Source: Dehalococcoidia bacterium
Lineage (GTDB): Bacteria; Chloroflexota; Dehalococcoidia; Dehalococcoidales; W498
Assembly (NCBI GenBank): GCA_011191875.1
Contig: DUFC01000031.1
Span: 42,879-106,878 of the forward strand
Length of the DNA: 64,000 nucleotides
Direction: 5' to 3'
Shown here: in pieces, positions 1 to 64,000 of the stretch
How the letters are laid out: every line of letters begins with the position of its first letter
Position numbering within the stretch: position 1 is the stretch's first letter
Notes under the pieces: generated by a model
Told to the model about the DNA's origin: nothing
The model's database searches: none
What the model saw: only the letters and a program-made list of their open reading frames with translations
Program-made: the position numbers and the translations under genes

Positions 1-1
1 T

Positions 2-2641
2 GAACTCTGTCATCAGAGTTTACAGCAACACTACCCTCAGCCTAGCCCAGAAATACAAGAGCGACTCAACCATGAACTGGAGGTAATAAAACAGACCCAA
101 TTCGCCAACTACTTCCTTGTTGTCTGGGACATTATCTCCTTTGCCAAGGAGCACAACATTCTGTTCGGGGTTAGAGGTAGTGCTGCTGCCAGCATTGTCC
201 TTCACTGCTTGGGTATCACCGAGGTTGACCCTATTGAAAATAAGCTGGTCTTCGAGCGCTTCCTTAATGTGGAGCGCCAAGAGATGCCAGATATAGATTT
301 GGATTTTCAGGATGACCGCCGTGATGAAATCATCTCTTATGTATCACAGAAATACGGACACGACCATGTCGCCCAGATAATTACCTTCGGCACATTAGGC
401 GCCAGGGCTGCCCTCAGGGATGTGGGGCGAGCCCTGGGTATGCCCTATAGTGATGTTGACCGCATAGCCAGGCTGGTCCCGTTTGCGCCAAGTATGACCC
501 TGGAAAGAGCACTGAGCGAGAATAACGAGCTGCGCAATATCTACTATGATGATGCCACAGTTCACAATCTGGTTGATTCAGCCAAGAGGATAGAAGGTAT
601 TGCTCGTCATGCCAGCACTCATGCCGCTGGTGTAGTCATATCCAAAGAGCCTCTCACCAGATATGTCCCGCTACAGCAGGTAAGCAAGGGTAATGGCGAG
701 GCAACGGTTATGACCCAGTTCACTATGGATGATATTGCCCGGATTGGACTACTTAAGTTGGACTTCCTCGGATTGGCTAACCTCACCATTCTGGGCAAAG
801 CCAAGGAGATTATCCTTGATAACCGTAGCATAGATATTGACCTGCACCGTATTCCGATGGATGATGCCAAGACCTTTGAGCTACTCTCCTCAGGAGAAAC
901 GGCTGGTGTGTTTCAGTTAGAGGGGGCTGGCATGCGCCGCAATATCAAGGAGCTTAAACCAACCTCCTTCAGCGATATCTCAGCCATGATTGCCCTGTAT
1001 CGCCCTGGTCCTATGGAGCACATCCCTACCTTCATCAAAGCCAAGCATGGCATTGAGCCCATCCGTTATCCCCACCCAACATTATCAAGCCTCCTTGAGG
1101 AAACCTACGGAGTGATTGTGTATCAGGAACAGGTGCTATTTATTGTCCAGGCTCTCGCTGGCTACAGCTTGGGAGAAGCTGACATTTTCCGCAAGGCAAT
1201 GGGTAAGAAGATTCCTGAGGTTATGAAGAAAGAAAGGCGTAACTTCGTTGCTCGAGCTAAGAAGAACGGATTCTCGGCTGAGGTAGCCGCTGAGGTCTTC
1301 GACCTTATTGAGCCTTTCGCCGGCTACGCCTTCAATAAGGCTCATAGTGTAAGTTATGCCCTCATTGCCTATCAAACTGCCTATCTTAAGGCAAACTACC
1401 CGGCAGAATATATCACCGCTTTCCTGATTACCAATGCTGGTCAGTCAGAGAAAGTAGCTACTGCGGTTGCCGAATGCCGGCGCTTGGGCATTACCGTGCT
1501 GCCACCGGATATAAACCGCAGCCAAGCCAGCTTCTCTATAGAAAGGGAGGCTAAAGGCAACGCTTCAGCCATTCGCTTCGGGCTAACTGCCATTAAGAAC
1601 ATTGGGCTTGGGGCTATAGAGCCTATCATTGCCGAGCGCAATAAGGAAAGCGAATTCAAATCCATAGAAGACCTGTGCCGCAGTGCCGACCTGCGCGGTG
1701 TGAACAAGCGAGTGCTAGAAAGCCTGATTAAGGCCGGAGCCCTTGATTCCCTGGGTAGCCGCGGCACTCTACTTCATAACACTAATCGTATCCTATCTCT
1801 AGCTCAGCGGGAGCAGCATCTCCGAGAAACAGGGCAGTCTACCATGTTCGACCTGTGGGGTGAGGCAACACCAGCTCCTCTGCCTAGCCTTGACCTTGAG
1901 GTAGCCGACATCCCTACCAAGGAGAAGCTAGCCTGGGAGAAGGAGCTATTAGGAGTATACCTCTCTGAGCACCCCTTCAACTCATTTGCCAGTAATATGA
2001 CATTAGAGACCACCCTATGTGGTCAAATTGATGCCGAGCTGGCAGGGCAGACTGTTATCGTGGCTGGAATGGTAACCTCGGTTCGCCAGCTATTTACCAG
2101 AGACAGACACCTTTTTGCCAGCGCCATTTTGGAAGACCTCGATGGTAGTATTGAAGTTATGGTCTGGCCTAATGTCTATGCCAGCACTAAAGAGCTATGG
2201 GAGGAAGGTAATATACTACTGGTTGAAGGTAAGGTAAGGCTAAGAGACGACCGAGTGCAGATAAACTGTGATTCTGTGCGCCATTACCAACCACAAGCCA
2301 CCCAAGGTGAAGAGGTTGTTACCTCTCCACCCGGTAAAGCACCGGTGGTAGTTGAGGAAACCACAACCTACACGGCACCAGTCAAGGTTCACCAACTGGT
2401 GATAAGCATCACTCAGACTAATAATGAGGCTAGTGATACAGCCTATCTGCATAAATTGATTGATACCCTTAAAGACTTCCCGGGACAGGATGAAGTAAGC
2501 CTGCGTGTTACCAATGAGGAAAAGGTTATCAACCTCAAGTTGTCCAATATCACCACTAATTACTGCTCTGAACTCCACCAGCAGCTGGTAGAGCTGGTAG
2601 GAGAAGACGGGCTGGGGCTGGAATCAGCCAATGATATTTGA
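2..2641 (+). CDS. dnaE: DNA polymerase III alpha subunit DnaE, C-terminal ~880 aa (5' end outside window)
   Basis: The frame of the listed 209..2641 ORF stays open back to base 2 (ELCHQSLQQ...FANYFLVVWDIISFAKEHNILFGVRGSAAASIV). Polymerase-core motifs are present (GVFQLEG, YRPGPM, FNKAHSVSYA), plus an OB-fold region and a ~130-aa C-terminal extension. Confidence 0.95.
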   Translation, partial: ELCHQSLQQHYPQPSPEIQERLNHELEVIKQTQFANYFLVVWDIISFAKEHNILFGVRGSAAASIVLHCLGITEVDPIENKLVFERFLNVERQEMPDIDLDFQDDRRDEIISYVSQKYGHDHVAQIITFGTLGARAALRDVGRALGMPYSDVDRIARLVPFAPSMTLERALSENNELRNIYYDDATVHNLVDSAKRIEGIARHASTHAAGVVISKEPLTRYVPLQQVSKGNGEATVMTQFTMDDIARIGLLKLDFLGLANLTILGKAKEIILDNRSIDIDLHRIPMDDAKTFELLSSGETAGVFQLEGAGMRRNIKELKPTSFSDISAMIALYRPGPMEHIPTFIKAKHGIEPIRYPHPTLSSLLEETYGVIVYQEQVLFIVQALAGYSLGEADIFRKAMGKKIPEVMKKERRNFVARAKKNGFSAEVAAEVFDLIEPFAGYAFNKAHSVSYALIAYQTAYLKANYPAEYITAFLITNAGQSEKVATAVAECRRLGITVLPPDINRSQASFSIEREAKGNASAIRFGLTAIKNIGLGAIEPIIAERNKESEFKSIEDLCRSADLRGVNKRVLESLIKAGALDSLGSRGTLLHNTNRILSLAQREQHLRETGQSTMFDLWGEATPAPLPSLDLEVADIPTKEKLAWEKELLGVYLSEHPFNSFASNMTLETTLCGQIDAELAGQTVIVAGMVTSVRQLFTRDRHLFASAILEDLDGSIEVMVWPNVYASTKELWEEGNILLVEGKVRLRDDRVQINCDSVRHYQPQATQGEEVVTSPPGKAPVVVEETTTYTAPVKVHQLVISITQTNNEASDTAYLHKLIDTLKDFPGQDEVSLRVTNEEKVINLKLSNITTNYCSELHQQLVELVGEDGLGLESANDI

Positions 2642-2769
2642 ATAAGTTACACTATTTGCACCTTCACGCTCTGTCTCCAAATTTGTTATTGCCCGCTCCC
2701 CAGCATGTTGGTCATTGATATATCGTTACCTTCCAAATGTAATAAAGTAAAAAGGAGCTTATTTATCAA

Positions 2770-2910
2770 CCCCGTTAGATTTCCTAACGGGGTCAACCTC
2801 ACCCCCTTTATTCCCCCTCTCCTCTCAAGGAGAGGGGGAATAGATTTTAGAGAGGGCGAAGCCCCTCGCTTACCTACACTCCCCCCTTCCCTTAATAAGG
2901 GAAAGGGGCC
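2770..2910. repeat. Cluster of four consecutive G/C-tract hairpins
   Basis: CCCCGTTAG/CTAACGGGG (2770-2792) and TTCCCCCTCTCC/GGAGAGGGGGAA, a 12-bp perfect stem (2811-2840). Then GAGGGC..GCCCCTC (about 2852-2868) and CCCCTTCCCTT/AAGGGAAAGGGG (about 2883-2910). The listed ORFs on both strands here (2686..3081, 2705..2920) are artefacts of this element. Confidence 0.65.
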
Positions 2911-3059
2911 AGGGAGATAGGTTGCTAAGTAGTCTCTTAAGAGGATCGACTCAAAGTAAGACATCCAAAGAGAGAAATAAGCTATCTGCGGTGAGCTATA
3001 GAAATAGCTTCGCATATACCTATAATAGTCTAGAAACCTTTGTTCCTTAGTGCTAGAAT

Positions 3060-3803
3060 ATGAAAAAAGGGGAACAGCCAAAGATGCCCTCTAACGGCAA
3101 ACCAGAAGGACATAGAAAAAGATTACGGGAGAAGTTCATTAAGTCAGGTCTGGCTGGCTTCCACGACTATGAAATTGTTGAATTACTCCTGAGCCTGGGC
3201 ACACCGCGCAAGGATTGCAAACAGCAGGCAAAAGAAGCCATTAAAAAATTTAAAACCCTGCGCGGGGTGCTGGAGGCTCCCCCTGAAGAGCTACAGCAAA
3301 TAGAAGGCATTGGCTCTCACAGTGCCTTTGGTATCAAGCTGGTGCAGGAAGTAGCCCGGGAGTTTCTTAAAGAGAAAATTATTGATAAGCCCATTTATAA
3401 ATCCTCCCAGGAGATTTTTGATTATCTCTACCACTCAATGCGAGACCTCAAGAAAGAAGTATTCAAGGTTATGTATCTAAATAGCCAGAACCAGATTATT
3501 GAAACAGAAAGCCTCTTTGAAGGAACAATAAATAGCAGCTCCATCTCCCCCCGTGAGGTTATAGAAAGTGCCATTAAATATAACGCCGCCTCGCTGATTT
3601 TTATTCATAACCACCCTTCAGGCAACCCTGAGCCCAGCCAGAGTGATAAGGAAATAACTAGAGACTTGGTCTACACCGGAAGCATTATGCGGATTAGGGT
3701 CTTAGACCATATTATAATAGGCAATAATAGATACTTTAGCTTCGCCGGGGATGGACTAATTGAGGAATACGAACTGGATTTCCTAAACCTGAAAGTAAGA
3801 TGA
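3060..3803 (+). CDS. radC: RadC-family JAB/MPN domain protein
   Basis: 247-aa ORF with the C-terminal motif HNHPSGNPEPSQSD and an N-terminal HhH-like region (LLSLGTPRKD...) typical of RadC. The start could instead be the ATG at 3084. Confidence 0.88.
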   Translation: MKKGEQPKMPSNGKPEGHRKRLREKFIKSGLAGFHDYEIVELLLSLGTPRKDCKQQAKEAIKKFKTLRGVLEAPPEELQQIEGIGSHSAFGIKLVQEVAREFLKEKIIDKPIYKSSQEIFDYLYHSMRDLKKEVFKVMYLNSQNQIIETESLFEGTINSSSISPREVIESAIKYNAASLIFIHNHPSGNPEPSQSDKEITRDLVYTGSIMRIRVLDHIIIGNNRYFSFAGDGLIEEYELDFLNLKVR

Positions 3804-3920
3804 ACTTCTGAGGGTAAGCGAAGACTGTGCGTGGCTAAGCTATTTAACCCCAAGCTTTATTGATACCTATAGCCACAGCCGAGCAATAATTGTCTCATTG
3901 AGTTAATTTGACCAAACCTC

Positions 3921-3950
3921 TTGACATTTGTCTCTGGACTATAGTATACA
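3921..3950 (+). promoter_or_regulatory. Candidate sigma70-type promoter upstream of the response-regulator cluster
   Basis: TTGACA at 3921-3926, with TATACA after an 18-nt spacer (several alternative -10 registers exist). About 60 nt upstream of the GTG start at 4012. Confidence 0.35.
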
Positions 3951-3970
3951 TTAAAGGAAAACAATAACCA

Positions 3971-3982
3971 ATTGTCGACAAT
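3971..3982. promoter_or_regulatory. Perfect 12-bp palindrome ATTGTCGACAAT between promoter and start codon (possible operator)
   Basis: Read directly. It lies between the candidate promoter and the 4012 start. Confidence 0.3.
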
Positions 3983-4011
3983 AATAGACTATAACAGGAA
4001 AAACCTAACAA

Positions 4012-4971
4012 GTGGTTAGCCAAAAGCCAAGAGTACTAGTCATTGATGATGAACAGGTGGTGTGTGATGTTCTCTATGATGAACTAAGTGAGCGGGGCTA
4101 TTTATGCACTACCGTTCTCAGCGGTGATGACGCTCTGGACAAACTGAGCACCGAGGACTTTCAGGTGGTTTTGTTGGATATCAGGCTACCTGGAATGTCT
4201 GGTATGGAATTGTTAAGCAGAATAAGGCCGGAGCATCCCAATACCTCAATAATCATGATAACCGGTGTCTGTAACGCTGATACCATGGTTGAGGCTTTCA
4301 GGCTTGGGGCTTTGCATTATGTCATGAAACCACTCGACCTCAACGAATTAAGTGCTACCATACGACTAGCCTTAGAGACCAAAGAAGATTCACTGGAAAG
4401 AAAGGACTATTTCGAGGAACTGGTTGCTAAGGTTACCGCCCTGGAAAAGAATAATAAATACACTAGCGGGCATTCACAAAGGGTAGTTGAAATATCAGTT
4501 TCGCTAGCTCAGCAGTTAGACTTGCCGCAGAGTGATATTGATAAGATAGAGATAGCCGCGTTAGTCCATGATATCGGCATGATAGGAGTCAGTGAATCCA
4601 TTCCACTTGTGCAAGGTAAGCTAGACTGGCGGCTGTTTCAGCGTATAGTACACCACTGTAAAGCGGGAGAGCGCATCCTAGCTCATGTTGTGAAAGATAA
4701 CAAAATCCTGAGCATGGTCAGGCATCATCACGAGCGATATGATGGCGGCGGTTATCCGGATGGCTTATGCGGCGATGCCATACCGCTAGGTGCCAGAATT
4801 CTGGCAGTAGCTGAAGCCTACGATGCAATGACGTCCCAACGTCCCCACCGGGCTGCGATGAGTTCTAAAGTAGCTTATGCTGAAATAGAACGCTGCAAGA
4901 GCAGCCAATTCGACCCTGAGGTGGCTGATGCCTTTCTTAGAATAAATATAATACCCTCTAAAAGACGGTAG
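4012..4971 (+). CDS. Response regulator with HD-GYP output domain (probable c-di-GMP phosphodiesterase)
   Basis: 319 aa with a GTG start. The receiver carries DDEQ, LLDIRLPGMSG and MKPL. The HD-GYP domain carries HSQRV, HDIG and HHERYDGGGYPDGL. Confidence 0.85.
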   Translation: MVSQKPRVLVIDDEQVVCDVLYDELSERGYLCTTVLSGDDALDKLSTEDFQVVLLDIRLPGMSGMELLSRIRPEHPNTSIIMITGVCNADTMVEAFRLGALHYVMKPLDLNELSATIRLALETKEDSLERKDYFEELVAKVTALEKNNKYTSGHSQRVVEISVSLAQQLDLPQSDIDKIEIAALVHDIGMIGVSESIPLVQGKLDWRLFQRIVHHCKAGERILAHVVKDNKILSMVRHHHERYDGGGYPDGLCGDAIPLGARILAVAEAYDAMTSQRPHRAAMSSKVAYAEIERCKSSQFDPEVADAFLRINIIPSKRR

Positions 4972-5020
4972 CTATCCGTTTCCCCCAGATATGGTTAAGG
5001 AAAGTAAGGAGGTATAAATA

Positions 5021-5695
5021 ATGTCCGATAAGTCAAAAATACTGGTCGTTGACGATGAACAGGTGGTGTGTGATATTCTCCATGACGAACTGAGTGAGCG
5101 GGGCTATCTATGCGCTACAGTTCTCAGCGGTGATGACGCTCTCGCCAAACTGAGCAACGGGGACTTTCAGGTAGTTTTGCTGGATATTAGGTTACCTGGA
5201 ATGTCCGGTATGGAGGTATTACAAGAGATATGGTTAGAGCATGACAATACGGCAACTATTATGATAACTGCCGTTGACGATGTTGATACTGCTGTTGAGG
5301 CTATGAAATTGGGGGCTTCAGACTATCTGGTCAAACCATTTGACCTGGATAGAGTAGATGCCAGTATACGCATCGCTTTGGAGACCAAGCCGGCTATTAT
5401 TAAATCCTCTAATGAAATAGATACTATCGCCTTTGGTGTGGAGGCACGACTTGACTCACTTTTTGGTTATTCAAGGATAGCGACCCAAGAAACCATTGAT
5501 ATTGCCCGGAAGCTTGGTATAGCTGATGGGGAAATTCAAGAGTGGGCAGCGGCCAGAGCAACGCTGTATTCTGATAGGGACAGGGTAATCAAATCCTCAC
5601 TCAACAAACTTGAGCGCAGTCCGCTTACCCAGAGCATAATGGGTATAACCGAGATACATCTACACTCACTAAAGTCCAACGAGTCCCAGAATTGA
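5021..5695 (+). CDS. Response regulator paralog with a short, apparently degenerate HD-GYP-derived C-terminal region
   Basis: 224 aa with AAGGAGG upstream of the ATG. The receiver is nearly identical to the upstream gene. The C-terminal stretch YSRIATQETIDIARKLGIADGEIQEWAAARATLYSD aligns by eye with HSQRVVEISVSLAQQLDLPQSDIDKIEIAALVHDIG, but H becomes Y, HD becomes SD and the rest is missing. Confidence 0.7.
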   Translation: MSDKSKILVVDDEQVVCDILHDELSERGYLCATVLSGDDALAKLSNGDFQVVLLDIRLPGMSGMEVLQEIWLEHDNTATIMITAVDDVDTAVEAMKLGASDYLVKPFDLDRVDASIRIALETKPAIIKSSNEIDTIAFGVEARLDSLFGYSRIATQETIDIARKLGIADGEIQEWAAARATLYSDRDRVIKSSLNKLERSPLTQSIMGITEIHLHSLKSNESQN

Positions 5696-5711
5696 CGATA
5701 AGGAAGGCAAT

Positions 5712-6254
5712 ATGTCAGAACTTATGACTGTTAAGGAAGTGGCTACGTATTTGCGGGTCACCAAGAAGACTATATATAGGCTACTTAGACAAGGCAAAAT
5801 CCCAGCAACCAAAGTAGGACATCAGTGGAGATTTGAGAAAACAACAATTGATGAGTGGTTACATCGCAGCTCAGTAGGAGCCAAGGCAAACATCCTTGTA
5901 ATTGATGACGAGGAGATGATTCGGTTACTATTTAAGGAGACGTTAGAGGAATTGGGGCACAGAGTGATAACCACCGAGACTGGTTTTAAAGGGTTAGAAC
6001 TGGTGAAAGAAAAGGATTTTGACCTGGTTTTTATTGACCTTAAAATACCGAGAATGGTTGGTGACGATCTCTTTGGCCGGATAAAAGCTATCAAGCCCAG
6101 ATTACCGGTAACTATCATAACTGGCTATCCTGATAGTGGCATGATGAAGCGGGCTCTGGCTCAGGGTCCTTTCGGGGTGATGAATAAGCCTTTTAATGAG
6201 TCTGACATCGTGGCAGCAGTCAATAACTTTCTGCATATCACTCAGAAGAGGTGA
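5712..6254 (+). CDS. DNA-binding response regulator with reversed architecture (N-terminal excisionase/MerR-type HTH, C-terminal receiver)
   Basis: 180 aa. The HTH is MTVKEVATYLRVTKKTIYRLLRQGKIPATKVGHQWRF. It is followed by a complete receiver (VIDDEE, VFIDLKIP, IITGY, MNKPF). Confidence 0.8.
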   Translation: MSELMTVKEVATYLRVTKKTIYRLLRQGKIPATKVGHQWRFEKTTIDEWLHRSSVGAKANILVIDDEEMIRLLFKETLEELGHRVITTETGFKGLELVKEKDFDLVFIDLKIPRMVGDDLFGRIKAIKPRLPVTIITGYPDSGMMKRALAQGPFGVMNKPFNESDIVAAVNNFLHITQKR

Positions 6255-6282
6255 ACTCTTAAAAAAGGACGAGAGTTGCATT

Positions 6283-8058
6283 ATGATACCAGACAAAGAT
6301 AAGACAAAAGAGCAACTCGTAGATGAGATGGCAGTGTTGTGCCAACGAATTGCTGAACTCGAAATATTAGAAACCAAGCGCAAGTGGGCGGAGCAGAGGC
6401 TAGAACATCTCAACGCTGTGTTGCGTACCATCCGTAAAGTTAACCAGCTCATTGCCAGGGAAAAGGACCCCGACAGGCTGCTTGAAAGCATCTGCGACAG
6501 CTTCATTATAACCCGCGGTTACTATAACATCTGGATTGCTCTGCTCGATGAGTCACAAAGGCTCTTGGTGACTGCTGAAGCCGGTTTGGGTAAAGCTTTC
6601 TTGCCAATGGTTAAACGGCTGAAGCGTGGTGAGTTGACCATTTGCGGGCAGAGGGCACTGCTACAATCAGACGTTGTCGTAACCGAAGACCCATTTTCAT
6701 CCTGTACTGACTGCCCACTGGCGAATAAGTACAGTGGTAGAGGGGCGTTAACTATCCGCTTGGAACACGGCGGAAAGGTCTATGGACTATTATCTGCCTC
6801 TATCCCCGCCGCTCTCATCGCAGACGAGGAAGAACAAGCCTTGTTCCAAGAAATCGCCAAGGATATCACTCTCGCCTTGCATGACATAGAATTTGAGGAG
6901 GAATACAAGCAAGCGGAGGAGGAAATACAAATCCAAAGAGCACGTTTTGAATCTATATTTGAGCGTTCCCTTGAAGGCATAGTAACTCTCGATATAAATA
7001 ACAACATCCTAGAGGCAAATACGGGATTTGAGAATATTTTCGGGTATAAGCGTAAAGAAATTATAGGAAAGCGTCTCGATGACCTCATAGTGCCCGAACG
7101 CTTTTATTCTACGGAAGCCAAAGAACTCGATAAAATGGCTTTGGATGGAATCCTTAGCAACGAGACAATTAGGAAAAGGAAAGACGGAACAGAAATAAAT
7201 GTTTCTATGTCTGCGGGACCAATAGAAACAGGTGAAGAGATTGGAGGACTCTTTGTAATTTTCCGTGATATTACCGAGCGGAAGCAGGCAGAGGAGAGAG
7301 AGAAGCAGCTACAACAAGAGCTTTATCTGTCCAGCCGGTTAGCCTCTATTGGCGAGTTGTCTGCCGGTGTTGCCCACGAGATAAATAACCCTCTCACCGG
7401 TATACTGGGATTTTCTCAACGCCTGTTGAGAAAAAGTACTGACGAGAAAGTCAAGCAGGATTTAGAAAGGATACATAATGAAGCTCTGCGGGCGGCCAAG
7501 GTGGTGGAGAATCTCCTTGCCTTTGCCCGTCAGACTAAGCCAATGAGGGAACATTTAGACATAAATGATATTGTGCAAAAGACTCTGGAGCTAAGGGCTT
7601 ACGAACTAAAAACGGGTAATATTAAAGTTGCATTAGACCTCGCCCCTAGCCTCCCCAAGATAATAGTCGATTCTCATCAGATGCAGGAGGTCTTTTTGAA
7701 CATCATTCTCAATGCTGAGCAGACTATGACTGAGGCCAGCCGCGGGGGAAAGCTCACTATTAAAACCCAAGAGACGAAAGGCTATATAAGAATTTCGTTT
7801 GGCGATGATGGTCCCGGGATTGCAGCCGAACACCTGGACAAGCTCTTCGACCCCTTCTTCACCACCAGAGGGGAAAACGGTGGTACCGGCTTGGGGCTAA
7901 GTGTCTGTCATGGTATTGTGGTAGAGCATGGTGGCAAGATGATTGCCAGAAGCAAACCGGGAAGAGGAGCCACTTTCTTTGTTGAATTGCCCACTGCAAC
8001 TGAAGAGATAGACGAGAGCAAGATTATATACAGACAGCCCGTCCGCGGGAGTAAATAA
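6283..8058 (+). CDS. Soluble sensor histidine kinase (coiled coil, GAF-like, PAS, HisKA, HATPase_c)
   Basis: The ORF track start 6196 overlaps the previous gene, so I prefer the in-frame ATG at 6283 (MIPDKDK). The H-box is SAGVAHEINNPL and the G-boxes are GDDGPGI and GGTGLGLS. A PAS region (FESIFERSLEGIVTLD...FRDITERK) and a GAF-like region with a CTDC pair are present. No TM helices are evident. Confidence 0.85.
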   Translation: MIPDKDKTKEQLVDEMAVLCQRIAELEILETKRKWAEQRLEHLNAVLRTIRKVNQLIAREKDPDRLLESICDSFIITRGYYNIWIALLDESQRLLVTAEAGLGKAFLPMVKRLKRGELTICGQRALLQSDVVVTEDPFSSCTDCPLANKYSGRGALTIRLEHGGKVYGLLSASIPAALIADEEEQALFQEIAKDITLALHDIEFEEEYKQAEEEIQIQRARFESIFERSLEGIVTLDINNNILEANTGFENIFGYKRKEIIGKRLDDLIVPERFYSTEAKELDKMALDGILSNETIRKRKDGTEINVSMSAGPIETGEEIGGLFVIFRDITERKQAEEREKQLQQELYLSSRLASIGELSAGVAHEINNPLTGILGFSQRLLRKSTDEKVKQDLERIHNEALRAAKVVENLLAFARQTKPMREHLDINDIVQKTLELRAYELKTGNIKVALDLAPSLPKIIVDSHQMQEVFLNIILNAEQTMTEASRGGKLTIKTQETKGYIRISFGDDGPGIAAEHLDKLFDPFFTTRGENGGTGLGLSVCHGIVVEHGGKMIARSKPGRGATFFVELPTATEEIDESKIIYRQPVRGSK

Positions 8059-8076
8059 GTACATCCACCTTTCCTT

Positions 8077-8133
8077 GTCATTGCAGTGAGCCGAAGCCCT
8101 GAGTGTAGCGAAGGGGAAGCGAAGCAATGTCAT
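8077..8133 (+). repeat. Interspersed repeat, type A (GTCATTGC...GAAGCAAT), copy 1
   Basis: gtcattgcagtgagccgaagccctgagtgtagcgaaggggaagcgaagcaatgtcat. It matches the reverse complement of 10523-10585 with about 5 mismatches and one 11-nt indel (manual alignment). Confidence 0.8.
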
Positions 8134-8150
8134 GGTTGTCCCCCTCCTCC

Positions 8151-8195
8151 GGGATTGCTTGGTCGTCCTTCCGCTGAAGGACCCCTCACAAAGAC
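8151..8195 (+). repeat. Interspersed repeat, type B (GATTGCTT..TCCTTCC-N-GAAGGA..), copy 1
   Basis: gggattgcttggtcgtccttccgctgaaggacccctcacaaagac aligns with 31171-31215 at about three quarters of positions. It contains a GTCCTTC/GAAGGAC hairpin. Confidence 0.65.
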
Positions 8196-8231
8196 AAGAG
8201 GAAGAAGCTTCTCACAAGGACGAAAAGGAAT

Positions 8232-8280
8232 GTCATTGCTCCTTCAAAGAAGGACTCGGTAGAAGGACGTGGCAATCTCT
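8232..8280 (+). repeat. Related GTCATTGC...GGCAAT hairpin repeat (TCCTTC/GAAGGA core)
   Basis: gtcattgctccttcaaagaaggactcggtagaaggacgtggcaatctc shares the GTCATTGC end and the TCCTTC..GAAGGA core with the other copies. Confidence 0.55.
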
Positions 8281-8286
8281 CACAGT

Positions 8287-8784
8287 TTAGGCTTCTAGAT
8301 TAAGAAGATAGCTTTTCCATTCTAGTCCCCCACTGTAGCCACCGAACTTACCATCGGTAGTTATTACCCGATGACAGGGGATAACGATAGGTAGAGGATT
8401 TCTGGCTAGAGCCTGCCCCACCGCCCGTACTGCCTCTGGTCTATTAATCTGCCCAGCCACCCAGACATAACTTCTGGTCTCACCGTAAGGGATGAGCCTG
8501 GTTACTTCCCATACCTCACGCTGAAAGGCAGTAGCCCCTGACAGGTCAAGCTCGTCTGGAAAGGTTATCCTATGACCATCAAAGTAAATCCTGAGGCGCT
8601 GGACCAGGTCATCAAACAAGTACGGAGCCCAGGTGGCACAGTTTACGCTGTCACCTAATAGTTGATGCACTGCTTGAGCTGAGCGCTGGGGCAGGGTGGT
8701 ACGCAGTAGCCCCCTTGCCGAGCCTAACATGCCTACCCAACCTATATCAGTATCAAAGGCGGTGTATTTTAACTCCCCAGTCAC
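8287..8784 (-). CDS. ogt: Methylated-DNA--protein-cysteine methyltransferase (Ogt/MGMT)
   Basis: 165 aa with the active-site motif IPCHRV and a C-terminal GGYSGGLEWKSYLL. Confidence 0.85.
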   Translation of the reverse strand: MTGELKYTAFDTDIGWVGMLGSARGLLRTTLPQRSAQAVHQLLGDSVNCATWAPYLFDDLVQRLRIYFDGHRITFPDELDLSGATAFQREVWEVTRLIPYGETRSYVWVAGQINRPEAVRAVGQALARNPLPIVIPCHRVITTDGKFGGYSGGLEWKSYLLNLEA

Positions 8785-8788
8785 AGTA

Positions 8789-9334
8789 TTACCCTAGCTC
8801 AGGCTCAATCAGACCGTAGTTGCCATCCTTTCGTCGGTATAACAGATTAAGTTCTTCAGTATCAGCATTAAGGAACAGGAAGAAATCATGACCCAAAAGC
8901 TCCATCTGGTCTATGGCTTTAGCCATTGACATTGGCTTAACGGCAAAACGCTTAACCTTCACTATATCTTGGGTAGGTTTTACTGCCTCTACTTCTTCGC
9001 TGAATTTACCTCGGGCAAACGAGTTACCCCTCCCCTTTTCATATAGTTTCCCCTTGTAGTGCTTGATTTGCCGATTCATAACCTCCACTACCTTATCAAT
9101 GGCAGTGAACAGGTCTTGCCCTCTCTCTTCACCACGAAGTCGGGTGCCGCTACTATGTATAGTTACCCGCACTACAAAGCGCTGCTGGGGGGATTTTGTC
9201 TTTTCTTCAGAGATTTCTACCCTGGACTCAACAATATTAGGTAGATAACGGTTAAGCTTGCCTAACTTGCGCTTAATGTAGCCATGCACTGCCGGTGATA
9301 AGTCTATATTCTTACCTGTTATCTGTAACTCCAT
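8789..9334 (-). CDS. hpf: Ribosome hibernation promoting factor, long form
   Basis: 181 aa. The N-terminal MELQITGKNIDLSPAVHGYIKRKLGKLNRY is typical of the S30AE/HPF family, and the C-terminal dimerisation extension is present. Confidence 0.9.
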   Translation of the reverse strand: MELQITGKNIDLSPAVHGYIKRKLGKLNRYLPNIVESRVEISEEKTKSPQQRFVVRVTIHSSGTRLRGEERGQDLFTAIDKVVEVMNRQIKHYKGKLYEKGRGNSFARGKFSEEVEAVKPTQDIVKVKRFAVKPMSMAKAIDQMELLGHDFFLFLNADTEELNLLYRRKDGNYGLIEPELG

Positions 9335-9364
9335 CTGTGTGTTTTCCTTCCCTCCTTAATTCAC

Positions 9365-10075
9365 TTAAATTTCTCTGGCTAGCACTAGCCCCCACACCAT
9401 GGTAGCCCCGCCTGCTTTTAGCGCCACAGCACAGGCATCAAGGGTAGCTCCAGAGGTGGAGACATCGTCTATCAGCAGCACTTGTTTACTCCGTAGCCTG
9501 TGGTCACGACAGGCAAAAGCACCACCTACATTGCTCCGCCGTTCATCCACAGTTGACGCTTTAGCCTGAGGAAATGCGTGGTGCTGCCGAATGAGGCAGT
9601 CATCTACTACCGGTAGCATAGTGAGCCTGCCTAGCTCCTGAGCCAGCAGGCGGGATTGATTGTAGCCACGCTCCTTGAGCCGCTTCTGATGTAGTGGCAC
9701 CGGCACCAGAATTTCTCCGGGCACAGGGTTGGTAACAAGATAATCATACAATAACTTAGCCAAAGGTTGAGCCAGGGCTCGAAGGTTCCGATACTTTAGC
9801 TGATGGATGGACTGGCGCATTACTCCGTCAAATCGGAATGGGGAACGAATGCCATCTATCTCTGCCTGCCAGCCAACACAACTGGAGCAAAGTATACCGC
9901 TGGGTTGAGGTCTACCACACCGGGGACAAAGCGGGGGCATAATTTGTGGTAGTAACTGACGGCAAGACTGGCAAAGAAAATCACCCTCTCTCCCACAGCC
10001 AATACACCACCGGGGGAATAAAAGGTCAAGTGCCATCCCCTTGAGTTTAGCTACCTGAGGAAGCACATTTACCAC
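9365..10075 (-). CDS. comF: ComF-family phosphoribosyltransferase-domain protein
   Basis: 236 aa. The N-terminal region has paired Zn-finger cysteines (CIGCG...CQSC...CPRCG...CSSC). The C-terminal PRTase motif is VLLIDDVSTSGATL. Confidence 0.8.
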   Translation of the reverse strand: MVNVLPQVAKLKGMALDLLFPRWCIGCGREGDFLCQSCRQLLPQIMPPLCPRCGRPQPSGILCSSCVGWQAEIDGIRSPFRFDGVMRQSIHQLKYRNLRALAQPLAKLLYDYLVTNPVPGEILVPVPLHQKRLKERGYNQSRLLAQELGRLTMLPVVDDCLIRQHHAFPQAKASTVDERRSNVGGAFACRDHRLRSKQVLLIDDVSTSGATLDACAVALKAGGATMVWGLVLAREI

Positions 10076-10100
10076 CCGTAATTTAAAGCTTCAGGATATT

Positions 10101-10322
10101 CTAGCGGGAGCGGGGATTATGGAGTGCTCCACTCATAATGGGTTCATCAACATAGACATCGCCATTCCTGATTTTCAGGTTGAAGCCGCAATCAGGATTG
10201 GTGCAAACCCATGCTTTGTAATGGATAGCTGCCCCTTGACTGCCAAAATCAGACAAGGGCACCAAATCTCCAGACTTACACTTTTGGCACTTGGGAAAAC
10301 TGAATTGTTCCACGGGGTCCAC
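10101..10322 (-). CDS. Small hypothetical zinc-ribbon protein
   Basis: 73 codons with CQKC ... CTNPDC cysteine pairs. The listed start is GTG directly abutting GGAGGT, so the GTG at 10313 gives better SD spacing. I recognise no family. Confidence 0.45.
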   Translation of the reverse strand: MDPVEQFSFPKCQKCKSGDLVPLSDFGSQGAAIHYKAWVCTNPDCGFNLKIRNGDVYVDEPIMSGALHNPRSR

Positions 10323-10462
10323 CTCCCAACCGAAATTGATTTGTCACAGTATACAATAAAGTGGTGGCTGTTGACAAGGGCTTGTTGTGCGCATCCAATA
10401 CTCTGGTGACAAATCGCTCTCCTTTCAAAGTCATAGAAGGTGTCGAATATTTCCCTCTGTTC

Positions 10463-10499
10463 GTCATTGCGAGCCCTTCGTTAGAAAGACGTAGCAATC
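10463..10499. repeat. Short GTCATTGC...GCAATCC hairpin repeat
   Basis: gtcattgcgagcccttcgttagaaagacgtagcaatcc has ATTGC/GCAAT ends and the same terminal motif as the other copies. Confidence 0.5.
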
Positions 10500-10522
10500 C
10501 CGGTGGTGGGGCATTTATGGAA

Positions 10523-10585
10523 ATTGCTTCGTTTCCCCTTTGCTGTCCTTTCGCTTCACTAAGGGCTTCGGCTCACCACAATGAC
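10523..10585 (-). repeat. Interspersed repeat, type A, copy 2 (inverted orientation)
   Basis: The reverse complement reads gtcattgtggtgagccgaagcccttagtgaagcgaaaggacagcaaaggggaaacgaagcaat, which aligns with 8077-8133. Confidence 0.8.
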
Positions 10586-10692
10586 ATCGAATCGAGGATA
10601 AGGTGTACCGCATTCTGAGTGACAATCTCCTGTCCCCTAACCCTAGTATTAATTCCTGACTAAAATGATATAATTAAAAGGGTAACAGGCTT

Positions 10693-11172
10693 ATGATTCG
10701 TGAGTGCCAGCCAAACGATATTAACCGAATATACTTAATCATCAGCGAGGCAGCCCAAGCCTATGAAGGTGTTATACCGGCTGATTGCTACCACCAGCCC
10801 TATATGCCTATGGACGAACTTCAGCAGGAAATGAAGCGTATGACCTTCTTTGGCTGGGAGGCAAATAGAGAACTTATCGGGGTAATGGGGTTTGAGCCGG
10901 TTAAGGATGTTACCCTCATCCGCCATGCCTATATATTACCCCAGTGGCAGAAACAGGGAATAGGCAGTAAGCTCTTAAACCACCTCAAGGGTCTGGTTAT
11001 GACTTCCCGCCTGCTGGTGGGGACCTGGGCTGATGCCTACTGGGCAATTGATTTTTATAAAAAACACGGCTTCAACCTCTTAACTAATAAGGATGAGCTA
11101 CTAAAAACCTACTGGGACATCCCCCACCGACAGATTGAGACATCGGTGGTGCTGGGGGTGGAGATGAAGTAG
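10693..11172 (+). CDS. GNAT-family N-acetyltransferase
   Basis: 159 aa with the acetyl-CoA binding motif QWQKQGIGSKLL and FYKKHGF near the C-terminus. Confidence 0.8.
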   Translation: MIRECQPNDINRIYLIISEAAQAYEGVIPADCYHQPYMPMDELQQEMKRMTFFGWEANRELIGVMGFEPVKDVTLIRHAYILPQWQKQGIGSKLLNHLKGLVMTSRLLVGTWADAYWAIDFYKKHGFNLLTNKDELLKTYWDIPHRQIETSVVLGVEMK

Positions 11173-11175
11173 CTA

Positions 11176-11418
11176 TTATACTGAAGTCTTCGAATTACTT
11201 GTTTCTCCCAAGTCAAACTGGGATTTATTTCCCTGTGACCTGTCCACAACCCTTCCTATCATCTTCTCAACACTATTATTCGCTCTCACCCAAATTATGT
11301 CGATACCAGGATTATTATTCTTAAACACTCTAAAAATTTTATCTGCAAACGCTTGACATATAAAGCCTACCTCTTCAAAGTCAAGAAAAACCTCTCTAAA
11401 AGGCTCCAATCGTGCCAT
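11176..11418 (-). CDS. Short STAS-like (DUF4325-type) domain protein, possibly N-terminally truncated
   Basis: 80 aa. VFLDFEEVGFICQAFADKIFRVF...IIWVRANNSVEKMIGRV resembles my recollection of the DUF4325 core (LDF.GV..is.sFaDe.f). The usual ~30 N-terminal residues are absent, and the ORF abuts the mtaB stop. Confidence 0.4.
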   Translation of the reverse strand: MARLEPFREVFLDFEEVGFICQAFADKIFRVFKNNNPGIDIIWVRANNSVEKMIGRVVDRSQGNKSQFDLGETSNSKTSV

Positions 11419-11439
11419 ACTTTTTAAGGTGTATTTTAC

Positions 11440-12735
11440 TTATTTGCCCAATACCTCCCCCCACACCCCATCCCCACTAACTTCCACCAGCTTCACTGGC
11501 AGGAGCTTGTTGGTTAAATCTTCGTCACTTTTAGTATATACTTTTATGTAGTTATCGGTGATACCGGACCAGACGCCGCCAGATTGTTTTTCCCACAATA
11601 CAGGCATGGTCTTGCCTAAGGACCGTTGCCTGAAATTCTCGGCGCTTTCTTTGGCTGAAGCCAGCGTTTTCTGGCTTCGCTCCCTCTTAACTTTATCACC
11701 AACCGGCTGGGGCATCCGGGCAGCCTCAGTTCCCTGACGGGGTGAGTAGGGGAATACATGAATCCGGGCAAATTCAAGCTGCTGGCAAAGCTTATAGCTC
11801 TGTTCAAACTCTGCTGAAGTCTCACCTGGGAAACCAACAATAATATCAGTGGTGATAGCTGCCTCAGGCACCTGAGCCCGAATTAAAGATACCACCTGCT
11901 GATAATCGCTAACGCAGTAGCGCCGTTTCATCAGCCTAAGCACCCGGTCACTGCCACTCTGGAGGGACAGGTGAAAGTGGCGGCATAGCCTGTTATCATT
12001 CCATAGCCCGATAAGCTCGGGCGAGATTTCCTGGGGCTGGAGAGAGGATAGCCTTAACCTGGTTACATTGGTCTTAGCTAAGATATTCTCCAGTAACCCC
12101 CTTAGATTAACCCCATCGTAGTTATATGAGCCAATCTCAGTCCCGGTTAATACCACCTCTTTATAGCCATCACTAATCCGGTGCCTGACCTCGGCAACAA
12201 CCTGGTCAACGGGTAAGCTTTTCTCCCTGCCCCGGACCAGGGGCACAATGCAGTAGGAGCAAAAGCTATCGCAACCATCCTGAACCTTGATGAAGGCACG
12301 AGTCCTGAAACCATTGTAATGGCGGCTTGTTGAACCACATTGAACACAGGCTGAACTGCTTATCAGACCTGACTTTTCCAGAAGGGGTAGTAGATACGGC
12401 TTTTCCTCATTGCCCACGACAAGGCTAACTCCCTCAATCTGAGCCAGCTCGTCGGGGGCTCGCTGAGCATAGCAGCCAGTAGCCACCAGCCGGGCGCCAG
12501 AATTTCGCCAATGTGCCAGCCTAAGCCAGTGACGGGATTTGCGGTCGGCAATATGAGTAACCGTACAGGTATTTAGTATATAAACATCAGCCGTGTCAGT
12601 GGGAGATACCAGCTTATACCCCGCATCAGCCAACTGCCTGGCTAAAAGCTCCGTCTCAGCTTGATTAAGCTTACAGCCTAAGCTATCTAATGCTACCTTT
12701 ACACTCTCCAATTGACTATCCGACCACTGAAGCAT
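11440..12735 (-). CDS. mtaB: MiaB-like radical SAM methylthiotransferase (MtaB type)
   Basis: 431 aa with an N-terminal UPF0004 cysteine pattern, the radical SAM motif CDSFCSYC and a C-terminal TRAM-like region. Confidence 0.85.
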   Translation of the reverse strand: MLQWSDSQLESVKVALDSLGCKLNQAETELLARQLADAGYKLVSPTDTADVYILNTCTVTHIADRKSRHWLRLAHWRNSGARLVATGCYAQRAPDELAQIEGVSLVVGNEEKPYLLPLLEKSGLISSSACVQCGSTSRHYNGFRTRAFIKVQDGCDSFCSYCIVPLVRGREKSLPVDQVVAEVRHRISDGYKEVVLTGTEIGSYNYDGVNLRGLLENILAKTNVTRLRLSSLQPQEISPELIGLWNDNRLCRHFHLSLQSGSDRVLRLMKRRYCVSDYQQVVSLIRAQVPEAAITTDIIVGFPGETSAEFEQSYKLCQQLEFARIHVFPYSPRQGTEAARMPQPVGDKVKRERSQKTLASAKESAENFRQRSLGKTMPVLWEKQSGGVWSGITDNYIKVYTKSDEDLTNKLLPVKLVEVSGDGVWGEVLGK

Positions 12736-12777
12736 TATACTTTCTGTATTCTCACCCGGTCAAATACAAGCTACCCT

Positions 12778-12806
12778 TGCCAATAAGCTGACATTGTGGT
12801 AATAAT
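12778..12806 (+). promoter_or_regulatory. Candidate promoter for fabF-recJ
   Basis: TTGCCA (12778-12783), a 17-nt spacer ending in TGG, then TAATAA (12801-12806). Confidence 0.4.
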
Positions 12807-12844
12807 TATTTAACCTTAGTAGAGGATAAATTGAGGAGGAGAAG

Positions 12845-14101
12845 TTGATAAACAATGACAATAACAGGGTGGTGGTTACTGGCATAGGGCTTGTGTGCCC
12901 ACTAGGTCTTAATGCCTCCGCTACCTGGGAAGCTCTTATCGGTGGCAAGTCCGGCATTGACTATATCACCCTATTTGACGCTGAGCTTCTTGAAACCAAG
13001 ATTGCCGGTGAGGTAAAGGGGTTTGAGTCCACTGATTATATCAACCGTAAGGATGCCCGCCGCATGGACCGCTTTACTCAACTGGCAGTAGCCGCCAGCC
13101 TGCAGGCAGTGGAGCAAGCTGGGCTGCAAATTAATTCTATGAATCAGGATAATATCGGTGTCATAGTTGGCAGTGGCATTGGCGGTCTAACCACCCTATT
13201 CGAACAAACCGAACTCATGTTAGCAAAAGGACCAGACAGGGTAAGTCCATTCCTAGCTCCAATGATGATAGTTGATATGGCGGCGGCTCAGGTATCCATT
13301 ATGTTGGGAGTAAAGGGACCAAATCTCTGCATCACTTCGGCTTGCTCCAGCGGCTCTGATGCCATAGGAGCTGCCTATGAACTAGTAAAGCATGGTGATC
13401 TTCAGGCGGTGATAGCTGGTGGCAGTGAGGCAATAATCAACCCAATAGGTATTACCGCTTTCAATGCCCTCAAAGCTATCTCAACCAGAAATGATGAGCC
13501 ACAGTTGGCTTCCCGTCCCTTTGATGCTGAGCGTGATGGTTTCGTTATTAGTGAAGGTTCTGGTCTTCTTATCTTAGAAAGTCTTGCCCATGCCCAGAAA
13601 CGAGGGGCTAATATTCTGGCTGAAATTGTAGCTTATGGAGCCAGCGCTGATGCCTACCATATTACCCAGCCTGATGAAAACGGGGATGGTGCTATTAGGG
13701 CAATGAAGATAGCACTTGATAAAGCAGGTATTACTCCTGATGAAATTGATTATATTAACGCTCACGGCACATCTACACCGCTAAACGACAAGGTGGAGAC
13801 TACAGCGATAAAGACTGTATTCGGCGACAACGCCTATAAAACCCCGATAAGCTCCACCAAGTCTATGATGGGACATCTTATAGGCGGTGCCGGGGCTGTC
13901 GAGGCGGCAATATGTATTATGGCTATCCAGAAAGGAATAATTCCGCCAACGATAAACCTCACTCACCCCGACCCCGAATGCGACCTAGACTATGTGCCTA
14001 ATGTAGCCCGCCAAGCCAAAGTTACCACTACCCTTTCCAACTCTTTCGGCTTTGGTGGTCATAATTCAGTTCTAGTCTTTCGACAATACTCTGAGGCATA
14101 A
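12845..14101 (+). CDS. fabF: 3-oxoacyl-ACP synthase II
   Basis: 418 aa with a TTG start after GAGGAGGAG. The active-site Cys lies in ITSACSSG, His residues lie in HGTSTP and GHLIG, and the C-terminus has GFGGHNS. Confidence 0.9.
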   Translation: MINNDNNRVVVTGIGLVCPLGLNASATWEALIGGKSGIDYITLFDAELLETKIAGEVKGFESTDYINRKDARRMDRFTQLAVAASLQAVEQAGLQINSMNQDNIGVIVGSGIGGLTTLFEQTELMLAKGPDRVSPFLAPMMIVDMAAAQVSIMLGVKGPNLCITSACSSGSDAIGAAYELVKHGDLQAVIAGGSEAIINPIGITAFNALKAISTRNDEPQLASRPFDAERDGFVISEGSGLLILESLAHAQKRGANILAEIVAYGASADAYHITQPDENGDGAIRAMKIALDKAGITPDEIDYINAHGTSTPLNDKVETTAIKTVFGDNAYKTPISSTKSMMGHLIGGAGAVEAAICIMAIQKGIIPPTINLTHPDPECDLDYVPNVARQAKVTTTLSNSFGFGGHNSVLVFRQYSEA

Positions 14102-14103
14102 GC

Positions 14104-15786
14104 TTGAATCATAGCCATTGGAATCTTCTCCCGCCAGTTCCAGATAAGCATCTAGTTAACGATTCGGGTTTTCCCCCATTAATGGCTCAACTACTGTATA
14201 ATCGGGGTCTTGCTGAGCCATCTCAGTTAGAACTATTCATCACCGGCGATAAACGCCTATCAGGTAATCCCTTCCTGCTACCTGACATGCACCAGGCGGT
14301 AGCTAGAATTTACCAGGCTCTGCTCTCCGGGGAAAATATTGCTATCTATGGCGACTATGATGTTGACGGCATCACCGCCACTGCTCTGCTAGTCCAGGGG
14401 CTATCAAGCCTTGGTGGTAAGGTTATACCATACATACCACACCGCCTGACTGAAGGCTATGGTCTTAAAACAACCGCCTTGGAGAAGCTTCACCGGCAAG
14501 GTATTAGTCTGGTTATTACGGTTGATTGCGGAATTACCGCCCTATCCCAGGTCAGGAAGGCAAAAAGGATGGGGCTTGATATAATTATTACCGACCACCA
14601 CACCCCCCTACCTGAAATCCCACCAGCCATTGCTAACGTTAACCCCAAATTGCCCGACTCAAACTACTCCTTTTCAGAACTAGCCGGTGTGGGGGTAGCC
14701 TTTAAGCTCCTTCAAGCTCTGTTCCAAAGTATTGGCAGAGAGCAGCAATTAGACGAACTAATAGACTTGGTAGCCCTGGGGACTGTAGCCGATATGGTGC
14801 CACTGCTAGAGGAAAACCGGTATCTGGTTAAGCAAGGGCTGAAGCTAATTAATGCCAGCCCCCGCCTTGGCGTTAGAGAAATAATGACCCAGGCCGGGCT
14901 AAACATCGGCACTATTGACCCGGAAACCATCTCCTGGATTTTAGCCCCACGCTTAAACGCTGCCGGCAGATTAGCCCATGCCATGAGCAGCTATAAATTG
15001 CTAACGACAGATTCACCACAGGAAGCACAAGGGCTATCAATATGGCTAGAACAAAAAAACGCTGAGCGGCAAAGGCTAACCAATAGCCTCCTAACTAAGG
15101 CTAGGGAGCAAGTATTAGCCCAGGGAATTTCATCACTTTTGGTAGCCAGCGATAATAACTACCCTGCCGGAATCGCTGGGCTGATAGCCGGTAGGCTGTC
15201 AGAGGAATTCTACCGTCCGACTATTGTTATCAGAATTGGTGAGCAGGTAAGTAGCGGTAGCTGCCGTAGCATTCCTGAGTTTAATATTATCCTCGCCCTA
15301 AATCAGTGCAGTAGCCTCTTATCTCAGTTTGGTGGTCACTCCCAGGCAGCCGGTTTTATCCTGCCAACTGAGAATTTGGCTCACCTCAAGCAAACCCTTT
15401 CCCAATTGGCAACTACCCAGCTAGCTGGGGTTGACCTTCGTCCCTGCCTTGATATTGATGTTGAGGTTACCCTACCCGACTTGGGCAGAGATATTTTCCA
15501 AACCATTCAACTACTAGCCCCCTTTGGTCAGGGTAATCCACTGCCAACCTTCCTCAGTCGTGGGGTAGAGGTTACTGATTGTCATACTATGGGCAGTGAG
15601 GGGGAACACCTGAGACTGAAACTAAAGCAGGGTGGTCCTATATGGGATGGGGTGGGTTTCAGATTAGGTAACTATTTGGCTGAGGTATCTCCGCTTCTTG
15701 ACATCGTGTATAACCTAAAAATAGATCGGTGGGGTGGGGAGGAGAAGCTCAGGCTCAATATCCTTGACTTCGCCCCGACTAACTGA
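14104..15786 (+). CDS. recJ: Single-stranded-DNA-specific exonuclease RecJ
   Basis: 560 aa with DHH family motifs (GDYDVDGIT, DCG, ITDHH) and DHHA1 (GGHSQAAG). Confidence 0.9.
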   Translation: MNHSHWNLLPPVPDKHLVNDSGFPPLMAQLLYNRGLAEPSQLELFITGDKRLSGNPFLLPDMHQAVARIYQALLSGENIAIYGDYDVDGITATALLVQGLSSLGGKVIPYIPHRLTEGYGLKTTALEKLHRQGISLVITVDCGITALSQVRKAKRMGLDIIITDHHTPLPEIPPAIANVNPKLPDSNYSFSELAGVGVAFKLLQALFQSIGREQQLDELIDLVALGTVADMVPLLEENRYLVKQGLKLINASPRLGVREIMTQAGLNIGTIDPETISWILAPRLNAAGRLAHAMSSYKLLTTDSPQEAQGLSIWLEQKNAERQRLTNSLLTKAREQVLAQGISSLLVASDNNYPAGIAGLIAGRLSEEFYRPTIVIRIGEQVSSGSCRSIPEFNIILALNQCSSLLSQFGGHSQAAGFILPTENLAHLKQTLSQLATTQLAGVDLRPCLDIDVEVTLPDLGRDIFQTIQLLAPFGQGNPLPTFLSRGVEVTDCHTMGSEGEHLRLKLKQGGPIWDGVGFRLGNYLAEVSPLLDIVYNLKIDRWGGEEKLRLNILDFAPTN

Positions 15787-15957
15787 GCCACGGGGGCGCA
15801 ATTCGTCAGGTCGTGTAGTCAAGGTAGCTTTTTAAAACTCGTTGCTTACTTAGCCTTTCCATCTCAGATTCGTGTTGGGCTCTGACACGGCGAAGGCTTC
15901 GTGCTCTAACGCGCTTGTTCTGACCGTTGGCTAGTCTTATCTACTGCTAAACAGTGC

Positions 15958-18150
15958 TTATCCCCCAATCGGGGTCAAGGCATCAATAGCGGGCAGGTAG
16001 ACTTCCTCGTAGTGGAAGTCGCGCTCGCTAGCTGTGCTCTGCAACAGGATAAAGCAACTGGTCCCGTCACTTTCGGCTACAGCCAGATCAATCGACAAAT
16101 CCTGCAGTTCGAATTCATACAGCGACCAGTTAATGTCATTAGCCTGGCGGCTGCCTACGCTTTCCGGGACTTCATCAAGACCAAAACTCGCGGTCAGTAA
16201 TTGTAAAAGTGCATCAGCTCCTATACCTGGCGCCACCTGTTGAAGAATTGAAACTAGGCCCAGCGCCGACCGCGTATACACGCTCGGGTACAGTTCGTCC
16301 CAGCCTTCGGGCACGACGCCGCTGATACCGAAGAGCTTATCGGTAAAGGGTACCAGGGTAATCTCCGTCTCGGGAACGAAAAAGGCTGGACCGCTCATCA
16401 CAGCCACGCACGACCCATCTGGTTGTGTTGTCGGGTCATCCAGAAAAGCCAGGGCAATGCTGAGCGGGCATTCCTCTCCAGAAACACTGGCACCATGCCC
16501 TACGCCCGGAAATTCTAAGAGGAAACTGCCGCTTAAGTTATCGGTGACCATTTCACCCCAGGATGGCGGAGTGACGGGGTCATATTCGCCTGCCAGCACC
16601 AGTGTTGGGATGCCGCTAGCCACCGGCTCGTTTTCGATAGGATCAGCCTCCTTTGTGCCCCAGACCTCACAGATGGCACAGATGCCTTCATCTGGATGAC
16701 AGGTGCCGTAGAAAAAGCTTTGTAGTTCAGGATATGCATCGCAAGCGGCAGTGAGCTCTTCCGAGGTACTGAAGTGCACTTCTTCACCACACTGCACCGA
16801 ATAATTCATGCCATGGCTGACAAATTCTATGTCAACGAGGAAAGACCCCATCACTAGAGCCAGGGTGTCATAGTTGCCGTCACGGGCGTCGTAGATAATC
16901 CTGGGCAGATGGGGGATAAGCTCTGTCGAGTAGAGCGACTTAAACAAAAACCCAATCAGCCCATCACCGTTTATCAGCACATCGTAGGTCTCACCGGAGA
17001 GGGGTTGCGTTACTGAGAAAGTGACCGGTGAGGCATTCAGTTGCTCCACCAGTTCCCAAAAGACGGTCTCCAGCTCAGGATAGGCATCACTACAGGCAGG
17101 GTCAGCGGCGCAACCACCGAAAAAAACATCGAGGGCACGGTCAAAGTTAGCTGGTGTCTCGGTATTTATACTGACCTGCAACGGATAGGTCGAATCAAGG
17201 ATAACGCTGCGAATGCCTTCTGAGTAATCACGCATCGTGGTCAGGGCCAGCTTCGTGCCGTAGGAGATGCCGTAGAGGTTCCATTCCTCGTAGCCCAGCG
17301 CCAGACGCAGGTCGTTCAGGTCGGCAGCACTTTCTGCGCTGCTATAGGCTGCTAGATTTACGCCTTCACTCACCAGGCGGTCACGGCAACTACAAACCGC
17401 CTCAGCGCCCAACGCCACACCCTCTTCGGGGCTCAGGTCTTGAGCCAGGGTCTCGTAAGCCAGGTCGATAAGCTCCTGGCAATCGAGAGCAGGCTCTGAA
17501 TAGCCGACACCGCGCTGGTCGAAAATAATGAAGTCGCGGTCAGCCAGGAATGAAGCGAAACGCTGGTTGAAGGTAAGTGATGCTGCCTCCAGCGCGTGCT
17601 CACCGGGGCCGCCCGCAAGGTAGACAATCGGATCAGGGGCTGGGGTGTCGCTATAACTTCTGAATATGGCAAAATGCAGCTGGATGGTCGGTCCATCGGG
17701 TTGGCTGCGGTCTTCGGGAACAGTCAAATAGTCACAGTCAACGGTCTGACCCGGGGGAATCTGGAACTGGCATCGTGCCCACACCCTGAGAGTGTCTGAT
17801 AGCCCATCCAACTCAATATGGTAGGTCCCAGGAGTGTCCTTGGTTACCGTAAACAATACCTTCTCTTTGGCACCTGCTGCTACAGTAACCTCTTCTGTTT
17901 CCACCTCCACCCCATCGATTCTTATAGTTGCAATGTAGGTTCCTTCACTACCCCCGATGTTTTCCACTTCCACTGTAACATCAGTCGGTTCTCCGCTAAC
18001 CACTTCAGCCGGTGAGATATTGAGGGTAGTAACTTCAAATTCTGCCGGCTTAGCGCAACTAGTAGGGATAACGAGTGCAACTACCAGAGCAATAACTATA
18101 GCCGTAATAATATGCTTTTTCACCCTCGCCTCCATTCCAGTTTGGAACAC
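15958..18150 (-). CDS. Secreted or lipid-anchored alpha/beta-hydrolase peptidase (Tap/S33-like) with N-terminal CARDB-like domain
   Basis: A hydrophobic signal ends in IPTSC. A beta-rich CARDB-like module follows (FEVTTLNISPAEVVSGEPTDVTVEVENIGGSEGTY...). The hydrolase core has GGPGE and the nucleophile elbow GISYGT. The likely true start is the GTG at 18123, preceded by GGAGGCGAGG. The gene body is markedly more GC-rich than its neighbours. Confidence 0.8.
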   Translation of the reverse strand: MFQTGMEARVKKHIITAIVIALVVALVIPTSCAKPAEFEVTTLNISPAEVVSGEPTDVTVEVENIGGSEGTYIATIRIDGVEVETEEVTVAAGAKEKVLFTVTKDTPGTYHIELDGLSDTLRVWARCQFQIPPGQTVDCDYLTVPEDRSQPDGPTIQLHFAIFRSYSDTPAPDPIVYLAGGPGEHALEAASLTFNQRFASFLADRDFIIFDQRGVGYSEPALDCQELIDLAYETLAQDLSPEEGVALGAEAVCSCRDRLVSEGVNLAAYSSAESAADLNDLRLALGYEEWNLYGISYGTKLALTTMRDYSEGIRSVILDSTYPLQVSINTETPANFDRALDVFFGGCAADPACSDAYPELETVFWELVEQLNASPVTFSVTQPLSGETYDVLINGDGLIGFLFKSLYSTELIPHLPRIIYDARDGNYDTLALVMGSFLVDIEFVSHGMNYSVQCGEEVHFSTSEELTAACDAYPELQSFFYGTCHPDEGICAICEVWGTKEADPIENEPVASGIPTLVLAGEYDPVTPPSWGEMVTDNLSGSFLLEFPGVGHGASVSGEECPLSIALAFLDDPTTQPDGSCVAVMSGPAFFVPETEITLVPFTDKLFGISGVVPEGWDELYPSVYTRSALGLVSILQQVAPGIGADALLQLLTASFGLDEVPESVGSRQANDINWSLYEFELQDLSIDLAVAESDGTSCFILLQSTASERDFHYEEVYLPAIDALTPIGG

Positions 18151-18371
18151 CCAACTATAAGTTCGCTATTTCAACAGGTGTAGTCATGCTACATGCCCTG
18201 TGCACTGGTTGTCAAACGTCTAGCAAGCTCAAAAGGTAACAAACAGCTATTTTGTGCAGTTAATAGCATAGATATCGGCTGTAATCATAGTAAAGAGCAT
18301 GAAAGGGAACGAAAAGCGGTATCGCTGCTTAAAAATGTGTTACCAAGAGAAGGAATATTACATAAAACAAG

Positions 18372-18401
18372 AAGCCGGGAGCAATCAGTTACTCCCGGCT
18401 T
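18372..18401 (-). terminator. Rho-independent terminator-like hairpin (minus strand)
   Basis: AAGCCGGGAG / CTCCCGGCTT is a 10-bp stem with a 10-nt loop. On the minus strand it is followed by TTCTTGTTTTAT. Confidence 0.5.
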
Positions 18402-18949
18402 TCTCCTGCCCTGAGCAGCTAGACCGATCGGCGCCTTTATATAGCTGCTCAGGTACCCCCCCTATTGTCTATACCATTCTTGGCGTGTTCTCGCTAATAA
18501 GTAGACATACCGCTGGCGCTGAGACATGGTCAGCCATCTTAAGTGCAACAGAATCTCCTTAATGCAAGCAACCATCCTCATTAACCCCCTTTACTCAATT
18601 TGACCTGACCCGATAAAACGTGCCAATATCTTAACCCCAAATACCTCTAAGTTTTATAACCTATTAATAACCTATCTTACCTTACTATGTAAATCGCCCA
18701 AATGGGTTATAAACGGTAGTAATTTAGTACTAGCCTGAACCCGCACCTTCTCTCCTCCACCTTGTCGTCATCAAAACTGTGATAGATATCAACTGGGGGG
18801 ATAACTCTGGTAAAGAGGTAATAGGGTAAACTATAATGAGCTTGATAGACACCAGAGCAAATATAAGAAAACCATAGACATGAGCGATTTCAAAGGCTAA
18901 GTTCAGTTGCAGCCATTACCTGACATACTTAAAGAGGGGTAGCACAGGC

Positions 18950-19756
18950 GTGAGGAAAGTACTTATAATCAGCGTGATTCTTATAGCATTGGTTATCGTT
19001 AGCGGATGCATTTCACCGCGTGACGCCACTGGTGAGGGCATAAATGTCAGAGAATTCACTTTATTGACCGAAGACGGTACAACTATAAGCGTAAGCCATT
19101 TTCTGTACGGTCAACCAGATGTTTGTATACTTGCTCATGGTCTTATGGGCAGCAAGCATAGACCTTATATCACAAGACTTTCAGAAAGGTTGTCTGAACA
19201 CTTTGATATAATTACTTTTGATTTCCGTGGACATGGAGCAAGTGGCGGCGTTTGTAATGGTATGACGGAATTCTACGATATAAAAGCAGTTATTGATTAT
19301 GCTAAAAATAATGGGTATAAAGAAATCGCCTTGATAGGATTCTCTTTAGGCGGTATTGAAGGCATTGACGCAGTAGCAAAATTTCATGATATTGATGCCT
19401 TGGTTACTGTCAGCACGCCCGCCGATGTTGAAGCAATCAGACCATATGCAAAATGGCTATTCTGGATGGCTAACAACTGGTTCGGAAGGGTAATACTTCG
19501 GATATGGGTTAGATTAGACTATGCTCCCGAGTTCCCCAAACCTATAACAGTAATAGACCAAGTTTCTCCTATCCCAATACTTATAGTTCATGGTAGAGAG
19601 GATACTTTTATTGACTTCAGAGAGGCAGAAATACTTTACCAAAAAGCAAAAGAGCCAAAAGAACTGGTGATTATTGAAGGCATGAAGCACCCTCCAGACT
19701 TACCAGATGAATTTTACGATACAGTAGAAAATTGGCTGGAAGGATTGTTAAGGTAG
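18950..19756 (+). CDS. Alpha/beta hydrolase lipoprotein
   Basis: 268 aa with a GTG start and a signal peptide with lipobox (LVIVSGC). The HGLMGS oxyanion region, the GFSLGG nucleophile elbow and a C-terminal His (MKHP) are present. Confidence 0.75.
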   Translation: MRKVLIISVILIALVIVSGCISPRDATGEGINVREFTLLTEDGTTISVSHFLYGQPDVCILAHGLMGSKHRPYITRLSERLSEHFDIITFDFRGHGASGGVCNGMTEFYDIKAVIDYAKNNGYKEIALIGFSLGGIEGIDAVAKFHDIDALVTVSTPADVEAIRPYAKWLFWMANNWFGRVILRIWVRLDYAPEFPKPITVIDQVSPIPILIVHGREDTFIDFREAEILYQKAKEPKELVIIEGMKHPPDLPDEFYDTVENWLEGLLR

Positions 19757-19825
19757 TAGCTATTGACAGTTACCAAATCATAATGTAGGCTTATCCATAC
19801 TATAAAGGCAAGGAGGCATAGTCCA

Positions 19826-20155
19826 ATGGAGAAGACATCCACCGGGTTGGAGGAAAATATTGCCGGGCTACTATGTTATGTACTAGGTTGGATAAGTGGT
19901 CTCGTGTTTATCTTAATAGAGAAGGAGAACAAGTTTGTCCGCTTCCACGCTATACAGTCAATTCTCGTCTTCGGTATTCTTAATATTGTTGGTATTATCC
20001 TTAGCTGGATACCTCTTGTCGGATTATTTCTTTGGCCGATTATTTCCGTGCTCGGTCTAATACTATGGATAGTCTTGATGGTCAAAGCTTATCAGGGGAT
20101 AATGTTTAAGTTACCCTGGGCCGGTGACTTTGCTGAAAAACGGGTAGCTGATTAA
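19826..20155 (+). CDS. DUF4870-family small membrane protein
   Basis: 109 aa. IAGLLCYVLGWISGLVFILIEKENKFVRFHAIQS is the pattern I associate with DUF4870. Three to four TM helices. Confidence 0.7.
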   Translation: MEKTSTGLEENIAGLLCYVLGWISGLVFILIEKENKFVRFHAIQSILVFGILNIVGIILSWIPLVGLFLWPIISVLGLILWIVLMVKAYQGIMFKLPWAGDFAEKRVAD

Positions 20156-20190
20156 ATTATCTATTAGCCAAATCGTTCAACTAACAGACA

Positions 20191-20219
20191 GAATAGAAGC
20201 CCCAGCAGGGCTTCTATTC
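20191..20219. terminator. Bidirectional terminator hairpin between convergent genes
   Basis: GAATAGAAGCCC cagca GGGCTTCTATTC is a perfect 12-bp stem. It lies between the DUF4870 gene stop and the lgt stop. Confidence 0.6.
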
Positions 20220-20220
20220 A

Positions 20221-21039
20221 TTATTCGGTATCCCCCTCCGCCCTTACCCACCGTGTCTTAAAAATCAGTATAGGAACGGTAATGGCTAATACTATTATGG
20301 CTGTCACCTGAGCCTGGTGTAAACCAAAGAGAAAGGGTGTCCCATCTCGCAGGAAATCAATTCCAAAGCGCCATAGCGAGTAAAGACTAAGATAGACGAG
20401 AAATATTGAGCCGCTAGGTTTGAGTCGCCCCTTTAGTGTAAGTAAAACCGTAAAAACTATCAGACAAAATATAATTTCATAGACCTGCGTAGGGTGAATA
20501 GCTATCCCAAGAGGGGCAAAGCTATCAGGGTGAGTATAGATAACACCCCAGGGAAGGGAAGTTGGCTTACCATAACAGCAACCATTTATGGTGCAGCCTA
20601 CCCTACCTATAGCCTGAGCCAATATGACGCCTGGTGCTACCAAATCAGCTATGTAACCAAACTGGAAATGGCTAAACTTACTAAAAACCCAGATGCCCAG
20701 GGCAGCACCTAAAACAGCGCCATAGATAGTCAGACCGCCGCCACTAAAAATCTGCTCCGGGTGTTGAGTGTAGTCAACTATATGGTCAGCGAATTCAGGG
20801 TGTAATTTTGAAATAATTATATAATCAACAACATGGAGCAACTTTGATATCACTATCCCGGAAGGAATGCCTACCAGTGCCCCGGTAAGAACGGTATCAT
20901 AGGAAAGATTAGCCCCCCTTCTTACCTGCCACAGCATCCACATAACTATCACCACAATGGCCAGGGCAACCATAATGCCATACCATCTGACGCTGACTGG
21001 TCCTACGGTGACTATTGGGTTGATACTTATAGTAATCAA
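20221..21039 (-). CDS. lgt: Prolipoprotein diacylglyceryl transferase
   Basis: 272 aa polytopic membrane protein. The motifs IRWYG-like (VSVRWYGIM), GRVGCTINGCCYG and HPTQVYE are typical of Lgt. Confidence 0.9.
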   Translation of the reverse strand: MITISINPIVTVGPVSVRWYGIMVALAIVVIVMWMLWQVRRGANLSYDTVLTGALVGIPSGIVISKLLHVVDYIIISKLHPEFADHIVDYTQHPEQIFSGGGLTIYGAVLGAALGIWVFSKFSHFQFGYIADLVAPGVILAQAIGRVGCTINGCCYGKPTSLPWGVIYTHPDSFAPLGIAIHPTQVYEIIFCLIVFTVLLTLKGRLKPSGSIFLVYLSLYSLWRFGIDFLRDGTPFLFGLHQAQVTAIIVLAITVPILIFKTRWVRAEGDTE

Positions 21040-21073
21040 TACTTCCTCAACAAATTAAGGGTATTTAATAACC

Positions 21074-21148
21074 CCATCCCCCTGTATCCCCCTCCCCCTT
21101 CGACAGGGGGATGGAGAAGTTTGTTTCTAGAGGGGCTTTAACCCTCTA
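21074..21148. repeat. G/C-tract hairpin cluster (CCATCCCCCTG...CAGGGGGATGG; TAGAGGG...CCCTCTA)
   Basis: An 11-bp perfect stem (21074-21084 / 21104-21114) and a 7-bp stem (21128-21134 / 21142-21148) lie just downstream of the helicase stop. Same style as 2770-2910. Confidence 0.6.
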
Positions 21149-21172
21149 AAACTCCCCTCATTCTACCACAGG

Positions 21173-23473
21173 TTAATGGGACAATAACCCTTCAAGCAAC
21201 ACCTGGGCTGCTTTCTTATCCAGAGGTTTATTATTATTACCACACTTAGGCGACTGGATGCAGCTAGGGCAACCCTCCTGACATGGGCAGTCGGTAATCG
21301 CCCTCAGTGTAGCTTGCCACAGTTCCTCTATTATGTCAAAGCCTTTCTCGGCAATGCCGATGCCGCCGGGATAGGCATCATAAATAAAAACCTGAGCTCT
21401 TCCGGTATCAGGATGAAATGGGATAGATACACCACCAATATCATTGCGGTCACAAAGAGCGAACAAGGGAAGGATAGCTATAGCCGCATGCTCAACAGCA
21501 TGTAACCCCCCGGCAAAGTCCAGTTGCTCCTTGACCAGCCGAGCCACAGCCTCAGGCGGTAGGTCAAACCACAGAGCAACGGTAGGAAAATGCTGAGGTG
21601 GTAGGTCAAGGGACTCCTCCCCAATTACCTCTTCAGTGAATTGTGCCTTCTTCCTGAAGCCAACCACAGTAGTGGTAACCTCTACCTCCCCCAAGTATAC
21701 CTTTACCTGCCCACAGCTCTTTGTATGGGTTACCCTGACAATGTGCAAATCAGTGATGTCCTTAGCCTGGGTATAGTAAGTAGCAGTGGTCGGCACACCA
21801 TAAGCGGTTCGGCCAGTCAGGTCAAGCTCGGTAACCAGATAAGATTCTCCCTGATGAAGGTAGATAGCACCAGTATGTATTTGAAAGAAGGCAACACTAG
21901 CCTCTACCGTCTCCAGTAACGAACCAGTTGAGGCATCTATAAGAGCAAAGCTCTCCCCACAGGTGGAACGAATACTGATGCTTTGAGCCGGGTAGGCGAT
22001 AACTGGTGAAAGATACCACTTCCTAATACGCTCCCTGAGTATGCCCTGCATCTCCAGCTCTGCCCTTTCTTCGTTTGAGGTAGGGCCAAAAAACTTCTCA
22101 TCATCACTAGTTAGCGGTAACTCCCAAGCCGCACACAGGAGATGGGCTCTCAAAATGTAGGGGTTAGTGGGATTAACCAGAGTATTCTCAACACTTTTAT
22201 GAAAAAAGGAATCGGGGTGACGCACAAGATACTGATCCAGTGGATTATCCAGAGCTATTAAAAAACTCAGCGACCCGTCTCTACCCCGACCACTCCTACC
22301 TGCTTGCTGCCAGGTGCTGGCGATGCTGCCCGGATAGCCAGTAAGCACCGTAGCCTCCAGGTCACCAATATCTATGCCTAACTCTAAAGCGGTAGTAGCC
22401 ACCACACCTAGAAGTTCTCCAGCGAATAGCTCTTGCTCTATTTGACGACGCTCCTGAGGAAGATAACCAGCTCGATAAGCCTTAATTCGCTTTGCCAGCA
22501 CTGGGTTAGCTTCAGCCAACCTCTGTCTTGAATAGGTATAAATAAGCTCAGTCAGCCGACGACTACGAGCAAAGGTTAAACAACGGATATTGCGGCTCAC
22601 TAACTCGGTGAACAGGCTTGTGGCTTCACTATTAGCACTACGGCGAACGCTCCTAGCCTCATCTATGAGCGGGGGATTCCAGAAGACAAAGTCCTTTCCA
22701 CCATGAGGAGAGCCATCATTGTCAACCACCACAAATGGTAAACCTACCAGTCTTTCGGCATGCTCACCAGGATTAGCTATAGTAGCTGAACAGCAAATGA
22801 ACTGGGGGTTTGAGCCATATAAGTTACACAGACGGCGTAGGCGGCGCAGTATACAGGCTACATGAGAACCAAAAACACCACGGTAGGTATGTGTTTCGTC
22901 TACCACCACATACCTCAAGTGGCGCAGTAGCCCTGACCAGGCTTGATGATTAGGCAATATGCCAATGTGGAGCATATCCGGATTGGTAAGTATTACCCTG
23001 GCTCGCTTCCTTATCTCAGCCCGCTCAACCTGGGGGGTATCACCATCAAAGGTGTCGAAATCATCTTGTTTGAATAGACTGGGGCAGAATAGCTCTCGTA
23101 AGCCACGCAGCTGGTCCTGAGCCAGGGCTTTGGTAGGGAAGAGGTAAAGAGCACGACTGCTCTTCTCAGTTAAAATCGCCTCAAGCACAGCGATGTTATA
23201 GCATAGTGTCTTTCCACTGGCACTTGAAGTTGCCACCATCACATTCTTACCGCGCTGGGCATCATTCACCGCCTCAGCCTGATGAGTATAAAGAGGTAAT
23301 AACCTATGCTCATTGAGACAATTTTGAAGACCACTAGTCAGAGGCTTATCCAACTCAGCACAGTTTGCTTCACAAGGTGGGATATGCTCAATATGAGTAA
23401 TCTGACCGCTATAATTAGGTTTAGTTGTAAGATGATAGAGGAAGGCTGAGGTATCCATTATGGCTCTCGTCAA
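21173..23473 (-). CDS. DEAD/DEAH-box helicase with C-terminal DUF1998 zinc domain (MrfA/YprA-like)
   Basis: 766 aa with Walker A (TSSASGKT), the DEAH-type box VVDETH, helicase C motifs (QQAGRSGR) and a C-terminal four-Cys cluster CPCQEGCPSCIQSPKCGNNN. Confidence 0.85.
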   Translation of the reverse strand: MTRAIMDTSAFLYHLTTKPNYSGQITHIEHIPPCEANCAELDKPLTSGLQNCLNEHRLLPLYTHQAEAVNDAQRGKNVMVATSSASGKTLCYNIAVLEAILTEKSSRALYLFPTKALAQDQLRGLRELFCPSLFKQDDFDTFDGDTPQVERAEIRKRARVILTNPDMLHIGILPNHQAWSGLLRHLRYVVVDETHTYRGVFGSHVACILRRLRRLCNLYGSNPQFICCSATIANPGEHAERLVGLPFVVVDNDGSPHGGKDFVFWNPPLIDEARSVRRSANSEATSLFTELVSRNIRCLTFARSRRLTELIYTYSRQRLAEANPVLAKRIKAYRAGYLPQERRQIEQELFAGELLGVVATTALELGIDIGDLEATVLTGYPGSIASTWQQAGRSGRGRDGSLSFLIALDNPLDQYLVRHPDSFFHKSVENTLVNPTNPYILRAHLLCAAWELPLTSDDEKFFGPTSNEERAELEMQGILRERIRKWYLSPVIAYPAQSISIRSTCGESFALIDASTGSLLETVEASVAFFQIHTGAIYLHQGESYLVTELDLTGRTAYGVPTTATYYTQAKDITDLHIVRVTHTKSCGQVKVYLGEVEVTTTVVGFRKKAQFTEEVIGEESLDLPPQHFPTVALWFDLPPEAVARLVKEQLDFAGGLHAVEHAAIAILPLFALCDRNDIGGVSIPFHPDTGRAQVFIYDAYPGGIGIAEKGFDIIEELWQATLRAITDCPCQEGCPSCIQSPKCGNNNKPLDKKAAQVLLEGLLSH

Positions 23474-23486
23474 ATTTACCGATTAC

Positions 23487-23780
23487 TTAAAGAACAGGTA
23501 GAATCTCAATTTCATAATTGAGCATCTCTATCTCAAACCGACTACCAGTAATAAAGTTCACTGCCTTTGACAGGACTTCATTAACATAACGCTTATTGTT
23601 GCTCACACAACAAATACCCAATGTAGCCAATTGCCATAGATTCTGGTTGTCAACCTCAGCCACAGAAATATTGAATCTACTTCTAACCTGGGTAGTAATA
23701 GACTTAACCACCCGCCGCTTACCCTTGAGAGATAGATTTCCAGGTAAGTGAAGCTCAACCCTACACACGCCAATATGCAT
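23487..23780 (-). CDS. DUF503 (YlxP-like) protein
   Basis: 97 aa. MHIGVCRVELHLPGNLSLKGKRRVVKSI...RFNISVAEVD matches the DUF503 pattern. Confidence 0.75.
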   Translation of the reverse strand: MHIGVCRVELHLPGNLSLKGKRRVVKSITTQVRSRFNISVAEVDNQNLWQLATLGICCVSNNKRYVNEVLSKAVNFITGSRFEIEMLNYEIEILPVL

Positions 23781-23814
23781 GACCTAAATAGTTACCACTA
23801 ACCGGATAGAAAGC

Positions 23815-24108
23815 TTAAAGGGATTGTTTCTGCTTAGTGTAGCACTCACGGCAATAGACGGGACGCCCTTCCCTAGGCTCAAAGGGAACTGTAGCTTCTT
23901 TACCGCACTCAGCACATATTACAGTATACATCTGCCGTGGCTGATTATCGCTACCCCAACGCTCTTTTCGCCGAGCAGCACGACATTGCGGACAACGGCT
24001 AGGTTCATTTTGCAAACCGCGTGACAAATAGAACTCCTGCTCACCAACGGTGAAGACAAAGCTCTGCCCGCAATCACGGCACTCTAGGGTTTTGTCTTCC
24101 AGCGCCAT
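23815..24108 (-). CDS. Zinc-ribbon protein (CxxC-x17-CxxC type, two copies)
   Basis: The listed ORF extends to 24180, but the ATG at 24108 (MALEDKT) is preceded by GGAGGTGCAGTT. It carries CRDC...CPQC and CAEC...CREC pairs. Confidence 0.7.
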   Translation of the reverse strand: MALEDKTLECRDCGQSFVFTVGEQEFYLSRGLQNEPSRCPQCRAARRKERWGSDNQPRQMYTVICAECGKEATVPFEPREGRPVYCRECYTKQKQSL

Positions 24109-24253
24109 AACTGCACCTCCTTTAACTTTGTTACCCCCCTTGTTTTCGGTGCAATCTCCGGCTCCAAAACCCCTTACCAAATTGCTTTGCTACACGCCAA
24201 GCAGAGTCCGAGTTTAGAAACAACACTGAACCAAGGTATCTAATACAATTCTC

Positions 24254-24282
24254 ACTATACTCCCTGTAGGTGGTCAAGTCAA
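24254..24282 (-). promoter_or_regulatory. Near-consensus promoter for the Zn-ribbon/DUF503/helicase unit
   Basis: The minus strand reads TTGACT-N17-TATAGT (-35 at 24282-24277, -10 at 24259-24254). Confidence 0.5.
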
Positions 24283-24304
24283 GGCTAGAAATGGACCGCA
24301 CAAA

Positions 24305-24333
24305 TTTACAGCCAACTAGAGTTATGCTATAAT
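24305..24333 (+). promoter_or_regulatory. Near-consensus promoter for rpsO-pnp
   Basis: TTTACA (24305-24310), a 17-nt spacer, then TATAAT (24328-24333), about 60 nt upstream of the rpsO TTG start. Confidence 0.55.
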
Positions 24334-24392
24334 CGGTTGAATTATGGAACAGTTATTATTTACCAGGATAGCTAGAAATAGAGGAGTATAAT

Positions 24393-24656
24393 TTGGACAA
24401 AGAGAAAAAGACAGAAATCATAAACAAATATGGACTCAGTGAAGGAGATACTGGCTCGACCGAGGTTCAGGTAGCTCTGCTTACAGAGAGGATAAACCAA
24501 TTAACCGGGCACATGGCGGCTAATCGACATGACTACCACTCGCAACGTGGGTTACTTAAGCTGGTAGGGCAGAGAAGAAGGCTATTAGCTTACTTGAGCA
24601 AACTGGATGTAGGTCGGTATCACAACTTAATTGCTAGTCTTGGTCTACGTAAGTAA
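24393..24656 (+). CDS. rpsO: 30S ribosomal protein S15
   Basis: 87 aa with a TTG start after [29 protein letters not shown]...[23 protein letters not shown] is canonical S15. Confidence 0.95.
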
Positions 24657-24677
24657 AACTTTTTAACAGGGGGAGTA

Positions 24678-26870
24678 TTGACAATATCTAATTCTTTTGA
24701 GTGTGAGGTTGGCGGTAGGAGTCTCATCATAGACACAGGAAAACTAGCTGGGCAAGCTAGTGGAGCAGTAACCGTCCGCTATGGAGACACTGTAGTTCTA
24801 GTTACTGTTTGCACCAGCGATAAACCACGAGAGGGGATAGATTTTCTGCCACTAACCGTTGATTATGAAGAACGACTATATGCTGCCGGTAAAATCCCGG
24901 GCGGCTTTATCAGAAGGGAAGGGCGTCCCAGCCAGGAGGCAACCTTAGCTTGCCGGCTTACTGACCGTCCGCTACGTCCGCTTCTGCCCAAGGGATGGCG
25001 TAATGATATTCAGCTTATAGCCACTGTTCTTTCTGCCGATCAAGAAAATGACCCTGATACCCTAGCTGTTATTGGTAGCTCAGCCGCCCTATCAATATCA
25101 GAAGTGCCATTTGGCGGTCCAGTTAGTGCTGTCCATATTGGCTATATTGACGGCGAGCTAATATTGAATCCAACATTAGCCCAGATGGAAAGCAGTCAGA
25201 TTGACTTAGTCGTGGCTAGCACCAAGCAGGCAATAGCAATGATAGAGGCAGGAGCCGGAGAGATATCAGAAGATATTGTTATCCAGGCAATTGAATTTGG
25301 GCACAAGGCAAACCAAGATATTATCAAGCTTCAAGAGCAGCTTCAGCAAGCTTGCGGTAAAAGTAAGAAGGAAGCTCCTATCAGTAAGATTAACCCCGAG
25401 GTAGTATCAGCCATCTCACCAATTGTTAATGGCAGCCTTGCCCAAGCCTTAAGCCAATCAGAGAAGTCACAGCGCGGACAGGAACTCCGCAAGCTGCAGC
25501 AAGAACTTATAGAGGGTCTAGGCGATTCATTCCCTGAACAGGAAATAATTTCCGCTTTTGATGCGAAAGTTAGGGATGAAATAAGAACTACTATCCTTGA
25601 CAAGGCAAAGCGTATTGATGGTCGCAGTCTGACAGATGTCCGACCCATTAGCTGTGAAATAGGGCTTCTGCCCCGCACCCATGGCTCAGCTTTATTCACT
25701 CGAGGTCTAACGCAAGTACTGACAATCGCTACTCTGGGCTCTACCAACATGGAGCAGCAACTTGATGGACTAGGTATCGAGGAAACTAAACGTTTCATCC
25801 ACCACTACAATTTCCCTCCCTTCTCCAGCGGTGAGGTGAGCCGTATGGGTTCACCCGGTCGCCGTGAAATCGGGCACGGCGCCCTAGCCGAGCGGGCTAT
25901 CACACCAGTGCTACCTAAGGATGAAGATTTCCCTTACACTATTCGCCTTGTCTCAGAGATATTGAGCTCCAGTGGCAGCACATCTATGGCCAGTGTTTGT
26001 GCCTCAAGCTTATCCCTGATGGATGCTGGAATACCCACCAAGGCAGCAGTAGCCGGGATTGCTATGGGCTTAGTCACTAATGACAAAGGAGACTATGCTA
26101 TTCTAACTGATATTGAAGGCATTGAGGATGCCTACGGTGATATGGACTTTAAGGTAGCCGGCACTAATAAAGGGATTACTGCCCTCCAGCTAGATACTAA
26201 GCTGAAAGGCATAAGCCTGGAGATCTTGGAGAATTCGCTAAATCAAGCCAAGGAAGCTCGCCTATTTATTCTGGAAAAAATGGGGCAGACTATTAGTTCC
26301 AGTCGACCTGAGATCAGCCCCTATGCGCCACAAATGTACAAAATAATGATTAACCCTGATAAAATTGGTAGCGTAATTGGCACCGGCGGCAAGACAATCA
26401 GGTCAATCACCGCTGAGACTAAAGTAACTATTGATATCAATAATGATGGCACCGTGATTATTGGCTCACCTGATGAGAAAGCAGCTCGTAGAGCCATTGA
26501 AATCATCGAAAATTTAACTAAAGAGGTAGAAGTTGGTAGTATCTATACCGGGAAAGTAACACGTGTGCTAGACTTCGGCGCTATGGTAGAAATTCTTCCT
26601 GGCAAAGAAGGCTTGGTTCACATCAGTGAACTGGCTGAATATCGAGTACCCAAGGTTGAGGATGTAGCTAAAATAGGTGACGAGATTACGGTTAAAGTAA
26701 TTAGCATTGATAATCTGGGTAGGATAAACCTATCACGACGAGCTGTGTTTGAAAAGCTTTCTCAGATGCCCGGAGCTAGCGTAACGGATTCACCATCTAC
26801 AGACTACCCATTCAAAAGACGCGGGGTTCGTTCCCCTCAACATCCCTCTAAGAACAGTAGGAATAGGTAG
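24678..26870 (+). CDS. pnp: Polyribonucleotide nucleotidyltransferase (PNPase)
   Basis: 730 aa with two RNase PH domains, KH (GKTIRSI) and S1 (GKVTRVLDFGAMVEILPGKEGLVHISE). Confidence 0.95.
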   Translation: MTISNSFECEVGGRSLIIDTGKLAGQASGAVTVRYGDTVVLVTVCTSDKPREGIDFLPLTVDYEERLYAAGKIPGGFIRREGRPSQEATLACRLTDRPLRPLLPKGWRNDIQLIATVLSADQENDPDTLAVIGSSAALSISEVPFGGPVSAVHIGYIDGELILNPTLAQMESSQIDLVVASTKQAIAMIEAGAGEISEDIVIQAIEFGHKANQDIIKLQEQLQQACGKSKKEAPISKINPEVVSAISPIVNGSLAQALSQSEKSQRGQELRKLQQELIEGLGDSFPEQEIISAFDAKVRDEIRTTILDKAKRIDGRSLTDVRPISCEIGLLPRTHGSALFTRGLTQVLTIATLGSTNMEQQLDGLGIEETKRFIHHYNFPPFSSGEVSRMGSPGRREIGHGALAERAITPVLPKDEDFPYTIRLVSEILSSSGSTSMASVCASSLSLMDAGIPTKAAVAGIAMGLVTNDKGDYAILTDIEGIEDAYGDMDFKVAGTNKGITALQLDTKLKGISLEILENSLNQAKEARLFILEKMGQTISSSRPEISPYAPQMYKIMINPDKIGSVIGTGGKTIRSITAETKVTIDINNDGTVIIGSPDEKAARRAIEIIENLTKEVEVGSIYTGKVTRVLDFGAMVEILPGKEGLVHISELAEYRVPKVEDVAKIGDEITVKVISIDNLGRINLSRRAVFEKLSQMPGASVTDSPSTDYPFKRRGVRSPQHPSKNSRNR

Positions 26871-26891
26871 CGCTATTATAAGGGATAGGTT

Positions 26892-27689
26892 ATGAAGCCA
26901 ATAAGGGTAGTAGTTTACGGTGCATCAGGTAAAATGGGGCGAGAGATTATTAATTCTCTGTGTTCCCACCCTGAAATAGAGATAGTCGGTGCGGTGGAGC
27001 TAGAAGTCTCTGAGGAGTTCTACCTACCTCTGCTTGATGGGTGTGAGGCAATACCCTTTTCTTCCAATCTAGACTATATTCTTACCACTTGCCAGCCTGA
27101 TGTGTTAGTAGATTTCACCACTGCCCAAGCTACTATGCCAGCAGTGCGCACTACCACTGAACATGGCGTTAACTTGGTAATAGGAACCACTGGGTTAACC
27201 GTTGATGAGCTTAGTGAGATTGACCGATTAGCCTTAGAGCACCAGGTTGGGGCAGTAGTAGCTCCAAACTTCGCTCTAGGAGCAGTCCTAATGATGCACC
27301 TAGCCAAGGTAGCCGCTAAATACTTTGACTATGCCGAAATAATAGAACTACACCACCACCAAAAAGCCGACTCCCCATCAGGAACTGCTCTGTCTACAGC
27401 CAAAGTAATGGCTCAAGCCAGAGGTAAACCATTCTGCTGCCTTTCAGAACAAGAGGAAGCCCCTAGCAGCCGAGGAGAGCAAGTTGAAGGTGTTACTATT
27501 CATAGTGTCCGCCTGCCCGGACTCTTGGCACACCAAGAAGTCATCTTGGGCGCGCCAGGGCAAACACTAAGCATACATCACGATACCATCAGTCGGGAAT
27601 GCTACATGCCAGGCGTTTTACTAGCCATTAAGGAAGTGCTCAAACACAAAGGACTGGTATATGGTTTAGATACTCTGCTCGGCTTATAG
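26892..27689 (+). CDS. dapB: 4-hydroxy-tetrahydrodipicolinate reductase
   Basis: 265 aa with the N-terminal Rossmann motif GASGKMG and the core ELHHHQKADSPSGTA. Confidence 0.9.
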   Translation: MKPIRVVVYGASGKMGREIINSLCSHPEIEIVGAVELEVSEEFYLPLLDGCEAIPFSSNLDYILTTCQPDVLVDFTTAQATMPAVRTTTEHGVNLVIGTTGLTVDELSEIDRLALEHQVGAVVAPNFALGAVLMMHLAKVAAKYFDYAEIIELHHHQKADSPSGTALSTAKVMAQARGKPFCCLSEQEEAPSSRGEQVEGVTIHSVRLPGLLAHQEVILGAPGQTLSIHHDTISRECYMPGVLLAIKEVLKHKGLVYGLDTLLGL

Positions 27690-27698
27690 GAGGGAATA

Positions 27699-28724
27699 AT
27701 GAGGCAGTATAGAGTGGCTATCGTTGGTGCCACTGGGATGGTAGGGCAGGAATTTATTAAGGTATTAGAACAACGCAACTTCCCTATGACATCAATTCGC
27801 CTCCTAGCCTCAGACCGCTCAGCAGGTAAAAAGCTATTTGTTACTCACCAGGAGATTGAAGTCAAAGAGGCTGTTCCCGAGTCCTTCAAGGGAATAGATA
27901 TTGCTCTCTTCTCCGCTGGCACTGAGACTAGCCGCCATTTCTCACCAATAGCCTCTAAATCAGGAGCCGTGGTTATCGATAATAGCTCGGCTTTCAGGAT
28001 GTATCCCGAGGTTCCCTTGGTAGTGCCTGAGGTTAATCCCGAGGATATTAAATGGCATAAGGGGATTATAGCCAATCCAAATTGCTCCACTATTCAAATG
28101 GTAGTGGCTCTGTACCCATTGCACAAGGTTAACCCTATCAAGCGCATTGTCGTTGATAGCTATCAAGCAGTATCAGGCACCGGTTCGGCAGCAGTAGAGG
28201 AACTAACAACACAGGCCAAGCAAGTTCTGGAGGGGCAGAGCACTATCCCCCATGTCTACCCTCACCAAATAGCCTTTAATGTCTTGCCAGAAATAGATGT
28301 TTTCCTGGACAACGGCTACACTAGAGAAGAATGGAAACTGGTGGAAGAAACAAGAAAGATAATGCATACCGATGATATAGCTATTTCGGCTACTTGTGTG
28401 CGAGTTCCAGTATATACCGGACATAGTGAGGCAATCCATGTAGAATTCTCCCGACCTATGTCTCCCGATGAAGCACGGCATATACTTGCCCATGCTCCAG
28501 GGGTCAAAGTATTAGATGACCCAACTATTAGTCTTTACCCTCAGCCATGGTCAGTAGTCGATACTGATGAAGTTTTTATCGGACGTATCCGTCGTGATGC
28601 CTCCCATTCTTGTGGTTTAACTATATGGGTTGTTGCCGATAATCTGCGAAAGGGGGCTGCCCTAAACGCAGTCCAGATTGCTGAAGAGATGATTAAAAGA
28701 GAATGGATACATCCCGGAGGCTAG
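27699..28724 (+). CDS. asd: Aspartate-semialdehyde dehydrogenase
   Basis: 341 aa with GATGMVGQ, the active-site Cys in ANPNCSTI and a C-terminal LRKGAALNAVQIAE. Confidence 0.9.
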   Translation: MRQYRVAIVGATGMVGQEFIKVLEQRNFPMTSIRLLASDRSAGKKLFVTHQEIEVKEAVPESFKGIDIALFSAGTETSRHFSPIASKSGAVVIDNSSAFRMYPEVPLVVPEVNPEDIKWHKGIIANPNCSTIQMVVALYPLHKVNPIKRIVVDSYQAVSGTGSAAVEELTTQAKQVLEGQSTIPHVYPHQIAFNVLPEIDVFLDNGYTREEWKLVEETRKIMHTDDIAISATCVRVPVYTGHSEAIHVEFSRPMSPDEARHILAHAPGVKVLDDPTISLYPQPWSVVDTDEVFIGRIRRDASHSCGLTIWVVADNLRKGAALNAVQIAEEMIKREWIHPGG

Positions 28725-28728
28725 AAAA

Positions 28729-29619
28729 TTGAAAAAGTTGGGACGATTGCTAACGGCAATGGTAACACCCTTTAATGAGGAAGGGATAGTCGATTATGAG
28801 CAGGCGAAGAAATTAGCCTTGGCTCTGCTCGACTCAGGAAGTGAAGGTTTGGTGGTCGTGGGCACAACCGGAGAATGCCCTACCCTTATTCGAGAGGAGG
28901 AGGTGCGCCTTTTTACTGAGGTTAAATCAGTAGTGGGTGAGCGAGGGTCAGTAATAGCCGGCACGGGTAGCAATAGCACTGCTGAAGCCCTAGAAGCGAC
29001 TAAGGGAGCAGAGAGAACCGGGGTTGATGCCTGCCTACTGGTAGTCCCCTATTATAATAAACCTACTCAAGAAGGCTTATACCAACACTTCAAAACTATA
29101 GCTCAGGGCACTAATTTACCCTGTATCCTTTACAATGTGCCGTCCCGTACCGTTACCAGCCTATCAGCCGAAACCGTCATCAAGCTAAGCCACATAGATA
29201 ACATTGTCGGGGTGAAGGAAGCCAGCAGTAATCTAGACGGAATTTCTAAAATTATTGCCGAGACGGGGAATGAATTCCTGGTATGGAGTGGTAATGATAG
29301 TGACACCCTACCTATAATAGCTCTGGGTGGCTACGGTGTCATTAGCGTTGCTTCTCATCTGGTTGGCAACCAAATCAAGAAAATGATTGGCCATGCCGTT
29401 AATGGTAAAATAGATGAAGCCGCCGCCATCCACCGCCGCCTTCTACCTCTGGTTAATGCCCTGTTTATTGTTTCCAACCCTATACCGATTAAATATGCCC
29501 TTAATCACATTGGCTTTAATGTAGGAAAGCCACGCCTGCCCCTTACCGAACCTGATGAAAAATCAGCCACCTTCATCAAAGATACCCTTAAAAACTACCA
29601 AATTGACCTACCTCTATAA
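28729..29619 (+). CDS. dapA: 4-hydroxy-tetrahydrodipicolinate synthase
   Basis: 296 aa with GTTGECPTL, YYNKPTQEG and YNVPSRT. It follows dapB-asd as the third gene of a lysine-branch operon. Confidence 0.9.
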   Translation: MKKLGRLLTAMVTPFNEEGIVDYEQAKKLALALLDSGSEGLVVVGTTGECPTLIREEEVRLFTEVKSVVGERGSVIAGTGSNSTAEALEATKGAERTGVDACLLVVPYYNKPTQEGLYQHFKTIAQGTNLPCILYNVPSRTVTSLSAETVIKLSHIDNIVGVKEASSNLDGISKIIAETGNEFLVWSGNDSDTLPIIALGGYGVISVASHLVGNQIKKMIGHAVNGKIDEAAAIHRRLLPLVNALFIVSNPIPIKYALNHIGFNVGKPRLPLTEPDEKSATFIKDTLKNYQIDLPL

Positions 29620-29771
29620 GAAAAGGGCTACCCAGTTCACCATTAGTCAGGATGTCCCCGTCTAAACTCCCCTATGACTAAGTATAGAAACCCTAATCCT
29701 ATTGTCATATTTGAGGTAGAAATGAGAGTAAAGAATAGAGGGAGAATAAGAAATTGATGAGCAATGCGAGG

Positions 29772-31064
<1,293 letters not shown>

Positions 31065-31164
31065 TTACAAGCACTTCTTTTACTTATACCATAAACGGCA
31101 CTATAAATAAAAATATCCTAATTTGATATTGCCACTTTAGATTGGCGCCGATAAAATCCTCTCT

Positions 31165-31215
31165 GTCATTGCGATTGCTTCATCATCCTTCCACTGAAGG
31201 ACTCATCGCAATGAT
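31165..31215. repeat. Interspersed repeat, type B, copy 2 (51-nt hairpin with 10-bp terminal inverted repeats)
   Basis: TCATTGCGAT (31167-31176) pairs with ATCGCAATGA (31205-31214). The interior tgcttcatcatccttccactgaaggactc aligns with 8153-8190. Confidence 0.7.
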
Positions 31216-31847
31216 TAGTTAGTCTTTGTTTGTCGCCACACATAAAGTAATCTCTGACCAACGGTGATAAAGCTAAATAACGCTATTATAGCTAAGGCAA
31301 TAACTAAGGCATAAGCAATCTGGCTTAGTAAAAGACCTAGCGCCAGTACAATGACCCTCTCGGCTCGAGTAAATATTCCTACCTGACACTCAAGCCCTAA
31401 TGCTTCCGCTCTAGCCCTAACATAGCTCACCAACAGTGAACCAAGCAAGACAACACCAACCAATAATATCGGGGCGATTGACTGGTCTCTAGCATATAGC
31501 ACTAAAATGCCAAGCAATACGACTGCTTCAGATAAACGGTCAAGGGTAGAGTCAAGAACAGCGCCAAAATGGGTAGCCTGATTCTTATGCCGAGCCAGTG
31601 CTCCATCCAGAATATCAAAAAAACCAGCTACCAACACTACCAAACCGGCGGCAAAAAGGTGTCCGGTAATAATAAATGCCGCAGCACCAACAGCTAATAA
31701 AAAACCAAGCCAGGTTATGGCATTAGGTGTTATAGATGTCCTCGCTAGAAGCCGCACCGCTGGTTGGGTAAGATAATAGCTTGCTGCCTTATGAACTTCA
31801 GATAATTTTACCATTGACCATCGCTTTTCTGGGATAACACTGTCCAA
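31215..31847 (-). CDS. CDP-alcohol phosphatidyltransferase (probable phosphatidylinositol-phosphate synthase type)
   Basis: 210 aa polytopic protein with the exact family motif D-x2-DG-x2-AR-x8-G-x3-D-x3-D (DILDGALARHKNQATHFGAVLDSTLD). It is the last gene of the MIPS-GT4 cluster. Confidence 0.8.
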   Translation of the reverse strand: MDSVIPEKRWSMVKLSEVHKAASYYLTQPAVRLLARTSITPNAITWLGFLLAVGAAAFIITGHLFAAGLVVLVAGFFDILDGALARHKNQATHFGAVLDSTLDRLSEAVVLLGILVLYARDQSIAPILLVGVVLLGSLLVSYVRARAEALGLECQVGIFTRAERVIVLALGLLLSQIAYALVIALAIIALFSFITVGQRLLYVWRQTKTN

Positions 31848-31861
31848 TCAGTCTCTCTCCC

Positions 31862-33034
31862 TTAAACCGAAGTTGACGTATCCCTAAATTCTGGAAATCG
31901 TTTCTGCCATGGGGGTTCACCAAGCACTCTAACATAGTAATCTAATACCCTTCGGGCAATGTGCTCCCAGCTATAATCCACCGCTTTAACTCTTCCCCTA
32001 GCTCCCATTTCCTGCCGAAGTGATTGGCTAGCCATAAGAGTAATTAGAGCCTGAGCCAACATTCCCACATCTTTAGGCGGCACCAGTAGTCCCTCAACAC
32101 CATGAGTTACCAGACCGGCATAACCTTCTATATTTGAGGCAACAATCGGCTTGCCCATAGCCATAGCCTCGAGTAAAATAATACCAAAGCTTTCCCAGCC
32201 AATGGCTGGTGCGCAAAAAATGTCGGCTGTTTTATAGTATCTAGGCAATTCATCACAGGAAACAAACCCAACAAAAACAACATCCTTTAAACTATTCCGC
32301 TTAACCTTCTTTTCATACTTACCACGTAGTCTAGTGCCAGGACCTACTATAATAAGTCGCGAGTTGGGAATTTCTTGTTTAACTCGCTTATAAGCTTCAA
32401 GTAGATAGCTAACCCCTTTCCGCTTTTCCAGACGACCAACAAACAGGATATTCACCTTCCCATCACAGAATTCATCAATTGGCGATACATCAGGCGAAAA
32501 AAGGTCTATATCTACGCCGTTAGGGATAATAGTATAGTTTCCAGGCACATACTTACGGGCAAACTCCATAGCCGGTTTAGACACTGCAATTCTGCCATTA
32601 AGCTTGCGAACTCGCCTCTTCAGCATTATCGTGCTAATGGGCTTACCAAAGTTATAACCAGGCTTACCGTGAACTGCGTGAAATGTCCCCACATTGGCCG
32701 TATTTGAGAAACGGAGGACAGCACTACATAGCATGGGCATAAAAGGTTCATGAAGATGAATAATATCAAACTTTTCTTTGTCAAGTACAGCTTTGATTGT
32801 AGAAGCTAGCCTGAGTGATATAGTAACACGAATGATGGAACCACTGGCTGGAATGGGTCGAGGTTTACCTATAGGTATGAACCTATCACCAAAGGCAGGA
32901 ACTACTTCAGATGCGGGGGCAATGACCTTAACCTCGTGCCCCACCAGGGTAAAGTAATGCTCTAGTGCGGAAATATGATTGGCAACACCACCGGGGTAAG
33001 TAAAATCATAAGGGGAGACTAATGCTATCTTCAT
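31862..33034 (-). CDS. GT4 glycosyltransferase, PimA-like
   Basis: 390 aa. The N-terminal MKIALVSPYDFTYPGGVANHISAL...GHEVKVIAP strongly resembles mycobacterial PimA as I recall it. The E-x7-E region is ESFGIILLEAMAMGKP. Confidence 0.75.
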   Translation of the reverse strand: MKIALVSPYDFTYPGGVANHISALEHYFTLVGHEVKVIAPASEVVPAFGDRFIPIGKPRPIPASGSIIRVTISLRLASTIKAVLDKEKFDIIHLHEPFMPMLCSAVLRFSNTANVGTFHAVHGKPGYNFGKPISTIMLKRRVRKLNGRIAVSKPAMEFARKYVPGNYTIIPNGVDIDLFSPDVSPIDEFCDGKVNILFVGRLEKRKGVSYLLEAYKRVKQEIPNSRLIIVGPGTRLRGKYEKKVKRNSLKDVVFVGFVSCDELPRYYKTADIFCAPAIGWESFGIILLEAMAMGKPIVASNIEGYAGLVTHGVEGLLVPPKDVGMLAQALITLMASQSLRQEMGARGRVKAVDYSWEHIARRVLDYYVRVLGEPPWQKRFPEFRDTSTSV

Positions 33035-33063
33035 TCGTAGCTGCCTGAACCTTCCCCACAGAT

Positions 33064-34149
33064 TTATTCAGAAACTTGCTGATCACCAGCAATGAACTCT
33101 TCCACCATCTGGCGAGCTTCGTCATCGGTATATTGAATAGGCGGTGATTTCATAAAGTAGGCTGATGGAGCTATTAGTGCCCCAGTAAGTCCTCGGTCCA
33201 GGGCAAGTTTACAGCACCTGATAGCATCAATAACTACCCCGGCCGAATTAGGGCTGTCCCACACCTCAAGTTTTAATTCCAGGTTCAGAGGCACATCACC
33301 AAAGGTTCGCCCTTCCATCTTAATATAGCAAAACTTACGGTCATCCAACCAGCGAACATAGTCACTGGGACCGACATAGATGTTATCAGGGTCAAGCTGG
33401 TAATCCAATTGAGAGGTAACAGAGGTAGTTTTAGATATCTTCTTGGACTCAAGGCGCTCGCGTTCTAACATGTTGTAGAAGTCAGTGTTACCACCAAAGT
33501 TTAATTGATAGGTTCGCTCCAGTTTAACCCCACGGTCTCTAAACAGCCGAGTAAGCACACGGTGAACAATGGTGGCTCCAACCTGAGATTTTATATCATC
33601 ACCAATAACGGGAAGCCCTTTTTCAACAAAACGCTCCTGCCAATACTTCTCCCGAGCGATAAAAACTGGGATGCAATTGATAAAGCCACAACCGGCCGCC
33701 AGCACCTGCTCAATATACCACTTGGTTGCCTCTTCACTTCCAACCGGTAAATAGTTAATCACCACATCAGTTTTGGTTTCCTTAAGGATTTTAACTATGT
33801 CGGCTGTTGGACCTGGCGCCTTCTGAATTATTTGAGACAGATACTTGCCCAAACCATCATGGGTCATACCCCGCTGAACCTTAACTCCTGTAGCCGGCAC
33901 CTCACAAAATTTAAAGGTATTATTAGGCTGAGTACAAGTTGCCTCCACCAACTCCTTGCCAACTTTGTTCTTATCAATATCAAAGGCAGCTACGAAATTG
34001 ATATCGCTTATATGGTATCCCCCTAGGTTAACATGCATTAGCCCGGGTACAAATTCAGTCTCTTTAGCCTTCTTGTAATAATAAACACCCTGAACCAATG
34101 ATGAGGCACAATTACCCACCCCTATTATGGCTACATTTATTTTACCCAA
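33064..34149 (-). CDS. ino1: myo-inositol-1-phosphate (inositol-3-phosphate) synthase
   Basis: 361 aa with a TTG start after [32 protein letters not shown] and the downstream core are typical of bacterial/archaeal MIPS. Confidence 0.85.
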
Positions 34150-34203
34150 GACTTATCCGCTCTCCTTTCCTATAAAAAACGACTATAGAAGGTTGCTCTG
34201 GTT

Positions 34204-34232
34204 ATCCTACTTATGTTATTCTCAGATGTCAA
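34204..34232 (-). promoter_or_regulatory. Candidate promoter for the MIPS-GT4-phosphatidyltransferase operon
   Basis: The minus strand reads TTGACA-N17-TAGGAT (-35 at 34232-34227, -10 at 34209-34204). Confidence 0.45.
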
Positions 34233-34270
34233 CATCACAGATTAAGTTATTGCCACGAGATTGGTGAGCG

Positions 34271-34942
34271 GTGGGAAAAAAGATCTACGATTTTCACACC
34301 CATACTTCACTGAGTGACGGTGTCCTGTCACCAATTGAATTAATCAGGCGTGCCCTGGTTAATAATTATCAGGCTATTGCCATTACCGACCATGCTGCTA
34401 CCGGGTCCTTAAGTCGCATAATTCAAGAGATTACCGAGGTATGTGCCTTGGCTCGCAAACACTGGGATATCTTAGCCATTCCTGGCATAGAACTTACCCA
34501 TGTTCCTACCCAAGCCATCGCTGAAACAGCTAAAAGGGCTAAAGAACTGGGAGCTTGGATTGTGGTAGTTCACGGTGAAACAGTCATTGAGTCGGTTGAA
34601 AAGGGTACCAACCTCGCCGCTCTCCACAGCCCCCATGTTGATATCTTGGCTCATCCTGGTCTTCTAAGCCTTGAAGAAGCAAAACTAGCTGCTGCCAATG
34701 GTATTTTCCTGGAAATTAGTGCCAGAGCAGGGCACTGCCTAACCAATGGCCATATCGCCTCTCTAGCTCAACAAGTAGGAGCTAAGCTACTACTTGGCTC
34801 TGACACCCATAGCGAGCAGGATTTACTAACCCCGTCCTTAGCTGACGCCATTATCCATGGTGCAGGGTTAGATAATCCTGCTCGCTATCAAATCTTAACT
34901 AAGAACCCCCAAGCCTTAATAAAAGGCTTACCCTGCCACTAA
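34271..34942 (+). CDS. PHP-domain phosphoesterase (histidinol-phosphatase-like)
   Basis: 223 aa with a GTG start. It has the N-terminal FHTHTSLSDG and later ITDH, HGE, HP and GSDTH metal-ligand motifs. Confidence 0.7.
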   Translation: MGKKIYDFHTHTSLSDGVLSPIELIRRALVNNYQAIAITDHAATGSLSRIIQEITEVCALARKHWDILAIPGIELTHVPTQAIAETAKRAKELGAWIVVVHGETVIESVEKGTNLAALHSPHVDILAHPGLLSLEEAKLAAANGIFLEISARAGHCLTNGHIASLAQQVGAKLLLGSDTHSEQDLLTPSLADAIIHGAGLDNPARYQILTKNPQALIKGLPCH

Positions 34943-34962
34943 CGGAACCGTGAAATCGACTA

Positions 34963-35106
34963 CTACTTGCTCTGACCTATCCTAAATACTTTAGTGCTAC
35001 ATTTAGGACAGACTCCACTTGTGGCTGGTCTCCCATTTTTCAGGACAACCTTCTTGGGATTCTTTATTTCCACCTTCTTCCTGCATTTAAAACAATACGC
35101 TTGCAA
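34963..35106 (-). CDS. Unlisted 47-codon zinc-ribbon ORF, DUF5679-like
   Basis: Not in the ORF track (under 60 aa). The minus strand reads GGAGGTAACAAGAA-TTG, then (M)QAYCFKCRKKVEIKNPKKVVLKNGRPATSGVCPKCSTKVFRIGQSK, then TAG. The CxxC...CxxC and NGRPA..G.CP.C.TK.FRIG pattern matches my recollection of DUF5679. Confidence 0.6.
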   Translation of the reverse strand: MQAYCFKCRKKVEIKNPKKVVLKNGRPATSGVCPKCSTKVFRIGQSK

Positions 35107-35207
35107 TTCTTGTTACCTCCTTTTTCGACATAGAAACACCCCACTATTCAAACAGTCACTGCAAAACGACTCCGGCTGGCTTTCGTACTTAGTTTGGCAA
35201 ACTTTTT

Positions 35208-35828
35208 TTATTTAGAAAGCGGTTTACCAATCCCTAACTTAGGCGCACCAGCAACTGTGTTGAAGACAAAAACTGTTCCAACGTACAGAGTGTATAAGCC
35301 GAAGAGACCGATTAACCAACCAGCTATAACATGCATACCCTGGCCTGGGAGCGACCCACCCATCAGACCAAGAGCCAACAGTATTACAGCTACAGCAAGC
35401 ACAAGCACGAACAGGAATAGGCTCCAAGAAACCTTGGCAACGCTGGGCAGGAACAGTAGAAGTATTATACCAATAGCTAGCCAAATGAATGCACTAAGGC
35501 CTAATCCAGCACCTACTGCCCCCAGGTCCGGCGCCAGGGCAAGAGCCGCCTGAAATGACCAACCACCACCAAGGAATATAAGGGCAGCAAATACTACGAA
35601 TATTGTGCCCAGTAGTATATCGCCTCTAGCCAGGTCAATTATACCACATATAAAAATTCCTACTGCCGCCGCAAGAAGCCAACTAGTCATAACAGACAAA
35701 GCTGGTACCGCATCTAGTCCTACACCCACTTGCCCAGATAGCAAAGCAAAAAGACCAAAACATGATGCACCTATCATATAAAGTGCAGCTGGTGTAGCCA
35801 TTGCCCAACTTGTCTTACCTTCCGACAT
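35208..35828 (-). CDS. Six-TM membrane protein, probably GPR1/FUN34/YaaH (SatP-like acetate/succinate channel) family
   Basis: 206 aa. By eye it parallels E. coli SatP: the N-terminal ATPAALYMIG versus NPAPLGLMGFG, and the C-terminal AGWLIGLFGLYTLY...PKLGIG versus AGWIGLICGASAIY...LPIG. Confidence 0.55.
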   Translation of the reverse strand: MSEGKTSWAMATPAALYMIGASCFGLFALLSGQVGVGLDAVPALSVMTSWLLAAAVGIFICGIIDLARGDILLGTIFVVFAALIFLGGGWSFQAALALAPDLGAVGAGLGLSAFIWLAIGIILLLFLPSVAKVSWSLFLFVLVLAVAVILLALGLMGGSLPGQGMHVIAGWLIGLFGLYTLYVGTVFVFNTVAGAPKLGIGKPLSK

Positions 35829-35904
35829 TTAAATCCTCCTTTATTATACTTGAGTTAGCTATATGCGTCATTCCTATAGCGTCACCCCCTTTCAACATTG
35901 TTCC

Positions 35905-35971
35905 ACTATATTCCTATTATACGCAAGCTGTCAAGGTTCAACTATATTCCTATTATATGCAAGCTGTCAAG
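35905..35971 (-). promoter_or_regulatory. Tandemly duplicated near-consensus promoter (2 x 31 nt, 36-bp period) upstream of the SatP-like gene
   Basis: The direct repeats 35905-35935 and 35941-35971 differ at one base. Each reads TTGACA-N18-TATAGT on the minus strand (-35 at 35934-35929 and 35970-35965; -10 at 35910-35905 and 35946-35941). Confidence 0.55.
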
Positions 35972-36017
35972 ACCTTTTAGATACTTTATTTAATAAAAGC
36001 TGTATTTAAGTTAGATA

Positions 36018-36944
36018 TTAGCGATAAGAATGCTGAAAAACCTTTTCTGGTTGCCACTGCCCTGCTTCAGAGTTGAAGCGAAGCACAGCTAAAAAACATC
36101 CGTCAGAAGTATAAGCTCGGCAGCGACTCTCTAAAGAAGATAATGCAGATAGGTTCTGTTCAAAGTAACCGTTGCCCAAAACCAAGGGGCACCCATTCTT
36201 TATAGTGCGTTCGGTATCGTCGCTAACAATCATAGCTGTCCAATGCAAAAGCACGGTATCTATAGGATGAACAAGGTGCTGCCAATAGCCATAGCGAAAT
36301 GCATACTCAAGTTGAGGTATTGAAACTGCGTCCTTTATATCAAAAAGCCCGCAGCGCAAGCGGGTTAGACCTTTCAAATTAGCACCACAACCCAACGCCT
36401 GCCCTAAATCATGAGCCAGTGAGCGGATATAGGTGCCCTTACCACATACTACTTCTATAGTGACTACCGGTGGTTGCCAGTCTACAAGCTCTACAAGGTG
36501 GATTCTGGTCAGCCGGCTTCTCCTCTCAATCTCAATGCCAGCCCGTGCCAATTGGTAAAGTCGCTTACCATGATGCTTCACTGCACTATACATTGGAGGC
36601 GTCTGCTGTATTAACCCACAGAAGGAAGTAAGTGCTGACTCTAATTGTGCCTGGCCAATCCCAGAGGGGTCTCCTTTTTGAATAATCTTACCACTGGCAT
36701 CATAGGTGTCTGTAGCCACACCCAACTCAATCTGAGCCCGATAAACCTTAGTAGTATCTACCAAAAACTCAACGACACGTGTTCCCTGACCGAGACAAAT
36801 AGGTAAGACGCCGGTTGCCGCTGGGTCAAGAGTGCCGGCATGTCCAACGCGCCGTTCTCCACTCAGCCGTTTCACCTTAGCCACAATGCTAAAAGAGGTC
36901 TCACCCTGAGGCTTATTAATATTTAATATGCCATCCACAGTCAA
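36018..36944 (-). CDS. truB: tRNA pseudouridine(55) synthase
   Basis: 308 aa with the catalytic Asp motif HAGTLDPAATGVLPI and a PUA-like C-terminus. Confidence 0.9.
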   Translation of the reverse strand: MTVDGILNINKPQGETSFSIVAKVKRLSGERRVGHAGTLDPAATGVLPICLGQGTRVVEFLVDTTKVYRAQIELGVATDTYDASGKIIQKGDPSGIGQAQLESALTSFCGLIQQTPPMYSAVKHHGKRLYQLARAGIEIERRSRLTRIHLVELVDWQPPVVTIEVVCGKGTYIRSLAHDLGQALGCGANLKGLTRLRCGLFDIKDAVSIPQLEYAFRYGYWQHLVHPIDTVLLHWTAMIVSDDTERTIKNGCPLVLGNGYFEQNLSALSSLESRCRAYTSDGCFLAVLRFNSEAGQWQPEKVFQHSYR

Positions 36945-36952
36945 TCCCTGTG

Positions 36953-37306
36953 TTAGTCAGGAGTGCTATCTATACTAACCTCGTCAATCAAGTCAAGGAG
37001 GTGGGCCCCCCGCTCAATAGAATCATCCCACTGAAAGCTCAGTTCAGGGATACGTCGCAACCTCAGACGCCTAGCTAACTCCTTACGAAAGAAACCCGAA
37101 GCGGCAGCTAATACGCTTAATGTCTCTTGTTTTCCTTCGTCGCCGATACAACTTATGAATATCTTGGCATACTTCAGGTCAGGCGAGGTGGAAACCTCGG
37201 TTATAGCAACAAAACTACCAAGTCGCGGGTCTTTGATTTGACGCTGAAGTAACTCACTAATTTCCTGGCGAATTAGATTATTTACCCGTTCAATACGGCG
37301 TGTCAT
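36953..37306 (-). CDS. rbfA: Ribosome-binding factor A
   Basis: 117 aa. RIERVNNLIRQEISELL...DPRLG..VAITEV..SPDLKYAKIF is the typical RbfA pattern. Confidence 0.9.
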   Translation of the reverse strand: MTRRIERVNNLIRQEISELLQRQIKDPRLGSFVAITEVSTSPDLKYAKIFISCIGDEGKQETLSVLAAASGFFRKELARRLRLRRIPELSFQWDDSIERGAHLLDLIDEVSIDSTPD

Positions 37307-37309
37307 AAT

Positions 37310-39142
37310 TTAGTCAGCTTTCTCCCTTCGAAAAAACTCTAGTATATCACCAACTTGAAAATCATAAAAATCTTCGATGCCCACACCACACTCATAGCCG
37401 GTAGCCACCTCCTTAACATCATCCTTAAACCGCTTCAGGCTACTAACGATAGATTCGCATACCAGTTGTTCTTGACGCTTCACCCTAACTGAAGCACCCC
37501 GAGTTACCTTACCTTCGGTAACATAGCTACCGGCTACTTTCACCTTTTTCCCACTAGAAAAGATAGCCCGCACCTCGGCTCGCCCCTCGATAACCTCACT
37601 ATATGTGGGCTCTAACATACCTTTAAGAGCCTTGCCTACATCATCTACCAAATTGTAAATGACATTATAGTTGCTGATATTTATACCTTCCGTATCAGCT
37701 AACCGCCGGGCTCCTGGCTCAATGCCGGTACCAAAACCAATAATAAGCCCATTAGATGCAATAGCTAACATAACATCACTCTCAGTAATATTGCCGCTGC
37801 CACTATGAAGAACCCTGACCCGGACTTCCTCTGTTCCTAACTGTTCCAAAGAGCTTGTTATCGGTTCAATACTACCTTGAACATCAGCCTTGAGAATAAC
37901 ATTAAGCTCTTTTACCTGACCAGCACTTATTTGGTCAAGGAGATTATTAAGGCTCACCGAAAGTCGTTGTTGCCTCTCCTGCTGACGCTTCTGTATCAAA
38001 GTCTGTGCCTGGTGTTCGCCAGCCACAGTAGCCAGGGTATCCCCCACTTGAGGTACACTATTTAAACCAAGGATTTCAACAGGGGTAGCCGGCTCAGCTT
38101 TCCTCACCTGCTTACCCATATCATTAAACATAGCCTTTACCCTTCCCCATACGGTACCAACCACAATAGTATCACTAAGCCTCAAGGTTCCTGTATGAAC
38201 CAGCACTGTAGCTAGTGGTCCCTTCGTCTTGTCCAGTTCAGCTTCGATAACTACTCCAACCGCTGGTCGAGAAGGATTTGCCTTAAGGTTCTCCACCTCA
38301 GCCACAACCAGAAGGTTCTCCAATAAGTCAGAGATGCCTATCTTCTCTCTGGCTGAGATTGGGACACAGACTGTATCACCTCCCCACTCCTCAATAAGCA
38401 AGCCGACATCAGCTAGCTGCCGCTTAACCGACTCAGCGTTAGAATTGGGCTTATCAATCTTATTAATAGCCACTACAATAGGCACCCCAGCCGCCTGGGC
38501 ATGGTCTATAGCCTCTAAAGTCTGCGGCATTACCCCATCATCGGCGGCTACTACCAAAATAGCGATATCGGTTACGTGGGCTCCACGAGCTCGCATTGCA
38601 GTAAAAGCTTCATGTCCAGGGGTATCTAAGAAGGTAATCTTCTGCCCGCTAATCTCTACCTGATAAGCACCAATATGCTGAGTAATGCCACCAGCTTCAG
38701 TGTCCATTACATTAGTTTGCCTGATAGCATCAAGTAATCTAGTCTTACCGTGATTAACATGCCCCATAATAGTAACCACAGGAGGTCGTGGTCGCAGACC
38801 ACTAAGTTCTTCATCTCGGAGCCGTTGATGCTTCTTAACCTCGCTAATAGTCCTAGCTAATCTTTGTGTTGTCCGATGCTTCAGGTGAGCTTCATAACCA
38901 AGGTTTGTAGCTACAGCAGCTGCTGCTTCATAGTCAATGACCTGGTTAATATTAGCCATAATGCCATTTCTCATCAGTTGCTTGATAATATCTATGGCAC
39001 TTATCCCGAGGAGGTCAGCCAGCTGTCTCACACTTAAGGAGTGGGGAATCTCAATTAAGTGTTTCTCCAGTGAAGAACGATCCTGGCTACCTTCCTCACC
39101 TGTTTGTTCCACAACTTCATCTGGTTTGCTCGCCTTCGCCAC
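37310..39142 (-). CDS. infB: Translation initiation factor IF-2 (short N-terminus)
   Basis: 610 aa with the G domain [17 protein letters not shown] and NKID, plus the C-terminal IF-2 domains. Confidence 0.95.
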
Positions 39143-39168
39143 TGATTGACTCCTTTCGGAAGGTCTTT

Positions 39169-39468
39169 TTAGAACTTCTCAGCCCCGGCTGAAAAACATA
39201 GTTCTTCAGCAGTCTTCATTAGCAATTCCCGATTATCTTGGGTAAGAGTAGTGCCTAAAGCACGCTCCAGCCGACCACCCTTTAGCCCAATTTCCCAGCA
39301 CTCATCTGCTGGACACAAATAAGCACCACGCCCCGCTTTCTTCCCACTAGTATCAACCTCGACCTTCCCATCAGAAATGCACACCAAGCGTATTAACTCC
39401 CGTTTAGGTCTTACCTTACGACAAGCCACACAAGTCCTCTGCGGTATATGCTTAATACTCTTCATCAC
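39169..39468 (-). CDS. ylxR: YlxR/DUF448 RNA-binding protein
   Basis: 99 aa with [17 protein letters not shown]...GRGAYLC. It overlaps the nusA 3' end by 17 nt. Confidence 0.85.
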
Positions 39469-40867
39469 CTATATCTACATCAATCTCTGACTCTCGACGT
39501 AGCTTCTTCAGCCGTATGCCATCATCAGTAGTTTTCTTGCCCTGAGTGCTTTTCTTTTTCCTCTTCTTTGACTTAGCCTCTGGCTTAGCCGGTACCGATA
39601 CCAAAATATCCTCAGCAAACCGGATCGGAGGTTTTTCTATTGCTGCTTGCGGCTCAGGTGGTTCAAAAGGAACCTCCTCAAGCGCTGGTAGGGGCTCAGC
39701 CGCTTCTTCTACCGATTCGGCAAAGACTGAAGTCGAGTCAGCAGTAGCTGGTATTTCAGTAGGAAGCTCCTCGCCAACCACAACCTCTTCTTCCGCCTCA
39801 GTTGAAAGCTTAGCTTCTGCTACCTTTTCTGCCTCAGCATCAGAAGCGCTCTTGATGTCAATTCGCCACCCGGTGAGTTTAGCCGCCAGTCTGGCATTCT
39901 GCCCCTCTTTGCCAATAGCTAATGAAAGCTGCTGGTCAGGGACAACTACAGTAGCTACCCCTTCCGTATCATCCAACTCAACTTCTAATACCCGGGCTGG
40001 GCTAAGAGCATTAGTAATAAAGACAGAGGCATCTGGATCCCACATAACAACATCTATCTTTTCGCCATTTAACTCACCCACAATATTCTGTATCCTTATG
40101 CCCCGCAATCCAACACAGCAACCAACCGGGTCAACGCCCTCTTGGCATGCGGCTACAGCTACTTTGCTTCGATAGCCAGCTTCACGAGTAACTGACTTTA
40201 TTTCCACTATCCCATTAAAAACCTCGGGAACCTCCAGCTCAAAAAGCCGACGAAGTAAATTAGGGTGAGAACGCGACACCACCAGCTGAGGTCCTTTGCC
40301 GCTCCGAACTACCTCTAAAAGGTAAACCTTAAGCCTTTGACCTATCCGATACCTCTCACTGCGCACCTGCTCTACCACAGGCAGCACCGCCTCTGTTCTA
40401 CCCAAATCGATAAATATCTGCCTAGATTCAATGCGCTGGACTATGCCGGTGATAATATCGCCTTCCTTATTAGCATATTCCTCAAATATGGCACTATGCT
40501 CTGCTTCATGAAGGCGCTGCATAATGACCTGTTTTGCTGTTTGAGCAGCAATACGTCCAGCATTGCGTGGTGTAGCTTCTACCTCAATAACATCGTCAAT
40601 CTGAGCATCCGCCTTGATTCGGCGCGCTTCATCTAGCGATAGCTCGCTACGACTATCTGAAGGTAGCTCAACTACAGTCTTTTCAGCCCACACTTTAACC
40701 CCACCAGTAGTAGGATTAATCTTAACCGAAATATTCTGGTTAGCCGTAAAATTATTTTTCCTGTAAGCTGATACCAGTGCTGCCTCTATCGCTTCAATAA
40801 CTACCTCTTTAGGCAGATTCTTTTCAGCCGAGAGCTGAGTGATAGCAATCAAAAAGTCACTCTTCAT
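39452..40867 (-). CDS. nusA: Transcription termination/antitermination factor NusA with low-complexity acidic/lysine-rich C-terminal tail
   Basis: 471 aa with the N-terminal domain, S1 and two KH domains (GxxG: [10 protein letters not shown]). The last ~130 aa are E/A/P-rich and end in [14 protein letters not shown], rather than recognisable AR1/AR2 HhH repeats. Confidence 0.95.
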
Positions 40868-40912
40868 CTCAGATTAGAACCTCCAATTCTACTATGCCCC
40901 CACACAATAAAA

Positions 40913-40931
40913 AAGTGGGGGAAACCCACTT
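40913..40931 (-). terminator. Intrinsic terminator downstream of the endoIII-like gene, in the nusA leader
   Basis: Minus-strand RNA reads AAGUGGG-uuucc-CCCACUU followed by UUUUAUU. The CCCCCAC arm can alternatively pair with the downstream GUGGGGG (plus-strand coordinates 40897-40903 and 40915-40921). Confidence 0.5.
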
Positions 40932-41037
40932 CACTAATTAACCTTCGTTGTAAATATAGTGTATCACAATCAAGCTTGAGATGCAAACTTTTTAAAGAGA
41001 CTTTGCTCCTTCAAACTTCCCTTTTATCAAATAATAC

Positions 41038-41724
41038 CTATTTACCTGAATGGAGCATATTAATATGAAAGTGGCAAATACTTTTAAGGCAACATTGATG
41101 ACAAAGGGGGTGGTTGCGGCAGACGCTCTTACCCAGGTAGACCAGCAAGGCATGGTATTCATTAAATAGCTGGGTATCAGCCGGCAGATTATTCATAAAG
41201 AGGTTTTGATAGGCATTGTAGCTGTTGCTATCGGGGACTAAACCAATGCGGTTGATGATACGACGGGTATAAGCATCAATGACAAAAATTGGCTTGTTAG
41301 CAGCATAAAGTATTATGGAGTCGGCTGTCTCCTGCCCAACGCCATAGACAGAAAGAAGCTGTTGGCGGAGATAGTCGGTATCATTGGTAAACAGTTTACT
41401 AAAGTCATCATTATAATTTTCTCCCAGCCAACGGACAAAGGACTTAAGCTTTAGTGCCTTGGCGTTATAGTAACCGCAGGGGCGGATAAGTCCAGCCACT
41501 TCGGGGAGGGTTAACCGGCGCAGTGCTTCTGGTAATAGTACCTTGGCTGATTTTAAGTTGGCTATAGCCTTTTCTACATTACCCCAGGCGGCGGACTGGG
41601 TAAGAATAGCACCAACTATTATCTCAAACGGCTCCGGTGCTGGCCACCAGTGCTGCGCTCCATAACGAGCCATAAGTCGGTGGTAGATGTTCTGTATTGA
41701 TTGGCTTACCGACTGGTTATCCAT
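41038..41724 (-). CDS. Endonuclease III-like HhH-GPD family protein with Fe-S cluster loop
   Basis: 228 aa with an HhH-GPD core (ILTQSAAWGNVEKA...VYGVGQETADSIILYA) and the C-terminal cysteines CRNHPLCHQCCLKSIC. Confidence 0.75.
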   Translation of the reverse strand: MDNQSVSQSIQNIYHRLMARYGAQHWWPAPEPFEIIVGAILTQSAAWGNVEKAIANLKSAKVLLPEALRRLTLPEVAGLIRPCGYYNAKALKLKSFVRWLGENYNDDFSKLFTNDTDYLRQQLLSVYGVGQETADSIILYAANKPIFVIDAYTRRIINRIGLVPDSNSYNAYQNLFMNNLPADTQLFNEYHALLVYLGKSVCRNHPLCHQCCLKSICHFHINMLHSGK

Positions 41725-42167
41725 GGTGGCACTTTACTATCAGTTACCGAATCATATCTAGGGATATAGGGTTTAATATCAATTACCGGTGTGCCATCAA
41801 TGGCATCAAGTCCCTCAACCTTGAGGATATTACCCCGGCGCTGGAGTAATCTAACCGTAGCCTTGCCTATCGGGTTCGGTCTATATGGCGCCCTAGTGGC
41901 AAAAAGCCCCACCAGAGGAAGTTCATACCTGCCTCTTGGGTGAACCTTAGCCGGTACCTGGCTAAGAGCAGGAACTTGGTGCATCCAGTAGAGGACTATG
42001 ATATGAGAAAAATCGTCCAGATTATCCAGAGCCGCGGTGAGGCTACCATCAATTACAATATCGGAGACAATTTCTCTACAGTCCTGCCTTGATGTTTGCT
42101 TAATTTCACTCCGGACGATACCAATAGCTTTTAAGGTCATGCTAGGCAGTTCACTGGTCATGTTCAA
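41706..42167 (-). CDS. trmO: TsaA/YaeB-family tRNA methyltransferase (TrmO-like)
   Basis: 153 aa with UPF0066 family motifs (FSHIIVLYWMH, RPNPIG, GTPVIDIKPY). It overlaps the next gene by 19 nt. Confidence 0.8.
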   Translation of the reverse strand: MNMTSELPSMTLKAIGIVRSEIKQTSRQDCREIVSDIVIDGSLTAALDNLDDFSHIIVLYWMHQVPALSQVPAKVHPRGRYELPLVGLFATRAPYRPNPIGKATVRLLQRRGNILKVEGLDAIDGTPVIDIKPYIPRYDSVTDSKVPPWITSR

Positions 42168-42212
42168 TGCTTCCCACTGGTCATTATAACAGCATAACTA
42201 AAACAAATGAAG

Positions 42213-42238
42213 AGAGGCTGCCTTTTAAAGCAGCCTCT
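42213..42238 (-). terminator. Terminator-like hairpin after the HMGL-like gene
   Basis: AGAGGCTGC / GCAGCCTCT is a 9-bp stem with an 8-nt loop. On the minus strand it is followed by a T-rich tract (CTTCATTTGTTTT). Confidence 0.5.
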
Positions 42239-42258
42239 TGGTTATTTCTAAACAATAA

Positions 42259-43497
42259 CTACTCCAGTGGAGCAAGAGTTAAGAGTTTCTTGGCAATTTT
42301 TGGATACTTGGCTATAAAGAGCAATTCATCCTCAACGAGAGGCCTTTGTGATTCTACATTAGCATATCGTACCAGCTCCAAAACTTCATTAGCCTCTTCT
42401 CTATTAGTAAACGATACCTCTATCTTCCCCATTATATGGCTAAAACCCGATATTCCACTATACTCACCAGTGCAAATTTCTCTCCCGGTTTCCACGAACT
42501 CTGGTTCACCCCTACCCAGCTCTCCATAACCATACAGTTCATAGTTATGCGGGTCTTTTAATACGCCGTCAGCATGTATGCCAGATTCATGAGCAAAGGC
42601 ATTAGCGCCAACCCCGGGTTGGTTTATTGGAATCGGCACCCCAAAGGCGTAACTGGCAAACTTAGCTATTTCCCATCCCTTAGATAAATCAATTGAACGT
42701 CCCAACTTATATTTATCAGCAAACCCCTTTGATTTGGTCACAGCTAGAATGGTCGCCACAAGGTCGGCATTCCCCGCCCTTTCCCCGAGACCGTTTAGGG
42801 TGGTATTGATATAAACATCCTGCCCACCATCTATAGCCCCTTTGGCTCCAGCGAGAGAATTAGCCACAGCTAACCCCAAATCACCGTGGCAATGAGTCTC
42901 AATAGCTATGCCGATATTTTCGGCCAATGTCTTGATAGTTTCATAGCTAGTGAAGGGGTTATCATAACCGAGGGTATCACAGTACCTGAATCTATCAGCC
43001 CCGTGTTCTTTACCGGCAAGTCCGAATTTGATTAGGAAATCCAGGTCTGTCCGTGAGGCATCTTCGGCATTGACACCTATGCTCTCAGCGCCAAGAGCCC
43101 GAGCGGCATCAACTGCCTCAACCATAGTATTTAAGATGTCATCCTTCGTCTTTCTCCCTTGAAACTTACCTTTGATCATCTGGTCTGATGTAGATATCGA
43201 GAGATTTAGATGACGGATATTAGGTACTAGCTTAAAGGCTGTCTCAACATCATCGACGATGGCTCTTATCCACCCTTCCAAACGGATAGGCTGCAGGGCT
43301 CCAATCTCAGCTAGTTCCAGATTGGCTTGCAGGTAAAGGGATTCGTGCCTAGTGGTAGGGAAGCCAAACTCTGACTGAAAGACCCCCATCTCATTCAGGT
43401 ATATATTTATCATGGTTTTTTCAAGCTTAGATAAACCAAGCTTCGCTGTCTGCACTCCATCCCTATTGGTTACATCAATAAAATAAATCTTGGGCAC
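42259..43497 (-). CDS. HMGL-like (DRE-TIM) acyl-CoA condensing enzyme of the isopropylmalate/homocitrate/Re-citrate synthase family
   Basis: 412 aa. The N-terminal DVTNRDGVQT corresponds to the DxTLRDGxQ motif, and the metal ligands lie in HCHGDLGLAVANSLAG. No LeuA C-terminal regulatory domain is present. Confidence 0.75.
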   Translation of the reverse strand: MPKIYFIDVTNRDGVQTAKLGLSKLEKTMINIYLNEMGVFQSEFGFPTTRHESLYLQANLELAEIGALQPIRLEGWIRAIVDDVETAFKLVPNIRHLNLSISTSDQMIKGKFQGRKTKDDILNTMVEAVDAARALGAESIGVNAEDASRTDLDFLIKFGLAGKEHGADRFRYCDTLGYDNPFTSYETIKTLAENIGIAIETHCHGDLGLAVANSLAGAKGAIDGGQDVYINTTLNGLGERAGNADLVATILAVTKSKGFADKYKLGRSIDLSKGWEIAKFASYAFGVPIPINQPGVGANAFAHESGIHADGVLKDPHNYELYGYGELGRGEPEFVETGREICTGEYSGISGFSHIMGKIEVSFTNREEANEVLELVRYANVESQRPLVEDELLFIAKYPKIAKKLLTLAPLE

Positions 43498-43643
43498 AAT
43501 CTTACTCCCGTTGGAAACTCAGAAAACCTGATAATAACATATATTTACCACCCTTAGCAAGTATATTTTGCTTTGGACGACTACGCTTGGCTTTACTTCT
43601 GTGCTAAAATAGCTACGTTAGACTGCTTTTATCAGGGAGAATC

Positions 43644-45338
43644 ATGGACGAACTGGGACTTGGTCTTGACCTAATCATTGTCTTAGCTGTTGCTATAGCT
43701 GGGGGTATGTTAGCCCGCCGATTGAGGCTACCCATCATCTTAGGCTATTTAGTAGGGGGCATTGCTGTCGGTCCCTATGGCTTTGGCTTAGTTCAGGACC
43801 AGGAGACAATCCGTACTCTAGCTAATATCGGCGTAATCCTGCTCTTGTTCACCCTGGGGCTTGAGTTCTCTTTGAGCGAACTCAAGCGAATTGGCAAGGT
43901 CGCCATTTTAGGTGGCATAGCTCAGATATTGCTTACTGCAGCGGTAGGCTTAGCTTTGGGCAAGTTGCTAGGCTGGGCGATGCTTGAAGCTATCTTCTTT
44001 GGCTTTCTCATTGCTCTTAGTAGCACCATGATTGTTCTTAAAACCCTTATGGAGCGAGGAGAGCTTGACTCAGGGCACGGTCGGGTTATGATAGGAATTC
44101 TTCTGGTGCAAGACCTGAGCCTAGTGCCCCTCATGATAATTTTACCAACTATGGGTGGGGGAGGAGGAGAATTGTGGTTATCTTTAGGAATGGCCACTCT
44201 CAAGACACTACTTTTTATTGGGGTGATGCTGGTTCTGGGTATATGGGTATTACCCTGGCTACTGAGATGGGTGGCAGGGACGCGCTCCCGCGAATTATTC
44301 TTGCTCATTGTGGTCGCCTTGTGTTTAGGAGCAGCCTTTGGTGCTTTCCACTTAGAACTATCCCCCGCCGTTGGTGCTTTTATTACCGGATTATTGATTG
44401 GTCAGTCGGCTTTTGCCCGTCAGGCTTTTGCTGATATTGTCCCCCTGCGCGATACCTTCGGTGCCCTCTTTTTTGTTTCCCTGGGCATGCTTGCTTCCCT
44501 AGATTTTGTAGTGGAGCGTCCAATCACCGTTGCCGTAGTGGTAATAGCCATAATTGTGATTAAATTTATCATCTGCTTCCTTGTCCCCTGGCTTTTTAAT
44601 TATAGTTTCAAGACGGCGCTATTTACTGGTATGGGGCTATTACAGATAGGCGAGTTCAGCTTTGTCCTGGCTGGGATGGGTATGAAAGCCGGTATTATCA
44701 CCTCAGATATTTACTCTCTGACCTTAACCAGCGCCATCATCACTATGTTGCTAACTCCTTTTACTCTAAGTTTTGCTTCACTCCTTTATCAAAGGCTTAG
44801 CCAGAAAATGAGACTAGAGCGGCTAGTGGCATCTCGTCTTGATCCAGATTGGCAGAGTGAGCAACGGCAATTATCGGGACACGCTGTAATTTGCGGTTAT
44901 GGTCGTGTTGGGCGTAATCTGGCAAAGGTTCTGGAGCGGCGGAATCTTTCCTACCTAGCTATTGACCTTAACCCTCAAATCATCTCACAATTACATGCCA
45001 GGGGGATTCCCTGTATCTATGGAGATGCCAGTAATCGTGAGATACTCGGCCACGCTCAGCTTAAGAAGGCCCGTGTCCTTATTTGCACCTTCCCTGATTT
45101 TATGGCTGTGGAATTAACCACTAGAAATGCCCTGAAAATCAACCCCAAGCTTGATATAGTGGCTCGGGTTCACCATGATGCCGATGCTGAACTGCTAAAG
45201 GGCATTGGTGTTGCTGAATTAGTCCTTCCTGAGTTTGAAGTCAGCCTGGAGATAATCCGCCACACCCTGCACAGGTTTGGCTTAACCATCCTCGAGATTC
45301 AACATATCCTGTGTGGTCTCAGGGGAGATAAGGGCTAG
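43644..45338 (+). CDS. CPA2 (Kef-type) cation:proton antiporter with C-terminal RCK/TrkA-N domain
   Basis: 564 aa with about 12 TM helices followed by the Rossmann motif VICGYGRVGRNLA. Confidence 0.85.
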   Translation: MDELGLGLDLIIVLAVAIAGGMLARRLRLPIILGYLVGGIAVGPYGFGLVQDQETIRTLANIGVILLLFTLGLEFSLSELKRIGKVAILGGIAQILLTAAVGLALGKLLGWAMLEAIFFGFLIALSSTMIVLKTLMERGELDSGHGRVMIGILLVQDLSLVPLMIILPTMGGGGGELWLSLGMATLKTLLFIGVMLVLGIWVLPWLLRWVAGTRSRELFLLIVVALCLGAAFGAFHLELSPAVGAFITGLLIGQSAFARQAFADIVPLRDTFGALFFVSLGMLASLDFVVERPITVAVVVIAIIVIKFIICFLVPWLFNYSFKTALFTGMGLLQIGEFSFVLAGMGMKAGIITSDIYSLTLTSAIITMLLTPFTLSFASLLYQRLSQKMRLERLVASRLDPDWQSEQRQLSGHAVICGYGRVGRNLAKVLERRNLSYLAIDLNPQIISQLHARGIPCIYGDASNREILGHAQLKKARVLICTFPDFMAVELTTRNALKINPKLDIVARVHHDADAELLKGIGVAELVLPEFEVSLEIIRHTLHRFGLTILEIQHILCGLRGDKG

Positions 45339-45388
45339 TATAAATTTGCGGTGAGCTTGTGATATACTAAATCGAAGTCAGGTAAAAG

Positions 45389-46429
45389 GTGAGTAAAACA
45401 AAAGTAGGCATTATCAATGTTACTGGTTACGCTGGTGTTGAGCTGGCAAGACTGCTGTATCAGCATCCAGAGGTTGAGCTCGCTTCAGTTACCGGACGGA
45501 GTGCTGCCGGGCAAAGGTTAGGTGAGGTCTTTCCCCACCTGGCTAGCCTAGACCTAACTATTAAAGCTGAACTGAGCGATGTTGATTTGGTCTTTTCAGC
45601 TATGCCGCATAGGGAAAGTGCTAAAGAGGTCATACCATTTCTCAACCGTGGCACTAGGGTGGTGGATATTAGCGCCGATTTCAGGTTAAAGGACACCGCT
45701 GAATACTGGCACTGGTATGGTTTTACTCACCCTGCCCCACAACTACTTGAACAAGCGGTGTATGGGCTAACCGAGCTATACCGGTCTCAAGTCACTTATG
45801 CCCAACTGGTGGCTAACCCTGGTTGTTACCCCACCGGTGCTATTCTGGCTTTAGCCCCGGTAGTTAAGACGGGTCTGATTGAGCCGGATATTATTATTGA
45901 TAGCAAGTCTGGCGTGTCCGGAGCCGGCCGAACCCTAACTGCACAAACTCATTACTCAGAAGCCAATGAAGATGCTACTGCCTATGCTCTGGACGGACAT
46001 AGACATCTGCCTGAAATTATTCAGGAGCTAAAGCTGCTTAGTCCTGAACAACTACCCTCGGTAACCTTTGTTCCCCATCTGATACCGATGACCAGGGGAA
46101 TATTAACTACCGGCTATGCCCCATTAGCCTCAGGCACCATCTCTATCGACAAAAAGGGAGAAGAAGAACTGAGGCAGCTTTATCGGGACTTCTACAAGGA
46201 TGAGCCCTTTGTCAAAGTGGTAGACTTCTCTCCCCATACCAAGCACACTCAGGGGAACAACCTTTGTCTTATTCACCCTACTATTGACTACAGGACAGGA
46301 AATCTCATTGTCATTAGCTGTATCGACAACCTGGTCAAGGGAGCAGCGGGACAAGCCATCCAGAACATGAACCTTATGCTCGGTTTACCTGAAGCAACCG
46401 GTCTTCAAGCACTATCCATCTACCCCTGA
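45389..46429 (+). CDS. argC: N-acetyl-gamma-glutamyl-phosphate reductase
   Basis: 346 aa with a GTG start, N-terminal GYAG and the active-site Cys in ANPGCYPTG. Confidence 0.9.
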   Translation: MSKTKVGIINVTGYAGVELARLLYQHPEVELASVTGRSAAGQRLGEVFPHLASLDLTIKAELSDVDLVFSAMPHRESAKEVIPFLNRGTRVVDISADFRLKDTAEYWHWYGFTHPAPQLLEQAVYGLTELYRSQVTYAQLVANPGCYPTGAILALAPVVKTGLIEPDIIIDSKSGVSGAGRTLTAQTHYSEANEDATAYALDGHRHLPEIIQELKLLSPEQLPSVTFVPHLIPMTRGILTTGYAPLASGTISIDKKGEEELRQLYRDFYKDEPFVKVVDFSPHTKHTQGNNLCLIHPTIDYRTGNLIVISCIDNLVKGAAGQAIQNMNLMLGLPEATGLQALSIYP

Positions 46430-46564
46430 AGCACTACGCATCTCGGGTCTTTAATGAGGGATTTACTATATGTCCTTCCTTGATAAGTATTTTCCCGATA
46501 CTTGAAACCCTACTACTATTGCCTACTGGCTCTACCCCTGTTATCCTTATTAAAGTGAGCAAAG

Positions 46565-47842
46565 GTGGGAAGTAATACTGACGCACATACCAGCGCCAAA
46601 GAGTTTCATGGTGTAGATTACATCAAGATTACTATCTTGGGCTTTGGTCTGTCTGCCCTGTGGGCGTGCTTTCATACCATTATCCTCCAGGATATAGTCC
46701 CAGCCTTGGTTCCCGAAGGACTGAAGCATACCTACCTTGGCCTTCTTATCTCTGCTGGCGCAGTCATAGCCATGGCTACCCAGCCGATTGTCGGAACGAT
46801 TAGCGACCGCTCTGGCTTTGCCTGGGGGCGCCGACGACCCTATATCCTGCTTGGCATCACACTAGCTTTGCTGTTTCTGCCCGGAATAGGCTTCTGTAGT
46901 AGTTATGCTGTTCTCTTCATCATCTACTGCTTAATGCAAATTAGTACTAATACAGCACAGGGACCGTTCCAGGCATTTATTCCCGACCTGGTGCCTGAGG
47001 GAAAGAGGGGGCGAGCCTCAGGGGTGAGGAATCTACTAAACATTGTAGGTGGCGCTGTTCTGATAGGCGTGATAGGTCGCTTTATGGGACACTACTCCGC
47101 CGGTGAGGGGAGTTCCTGGCTATGGCTAAGCTTAGGGGCACTGGCTATTGTCATGCTGGGGGTTATGCTGGTCACGGTTTTAACAGTTAAGGAACGACCT
47201 GGGGCTGGTGGTCGTCAACTGCCCTTATTACCAACCCTGTATAAGAGCTTCAAGATTGATATTAAGGCTAATCGTGATTTTACGATTTTTCTAGTAGCTT
47301 GCCTATTCATTTTTGCCCCATGGGCAGCTTTACAAACATTTGCCTTACCTTTCCTCAAGCATGTTGTCGGTATACCTAATCCAGAGGCAGCCACCGCCGA
47401 CCTTATAATAGTGATTACCGTCTGTATATTAGCTACGGTTTATCCTACCGGGCGTTTATCTGACAGAGTAGGGCGCAAGCCAGTTATGCTCCCCGCCTGC
47501 TTACTCAGCGCTTTAGGGATTGTAGCGCTATTTTTCTCCCAAAGCTATACGCATATATTGCTCTGCGGTGCTCTTCTCGGAATCTCAGGTGGAGCCTGGA
47601 TGAGTTCTCAGTGGGCTCTGGCTATAGATTTAGTGGGTAAGGGTGAGGAAGCAAGATACCTTGGTCTGGTTAATCTAGTTATATGTGGAGGAGGCGTCCT
47701 GGGACGCCTCCCTGTTGGAGGGGCGATTGATTTCTTTAATGCCCTTAGCCCTAACCTGGGCTACTCAGTTATGTTTCTATTTTGTTTTATCTGTTTTATT
47801 GTCGGCTCGTTGCTGCTGCTGAAAATTAAGGAGATTAAGTAA
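46565..47842 (+). CDS. MFS transporter
   Basis: 425 aa with 12 predicted TM helices. The loop 2-3 motif GTISDRSGFAWGRRRP and a second SDRVGRKP are present. Confidence 0.8.
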   Translation: MGSNTDAHTSAKEFHGVDYIKITILGFGLSALWACFHTIILQDIVPALVPEGLKHTYLGLLISAGAVIAMATQPIVGTISDRSGFAWGRRRPYILLGITLALLFLPGIGFCSSYAVLFIIYCLMQISTNTAQGPFQAFIPDLVPEGKRGRASGVRNLLNIVGGAVLIGVIGRFMGHYSAGEGSSWLWLSLGALAIVMLGVMLVTVLTVKERPGAGGRQLPLLPTLYKSFKIDIKANRDFTIFLVACLFIFAPWAALQTFALPFLKHVVGIPNPEAATADLIIVITVCILATVYPTGRLSDRVGRKPVMLPACLLSALGIVALFFSQSYTHILLCGALLGISGGAWMSSQWALAIDLVGKGEEARYLGLVNLVICGGGVLGRLPVGGAIDFFNALSPNLGYSVMFLFCFICFIVGSLLLLKIKEIK

Positions 47843-47850
47843 AAACTGCC

Positions 47851-48549
47851 TCACCGACCTCGCTTCCATGTCCAGTTCTCAATAACCAGCGCCAACACCA
47901 AAAGAGCTAATGTACCTAGTGCCGCTAATATTCCAACTGCTACCGGCGATGTGAAGAGCATACCACTGACAAACGCTTCCCATCCCCAGGCTCCAGCCAA
48001 CGCCATGCCTATATATACTAATGTCTTGCCACACCAGCAGGCAACGAAAAACTTCCATAAGGGGAAGCGAAGAAGACCGGCAGCTATACCCAGCACATCA
48101 AAGGGCAAGGGAGTTAGTGCGAAAACAAAGACGGTTAAAACTCCCCACTTCTTCAGCCATTGCGCTGCTTTGTCATAAAACCTTCTGTTTTCTACAACTC
48201 CCCGTCCACTATAACCCAGCATATAACAGGTCATCTCCCCTATAGCCCCCCCTATCCCACCAGCCAACCCAACCAAAACCGGGTTGAAAGTAGCGCCAAG
48301 AAGTAAGATTATTACGATACCCGGGAAAGGCAATATAATAGTGGCATTGGTAATTAGGCTAATAAGGAAGGCACTTAGATAGCCGTAGTTACCCAACTGA
48401 GCAAGCTCATCCCGGTAAAGAAAGAGACAAACGGTGATAGCTATGACCAGAAATAGTATTAAAAGAGGAATAAGTTTCCTCTTTACCCAGCCCCCCTTCT
48501 CGGCTCCAGTCTGCTTATGGTAGCGGTTTACGTCGCTCATGTTGAGCAT
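47851..48549 (-). CDS. DedA/VTT-domain membrane protein
   Basis: 232 aa multi-TM protein. The pattern PFPGIVIILLLGATF...G..LGY..G...E is consistent with the SNARE-associated/DedA family. Confidence 0.7.
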   Translation of the reverse strand: MLNMSDVNRYHKQTGAEKGGWVKRKLIPLLILFLVIAITVCLFLYRDELAQLGNYGYLSAFLISLITNATIILPFPGIVIILLLGATFNPVLVGLAGGIGGAIGEMTCYMLGYSGRGVVENRRFYDKAAQWLKKWGVLTVFVFALTPLPFDVLGIAAGLLRFPLWKFFVACWCGKTLVYIGMALAGAWGWEAFVSGMLFTSPVAVGILAALGTLALLVLALVIENWTWKRGR

Positions 48550-48678
48550 TGTAGCACATTGTAGATTAGGTGGGTAATGTAGTGGTCGGGGAACGTGGGC
48601 AGGGTTATTAAATAGTTTTATATATTAAATTGCTTCACTAGCTAATGCATTGTATACTTTAGCTTAGGATGGTGGTTA

Positions 48679-49710
48679 TTGGTGAAGACCGACGATTTTG
48701 ACTATTTCCTTCCCCCGGAACTTATTGCTCAAACCCCGGTTGAACCTAGAGACCAATCACGACTTATGGTTCTAAACCGCAGCAATGGTTCGATAAAGCA
48801 CCGTAAGTTTCTTGAAATAACTGATTACTTACGAGCTGGGGATGTCCTGGTATTTAATAATAGCCGTGTTATCCCAGCCCGCCTCAAGGGGAGAAAGGTT
48901 GATAGCGGGGGTAGGGTAGAGATTTTGTTACTATGCCGGCTTGACACCAATACTTGGGAGGCACTGGTTAAGCCTGGTAAGCGGGTTAATATTGGCACCA
49001 GGGTTGAGATAGCAAATGAGCATGAGACTAAGGTTTTGGCTGAAGTAACCGAGCTAAGGCAGGATGGGATAAAGGTGATAAGTTTCTCTGATGAAACACC
49101 ATTACCGGAGCTAGGCGAGATTCCATTACCTCCATATATACATGTTCCCTTAATTCATCCCGAGCGTTATCAGACGACCTATGCTAGTGTAGCCGGTAGC
49201 GTGGCAGCACCCACCGCTGGGTTACACTTCACCCCTGAACTACTTAGTAATATAGAACAGAAGGGGGTTCGCTGTTTGTTTGTTACCCTCCATGTGGGGC
49301 TTGACACCTTCCGACCAGTTAAGGAGGATGACCCGCTTGAGCATCCTATCTATAAGGAGTATGGTGTGCTAACTCAGGAGGTAGCCAGTCAGTTATCTCA
49401 AGCAAAGGCAGAGGGGCGGAGAGTCATTTGTGTTGGCACTACTACGGTAAGAATTGTAGAGCAAGCGGCTCAGGCTAGTAGCTCACTTCCTGTAGAGCCG
49501 TTTGTGGACTGGGTGAGTTTGTTTATATTGCCCGGATACCAGTTCCGTATGGTGGACGCCCTTATTACAAATTTCCATCTGCCTAAGTCAACACTGCTGA
49601 TGCTGGTTGCTGCCTTTGCTGGTAGAGATTTTATTAATCAAGCCTACAAGGAAGCAATAGCCTCAAACTACCACTTCTACAGCTTTGGCGACGCGATGCT
49701 AATCTTATAG
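48679..49710 (+). CDS. queA: S-adenosylmethionine:tRNA ribosyltransferase-isomerase
   Basis: 343 aa. FDYFLPPELIAQTPVEPRDQSRLMVL, PLPPYI, GSVAAPTAGLHFT and FYSFGDAMLI are canonical QueA. Confidence 0.95.
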   Translation: MVKTDDFDYFLPPELIAQTPVEPRDQSRLMVLNRSNGSIKHRKFLEITDYLRAGDVLVFNNSRVIPARLKGRKVDSGGRVEILLLCRLDTNTWEALVKPGKRVNIGTRVEIANEHETKVLAEVTELRQDGIKVISFSDETPLPELGEIPLPPYIHVPLIHPERYQTTYASVAGSVAAPTAGLHFTPELLSNIEQKGVRCLFVTLHVGLDTFRPVKEDDPLEHPIYKEYGVLTQEVASQLSQAKAEGRRVICVGTTTVRIVEQAAQASSSLPVEPFVDWVSLFILPGYQFRMVDALITNFHLPKSTLLMLVAAFAGRDFINQAYKEAIASNYHFYSFGDAMLIL

Positions 49711-49840
49711 CACCAATAGAGCTCCCTATGAACTCCTTATTGTATATCCTGCCCTTTGACCATTAGGCAGGTGAGGTGCTAGAATCAGAATACCTAATTT
49801 CAAAATTAGTTATAGTCCTTGATTAAAGGATAGTGACTAA

Positions 49841-51022
49841 ATGAAGTTCCTTAAGGTGCTGGCTCTCAGTCTTATAAGCTCCCTTCTTGTCCTGTCTCTT
49901 TTTGCTTTTGGTATTGCACTTACACTAAATTATACCCTCCTCAACCCGGATTTCATTGTCTCTGAGGTAGATAAGGTCGATATATCTTCATTAGTCGAGG
50001 AATTCATCAGTGAAGAAATCTCCGAAGAAGAGCTGCCCGAAGAGCTTAGGGTTGTCCTAGTTGACACCGTCACCAAACTCGAACCAGTAGTAAAGGAACG
50101 AGCAAATGCCACCATTTACCCCATCTTTGATTACTTACTGGGGAAAAGCCAAAGCCCAGACTTGGCGCTTACGCTACGTAATACCTTTTTAAATTCGGAA
50201 TTTGTCGTCTCCGTACTGGATGAGCTAGATGTATCTTCGCTAGCAGAAGAATTGCTCACCGAGGAGTTCATTGAGGAAATCCCAGAAGAGATGGAGTATC
50301 TAGTTGAGTATATGGATGACATCGTCGCCGAACTTGAACCATGGGCAAAAGAACAAGTAAGTATCGCCGCTGACCCCGTCTTCGATTACCTAGTAGGGGA
50401 AAGCCAGAGTCTGAACGTGGTAATCTCACTAGAACCAGTAATGGAAAGCCTAGAGGATACTCTGAGGGAAGCCTTCCTAGAATCACCACCGTCAGACCTT
50501 TCCCACTTACCTCAGGCTGAACTCGAGCTGTACTTTGATGTGTATTTCCAGGAATTAACTGAAACAATGCCGTCGACCTTTGAGATTAACGAAAGCTTAT
50601 TGGGCACTGAGGTGCCAGCAGAGATAGCTGAAGCACTGGCCGAGACTGAAGGGGCACTTGAGCAGGCGAGGCAGTATATTGGCTATTTCCAGCTTGGTTA
50701 CAAGATTCTAATTGGCTTCACTCTGCTACTAATACTGGGCATTGTTCTCATAAATCGCCAGGTAAAGGGTGCTACCCGTGGGATAGGCATTCCATTCCTG
50801 ACTTGTGGAGCCCTTAGCTACATTGGTATTTTAATTGCTAAGAATATTATTAGGAAACTGTTAATGCGTCTTGATATACCGGCTCAGTTCCAACCACTGC
50901 TACCACAACTCCTCAGTGACTTCTTAGCTCCACTGCAATGGTTCAGCCTCGGTCTTTTTATTTCCGGGATAGCTCTAATCATAGTCTCTTTTATCTATAA
51001 GCCACGCCAGCCTTCATTTTGA
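49841..51022 (+). CDS. Hypothetical membrane protein with tandem acidic internal repeat
   Basis: 393 aa with an N-terminal TM anchor and two 83-aa acidic repeats (LNPDFIVSEVDKVDISSLVEEF... and LNSEFVVSVLDELDVSSLAEEL...). A third partial acidic segment and about 3 C-terminal TM helices follow. Confidence 0.6.
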   Translation: MKFLKVLALSLISSLLVLSLFAFGIALTLNYTLLNPDFIVSEVDKVDISSLVEEFISEEISEEELPEELRVVLVDTVTKLEPVVKERANATIYPIFDYLLGKSQSPDLALTLRNTFLNSEFVVSVLDELDVSSLAEELLTEEFIEEIPEEMEYLVEYMDDIVAELEPWAKEQVSIAADPVFDYLVGESQSLNVVISLEPVMESLEDTLREAFLESPPSDLSHLPQAELELYFDVYFQELTETMPSTFEINESLLGTEVPAEIAEALAETEGALEQARQYIGYFQLGYKILIGFTLLLILGIVLINRQVKGATRGIGIPFLTCGALSYIGILIAKNIIRKLLMRLDIPAQFQPLLPQLLSDFLAPLQWFSLGLFISGIALIIVSFIYKPRQPSF

Positions 51023-51113
51023 ACCAAAGTCTCTGCTACTGTAATTAGACGGTTCCTTTATATTGCTCCATCTCTATCTCTAGTGGTAAAATCATCAGGG
51101 AGTATTAACTAGT

Positions 51114-51380
51114 GTGAGTAAGGATAAATATAACAATACGATAAATGATGTGCACCTTCGCCAGCTTACTGTAGACGAAGCACTGTTAAAGCTAGATAAA
51201 TATCTAAACGATGCCTTTATGACTGGTTCACTCCAGGTTAGGGTAATTCACGGTAAGGGAACAGGCATCCTGCGCCAGGTAGTCCGTAAGCAGCTCGCTA
51301 AACATCCGCTGGTCAAATCATACCGACCGGGGGCTTATGGAGAAGGAGGTTCCGGAGTTACTATAGCTGAGCTAGTCTAA
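51114..51380 (+). CDS. Stand-alone Smr (small MutS-related) domain protein
   Basis: 88 aa with a GTG start. DVHLRQLTVDEAL..LDKYLNDA......VRVIHGKGTGILR is the Smr pattern. Confidence 0.8.
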   Translation: MSKDKYNNTINDVHLRQLTVDEALLKLDKYLNDAFMTGSLQVRVIHGKGTGILRQVVRKQLAKHPLVKSYRPGAYGEGGSGVTIAELV

Positions 51381-51397
51381 AAGTGGTTGACTCCTCA

Positions 51398-51426
51398 TTG
51401 AAAGAAGAAGGGTTTTTAGCTATAAT
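51398..51426 (+). promoter_or_regulatory. Near-consensus promoter for tRNA-His
   Basis: TTGAAA (51398-51403), a 17-nt spacer, then TATAAT (51421-51426), 15 nt before the tRNA. Confidence 0.55.
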
Positions 51427-51441
51427 ACCCAGGCTACCTAT

Positions 51442-51519
51442 GGTGAGTGTCGCCTAGTGGTCTAAGGCGCCAGGTTGTGGCCCTGGAGAACGAGGGTTCA
51501 AATCCCTCCACTCACCCCA
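51442..51519 (+). tRNA. tRNA-His (anticodon GTG), with encoded G-1 and CCA
   Basis: Manual cloverleaf. The 8-bp acceptor GGTGAGTG/CACTCACC has the extra G-1:C73 pair diagnostic of tRNA-His. The D stem is GCCT/AGGC, the anticodon stem CCAGG/CCTGG with loop TTGTGGC, and the T arm GAGGG-TTCAAAT-CCCTC, followed by CCA. Confidence 0.9.
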
Positions 51520-51526
51520 AACTGAA

Positions 51527-51554
51527 GCGCTTATAGCTTAGCGGACAGAGCATC
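51527..51554 (+). pseudogene. Orphan 5' half (acceptor + D arm) of tRNA-Arg
   Basis: GCGCTTATAGCTTAGCGGACAGAGCATC matches positions 1-28 of the tRNA-Arg at 52505 at 26 of 28 bases. The downstream sequence has no complementary anticodon stem, T arm or acceptor 3' strand. Confidence 0.6.
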
Positions 51555-51611
51555 TTACTTACCAGTATATGGCAGGGTAGGGTACTAGGTAATAGTGAGG
51601 ACAATGTGATT

Positions 51612-52289
51612 TTAGGCGAGAGAGATTAATCCCGTCTTCAGAGCTAACACTACCGCTTCAGTACGGTCGTTGGCACTCAACTTTGTCATAATTGAAGAGA
51701 CATGATTCTTAATGGTTTGTTCACTAATGTTAAGTTCAGACGCAATCTGCTTGTTACTGCGACCTTGAGCTATATGGTTGACGATTTCTATCTCTCGCAC
51801 CGTGAGCTGCGCTTTTGTCGTCTCATCTTCCCTCTTTCCAGATAGTTGTCGAAACTGGCGTAATACTCCATCGGCTATTTCAGGTTGACTGGAAAGAGCT
51901 TCATATATAGGGTACTCACCACGAGCTACACGCCTCACGATATCAGCCAGATAGTCACCGCTGACTTCCTTGTTTAGATAAGCGGCAACTTGGGTTGCAA
52001 GCACCCGGACGAACTGGTCTTCACTGAGATTTGAGGCAAGCGCAATCACGCCAACACTAGGCAAGACCTGTGTTAGTCTACGAATTAAGCTCATGCCACT
52101 GTCGGAAGGAACATCCATATCCACAATCACCACATCAGGTGGCATAACCTCAATAGCTACAGCCCAGCCAGTGACTTCAGCCTGACCAATAACTTCCATA
52201 TCCTCCATACTGGAGAGCCAATGCCTTATGCCCTCCCCCAACAGAGGTTGCTGGCAAAAGGTAAAAACCTTAATCTTCTGCTCACTCAT
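51612..52289 (-). CDS. LuxR/NarL-type response regulator with atypical receiver
   Basis: The ORF track start is 52331, but the internal ATG at 52289 (MSEQKIKVF) is the likelier start. The C-terminal LuxR HTH is LTVREIEIVNHIAQGRSNKQIASELNISEQTIKNHVSSIM. The receiver retains the putative acceptor Asp (VVIVDMDVP), Ser and Lys, but has CQ where the N-terminal acidic DD pair normally sits. Confidence 0.8.
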   Translation of the reverse strand: MSEQKIKVFTFCQQPLLGEGIRHWLSSMEDMEVIGQAEVTGWAVAIEVMPPDVVIVDMDVPSDSGMSLIRRLTQVLPSVGVIALASNLSEDQFVRVLATQVAAYLNKEVSGDYLADIVRRVARGEYPIYEALSSQPEIADGVLRQFRQLSGKREDETTKAQLTVREIEIVNHIAQGRSNKQIASELNISEQTIKNHVSSIMTKLSANDRTEAVVLALKTGLISLA

Positions 52290-52464
52290 ATGACTAAGCT
52301 TAAGAATAGCACAGAAAGAGGCTAATTTCAACGATTTGACTTGTGATAGGCCTTGAGCTATTAAAGCACAGATTGATTCGGAATATACCCGTTCTCATTA
52401 CTTTTACCTCCAGCCAGCCAGCTTTATAAGTCTTGTTAACTGTGATACTTAGTGATGAAGCCCA

Positions 52465-52494
52465 TTGCTCTCTGTCTGGCTTGTCAGGTATAAT
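52465..52494 (+). promoter_or_regulatory. Candidate promoter for tRNA-Arg
   Basis: TTGCTC (52465-52470), an 18-nt spacer, then TATAAT (52489-52494), 10 nt before the tRNA 5' end. Confidence 0.45.
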
Positions 52495-52504
52495 TTAATT
52501 GAGT

Positions 52505-52580
52505 GCGCCTATAGCTCAGCGGACAGAGCATCGGTCTTCGGAACCGAGGGTCGTGGGTTCGAATCCCTCTAGGCGCGCCA
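52505..52580 (+). tRNA. tRNA-Arg (anticodon TCG), CCA encoded
   Basis: Manual cloverleaf. The acceptor is GCGCCTA/TAGGCGC, the D stem GCTC/GAGC, and the anticodon stem TCGGT/ACCGA with loop CTTCGGA. The T arm GTGGG-TTCGAAT-CCCTC has one U-U mismatch. It ends in GCCA. Confidence 0.88.
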
Positions 52581-52758
52581 GTATCAAGATAAAAGCTCCT
52601 AAGCTATCGACAATTATTAAATACCACCCCAGGGAGAAATGGAAACTCACTCCTCGGGGCGGTTGTGCTTTTTGCCAGTTGAACCGAGACTTAAGGCTTC
52701 AAGACGCTAATACTACTTTTATCCAGTCCTGGGAACTGGGCAAGATGATACCTGGTAT

Positions 52759-54651
52759 CTATACAAAGGAGGCAGGCTTGATATAATCTCCATATTTCTC
52801 TCTAGCCTTGATTAATCTCTGCCTTTGCTCTTCAAACACTTTGAATACTATTGGCGGCGTATCAGTAACCCTGGTCTTGTATATCTCCGTTAATCTATCG
52901 AGCTTGGCTAAGTTTTCTGGAACCCTTATTGTGAACTGCATATTATAATCTTTCTTAGAATAGTCTTGACCGAGCGTTTCTTTGAATAGCTTTACCAGGT
53001 CTCCATATTTTGGTATAAAACCAGTGGGTGTTTCTATTGCATCAACTTCCTTATGGGCACGCAGTTCCATCCATTTAAGCCAAACTCGTTTAGCGTATTT
53101 ATCATTCAAGAAATCCCCGTCAGAGCCTCTCAAGAAGTAATTCACAGAGAAGATGAGAGGTGGATTGGGTAAGTCAGTGCCAAAATTCAGGTTACCTGCA
53201 ACATACTTACCTATGGGTATGGAGAGGAAGTCCAGATTTGACATAGGGTTAAAGGTTCTAACCCCTTCTTTTCCCAAGGTGGCAGCGGTAGTTTCTGATT
53301 CAAGAGCGGCACCTTTAATTATGATGCCATGTTGCCAGCTAAAAGACTCCTCTACCGGTACCAAGGTGTCCGAATCGCGACCTCCATAGATTATTCCGCT
53401 GACCATGACACCATCAGGGTCGTTAAGCTTTGGATCCAAATTCTCTAAATGCTTAATGTCAAGGGTAAAACGTGCGTTTTTGTGTGAAGGTGATATCTCC
53501 TTACCCTCAGCATCCTTCTTCCCAGGAGTCCATTCTCCTGAGTGATTGATACCCTTCTTTGGGGCTTCTCCATCCTTACCAATCCAATAGACACCTTTCT
53601 CCTCGGTAACCAGTACATTTGAAAATATAATCTCACCCGGCGTGTGAAGTGTCTTCCATACTATAGCGTCATCTTTAGAGTTAACGCCTTGTATTATGCC
53701 AAACATTCCCCTTTCTACATTGACGGCGTGTACTTCCCCGTCCTTTTTCCTAATATAGGCAATGTCATCTCCGACTATGGTCTCACCTTCTATCATGGCA
53801 GTGGAAGTCTTTCCACACATAGAAGGAAAAGCTCCTAAGAGATAACTCACCCTGCCTTTTGGACCATGCACACCCATAATCAGCATATGCTCCGTGAGCC
53901 AACCTTCCTTTGATGCTCTATTTATGGCGAGACGCATTGCTAATTTCTTAAGCCCGATAGTATTGCCACCATATTGAGTGTTCGTGCTATATATGGTCTC
54001 ATCTTTGAGGTCAATGTATATTCTACGCTTGTCAATATTTTTACTTACTTCTAACCCAAGCCCTGCCGGCTGTAGCTCCCCTTGAGAATGCACAAACTTA
54101 AAGAACTGCTTATAATCGCCTAATCTCTTGAATTCCTCATATCCCGGTCTATACAATAGGTCCTCACTATGCGCCACATAGGCGGAATCAGTAAGCTGGA
54201 TACAAGGGATAGTAAATTCAGAATTAATAGGACCTAAGCAAAAGAATCGTACATATAACTCGTGCCCCCGCATAATGTTTTTAAGAATCTGGTAAATTTC
54301 TTTGAGTCCTTCGTCTCTATCCATTGAATTAATCTCAGGACCTAGAGCCACACCCTTGGGTATAAGAAATTTCGTAGTTTCTTTATCTCTGGCTTGGTCG
54401 TAATAGCCGTCAAAATGAATAGTGTGACCTTTTAGAGCAAGTTCTGCCTCCCCTCTATCTCTTACCGCCGATTGCCTGATATAGTTAATATCTTCTGCGG
54501 AGTCAGTTGAGACAAAAACTCTATCAGGATTACAAAGCTCCACATACTTGGCGATAAACTGATTTAGCTTGGGATTATTTATCCTGTCAAGTTTCTGGTA
54601 GCCCTCTTGCCCTAATCTGGTTTTAAGTATATTCTTAGCTTTTTCATTCAT
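52759..54651 (-). CDS. pckG: Phosphoenolpyruvate carboxykinase (GTP)
   Basis: 630 aa. The kinase-1a motif is FPSMCGKTS, and the overall N- and C-terminal sequence is typical of GTP-dependent PEPCK. Confidence 0.9.
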   Translation of the reverse strand: MNEKAKNILKTRLGQEGYQKLDRINNPKLNQFIAKYVELCNPDRVFVSTDSAEDINYIRQSAVRDRGEAELALKGHTIHFDGYYDQARDKETTKFLIPKGVALGPEINSMDRDEGLKEIYQILKNIMRGHELYVRFFCLGPINSEFTIPCIQLTDSAYVAHSEDLLYRPGYEEFKRLGDYKQFFKFVHSQGELQPAGLGLEVSKNIDKRRIYIDLKDETIYSTNTQYGGNTIGLKKLAMRLAINRASKEGWLTEHMLIMGVHGPKGRVSYLLGAFPSMCGKTSTAMIEGETIVGDDIAYIRKKDGEVHAVNVERGMFGIIQGVNSKDDAIVWKTLHTPGEIIFSNVLVTEEKGVYWIGKDGEAPKKGINHSGEWTPGKKDAEGKEISPSHKNARFTLDIKHLENLDPKLNDPDGVMVSGIIYGGRDSDTLVPVEESFSWQHGIIIKGAALESETTAATLGKEGVRTFNPMSNLDFLSIPIGKYVAGNLNFGTDLPNPPLIFSVNYFLRGSDGDFLNDKYAKRVWLKWMELRAHKEVDAIETPTGFIPKYGDLVKLFKETLGQDYSKKDYNMQFTIRVPENLAKLDRLTEIYKTRVTDTPPIVFKVFEEQRQRLIKAREKYGDYIKPASFV

Positions 54652-54828
54652 TATTTACCCCTACCCTTACATTTAGTAGCTTAACATTCTTGGCTAGATA
54701 TTCTATACGCCTACTAGCCCCTTTTCAACTTTATTCCTATTCCATGCGCCCCAGTGAGCAGCCTTTGTATCCTTCTTTTTCAAGGAAGCGCCAGCTAGCA
54801 AAGAGCAATAAAGGGAGCTAACTTATCT

Positions 54829-55110
54829 CTAGTCACCAACTCGCAACCTGCCCCAAATGGCAACAGCCCGCGCCAGTGAACAGACGCTATCCAAGCTCGG
54901 TTTATTGCCTCCAGAGAAACAGAATTTCATGTAATTACTTAGCATCAATCCGCCCACTCCCTCAATAGCCGAGCGCGCTGCTCCCAACTGAGTAACAATA
55001 CTCTCGCAATCGCGACCTTGTTCTATCATCTTCTGAATACCGCGAATCTGCCCTTCTATCCTTTTGAGGCGCTTGACCAAGTTGTCAACCGATACTGCTT
55101 CTTCTGCCAT
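54829..55110 (-). CDS. CsoR/RcnR/FrmR-family (DUF156) transcriptional repressor with non-canonical ligand set
   Basis: 93 aa. LVKRLKRIEGQIRGIQKMIEQGRDCESIVTQLGAARSAI is the family signature. It has Cys in RDC and Cys in MKFC, but Tyr/Asn where CsoR carries the His of the C-H-C triad. Confidence 0.8.
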   Translation of the reverse strand: MAEEAVSVDNLVKRLKRIEGQIRGIQKMIEQGRDCESIVTQLGAARSAIEGVGGLMLSNYMKFCFSGGNKPSLDSVCSLARAVAIWGRLRVGD

Positions 55111-55146
55111 TTTACCCTCCGTAGTAAATTAGGCTCATCTACTCTC

Positions 55147-55176
55147 TTGACATACCCTCTCTCTGTAGGGTATTAT
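55147..55176 (+). promoter_or_regulatory. Promoter for the fdhAB-Moco operon, overlapped by a CsoR-type operator palindrome
   Basis: TTGACA (55147-55152), an 18-nt spacer, then TATTAT (55171-55176). The spacer contains the inverted repeat ATACCCT-N8-AGGGTAT (55152-55173). On the minus strand, a TATAAT (complement of 55177-55172) overlaps the same palindrome upstream of the repressor gene. Confidence 0.55.
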
Positions 55177-55389
55177 ACGCTAATGCTGCCACCTATTTTA
55201 CCACATAACATGCCTCAGGTAATAGATTTTCGCCTAAAGAGAGGGTTATAATACACAAGTTTGAATTAGAGATAGGCTGAGATTGGAATGGCTCTCGGCA
55301 TCCGAGGCACTGAAGATAGCTGAGACATTTAAAAAATTATACCCAAATTATCAAAGGGCTTGCTTCAAGCCCGCTTAACAGGAGGTGAA

Positions 55390-57420
55390 ATGAGCATTGA
55401 ATACCTACCCACCATATGTCCTTACTGTAGTTGTGGCTGCGGACTATATCTCATAGTAAAGGATGGCAAGATAATCGGGCAGGAGCCGTGGAAGGAGCAC
55501 CCAATAAATGAAGGAGCAAACTGTCCTAAGGGTAAGAATGCCTACGCTTTCCTCTACAGTGAAGATAGGCTGAAGATGCCACTGGTGAGAAAGAACGGTG
55601 CCTTTCAGGAAACCTCTTGGGAGGAGGCTCTTAACCTCATCTCGTCCAAACTAAAGGAAGCTACCCCAGAAAACTTTGGCTTTATCGCCTCATGCCGGAA
55701 TAGTAATGAGGACGCTTATGTGATGCAGAAGTTTACCCGGGTGGCGATGGGCACCAATAATATAGAATACTGCGGTCGACTGTGTCATTCCCCGGCAGCG
55801 GCTGCCCTAATTCCTGCCATGGGCGGAGGGGTAATGCAGACCTCTCAGCCTGAAATTGAGCTTGCCGACTGTTTCTTCCTTGCCGGCGTTAATCTGCAGG
55901 AGACCTTTCCCATGATAGCCCGGAGAGTATTCCGCGCCAAGGACAAGGGAGCTAAGGTTATTTATACTGACCCCAGAAAGACGGCTACGGCGAGGCACCT
56001 AGCTGACATCAACCTGCACCTGAAGTCGGGCACGGATGCAGCCCTAATCAACGCCATGATGCGAATCATCCTAGATGAGGGGCTGGAGGATAAAGAGTTT
56101 ATTGCGTCAAGGACAACCGGTATTGATGAATTACGCGATTTTCTGTCTAAAGTAGACTTAGAGGAGGCGGAAAGGATTACCGGCATTCCCTTGGAAAAGA
56201 TAAAGGAAGCGGCAATTACCTATGCCAAGGCAGAGACAGCATGCATTCTCTATGACCAGGGTATGTCCCAGCATTATGTTGGCACCGACAATGTCAGGGT
56301 TCACGCTAATCTTGCTCTTCTCTGCGGGCATGCTGGTAAGCCAGGGAGTGGGATAAACTCAATGAGAGGGCAGATAAACGGTGAGGGCAGTGGAGATATG
56401 GGTTGCCTATGTGTTTTCTACCCCGGATTCAAGCGCGTGGGTGAGGATTCGGCAAAGTTATTTGAGGAAGCATGGGGAGTGAGCAACCTGCCCACCAAGC
56501 CTGGCTTCACGTACATAGACATGCTGTATAAATGCTCTTACCTCTATATAGTTGGGGGAGACCCAATGATGGTCACTCCCGATGTTAATAATCTGAAGAA
56601 GGCTTTAGAGAAGGTTAATTTCCTGGTGGTTCAGGACATATTCCCCACTGAGATAAGCAAGCTCGCCCATGTGATACTACCGGCAGCTAGCTGGGTGGAG
56701 AGGGAGGCTACCCATACCTGGATAGACAGACGGGTGCAGAAGATAGACAAGCTTATTGACCCCCCTGGCGAAGCCAAGCCCGACTGGTGGATTATATGCC
56801 AGTTAGCTGAAAAGCTGGGCTACAAAGATAAATTCAACTTCACTTCATCTGGGGAGATATTCGAGGAAATAAGAAGCTGCATTCCCCCGTATAAGGGCAT
56901 AACCTACGAACGGCTGAAGAAGACGGTGGGAGGAATTCACTGGCCCTGCCCTTCAGAGGACCATCCCGGCACACCCTCCATGTTCTTGCAGAAGTTCAAT
57001 ACCCCTGATGGTCTGGGACACTTCCAAGCGGTGGAGTTTAAGCCCCCTGCTGAATTACCCGATGACGAGTATCCGTATGTCCTGACCACAGGCAGAAGTA
57101 TCTTCCATTACCATACCGGAGCAATGACGCGGAGAACGCCAAAGCTAGTTGATGAGGTTCGCCGCGGTTTCGTTGAGGTTAACCCCGAGGATGCCACTAA
57201 GGCTGGGGTTAAAGACAAGGATATAGTTACTCTGGAGACAAGGCGGGGTAGCATAGAAGTTGAAGTTAAGGTGACCGATGAGGTGCCACCAGGACTACTA
57301 TTTGTCCCCTTCCACTTTGCTGATTCCTGTGCCAATGTGCTAACAATCCCAGTACTTGATCCCAGCGCCAAGTGCGCTGAAACCAAAGTATGCGCCGTCA
57401 AGATGGAGGTGAAACAATGA
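55390..57420 (+). CDS. fdhA: Molybdo/tungstopterin formate dehydrogenase alpha subunit, cytoplasmic, Cys-type (FdhA, methanogen-like)
   Basis: I prefer the ATG at 55390 (MSIEYL), which is preceded by GGAGGTGAA. The N-terminal 4Fe-4S motif is CPYCSCGCG...C. The active-site stretch GTNNIEYCGRLCHSPAAAAL has Cys (codon 55783-55785) where selenoprotein FDHs have Sec. There is no Tat signal. 676 aa. Confidence 0.85.
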   Translation: MSIEYLPTICPYCSCGCGLYLIVKDGKIIGQEPWKEHPINEGANCPKGKNAYAFLYSEDRLKMPLVRKNGAFQETSWEEALNLISSKLKEATPENFGFIASCRNSNEDAYVMQKFTRVAMGTNNIEYCGRLCHSPAAAALIPAMGGGVMQTSQPEIELADCFFLAGVNLQETFPMIARRVFRAKDKGAKVIYTDPRKTATARHLADINLHLKSGTDAALINAMMRIILDEGLEDKEFIASRTTGIDELRDFLSKVDLEEAERITGIPLEKIKEAAITYAKAETACILYDQGMSQHYVGTDNVRVHANLALLCGHAGKPGSGINSMRGQINGEGSGDMGCLCVFYPGFKRVGEDSAKLFEEAWGVSNLPTKPGFTYIDMLYKCSYLYIVGGDPMMVTPDVNNLKKALEKVNFLVVQDIFPTEISKLAHVILPAASWVEREATHTWIDRRVQKIDKLIDPPGEAKPDWWIICQLAEKLGYKDKFNFTSSGEIFEEIRSCIPPYKGITYERLKKTVGGIHWPCPSEDHPGTPSMFLQKFNTPDGLGHFQAVEFKPPAELPDDEYPYVLTTGRSIFHYHTGAMTRRTPKLVDEVRRGFVEVNPEDATKAGVKDKDIVTLETRRGSIEVEVKVTDEVPPGLLFVPFHFADSCANVLTIPVLDPSAKCAETKVCAVKMEVKQ

Positions 57421-58619
57421 AGGGAGATATGTATATCGCCCATTCCACAGATAAGGAGATACTAGAAAAAGCCGAGTATGGTGGCGTGGTTACTTCTCTG
57501 CTCAAGTTTGCCCTGGAGAGTGGGAAAGTAGACGCTGTGCTTGCCGTAAAAGCTAGAGATGGCAACAGGTACGACGGTGTACCCGTTCTAATCACTAAAC
57601 CGGAGGAAGTAATAGAAACCACGGGAGCACTGCATTGTGCCTCGCCCAACATCGCACGCTTTCTCAAGGAATACCTTGATGGCGCCTCCGACCTGAAGAT
57701 AGCCGTTACCGTCAAGCCATGTGACGCTAAGGCAATTATTGAGCTCGCCAAGAGAACCCAGATTGACCTTAATAACTTGCTCCTTATTGGCTTGAACTGC
57801 ACCGGCACCCTACCCCCAGCCAAGGCAACGACAATGATGAAAGTGGAGTTTGAAGTAGACCCGAATGATGTCGTTGCTGAGGATATTGAAGACAATAAAT
57901 TAACAATAAGGTTAAAGGATGGGACAGAAAAGGAGAAGAACCTGACCGAGCTTGAGGAGCGGGGATATGGGAGGCGAGAGAATTGCCGTAGATGTGAGAC
58001 CAATATCCCAGTAATGGCCGATATCACCTGCGGTAAGTGGGGAACTACCGACAACAATACAACTTTCATTGAGGTTTGCTCGGAAAGAGCGTCTGACTTC
58101 ATCACGGCGGCAATTGAAACTGGCAAGATTAAGGTGGAACAACCAAGCAGCGATGCTATAGAAACCAGAAGTAAGAAGGATGAGGCAGCAATAGAACTGG
58201 CACGGCAATGGCAGGAGAAGGATTTTGCCAGTCTCAAAGAAATGAGCAGTGACGAAAGGCAAAATTACTGGTCTGAGCAATTCAGCCGCTGTATTAAGTG
58301 TTACGGGTGCCGAGATGCCTGCCCCATATGCTACTGCAAGCACTGCTATCTGGAGGCAGATAGAGGCTTGGTGACTGGGGGAGAGGTTCCGCCCGACATT
58401 ATCTTCCCTATGGTAAGGAGCTTCCATGTTATGGACTCGTGTGTTAATTGTGGGCAGTGCCAGGATGCCTGCACCATGGAGCTTCCTCTTTCCCGCTTGA
58501 TATTCATGCTTAATAGGGAACTGGTTAGCATTTTTAATTATGAGCCGGGAATGGACGTAGAACAACTTCCTCCATTGAAAACAGTCCCCAACCAAGAGTT
58601 GAGTCGCAGTAGTGCTTGA
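57417..58619 (+). CDS. fdhB: FrhB/FdhB-family flavin (F420-type) and 2x[4Fe-4S] subunit (FdhB)
   Basis: The ATG at 57417 overlaps the fdhA stop (ATGA) and follows GGAGGTG. The N-terminal EYGGVVTSLLKFALESGKVDAVL and the FrhB-type core are present. The C-terminal cysteine clusters are CIKCYGCRDACPICYC and CVNCGQCQDAC. Confidence 0.8.
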   Translation: MKGDMYIAHSTDKEILEKAEYGGVVTSLLKFALESGKVDAVLAVKARDGNRYDGVPVLITKPEEVIETTGALHCASPNIARFLKEYLDGASDLKIAVTVKPCDAKAIIELAKRTQIDLNNLLLIGLNCTGTLPPAKATTMMKVEFEVDPNDVVAEDIEDNKLTIRLKDGTEKEKNLTELEERGYGRRENCRRCETNIPVMADITCGKWGTTDNNTTFIEVCSERASDFITAAIETGKIKVEQPSSDAIETRSKKDEAAIELARQWQEKDFASLKEMSSDERQNYWSEQFSRCIKCYGCRDACPICYCKHCYLEADRGLVTGGEVPPDIIFPMVRSFHVMDSCVNCGQCQDACTMELPLSRLIFMLNRELVSIFNYEPGMDVEQLPPLKTVPNQELSRSSA

Positions 58620-58680
58620 AGTCACCTTCTAAACCCAAGTAGAAACTAGATTTGAGACAGATGCCTCTTACGGAGAGACG

Positions 58681-59280
58681 ATGACCTCAATTGTTCTTGC
58701 TGGTGGCAAAAGCCTACGGCTAGGTAAGAGTAAGTGTCTGGAGACCATTAACGGTAAAAGCCTGATTGAGCGGGTTATAGAACGGGTCAAATCAGTGAGC
58801 AGGCGAACCCTGATAGTGACCTCCCGAGAACAGATTGACTTTCCCGCCCCTTGTGAAGCAGAAGTAGTGGTAGACATTTATCCCGGCAAAGGACCACTTG
58901 GGGGAATATACACAGGCTTGCTAGCTTCTGAGTCTTCACACGTCCTTGCGGTTGCCTGTGATATGCCTCTTCTAAATATTGAACTGTTGCGCTATATGAT
59001 TGAACTATCCCCCGGCTTTGATGCAGTTGTCCCCCGATTAGGCGAAAGAAAGGTGGAGCCACTCCACGCTATATATGCCAAGTCCTGCCTGGATAATATG
59101 AAAACACGGTTGGAGCATAACCAATTGGAAATTAGCCGCTTCCTTAACACAGTACACGTTAGATATATTGAACGGCCAGAATGCCAGAAATTCGACCCCC
59201 AGCTTTTAACCTTCTTCAACATAAATTCTCAGTCAGACCTAGACCAAGCTATCACACTCGCTACAGAGAATAAAAGTTGA
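58681..59280 (+). CDS. mobA: Molybdenum cofactor guanylyltransferase
   Basis: 199 aa with the N-terminal VLAGGKSLRLG and DxxxGPLGG motifs. Confidence 0.85.
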   Translation: MTSIVLAGGKSLRLGKSKCLETINGKSLIERVIERVKSVSRRTLIVTSREQIDFPAPCEAEVVVDIYPGKGPLGGIYTGLLASESSHVLAVACDMPLLNIELLRYMIELSPGFDAVVPRLGERKVEPLHAIYAKSCLDNMKTRLEHNQLEISRFLNTVHVRYIERPECQKFDPQLLTFFNINSQSDLDQAITLATENKS

Positions 59281-59309
59281 CTTGGTAGAGACTATCTAGT
59301 ATCGTTTAA

Positions 59310-60008
59310 GTGACATTGGTTATGACTGTGAATAGGGTTAGTCCGTTAGTAATTGCTGTAGTGGGAAACTCCGATGCTGGCAAGACTACCCTGATAGAAC
59401 ACTTACTCAGGGAGCTCAGCCGGAGAAAGCACAGGGTGGCAGCGGCAAAGCACTGTCCCCATGGGTTTAACCTGGATGTTGAAGGGAAAGATACCTGGCG
59501 CTTCACAGAAGCGGGGGCAAGGGGAGTATTTCTTACCTCACCCGGTCTAGTTGGGCTCATTGAGGAGAAGGAGCCTGTTCCCGGGCTAAGAAATATTGCC
59601 GAGCACTACTTTGCTGACTTCGACATCGTGCTTGGTGAAGGATTTAGTCAAGAGAAAGAGGTAAGAAAGATACTGGTGCTCAGGGAAGGGGGTAGCAAGC
59701 GTGTCCCTTATCCACAAGGTGATATCCTGGCTCTGGTAAGCGATTTTGAGATAAAAGCGGATAAGCCCTTATTTAAACCCGATGATGTGTCCGGCATAGC
59801 TAACTTTATTGAACAGTTTCTTATTCAGGAGGATAGAATGGAAACATCAGTTACACTTATCATCAATAAAAAGCCAGTCCCACTAAATCCCTTTGTTCAG
59901 AGCGTCTTTAAGAATGTAATCGTAGGGGTTATAGGTGCTCTTAAGCGAGAGGATGAAGAATTGAATCAGATTGAAGTAATAATTAAGTCAGAGGATGACG
60001 ACGGGTAA
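59310..60008 (+). CDS. mobB: MobB-like P-loop protein with ~60-aa C-terminal extension
   Basis: 232 aa with the P-loop VVGNSDAGKTTL and KH..HG. It has an extra C-terminal segment (VTLIINKKPVPLNPFVQ...). The start may be the ATG at 59322. Confidence 0.75.
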   Translation: MTLVMTVNRVSPLVIAVVGNSDAGKTTLIEHLLRELSRRKHRVAAAKHCPHGFNLDVEGKDTWRFTEAGARGVFLTSPGLVGLIEEKEPVPGLRNIAEHYFADFDIVLGEGFSQEKEVRKILVLREGGSKRVPYPQGDILALVSDFEIKADKPLFKPDDVSGIANFIEQFLIQEDRMETSVTLIINKKPVPLNPFVQSVFKNVIVGVIGALKREDEELNQIEVIIKSEDDDG

Positions 60009-60017
60009 AAGGGGTTA

Positions 60018-60521
60018 ATGGGATATCAAGAGCACAAACACAAGGCACCCAAGAGCATAAGCTGTGCTGTCCTCACCATCTCTGATACCCGAACCGAACG
60101 GGATGACGAATCAGGCAGACTCATCAGGCAAAAACTCAGTGAAACTGGTCACCGGGTAATATTGCATTGTATTTTGAAAAACGAGGCGGACTCTATCAGG
60201 GAAAAGATATATGAACTCCTGAAAGAGGAGGAGCTTCAAGCCATTATTGCCACTGGCGGTACCGGAGTAAGCCGCAGGGATATTACTGTAGAGACAATAT
60301 ACCCCATTCTCGAGAAGAAGCTGGATGGCTTCGGAGAGCTTTTTCGGTTCTTAACCTATAGTGAGATAGGCACCGGCAGTATTATGAGTAGAGCCATTGC
60401 TGGTGTAGCCGAGGGAAAGGTTATTCTTTGTCTCCCTGGCTCCCTTGAGGCGGCAAAACTGGCGATGAACAAGATAATCCTACCTGAACTCGGGCACTTA
60501 GTTATGGAGGCAACAAGGTGA
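60018..60521 (+). CDS. moaB: MoaB/MogA-family molybdopterin adenylyltransferase-like protein
   Basis: 167 aa. TISDTR...GGTGVSRRDIT is the MoCF_biosynth pattern. Confidence 0.8.
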   Translation: MGYQEHKHKAPKSISCAVLTISDTRTERDDESGRLIRQKLSETGHRVILHCILKNEADSIREKIYELLKEEELQAIIATGGTGVSRRDITVETIYPILEKKLDGFGELFRFLTYSEIGTGSIMSRAIAGVAEGKVILCLPGSLEAAKLAMNKIILPELGHLVMEATR

Positions 60522-61723
60522 AACCTTTTGGAGCACTTCTTGCCTTTGAGGAAGCAAAAAGGGTTATTGACGTCAACATAAAGCCAATCGCAAGAACAGA
60601 GATAGTCAACATTGACGACTCCCTGGGGAGAGTTCTGGCTAAAGAGGTTGTTGCTACTTTAAGCACACCCCCCTTTAGTAGAGCAGCTATGGATGGTTAT
60701 GCTGTTAAAGCCAGAGATACCTTTAATTCCAGCCAATTAAATCCCAAAGTGCTTGACCTAATTGGTGAATTACATGCCGGGCAAACACCCCAGAAGAGGG
60801 TGAGCCCCGGTGAGTGCATTCAAATTGCTACCGGGGCAATGATGCCTAAGGGTGGGGATGCTGTGGTTATGGTTGAGGATACCGAAAAGGAAAACAAGAG
60901 AGTAAAGGTATTCAAGTCAGTCTACCCAAAAGCTAACATGGCTAAAAAAGGGGAGGACATCAAAGAAGGAGAGCTTATTCTAAGGCGCAACTTTATCTTG
61001 GACCCAGGGAGGATTGGGGTGCTCGCCTCTCAAGGGATAAACCGAATCAGAGTCTATAAAAAACCGAAAGTAGCTATAATCCCTACCGGGGAAGAGGTAT
61101 GTGAGGTTGATAAAAGGTTAAGGAAAGGGCAAGTCTACGATATTAACTCCCATACTATCGCCTCAGTGGTAAGGGCAAATAGTTGCCTTCCCACCAAGTT
61201 CGGTATCGTCGGCGATGACGCCGAGGAGCTCAAATCAACAATTACCGAAGCTCTAAAAAGTGACCTTGTGGTTATCTCAGGAGGCTCCTCTGTAGGAGAG
61301 AGAGACCTGTTATCTGATGTCCTTCAGAACCTGGGTGAGATTCTCTTTCATGGAATTCAAGTCAAACCGGGGAAACCAACCATTTTTGCTATGATACAAG
61401 GTAAACCTATCCTGGGAATGCCCGGCTATCCTACTTCTTGTCTGATTAATACCTATCTCTTCCTTTTACCAGCGATAAGAAAGATGGCTCACCTGCCGCC
61501 GAGGAGAAAGGAGATGGTTGAGGCTAAGCTTTCCCGGAGAGTCCCCGGAAGCGTGGGTCGAAGACAATTTTTAACCGTCAAGCTCGATGGAAGTGATGCC
61601 ATTCCTATGTTTAAAGAATCGGGGGCGATAACCAGCATAGCCGAGGCGGATGGCTACATTGAGATAGCCGAGAATGTTGATTTGCTAGAGAAGGGCGAGC
61701 CAGTTACGGTAATACTGTTCTAA
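60518..61723 (+). CDS. moeA: Molybdopterin molybdenumtransferase
   Basis: 401 aa with a GTG start overlapping the moaB stop. MoeA N, MoCF (SGGSSVGERD) and C-terminal domains are present. Confidence 0.9.
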   Translation: MKPFGALLAFEEAKRVIDVNIKPIARTEIVNIDDSLGRVLAKEVVATLSTPPFSRAAMDGYAVKARDTFNSSQLNPKVLDLIGELHAGQTPQKRVSPGECIQIATGAMMPKGGDAVVMVEDTEKENKRVKVFKSVYPKANMAKKGEDIKEGELILRRNFILDPGRIGVLASQGINRIRVYKKPKVAIIPTGEEVCEVDKRLRKGQVYDINSHTIASVVRANSCLPTKFGIVGDDAEELKSTITEALKSDLVVISGGSSVGERDLLSDVLQNLGEILFHGIQVKPGKPTIFAMIQGKPILGMPGYPTSCLINTYLFLLPAIRKMAHLPPRRKEMVEAKLSRRVPGSVGRRQFLTVKLDGSDAIPMFKESGAITSIAEADGYIEIAENVDLLEKGEPVTVILF

Positions 61724-61732
61724 ACTATCTCC

Positions 61733-62218
61733 TTACTTTTTCTCTTTCTTCCGGTAAGTCCCACTTTTCCCGCCCTTTTTGCTTTCCAGGTATATTTCGG
61801 CAATAGTCATCTCTCGGTCTAAAGCCTTGCACATGTCGTAGATGGTCAAGGCAGTGACTGAGACAGCAACCAAAGCTTCCATCTCCACCCCCGTTTTGCC
61901 GGTGCTCTTTGCCTTAGCGGTGATTCCTATAGAGTCATCCCTAGCTAAATCAAAGTCAATAACGATATTACCAATCAATAATGGATGACACAGGGGTATC
62001 AAGTCGGGCGTCTTTTTTGCCGCCATTATACCAGCAACCCTGGCTACAGACAGAACATCTCCCTTTTCCAACCCAGCCTTCCTAATTTGCTCCAGAGTGG
62101 CCAGCTTCATCATTACCCTGCCTCTGGCTACTGCTTCACGTTCGGTGTCAGCCTTCTGACTAATATCAACCATTTGAGCCTCACCCTTTGAGTCTACATG
62201 AGTTAGCTTAGTCATCAT
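61733..62218 (-). CDS. moaC: Cyclic pyranopterin monophosphate synthase accessory protein
   Basis: 161 aa. KLTHVDSKGEAQMVDIS.K, IPLCHPL and TGVEMEAL are typical MoaC. Confidence 0.9.
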   Translation of the reverse strand: MMTKLTHVDSKGEAQMVDISQKADTEREAVARGRVMMKLATLEQIRKAGLEKGDVLSVARVAGIMAAKKTPDLIPLCHPLLIGNIVIDFDLARDDSIGITAKAKSTGKTGVEMEALVAVSVTALTIYDMCKALDREMTIAEIYLESKKGGKSGTYRKKEKK

Positions 62219-62254
62219 TCCCCTCCTCTATTTTCAATTCTCCAATCAGAAGCC

Positions 62255-63241
62255 CTAGCCTCCTATCTGACACATCGGCCGCCTCACTATCCCCGGGGCA
62301 AGCCCTCCGGTCAGTTGATGCCGCTCCCGCTTAATGGCAACTGCCTTTTGGATAAGCTGTTTTATCTCATCCACGCTGGCTCCATTACGTAGCGGCTCCT
62401 TCAAGTTGACCTCATCATCGTCTAGGAGGCAGGGGCGTAACTGCCCATCGGAGGTAAGACGAAGGCGATTGCAACTGTGGCAGAAGTGCTCGGTTACCGG
62501 GGTGATGAAACCTATAGTACCCCTCGCCCCAGGCAGTCGGTAATACTTGGCAGGACCATTGCCTGTTTTACCGGTATAAGGCTCCAGTTTGCCTAGAGAC
62601 TGAATGCGTTCCTGAATTTCCTGGGCAGACACCGTCCCCAAGGCTTCGACCTGTGGCGTCCCAAAAGGCATAAATTCTATAAACCTCACATGCCATCCTT
62701 GGCTGGTGCTCATTCCAGCGAAATCAACAACTTCATCGTCGTTCATGCCCCGTAGAACCACCATGTTTATCTTGACGGGCTGTAGTCCAGCCTCATGTGC
62801 TGCCTCGATACCAGAGAGCACCTCTCCTAATTTATCCCTGCCAGTAATGCGCTTGAACCTATCCTTTTTTAGCGTGTCCAGACTTACATTAACCCGTTTC
62901 AGCCCAGCCTCTTTCAGCTCAACAGCGTATTTACTTAGAAGAGTGCCGTTACTAGTAAGCGAGATATCGTCGATGTCCTCTATCTGGGAAAGCATCCTGA
63001 CTAATCTACTCACATTAGGCCTCAACAGAGGCTCACCACCGGTAAGACGCACTTTGCTGATGCCCATACTGGCAGCTGCCTGAACTATGTGTTGGATTTC
63101 CTCATAGGAGAGGACTTCACTTCGGGGCAAGAGGGACACCGAACCCACCGAGCAATAGATGCAGCACAAATTGCAGCGGTCAGTAACAGAGATTCGCAGG
63201 TAGTTAATCTGGCGTTGAAAAGAGTCGAAAAGACCGGTCAT
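62255..63241 (-). CDS. moaA: GTP 3',8-cyclase (radical SAM)
   Basis: I prefer the ATG at 63241 (MTGLFDSFQR), preceded by GGAGGGGAAG and overlapping the upstream stop (ATGA). The motif is LRISVTDRCNLCCIYC, and the C-terminal CxxCxRxRL is CHSCNRLRL. Confidence 0.9.
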   Translation of the reverse strand: MTGLFDSFQRQINYLRISVTDRCNLCCIYCSVGSVSLLPRSEVLSYEEIQHIVQAAASMGISKVRLTGGEPLLRPNVSRLVRMLSQIEDIDDISLTSNGTLLSKYAVELKEAGLKRVNVSLDTLKKDRFKRITGRDKLGEVLSGIEAAHEAGLQPVKINMVVLRGMNDDEVVDFAGMSTSQGWHVRFIEFMPFGTPQVEALGTVSAQEIQERIQSLGKLEPYTGKTGNGPAKYYRLPGARGTIGFITPVTEHFCHSCNRLRLTSDGQLRPCLLDDDEVNLKEPLRNGASVDEIKQLIQKAVAIKRERHQLTGGLAPGIVRRPMCQIGG

Positions 63242-64000
63242 CTTCCCCTCCTGACTATATGGACACCTGTAGCTTTGAAGGTGGCACAAACTTTCTTTGT
63301 CCTGGTTAAATTCAACTCCTCGGCTGACCTTTTGGTTACTAGAGCAACTAGCCGGAAACCACAGTTTATCTCAATGCGGCTGAGTGGACCAAGTGATACT
63401 ACCTGAGTTATTTCCCCAAAGAACGAGTTCCTAGCACTACTTGAAACTCTTGATAGCGCCAGTATTATATCCTCTGGCCTAACACAAGCACAAACCTCTT
63501 CTCCTACGGCGTAATCTGAAATCGCCTCTATAACCCCACTACCAATATCTATAGTAACTACCTTATCCTGGCTTGACACTATCACCCCGTCTATAATATT
63601 CTCAACGCCTACGAACTCGGCTACCTCCCTATTTAGGGGGGAACTGAATACATCCCTTGGAACTCCTGTTTGAAGGATTTCACCATTTATGAGCACACCT
63701 ATTCTATCAGCCAGCCGCTGACCCTGGGACATATCGTGGGTAGCCATTATTATCGTAGTGTCATACCGGTGAATAATATTTGCTACCAATTCCTCAATTT
63801 TTGATGTCGAAATCGGGTCAAGGTTTGCTGTAGGTTCATCCAGTAGCAATACCTCCGGTTCGTTCACTATTGCTCTGGCTATAGCTACCCTTTGTACTTC
63901 GCCACCGGATAATGTTCTAGCGTTGCTCTTTCTATAAGCTAAGAGGTCAACCATCTCCAGAATATTGCTGACCTTTTTTCGGATGCTACTTTCCCTTACC
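63238..64000 (-). CDS. ABC transporter ATPase with C-terminal TOBE/Mop domain (ModC/WtpC/TupC-like), 5' end outside window
   Basis: The frame stays open to the window edge (VRESSIRKKVSNILEMVDLL...). It has the signature LSGGEVQRVAIARA, Walker B LLLDEPT and a TOBE-like C-terminus (FFGEITQVVSLGPLSRIEINCG). Confidence 0.75.
   Translation of the reverse strand, partial: VRESSIRKKVSNILEMVDLLAYRKSNARTLSGGEVQRVAIARAIVNEPEVLLLDEPTANLDPISTSKIEELVANIIHRYDTTIIMATHDMSQGQRLADRIGVLINGEILQTGVPRDVFSSPLNREVAEFVGVENIIDGVIVSSQDKVVTIDIGSGVIEAISDYAVGEEVCACVRPEDIILALSRVSSSARNSFFGEITQVVSLGPLSRIEINCGFRLVALVTKRSAEELNLTRTKKVCATFKATGVHIVRRGR

Follow-up and report, generated by a model that had tools for sequence, protein, structure and literature searches.

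In the 64,000-nt stretch of Dehalococcoidia DNA analyzed here (the window), an intact tRNA-His gene and an intact tRNA-Arg gene are flanked by an Smr-domain gene and a convergent gene for GTP-dependent PEPCK (Table 1). Smr is found directly 5' of tRNA-His in most of 119 related Dehalococcoidia loci, whose junctions from tRNA-His to tRNA-Arg served as the comparison set. PEPCK is the downstream flank common to the window and to loci where the two tRNAs are unsplit, following them convergently in the loci L025, L177, L189 and L168. Beginning 7 nt past the CCA of tRNA-His, a second, partial copy of tRNA-Arg is present, consisting of the acceptor 5' strand and the D arm and extending 2 nt into the anticodon stem. 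The repeat finder pairs 51527-51554 with 52505-52532 (28 nt, 93%, 26/28, spacing 978), and with up to 3 mismatches allowed the 28-mer occurs at two sites only in the 64 kb, with matches in 0 of 100 shuffles. The initial annotation had described a 28-nt 5' copy of tRNA-Arg shortly after tRNA-His and 978 bp before the intact gene, and ARAGORN, Rfam and the repeat finder agree on this layout.

Table 1. Features of the tRNA-His/tRNA-Arg locus, in window coordinates
Feature	Position	Strand	Identification and detail
Smr-domain gene, 88 aa (conserved upstream flank)	51114-51380	+	Pfam Smr, E = 7.7e-25
Promoter-like site for tRNA-His, TTGAAA-17-TATAAT	51398-51426	+	11/12 consensus matches
tRNA-His(GTG), intact, CCA encoded	51443-51519	+	ARAGORN; Rfam tRNA, 66.5 bits
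Displaced tRNA-Arg(TCG) 5' fragment, nt 1-28	51527-51554	+	Repeat finder; 26/28 against the intact gene
Non-coding remnant between fragment and regulator stop codon	51555-51611		57 nt
NarL/LuxR-type response regulator, 225 aa, ATG start, positionally orphan	51612-52289	-	Pfam Response_reg and GerE
Proposed tRNA-Arg promoter	52465-52494	+	-35 TTGCTC 52465-52470; 18-nt spacer; -10 TATAAT 52489-52494
tRNA-Arg(TCG), intact	52505-52580	+	ARAGORN; Rfam tRNA, 68.8 bits, full length
GTP-dependent PEPCK gene, convergent with tRNA-Arg	52759-54651	-	Pfam PEPCK_GTP and PEPCK_N

A complete, intron-containing or split tRNA at 51527 was considered and rejected. No tRNA or other RNA model matches from 51527 onward in an Rfam scan with permissive filters (E up to 10); ARAGORN reports two tRNAs only, neither starting there, and the downstream tRNA-Arg is complete alone. 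Past nt 28 (TTACTTACCAG...) the fragment is followed by no anticodon arm, T arm or 3' acceptor strand. A repeat search of 51000-53200 detected no second copy of the tRNA-Arg T arm or 3' acceptor strand, which speaks against a classical island on the 3' side of the tRNA, and no terminal inverted repeats flanking the module between the two copies. An insertion sequence or transposon was likewise rejected, since the module has no transposase ORF and no bounding inverted repeats, and the repeat itself is 28 nt of tRNA sequence. Integrase-like sequence was not detected by tblastn anywhere in the 64-kb window.

The module was annotated at the outset as holding a single minus-strand gene of the LuxR type. 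This is borne out by the Pfam domains of its product (GerE, 2.4e-20, 72.3 bits against a cut-off of 23.5; Response_reg, 4.1e-10, 40.2 bits against a cut-off of 30.2) and by the regulator being the only ORF. A 239-aa version reaching 52331 is merely a TTG-start extension of the 225-aa gene, and most of the more than 800 homologues are 225 aa long. The receiver domain has QQ in place of the acidic pair (FTFCQQPLL, from the translation) but still carries the phospho-acceptor Asp position. There is no kinase next to the gene, and the closest HK-like match lies ~45 kb away. Loss of the acidic pair, together with the lack of an adjacent kinase, suggests an atypical regulator that acts independently of phosphorylation. 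Among the regulator-bearing loci, which form one clade (see below), the gene has a dS of 0.27-0.30 and a dN/dS of 0.24-0.30, and the adjacent Smr gene a dS of 0.29-0.37. With rates like those of its core neighbor, it appears to be a functional resident gene under purifying selection, and these comparisons demonstrate vertical inheritance within the clade. The closest outgroup homologues (63-67%) lie between comM and the rplL operon in three species and remoter ones (60-63%) upstream of pilD; in none of the six outgroup contexts examined is the gene next to any tRNA. Judged by gene context, the regulator is not native to the His/Arg site. It probably arrived as cargo of an integrative element; its family resembles a conserved chromosomal gene more than typical island cargo.

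Promoter-like sequences precede both tRNAs. The site upstream of tRNA-His has counterparts of the same TTGAAA-17-TATAAT type in L025, L097, L105 and L106; it is probably the tRNA-His promoter, and in lineages where tRNA-Arg directly follows tRNA-His it would presumably drive both. For the intact tRNA-Arg of the window, a promoter of the form TTGCTC-N18-TATAAT had been proposed, and its two halves fare differently. The -10 element is a perfect TATAAT ending 10 nt before the tRNA and is conserved as GGTATAAT, at an equal distance from the tRNA, in L097, L105 and L106, but the -35 element has only 3/6 consensus matches and the site is not called by the promoter consensus scan. The TATAAT may drive the intact tRNA-Arg.

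Contiguous His-Arg tandems make up 72 of the 119 junctions, with many different spacers and an intact tRNA-Arg 5-13 nt after tRNA-His; the fragment of the window, at 7 nt, occupies the matching place. The key outgroup, L025, surfaced from a PEPCK synteny scan of the genome collection and carries Smr, the promoter, tRNA-His, 8 nt, an intact tRNA-Arg and a convergent PEPCK gene, without the 978 bp. As a synteny probe PEPCK returned almost no syntenic loci from that collection, because its best relatives are archaeal or from other phyla (up to 76%). By these comparisons the tandem is both the common state and the outgroup state. With Smr as phylogenetic marker, all six loci that carry the regulator group as one clade (bootstrap 200/200) nested among tandem-bearing lineages, with 85-87% mutual identity and at most 77% to the nearest tandem lineages. 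Their falling into a single clade points firmly to one old, inherited split. Both the contiguous tandems in relatives and the single origin of the regulator-bearing loci support the earlier reading of the module as a scar, left by insertion or rearrangement, in what was once a contiguous tRNA-His/tRNA-Arg tandem. Among the relatives compared, none combines a regulator between tRNA-His and tRNA-Arg with the lack of a repeated 5' half. L136, which combines a spacer of the L106 type with an intact tandem, was considered as a candidate empty site for the clade of the window but belongs to a different lineage, its Smr gene being only 71% identical to that of the window.

Orthologous fragments are present in L106, L142, L097, L105 and L222, and they bear out the suggestion that the fragment is already decaying. 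Identity to the tRNA is 28/28 in L106, 26/28 in the window and ~18-19/28 in L097 and L105, where the 3' third has been replaced and acceptor bases are mutated; in L142 the fragment is 25 nt long. Pairwise differences between lineages amount to 2, 8 and 10 of 28 positions, with a mean equal to the ~6.7 expected from synonymous divergence of the flanking genes. On this comparison the fragment is decaying roughly neutrally, and it is probably without function. Selection on it had been entertained while the flanks were thought to be far more diverged, but alignment showed the nearby intergenic DNA to be 74-83% conserved. A functional fragment, for example a tRNA-half-like small RNA transcribed along with tRNA-His or a signal for processing or terminating the His transcript, would suit its location 7 nt past tRNA-His, where transcription from the His promoter would run through it, and its 26-28/28 identity to the tRNA in three lineages. 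Such a role is nevertheless highly improbable, given that the differences fit neutrality, that L097 and L105 have lost the 3' third and altered acceptor bases, that the surrounding intergenic DNA is itself well conserved and that no terminator is predicted there.

The end of the fragment at nt 28 lies inside the 5' strand of the anticodon stem and is sharp even in the otherwise perfect copy of L106; in the window clade, the repeat thus does not end at a symmetric tRNA sublocation of the anticodon loop/stem type. Stranded fragments do undergo secondary deletions, as seen in L138 and L208, which retain 23 nt of a fragment that is 43 nt long in related loci; these alignments demonstrate that shortening of this kind can occur. 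In the window itself, ~77 nt have been lost beside the fragment, where the non-coding remnant measures 57 nt compared with 132-134 nt in L105 and L106, and the aligned part retains 44-52 matches over 56-57 positions. Secondary trimming of the window-clade fragment back to nt 28 is therefore plausible. The polymorphism at tRNA position 16 was tried as a marker of native and imported 5' halves and proved uninformative, C being present in most lineages.

A recent event in the same tRNA gene can be read to the base from L097 and L105, since L097 equals L105 plus an island of ~6.5 kb in tRNA-Arg, and L105 represents the empty site. On the left, homology between the two runs to ...CTTCGGA and stops there, precisely where the anticodon loop ends; on the right it begins again at TGCGCC. 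The island is bounded by a perfect 39-nt direct repeat (39/39) of the tRNA-Arg 5' half. It encodes GmrSD and a 113-aa C-terminal remnant of a tyrosine integrase; on the same strand, the restored tRNA-Arg begins 13 nt after the stop codon of this remnant. This occupied/empty pair demonstrates, at the level of sequence, a fresh 5'-side integration in a sister lineage. An integrase remnant of the same type stands immediately 5' of tRNA-Arg(TCG), co-oriented, in two further genomes, L107 and L109, and the remnants of L097, L107 and L109 are ~90% identical in DNA; no promoter is consistently conserved within them across the three loci. All of the best 120 integrase relatives are short, which led to consideration of a "suicidal" integrase of the SSV/pTN3 type, split by its own attachment site. 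Two findings led to its rejection: what remains is the C-terminal catalytic part, with a natural stop codon upstream of the tRNA, and the points of truncation vary between copies. In viral contigs, no exact match to the 33-nt tRNA-Arg 5' half was found and no free element with the attachment site was identified.

Recombination with the 5'-distal part of tRNA genes is documented but rare (PMC6563490; PMC8371274). Elements with "reversed target orientation" on the tRNA 5' part are described in bacteria (Zhao and Williams 2002, as cited in PMC6563490), and archaeal pTN3-like elements also integrate there (PMC8371274). In such cases the 5' portion of the tRNA forms the direct repeat, the gene is rebuilt from the 5' half of the element and the 3' half of the resident, and the resident 5' half is stranded with the original upstream DNA at the other end. 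The rebuilt gene must then be expressed from element DNA. The L097 island shows all of these features, with the tyrosine-integrase remnant abutting the rebuilt tRNA, and it differs from the pTN3 type in that, in this E2-type element, the attachment site lies downstream of the integrase stop codon, so that integration leaves the integrase gene unsplit. The window shares the 5'-portion repeat and the partial copy stranded beside the original upstream DNA but has no integrase, a repeat that stops at nt 28 rather than at the anticodon loop, and only ~950 bp left. Islands and prophages of the classical kind integrate at the 3' side of tRNA genes (Williams 2002, cited in both PMC6563490 and PMC8371274). 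They resemble the window in their site-specific tRNA target, preserved intact tRNA, partial tRNA copy as direct repeat, and decay. However, they duplicate the 3' part and leave the tRNA its own promoter, whereas in the window the 5' part is duplicated and tRNA-Arg has been cut off from the His promoter. The dusA-specific integrases, as outlined in PMC4482086, likewise insert at the 5' end of a conserved gene, but that target is protein-coding and the integrases belong to another family. Genomic islands specific for ssrA (tmRNA) are described in Dehalococcoides (PMC3146451). From that description, they share with the window the bacterial class and a small stable-RNA gene as target, and differ in using ssrA, not the 5' half of tRNA-Arg. 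These islands reportedly duplicate the ssrA 3' end, insert repeatedly and leave arrays of repeats behind.

Altogether, the window is best read, with a probability of roughly 0.6, as the eroded scar of an old 5'-side integration into the tRNA-Arg of a tRNA-His/tRNA-Arg tandem, ~950 bases with the regulator being what is left. The ancestor would have carried the tandem of tRNA-His and tRNA-Arg(TCG) with a spacer of the 8-nt class and one promoter 5' of tRNA-His, flanked by Smr and PEPCK. Foreign DNA that brought its own tRNA 5' part, together with upstream DNA including the -10 element, would then have recombined with the 5' part of tRNA-Arg in an ancestor common to the whole clade. The incoming 5' part and the resident 3' part would together have formed a complete tRNA-Arg uncoupled from the His promoter, and the resident 5' part would have been left stranded 7 nt past tRNA-His. 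The likeliest agent would be a tyrosine-integrase element of "reversed polarity" whose attachment site is the tRNA 5' half. Later deletions might then have taken out the integrase with almost all of the remaining insert and cut the fragment back to nt 28, with the regulator alone retained and now under purifying selection. As expected for a scar of this class, the repeat is the tRNA 5' portion, the original upstream flank lies at the partial copy, and an unoccupied site exists in relatives; an integrase beside the attachment site is found only in the sister island of L097.

By analogy with that island, an integrase was probably also the maker of the event in the window, but several observations count against this. 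No integrase remnant is present in the window or its clade. Because the fragment ends at nt 28 and the demonstrable integrase events at nt 38 or 43, the integrase model needs a secondary deletion that ended inside the fragment before the clade diverged. Moreover, in the E2-type element of L097 the 3' end of the integrase abuts the tRNA, whereas in the window the upstream region of the regulator does, which means that any original element must have differed in type or have been rearranged since. The three features first noted as atypical, namely duplication of the 5' half, the tiny module and the lack of integrase, transposase and inverted repeats, hold as observations but are not unprecedented: small size and a missing integrase are consistent with erosion of an old insert, and 5'-half duplication belongs to a known rare class that recurs at this very tRNA in sister lineages.

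Two other routes to the same layout were weighed. Homology-facilitated illegitimate recombination without an integrase is an unlikely one. Linear DNA of another Dehalococcoidia with the regulator, a promoter and tRNA-Arg would have been taken up and joined by homology at its tRNA-Arg end, the other end being joined illegitimately at nt 28 of the resident tRNA-Arg and thereby stranding nt 1-28. The odd breakpoint, sharp in L106, would be explained in one step, as would the lack of integrase and terminal repeats and a cargo consisting of a single gene of chromosomal type; the regulator family also occurs in differing chromosomal contexts among lineages, which indicates that it has moved more than once. 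However, none of the six outgroup contexts examined offers a donor with the regulator beside tRNA-Arg. A tRNA of 76 nt is a short anchor for homologous recombination. In addition, integrase elements of sister lineages demonstrably strike the 5' side of the same tRNA, and a site-specific origin is more parsimonious on that account. Local duplication followed by decay is less probable again. It would start from a His-Arg-Arg array, with regulator DNA inserted into, or replacing, the 3' two-thirds of the first Arg copy, and the 28 nt would be the remains of a paralogous gene rather than of an attachment site. Its outcome could not be told from the observed layout, and the bases preceding the two copies are weakly similar (AACTGA-A and AATTGAGT). 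Yet that similarity is not conserved in the clade, L105 having TTTCACTGCGT before tRNA-Arg, a second tRNA-Arg copy occurs in 0 of 72 tandem loci, and both the insertion of the regulator and the new promoter would still need explaining.

Split junctions are not confined to the clade of the window. The junction is split in 44 of the 119 loci, mostly at nt 38 or 43 and with at least five different left-end sequences, and a single spacer type occurs in both the tandem and the split state. The 38 split loci besides those of the window clade, which also end mostly at nt 38 or 43, were read from their His-side ends except for L097, their contigs being too short to include the far ends; some continue into metabolic genes, and an island is therefore not established for every split. 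Reviews treat 5'-side integration as rare and seldom met in bacteria, nearly all elements replacing the tRNA 3' end so that the host promoter is kept. Here, by comparison, one bacterial tRNA gene has been split repeatedly on the 5' side, with one occupied/empty pair resolved to the base, and one old split has been fixed in a whole clade along with a regulator that is apparently still functional. The loci offer a natural series for studying how elements of this sort provide an essential tRNA with a promoter, how an island erodes to one gene and how two co-transcribed tRNAs become uncoupled. In annotation work, a copy of a tRNA 5' half beside an intact tRNA operon would mark an old integration site even where no integrase is left.

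It could tentatively be hypothesized that the tRNA-Arg(TCG) of the His-Arg operon in sediment Dehalococcoidia is a dedicated hotspot where several families of integrative elements insert, all replacing its 5' half, although this is on the doubtful side. Were it so, each integration would rewire transcription of tRNA-Arg off the His promoter, the stranded 5' half would still be transcribed with tRNA-His, and the regulator of the window would be a host gene captured and fixed by such an integration. A mode of integration deemed exceptional in bacteria would then be dominant at one locus throughout a lineage. Islands of the classical type occur at the same tRNA-Arg as well, with an opposite-strand integrase just 3' of it in L115, L116, L122, L130, L146, L182 and L107.

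The feature in the window is real, was read correctly in outline by the initial annotation, and is most likely an old, eroded case of a known but uncommon mode of integration. When up to three mismatches were allowed, the 28-mer copied from the 5′ end of tRNA-Arg(TCG) was found at only two sites in the 64 kb, with a match in 0/100 shuffles. No tRNA-like sequence was seen past nt 28 of the stranded fragment, where a permissive Rfam scan placed no model, in agreement with the claim that the rest of the tRNA is lacking. As also proposed, a single minus-strand LuxR-type regulator gene occupies the bracketed DNA, in which an integrase, a transposase and bounding inverted repeats were all looked for and not found. 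The promoter suggested for tRNA-Arg held in part: a perfect TATAAT stops 10 nt 5′ of the intact gene, but the candidate −35 is weak and the site was not called by a consensus scan. The neighbourhood in the window is of the housekeeping type (QueA, Smr, PEPCK, CsoR-like, formate-dehydrogenase-like and molybdenum-cofactor genes), and 17 metagenomic contigs labelled Dehalococcoidia encode an identical regulator protein, all 17 with the two-copy tRNA-Arg structure. Separately, the nearest relatives of the window PEPCK gene (52759-54651, minus strand) in a species-representative genome collection are from archaeal MAGs (Methylarchaceae, Hadarchaeota, Methanophagales; up to 76% identity), Dehalococcoidia matches being only about 70-71% identical, which suggests inter-domain transfer.

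Features of the split tRNA-Arg locus in the window
Feature	Position	Strand	Details
tRNA-His(GTG)	51443-51519	+	Rfam 66.5 bits
Stranded tRNA-Arg fragment (nt 1-28)	51527-51554		Two mismatches vs intact gene; 978 bp spacing; starts 7 bases after tRNA-His
Response regulator gene, 225 aa	51612-52289	-	Response_reg and GerE domains; sole gene in bracketed DNA
tRNA-Arg(TCG), intact	52505-52580	+	Rfam 68.8 bits

A contiguous His-Arg pair was found in L025, a Dehalococcoidales MAG locus with the window's flanks minus the 978 bp, in the order Smr, promoter, tRNA-His, 8 nt, intact tRNA-Arg(TCG) and convergent PEPCK. Metagenomes were scanned for the 3′ end of this tRNA-His with the tRNA-Arg D arm beginning in the next 10-20 nt, giving at least 119 junctions: 72 with intact tRNA-Arg straight after tRNA-His (tandem), 44 with a 5′ fragment only (split) and 3 cut by a contig end. 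Spacers among the 72 tandem junctions are highly varied and hence represent many lineages; the tandem is the usual arrangement and the ancestral one. In a tree built on the Smr gene and promoter flank (386 columns), the regulator-bearing loci (the window, L106, L142, L097, L222 and L105) form one clade in 200/200 bootstraps, with 85-87% identity internally and at most 77% to the nearest lineages, which have tandems. From this monophyly it follows that the split took place once, in the ancestor of the clade. Together with L025 and the 72 tandem junctions, the tree supports the initial view of a scar that divides an ancestral tandem.

Within the clade, the regulator (dS 0.27-0.30, dN/dS 0.24-0.30) is close to the adjacent Smr gene (dS 0.29-0.37, dN/dS 0.25-0.29). 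It has thus descended vertically along with this flank and is kept by purifying selection. Outside the clade, the best-matching homologues (63-67% identity) are found in three species between comM and the rplL operon, and others at 60-63% stand upstream of a prepilin peptidase gene. No tRNA stands beside the homologues in these contexts, so it was in the ancestor of the clade that the gene came to lie at the His/Arg locus, either from a different genome or from a different site. The family has many members, and 225 aa is the length of most homologues among the matches listed. The receiver domain has QQ in place of the N-terminal metal-binding acidic pair (FTFCQQPLL in the window, 52245-52289; FTFSQQPLL in L097, L105 and L106), and no kinase was found nearby in the window or in the outgroup contexts; judging from its sequence, the regulator is probably atypical and phosphorylation-independent. 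In the L097/L105 lineage, a large PAS-PAS-HisKA sensor kinase replaces PEPCK downstream of tRNA-Arg (L097:1-2017, minus strand; also loci L147 and L186), and only the tRNA stands between it and the "orphan" regulator. In the tandem-bearing locus L124 (13-2596, plus strand), a 54%-identical homologue lies just upstream of Smr and overlaps the end of a 645-aa ORF with a kinase-like match to the window; members of the family have therefore become established close to the His-Arg locus on more than one occasion.

A second, younger event in tRNA-Arg is resolved to the base in L097, which equals L105 plus ~6.5 kb. Left homology runs through ...GGTCTTCGGA and stops there, at the final base of the anticodon loop, right homology restarts at TGCGCC..., and the two ends of the island share the tRNA 5′ half as a direct repeat that is perfect over 39 nt. 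The element thus supplied its own 5′ half, the resident one being left at the other end with the clade's regulator and TATAAT. Besides small ORFs and a GmrSD-type gene, the insert encodes 113 C-terminal aa of a tyrosine integrase, among them HDLRH and the catalytic Tyr region. The stop codon of this integrase, which shares its strand with the rebuilt tRNA, lies 13 nt 5′ of the latter. Remnants ~90% identical in DNA occur immediately 5′ of tRNA-Arg(TCG), co-oriented, in two other genomes (L107, L109). The best 120 integrase relatives are all short (83-195 aa), and we read them as probable, widespread decayed remnants. A split-gene design was rejected because truncation points vary and longer copies keep the box I arginine motif. 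The integrase remnants were also inspected for a promoter that could serve the rebuilt tRNA, and none was identified. A 174-aa integrase fragment (P0226, from a 21,014-bp ENA contig) is 59% identical to the remnant. At its left end, the L097 type of element starts with ~150-200 nt of conserved, GC-rich, non-coding DNA (L097:9560-9768, minus strand; GGATGAGCYAGGCACG…CCATATAGTCTGAGAT…). This stretch is common to several host lineages (L097, L125, L160, L165, L166, L207), has no Rfam match and may be an attachment-site arm region or a structured RNA.

tRNA-Arg(TCG) turns out to be a recurrent 5′-side target in this lineage, and this locus-wide pattern is a more interesting lead than the window's own scar. 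Most fragments at the 44 split junctions end at nt 38, with a second group at nt 43, and at least five unrelated sequences come after them; four further spacers also lead into the left end of the L097-type element, and the same spacer is seen both tandem and split (e.g. L217 and L218). Reversed polarity is fully shown for one element family, the other split contigs stopping before the far side, and metabolic genes come next at some split loci. In two loci (L138, L208) the fragment is down to 23 nt, against 43 nt in related loci; secondary deletions do therefore shorten stranded fragments.

Integration at a tRNA 5′ half is a known but rare class, and for the window the most likely origin (probability about 0.6) is an element that would have recombined with the 5′ half of tRNA-Arg in a His-Arg tandem, the inserted DNA later being eroded down to one retained gene, the regulator. 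Weak points are that no integrase remnant is present, that the boundary is sharp at nt 28, not at nt 38 or 43, and that a chromosomal-type regulator gene, not an integrase 3′ end, adjoins the tRNA. One-step import by homology-facilitated illegitimate recombination accounts well for all of these, but none of the six outgroup contexts examined shows a donor arrangement, and we consider such an import unlikely. Duplication of tRNA-Arg followed by decay is less probable again. As to decay itself, the fragment matches tRNA-Arg at 28/28 in L106 and 26/28 in the window, is 25 nt long in L142, and has mutated acceptor bases and its last seven bases replaced in L097 and L105. Pairwise differences of 2, 8 and 10 of 28 average the ~6.7 expected from dS, bearing out the suggestion that the fragment is now decaying, and intergenic DNA nearby is 74-83% identical between lineages. 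The fragment appears to show no sign of constraint, and that it is functional seems very improbable; the intact copy may at times have converted it. Beside the window's scar (51555-51611), ~77 nt are missing between fragment and regulator stop codon compared with L105 and L106, a lineage-specific deletion. A possible hairpin (GGTGGG…CCCACC) lies in this interval in L097 and L105.

Seven of the nt-43 splits (L145, L176, L178, L179, L181, L210, L211) share, in the first ~60 nt past the fragment, a conserved GC-rich hairpin and T-run (…GGGCCATGC…GCATGGCCCCATTTTGTATCTGG) that looks like an intrinsic terminator. Enolase-like and aldehyde:ferredoxin oxidoreductase-like genes come next in this group, with no obvious mobile cargo, and these loci may be large islands or rearrangements. 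In L107 (10001-11867; WJOY01000009.1), the truncated co-oriented integrase remnant just 5′ of tRNA-Arg(TCG) is accompanied by an island with an MmeI-type restriction-modification gene and capsid fragments, and a full-length 389-aa integrase lies just 3′ on the opposite strand, so that one tRNA serves as target for both polarities.

Follow-up and report, generated by a model that had tools for sequence, protein, structure and literature searches.

The regulator gene and the fdh operon

A small regulator gene of the CsoR/RcnR/FrmR superfamily lies divergent to fdhA, the gene for the alpha subunit of a formate dehydrogenase (FDH), in DNA of a Dehalococcoidia bacterium. The whole stretch analysed, 64 kb in length, is referred to as the window, and positions are counted from its first nucleotide. 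The features of the locus are as follows.

54829-55110, minus strand: gene of a repressor of the CsoR/RcnR/FrmR superfamily (PF02583), 93 aa, x-C-Y-C, no His
55111-55389: intergenic region between regulator and fdhA, 279 bp, read from the sequence
55115-55120, minus strand: ribosome-binding site of the regulator gene, GGAGGG, 4 nt before the ATG, read from the sequence
55147-55176, plus strand: fdhA-facing promoter, coinciding with a conserved 30-nt block (promoter scan and comparison of 24 loci)
55147-55152, plus strand: -35 element TTGACA
55152-55173, strand-neutral: candidate operator ATACCCT-N8-AGGGTAT (arms ATACCCT at 55152-55158 and AGGGTAT at 55167-55173), a long-spacer variant of the family consensus ATACCCTATGGGGGTATGGTAT
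55171-55176, plus strand: -10 element TATTAT, separated from the -35 element by an 18-nt spacer
55195-55203, minus strand: extended -10 element TGG TAAAAT, the likely regulator promoter, conserved as TGnTAnAAT in most relatives
55251-55277, plus strand: 5'-terminal remnant of flpD (MvhD/FlpD-like), start codon changed from ATG to ATA, now in the fdhA leader
55380-55385, plus strand: ribosome-binding site of fdhA, AGGAGG
55390-57420, plus strand: fdhA, FDH alpha subunit of the Cys type (RLCHS), by TIGR01591 and Pfam
57417-58619, plus strand: fdhB, FrhB/FdhB-type (F420-type) beta subunit, 400 aa, by PF04422 and PF04432
58681-61723, plus strand: mobA, mobB, mog and moeA, maturation of the bis-MGD cofactor, by NTP_transf_3, MobB, MoCF_biosynth and MoeA_N/C

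FdhA scores 763 bits against TIGR01591 (cutoff 666) and contains the Pfam domains Molybdop_Fe4S4, Molybdopterin and Molydop_binding, with Cys as the active-site residue. The reading frame of fdhB opens at 57390; the start at 57417 was chosen in agreement with the 400-aa gene calls in the contigs L169-L172, which carry an identical regulator. The genes mobA-mobB-mog-moeA have the same direction as fdhAB and probably belong to the same operon. The window also contains moaA and moaC. Regulator and intergenic region are 100% identical in four contigs from different samples, so that population variation provides no information. The flpD remnant was revealed by alignment with the regulator-flpD intergenic region and the flpD start of the relative L002 (alignment A2). 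Most relatives have an intact flpD between regulator and fdhA and, as judged from this comparison, flpD is deleted from the window lineage. For the 279-bp region a riboswitch or a structured leader was considered and rejected: in the whole window Rfam at the gathering threshold identified two tRNAs elsewhere and nothing else, a permissive Rfam scan between 54700 and 55500 yielded nothing above noise (E > 7), and the 218-nt leader folds no better than shuffled sequences (z 0.14).

Promoters, operator and predicted regulon

The promoter scan found 11 matches to the 12 consensus positions in the fdhA-facing promoter. The candidate operator fills its spacer and overlaps the -35 and -10 elements, and the outer arms of the operator form a perfect 7+7 inverted repeat. 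The preliminary description had placed this palindrome within a TTGACA-N18-TATTAT promoter facing fdhA, with which coordinates and spacer agree. The exact pattern occurs once in the window; with up to two mismatches it was seen twice where 0.30 occurrences were expected. In a weight matrix built only from relatives the site scores 19.9 bits, and since the best score per shuffled window reaches up to 18.0 bits (20 shuffles), the single site is only marginally beyond chance. The relatives' sites score 27-40 bits. The window operator has neither the G5 tract nor the inner right half-site GGGTAT of most relatives, and with the loss of both the predicted binding is less certain here than at a consensus site. 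By itself the palindrome is weak evidence, and the reality of the putative operator rests on its positional conservation in relatives.

For this comparison 24 loci were used, the regulators of which are 57-82% identical to that of the window. A 30-nt block, ATTATACCCTATGGGGGTATGGTATATCAA, precedes the regulator gene at a constant position and contains 1.50 bits per position, as compared with 0.17-0.24 in the flanks. Its reverse complement, TTGAYA-N18-TATAAT, always faces FDH-associated genes, which are flpD-fdhAB, genes of TAT-exported FDH-N-type alpha subunits, or genes of molybdenum cofactor (Moco) maturation. In L014, where regulator and fdh are co-directional, promoter and operator are still found before fdh, and in L177, where FDH has been lost, the left operator half has decayed. 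The operator of most relatives consists of ATACCC-N5-GGGTAT followed by a second GGTAT. The N8/N10 spacing is confined to the window's lineage, and the operators of the closest relatives L005 (ATACCCTACGGGGAGAGGGTAT), which shares the long-spacer form, and L002 (ATACCCTACAGGGGGAGGGTGT) are intermediates. The window site is in exact register with the family footprint. Comparison thus turns the palindrome into strong evidence: the element proposed earlier as the regulator's operator appears to be the local form of a site strongly conserved in the fdh-facing promoters of relatives. Where the matrix scored a site, there was one strong site per locus, always between regulator and FDH genes. The scan of the window and of 18 relatives' loci revealed no further copies by a gapless matrix that misses operators with short spacers, such as those of L016, L017 and L106, which were spotted by eye.

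The adjacency of the DUF156 gene and fdhA, noticed in the window from the outset, is conserved in at least 20 distinct relatives and encompasses three FDH types. flpD-fdhA-fdhB is found beside the regulator in at least 12 distinct loci and a TAT-exported FDH-N-type alpha subunit in six; the protein of L013 reaches 1021 bits with TIGR01553 (cutoff 814), and the other five, unscored, were grouped with it by their TAT signal and weak similarity to FdhA. In L005, mobAB-mog-moeA follows directly behind operator and promoter, fdhAB is absent, and the locus encodes a TOBE-domain ABC transporter. Neither a P-type ATPase/copA gene nor copZ, the neighbours of Cu-sensing CsoR, was found beside any of the subfamily loci examined. 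The regulon is mainly FDH and not the sulfide/persulfide detoxification typical of CstR; sulfur-carrier genes belong to the operator-proximal operon only in L015, with a rhodanese gene, and in L100, with genes for a DsrE-like protein and HdrA-like proteins. More distant x-C-Y-C proteins adjoin OsmC or thioredoxin. These comparisons make it highly probable that repressor, operator and promoter constitute a module dedicated to formate dehydrogenase.

A GGAGG-like element is found at the place of the regulator's ribosome-binding site in the relatives' regulator genes. The TATAAT on the minus strand that had been assigned to the regulator gene is present at 55177-55172, but in relatives this element is the reverse complement of the fdh -10. 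It is more likely that the regulator is transcribed from the extended -10 at 55203-55195 on the minus strand than from this TATAAT. In most relatives the operator has TGnTAnAAT upstream of it at a variable distance of 18-40 nt, and a CTGACA -35 is often present as well. With a transcription start deduced from the extended -10, the operator would be located at about +15 to +36 of the regulator transcript.

The regulator protein and related sensors

The 93-aa protein matches the PF02583 (DUF156) profile with E 2.7e-23 (82.6 bits, cutoff 22.8). It starts with MAEE and contains Cys35 within GRDCES and Tyr60 and Cys64 within NYMKFC; Pro2 is missing, and there is no His in the entire protein. This Cys/Tyr/Cys fingerprint had been correctly read from the window and is conserved: in an alignment of 32 homologues (A1), Cys35, Asn59, Cys64 and Trp86 are invariant and Tyr60 is kept in at least 90%. 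At position 2 all of the homologues carry a small residue (Ala, Thr, Val, Ser or Pro). More than 550 homologues were found, and those with names belong to the Dehalococcoidia. In a few relatives that are outside alignment A1 the second Cys is at position 60. The L015 regulator contains Cys35 and Cys60 with Asn at position 64, such that the second Cys has moved by one helical turn, and the regulators of L016, L017 and L106 contain Cys at X, Y and Z (C-C-C).

The AF2 model (pLDDT 80.7) consists of three helices, residues 8-30, 35-65 and 73-87, the second of which has Cys35 at its N-terminus; Foldseek matches it to InrS, CstR, FrmR and CsoR. HMMER alignments to solved CsoR, CstR and InrS structures assign Tyr60 to the Y position, so that comparison with characterised proteins, too, reveals no His there. 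At this position 4m1p, 5fmn and 6ahx have His and SpCstR (7mq1) has Asn55. The residue preceding Cys35 is Asp34 and not Tyr; SpCstR likewise has RDC, and RYC occurs in the Cu sensor 4m1p of the alignment and in the majority of the collected C-H-C loci. By sequence score CsoR and CstR are not distinguishable (E 3e-13 for 4m1p, 3e-12 for 7mq1); the highest identity among the solved structures is to SpCstR, 39-45% (7mq1/7mq2).

Proteins of the CsoR superfamily are dimer-of-dimers tetramers that bind an inverted repeat with a G/C core in the target promoter, and their known effectors are Cu, Ni/Co, persulfide and formaldehyde. The operator appears to resemble that of B. subtilis copZA. With the Cu(I)-responsive CsoR proteins of M. 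tuberculosis, B. subtilis, G. thermodenitrificans and S. lividans and with RicR, the regulator shares the superfamily, the fold, Cys at X and Z, a pseudo-palindromic operator with a G/C core in the target promoter, and a predicted relief of repression via an inter-subunit site. It differs from their x-C-H-C pattern by Tyr60 instead of the ligand His at Y, by Asp34 instead of the second-shell Tyr before Cys X, by the neighbourhoods of its subfamily and by a score of 55 bits in the RicR model (cutoff 175). FrmR, RcnR and InrS have the same length and numbering (Cys35, positions 60 and 64), and the FrmR regulon also serves C1 metabolism, but the window protein contains neither Pro2 nor His60 of FrmR (P-C-H-x), nor the N-terminal His3, His60 and His64 of RcnR (H-C-H-H) and InrS (H-C-H-C). 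It scores 38 bits in the FrmR model NF008464 (cutoff 133) and 27 bits in the RcnR model NF011613 (cutoff 138).

CstR has been described in S. aureus, E. faecalis, S. pneumoniae and S. mitis and forms clusters 4 and 10 of a sequence similarity network; all characterised x-C-x-C proteins are persulfide sensors (PMC8643695). CstR and the window protein have in common the PF02583 fold of approximately 90 aa, the two conserved Cys at X and Z without a metal-ligand His, RDC around the first Cys, and, at the Y (wedge) position, a residue that is no ligand. The ATACCC-N5-GGGTAT architecture that overlaps the promoter is also shared, as the core of the relatives' sites and in its long-spacer form in the window; the S. 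mitis cst operator used in binding assays is ATATACCCTTATGGGGTATAT (PMC8643695). The window protein has Tyr60 and the invariant Asn59 instead of the wedge residue Asn55 of CstR (x-C-N-C), although this Asn is also missing in other x-C-x-C groups (PMC11672702). Helix 3 of the subfamily is distinctive, SLARAVAIWGRVRVGD, with the invariant Trp86, the regulon comprises FDH and Moco genes instead of rhodaneses, CoA-persulfide reductase and sulfide:quinone oxidoreductase (SQR), and the hosts are Dehalococcoidia instead of Firmicutes. Tyr60 at the wedge position, Asp before Cys35 and the shift of the second Cys from 64 to 60 favor a switch composed of two cysteines that would react with sulfur species or oxidants over sensing of Cu, Ni or formaldehyde. 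A CstR-like effector is plausible.

Proposed mechanism and alternatives

On balance, we favor a model in which the window gene is the local member of a Dehalococcoidia-wide repressor subfamily of the CsoR superfamily that acts by repression and a thiol switch. The reduced, unmodified regulator, probably a tetramer as is known of the family, would bind the single operator at 55152-55173; repression is deduced from comparison and not from experiment. The target, a sigma-70-type promoter, is predicted to drive fdhA-fdhB-mobA-mobB-mog-moeA, and because the operator occupies its spacer and overlaps both promoter elements, binding would block RNA polymerase. The same operator, approximately 15-36 nt downstream of the regulator's extended -10, could act as a roadblock and thus mediate autoregulation. 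As in CstR, derepression would come about when the Cys35/Cys64' pair between subunits is chemically modified, presumably by persulfide or polysulfide, with formation of di- to tetrasulfide bridges, or by another thiol oxidant, and not by chelation of Cu(I) or Ni/Co or by a formaldehyde bridge. Tyr60 may act like the Asn55 wedge of CstR and keep the thiols too far apart for metal chelation. That the effector is a thiol-reactive non-metal is proposed tentatively. The sulfur-carrier genes of L015 and L100 speak for it, as do the OsmC and thioredoxin neighbours of more distant x-C-Y-C proteins. Arguing against a thiol switch is that most neighbourhoods contain FDH and Moco genes and not the sulfurtransferase, persulfide reductase and SQR genes that mark CstR regulons, and that the Y residue is Tyr and not Asn. 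In the C-C-C variants, the thiolates might just as well make up a trigonal site for Cu(I) or a different thiophilic metal. In addition, the benefit of inducing an oxygen-sensitive FDH in response to sulfur species or oxidants is not obvious.

According to one alternative, Cu(I) or another soft, thiophilic metal would be bound by Cys35, Cys64 and a third ligand, for example Met61, or Cys60 in the C-C-C variants, and FDH and Moco genes would be induced under metal stress. In favor of this are a CsoR-type operator, the top rank of Geobacillus CsoR among the solved structures by sequence (E 3.4e-13), Cys at X, Y and Z in the regulators of L016, L017 and L106, and the position of the distant x-C-Y-C group of L154 next to a cytochrome b561-HMA domain fusion; some uncharacterised clusters of the superfamily may also be Cu sensors (PMC8643695). 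Metal sensing is nevertheless quite unlikely, as Y is not His, no Tyr precedes Cys35, copA and copZ are absent from the neighbourhoods examined, the RicR score is far below its cutoff, and one Dehalococcoidia genome encodes a separate C-H-C paralogue (L023). Moreover, where the bulky Tyr stands, CstR has the wedge that lowers the affinity for Cu(I) (PMC11672702).

An equally small probability is assigned to an effector connected with FDH biogenesis, such as Mo or W (thio)oxyanions, selenium through a selenotrisulfide bridge, or the persulfide flux that sulfurates the cofactor. The repressor would then couple the synthesis of enzyme and cofactor to the cofactor supply. This would account for a regulon composed of three FDH types and mobAB-mog-moeA, and for the L005 operator, which is predicted to control only Moco genes. 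The locus is a Mo/W island, with moaA and moaC in the window and the TOBE-domain transporter in L005; the FdhF encoded next to the L005 operon has an in-frame TGA and probably contains selenocysteine; and selenite, tellurite and sulfite all modify CstR cysteines (PMC5016687). Yet sensing of oxyanions is known for no member of the CsoR family, the operator-proximal FdhA proteins examined are of the Cys type, and no sequence feature is specific to Mo, W or Se.

It is very unlikely that the window palindrome is a decayed or chance element and fdhAB no longer under control of the repressor. The missing G5 tract and inner GGGTAT, the matrix score close to that of shuffled windows and below those of relatives, and the deletion of flpD, which indicates local remodelling, would fit such decay. 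However, the site has retained the register of the family footprint, its outer arms have been improved to a perfect repeat, the long-spacer form recurs in L005, the -35 and -10 are still close to consensus, the regulator reading frame is intact with all conserved residues, and the identity of the four contigs extends over regulator and intergenic region. Least probable is an FrmR-like sensor of formaldehyde or another C1 aldehyde, in which formaldehyde would bridge Cys35 to the amine of residue 2 and turn FDH on: the numbering agrees (residues 10-72 align with FrmR 10-73), Met1 is probably removed before the small residue 2, oxidation of formaldehyde to formate and of formate by FDH is sound metabolic logic, and JGI labels homologues 'FrmR family', but most members lack Pro2, whose exchange for Ser (P2S) costs FrmR its sensitivity (PMC5016687), His60 is missing, the invariant second Cys is foreign to FrmR, the FrmR model scores far below its cutoff, and no frmA-like gene is nearby.

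The literature searched on CsoR/FrmR/DUF156, FDH and Dehalococcoidia/Chloroflexi contained no description of a CsoR-type regulator paired with FDH genes, which is consistent with the earlier claim of novelty. To our knowledge, almost nothing is known about gene regulation in the uncultured sediment Dehalococcoidia that are the hosts. The subfamily, of more than 550 sequences, is well delimited and has its own x-C-Y-C motif, a clear predicted operator and a previously unreported regulon of three kinds of formate dehydrogenase and cofactor maturation genes. Several large clusters of the superfamily, including clusters 6-9, are uncharacterised (PMC8643695). It is possible, albeit unlikely, that the subfamily represents a dedicated FDH switch of the Dehalococcoidia with an effector new to the superfamily. 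This effector could be the sulfur, selenium or Mo/W status for the construction of the FDH cofactor, or the disulfide/persulfide electron acceptor of an FlpD/Hdr-linked FDH complex. If true, this would add an inducer class to the CsoR superfamily and provide a first handle on the regulation of formate/CO2 metabolism in uncultured subsurface Chloroflexota. Operator and protein are small enough for in vitro tests, and therefore effector screening could quickly reveal the signal that governs formate oxidation or CO2 reduction in these hosts. The promoter-operator pair could also serve to mark the regulon in metagenomes.

A switch between selenium isoforms received no support from the Cys-type FdhA proteins. 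The fdhF gene of L005, convergent to the operon, is the only TGA case among those examined.

A predicted operator within the formate dehydrogenase promoter

Comparison across the Dehalococcoidia relatives shows a conserved repressor-family protein together with a conserved, predicted operator inside a conserved promoter that faces formate dehydrogenase (FDH) genes. The preliminary description of the open reading frame, gene order, palindrome and promoter hexamers proved accurate. The regulator and fdhA are divergent and separated by 279 bp.

Features of the regulator-fdh region
54829-55110 (-): regulator ORF, 93 aa, MAEEAVSVDNLVKRLKRIEGQIRGIQKMIEQGRDCESIVTQLGAARSAIEGVGGLMLSNYMKFCFSGGNKPSLDSVCSLARAVAIWGRLRVGD
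55147-55152: -35 TTGACA, flanking the palindrome
55152-55173: palindrome ATACCCT-N8-AGGGTAT, within the fdhA-facing promoter
55171-55176: -10 TATTAT, flanking the palindrome
55203-55195 (-): extended -10 TGnTAnAAT (in the window TGGTAAAAT, TGnTAAAAT), conserved in most relatives
55251-55277: remnant of the flpD 5' end inside the fdhA leader, start codon ATG changed to ATA at 55251-55253
55390-57420: fdhA, divergent from the regulator (TIGR01591, 763 bits vs a cutoff of 666)
57390 (ORF opening), 57417 (gene-call start): fdhB, FrhB/FdhB-type, after fdhA
after fdhB: mobA, mobB, mog and moeA, divergent from the regulator

Taken alone, the single palindrome of the window is weak evidence of an operator; it scored 19.9 bits with a weight matrix built from the relatives only, and the best site in shuffled windows reached 18.0 bits. 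The comparative case is strong. Regions upstream of the regulator were taken from all subfamily loci obtained from the encoding contigs, GTDB genomes and metagenomes. In the relatives, a 30-nt block (ATTATACCCTATGGGGGTATGGTATATCAA in the regulator's orientation) lies in register 24-52 nt before the regulator start codon. Over 24 loci its information content is 1.50 bits per position, as against 0.24 and 0.17 for the 30 nt on either side. Read as its reverse complement, the block is a near-consensus sigma-70 promoter, TTGAYA-N18-TATAAT, that faces away from the regulator and whose spacer is occupied by the predicted operator. Where the matrix scored a site, there was one strong site per locus. 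Two loci act as natural experiments and link the site with the promoter of fdh, not with the regulator gene: in L014, where the regulator and fdh run in the same direction, CTTGACATACCCTACCCCCGTTGGGTATAAT stands between the regulator stop codon and fdh, and in L177, which has lost FDH, the operator has a decayed left half. The comparison argues strongly for the palindrome as operator of the fdh promoter. The degenerate left half in L177 (5447-6000, no FDH beside the regulator) reads TTTACACCATATAGGAGTATGGTATATTAA, and the upstream DNA there resembles part of a gene for an ABC ATPase.

On its left side the family consensus operator has a single arm, ATACC; on its right, two arms stand in tandem (GGGGGTAT, GGTAT). 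Decay in the window has reduced the G-tract and the inner arm to CAGAGAG, and the outer arm now reads AGGGTAT, which yields the perfect 7+7 repeat with its 8-nt spacer. Intermediate forms occur in the two closest relatives on long contigs, L005 (ATACCCTACGGGGAGAGGGTAT; regulator 82% identical to that of the window) and L002 (ATACCCTACAGGGGGAGGGTGT; 76% identical). The predicted operator of the window is a lineage variant of the family consensus.

A TATAAT on the minus strand had been taken for the promoter of the repressor gene; in relatives this hexamer is no more than the fdh -10 read on the opposite strand. The extended -10 at 55195-55203 (-) is probably the real regulator promoter. Its placement in relatives varies from 18 to 40 nt upstream of the operator, and a CTGACA -35 often accompanies it. 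This would put the operator at about +15 to +36 of the regulator transcript, where bound repressor may act as a roadblock and so mediate autoregulation.

The regulator and its possible effector

The regulator matches PF02583 (E 2.7e-23). Its AlphaFold2 model, built from 32 homologues (mean pLDDT 80.7), has helices at residues 8-30, 35-65 and 73-87, as expected for the three-helix fold of this family, and its closest structural matches are InrS, S. pneumoniae CstR, FrmR and CsoR. HMMER alignments to solved structures place Cys35, Tyr60 and Cys64 at ligand positions X, Y and Z; at Y, Geobacillus CsoR, InrS and 6ahx carry His, and S. pneumoniae CstR carries Asn55. The 93 residues include neither a histidine nor Pro2. 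Scores with the NCBIfam models for RicR (55 bits, cutoff 175), FrmR (38, cutoff 133) and RcnR (27, cutoff 138) were far below threshold. At E <= 0.001 the sequence database yielded 557 homologues. The best 120 of them share 65-91% identity with the regulator, most have a length of 93-97 aa, and all that have a named source come from Dehalococcoidia. In the 32-homologue alignment Cys35, Asn59, Cys64, Trp86 and the RLKxxEGQ helix are invariant and Tyr60 nearly so; the third cysteine, Cys77, is not conserved.

Among 168 loci gathered with family peptide motifs, C-H-C occurs in 72, C-Y-C in 61 and C-N-C in 14. The residue before Cys X is Tyr in nearly all C-H-C proteins and mostly Asp or Glu in C-Y-C and C-N-C proteins. 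Subfamily members L016, L017 and L106 carry cysteines at all of positions 35, 60 and 64, and one further member (L015/L105, 6001-6309) has Cys35 and Cys60 with Asn at 64, so that the partner cysteine can move by one helical turn. The x-C-Y-C pattern is widespread outside the subfamily (about 26 of the 61 C-Y-C loci among the 168 collected, for example L024, L029, L062, L027, L154 and L120). Beside these distant proteins lie, among others, OsmC-like proteins, a thioredoxin, or a cytochrome b561-HMA fusion together with a TAT Fe-S protein; a characterization of this class was not found in the literature.

By analogy with the family, the reduced tetramer would bind the operator and repress, and an event at the inter-subunit site of Cys35 and Cys64' would lower DNA affinity (PMC8643695, PMC11672702, PMC5016687). 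We tentatively favour as effector a thiol-reactive non-metal, i.e. persulfide, polysulfide or disulfide stress, because His ligands are absent, the first cysteine belongs to an RDC motif, the wedge position of CstR is filled by a bulky side chain, the second cysteine is plastic in position, two member operons contain sulfur-carrier genes, and OsmC or thioredoxin lies beside more distant x-C-Y-C proteins. An altered site for a thiophilic metal is unlikely; a signal linked to cofactor, selenium or Mo/W, which the partner genes would suit, is no more probable. That the particular site of the window has lost function, as its decayed inner arm might suggest, is less probable still, given the perfect repeat formed by the outer arm. 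Formaldehyde is the most doubtful effector, since Pro2 is absent and the P2S variant of FrmR reportedly loses formaldehyde sensitivity (PMC5016687).

The subfamily core ATACCC-N5-GGGTAT presumably also resembles the B. subtilis copZA operator. It has the same architecture as the S. mitis cst operator (ATATACCCTTATGGGGTATAT), the DNA used in CstR binding assays (PMC8643695). With likeness to both, operator style cannot tell a Cu sensor from a persulfide sensor. The fold and operator logic are already familiar; the sensing motif and regulon are new, and the physiological signal is probably new. Full-text literature searches that paired CsoR, FrmR or DUF156 with the enzyme, with Dehalococcoidia or Chloroflexi, or with tungstate and molybdopterin turned up no account of this arrangement. 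In the 2021 network analysis of the superfamily, clusters 6-9 are uncharacterised and the main text does not mention formate (PMC8643695).

Partner genes and the window locus

Judged by gene neighbourhood, the regulator accompanies formate dehydrogenases, which have three different architectures, and bis-MGD maturation genes. Copper, nickel and sulfide-detoxification genes showed no association among the partner groups tabulated.

Operator-proximal partners of the regulator, with the loci in which they occur
flpD-fdhA-fdhB, operator-proximal: L002, L006, L009, L016, L092, L094, L097, L098, L099, L101, L173, L175
fdhAB directly, operator-proximal: the window
TAT-exported FDH-N-type alpha subunit: L013, L010, L011, L089, L090, L095
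mobA-mobB-mog-moeA, fdhAB deleted: L005
flpD-DsrE-flpD-HdrA-like: L100 (1260-5885)
rhodanese, then a CxxCH protein and an FDH-beta-like Fe-S protein: L015

Only the L013 alpha subunit was scored (TIGR01553, 1021 bits, cutoff 814); the other five were placed with it by a TAT signal and weak FdhA similarity. The L015 operator faces the rhodanese gene. The L100 operon, with flpD, a DsrE-family protein, a second flpD and HdrA-like flavoproteins in place of fdhAB, suggests a sulfur-carrier/Hdr-like module governed by the same type of regulator. An NAD-type FdhF is convergent with the regulator in L002 and L005. In the L005 enzyme (about 7920-7945 (-)) a TGA stands in frame at the active site (CARL*HSPT) and probably encodes selenocysteine; that of L002 (6306-9017) has Cys (CARLCHAST).

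In most relatives flpD, an MvhD/FlpD-like gene, sits between the regulator and fdhA. Window positions 55100-55277 are homologous to the L002 regulator-flpD intergenic region and the first 27 nt of flpD, which, with the ATG to ATA change, indicates that flpD was lost in this lineage, leaving an fdhA leader of about 200 nt and removing the FlpD link to an Hdr-type complex. The start codon is altered in the same way in L005, where fdhAB is missing as well. The fdhA leader gave no Rfam match and no unusual folding. An identical regulator is found on 17 contigs; in four longer ones, which come from different samples, the gene order is unchanged and the intergenic sequence identical. Gene calls on contigs with the identical regulator give fdhB 400 aa, which places its start at 57417, a few bases inside the end of fdhA; given this overlap, translational coupling is likely.

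The right end of the window as a whole looks like a molybdenum/tungsten cofactor island. Beyond moeA, moaC-like and moaA-like ORFs and an ABC-transporter ATPase occupy 61733-63954 (-); the syntenic position in L005 holds ABC_tran+TOBE and a permease. Two tRNA genes lie at 51443-51516 and 52505-52577, and a 95-aa ORF (52499-52786) that overlaps the second is probably spurious.
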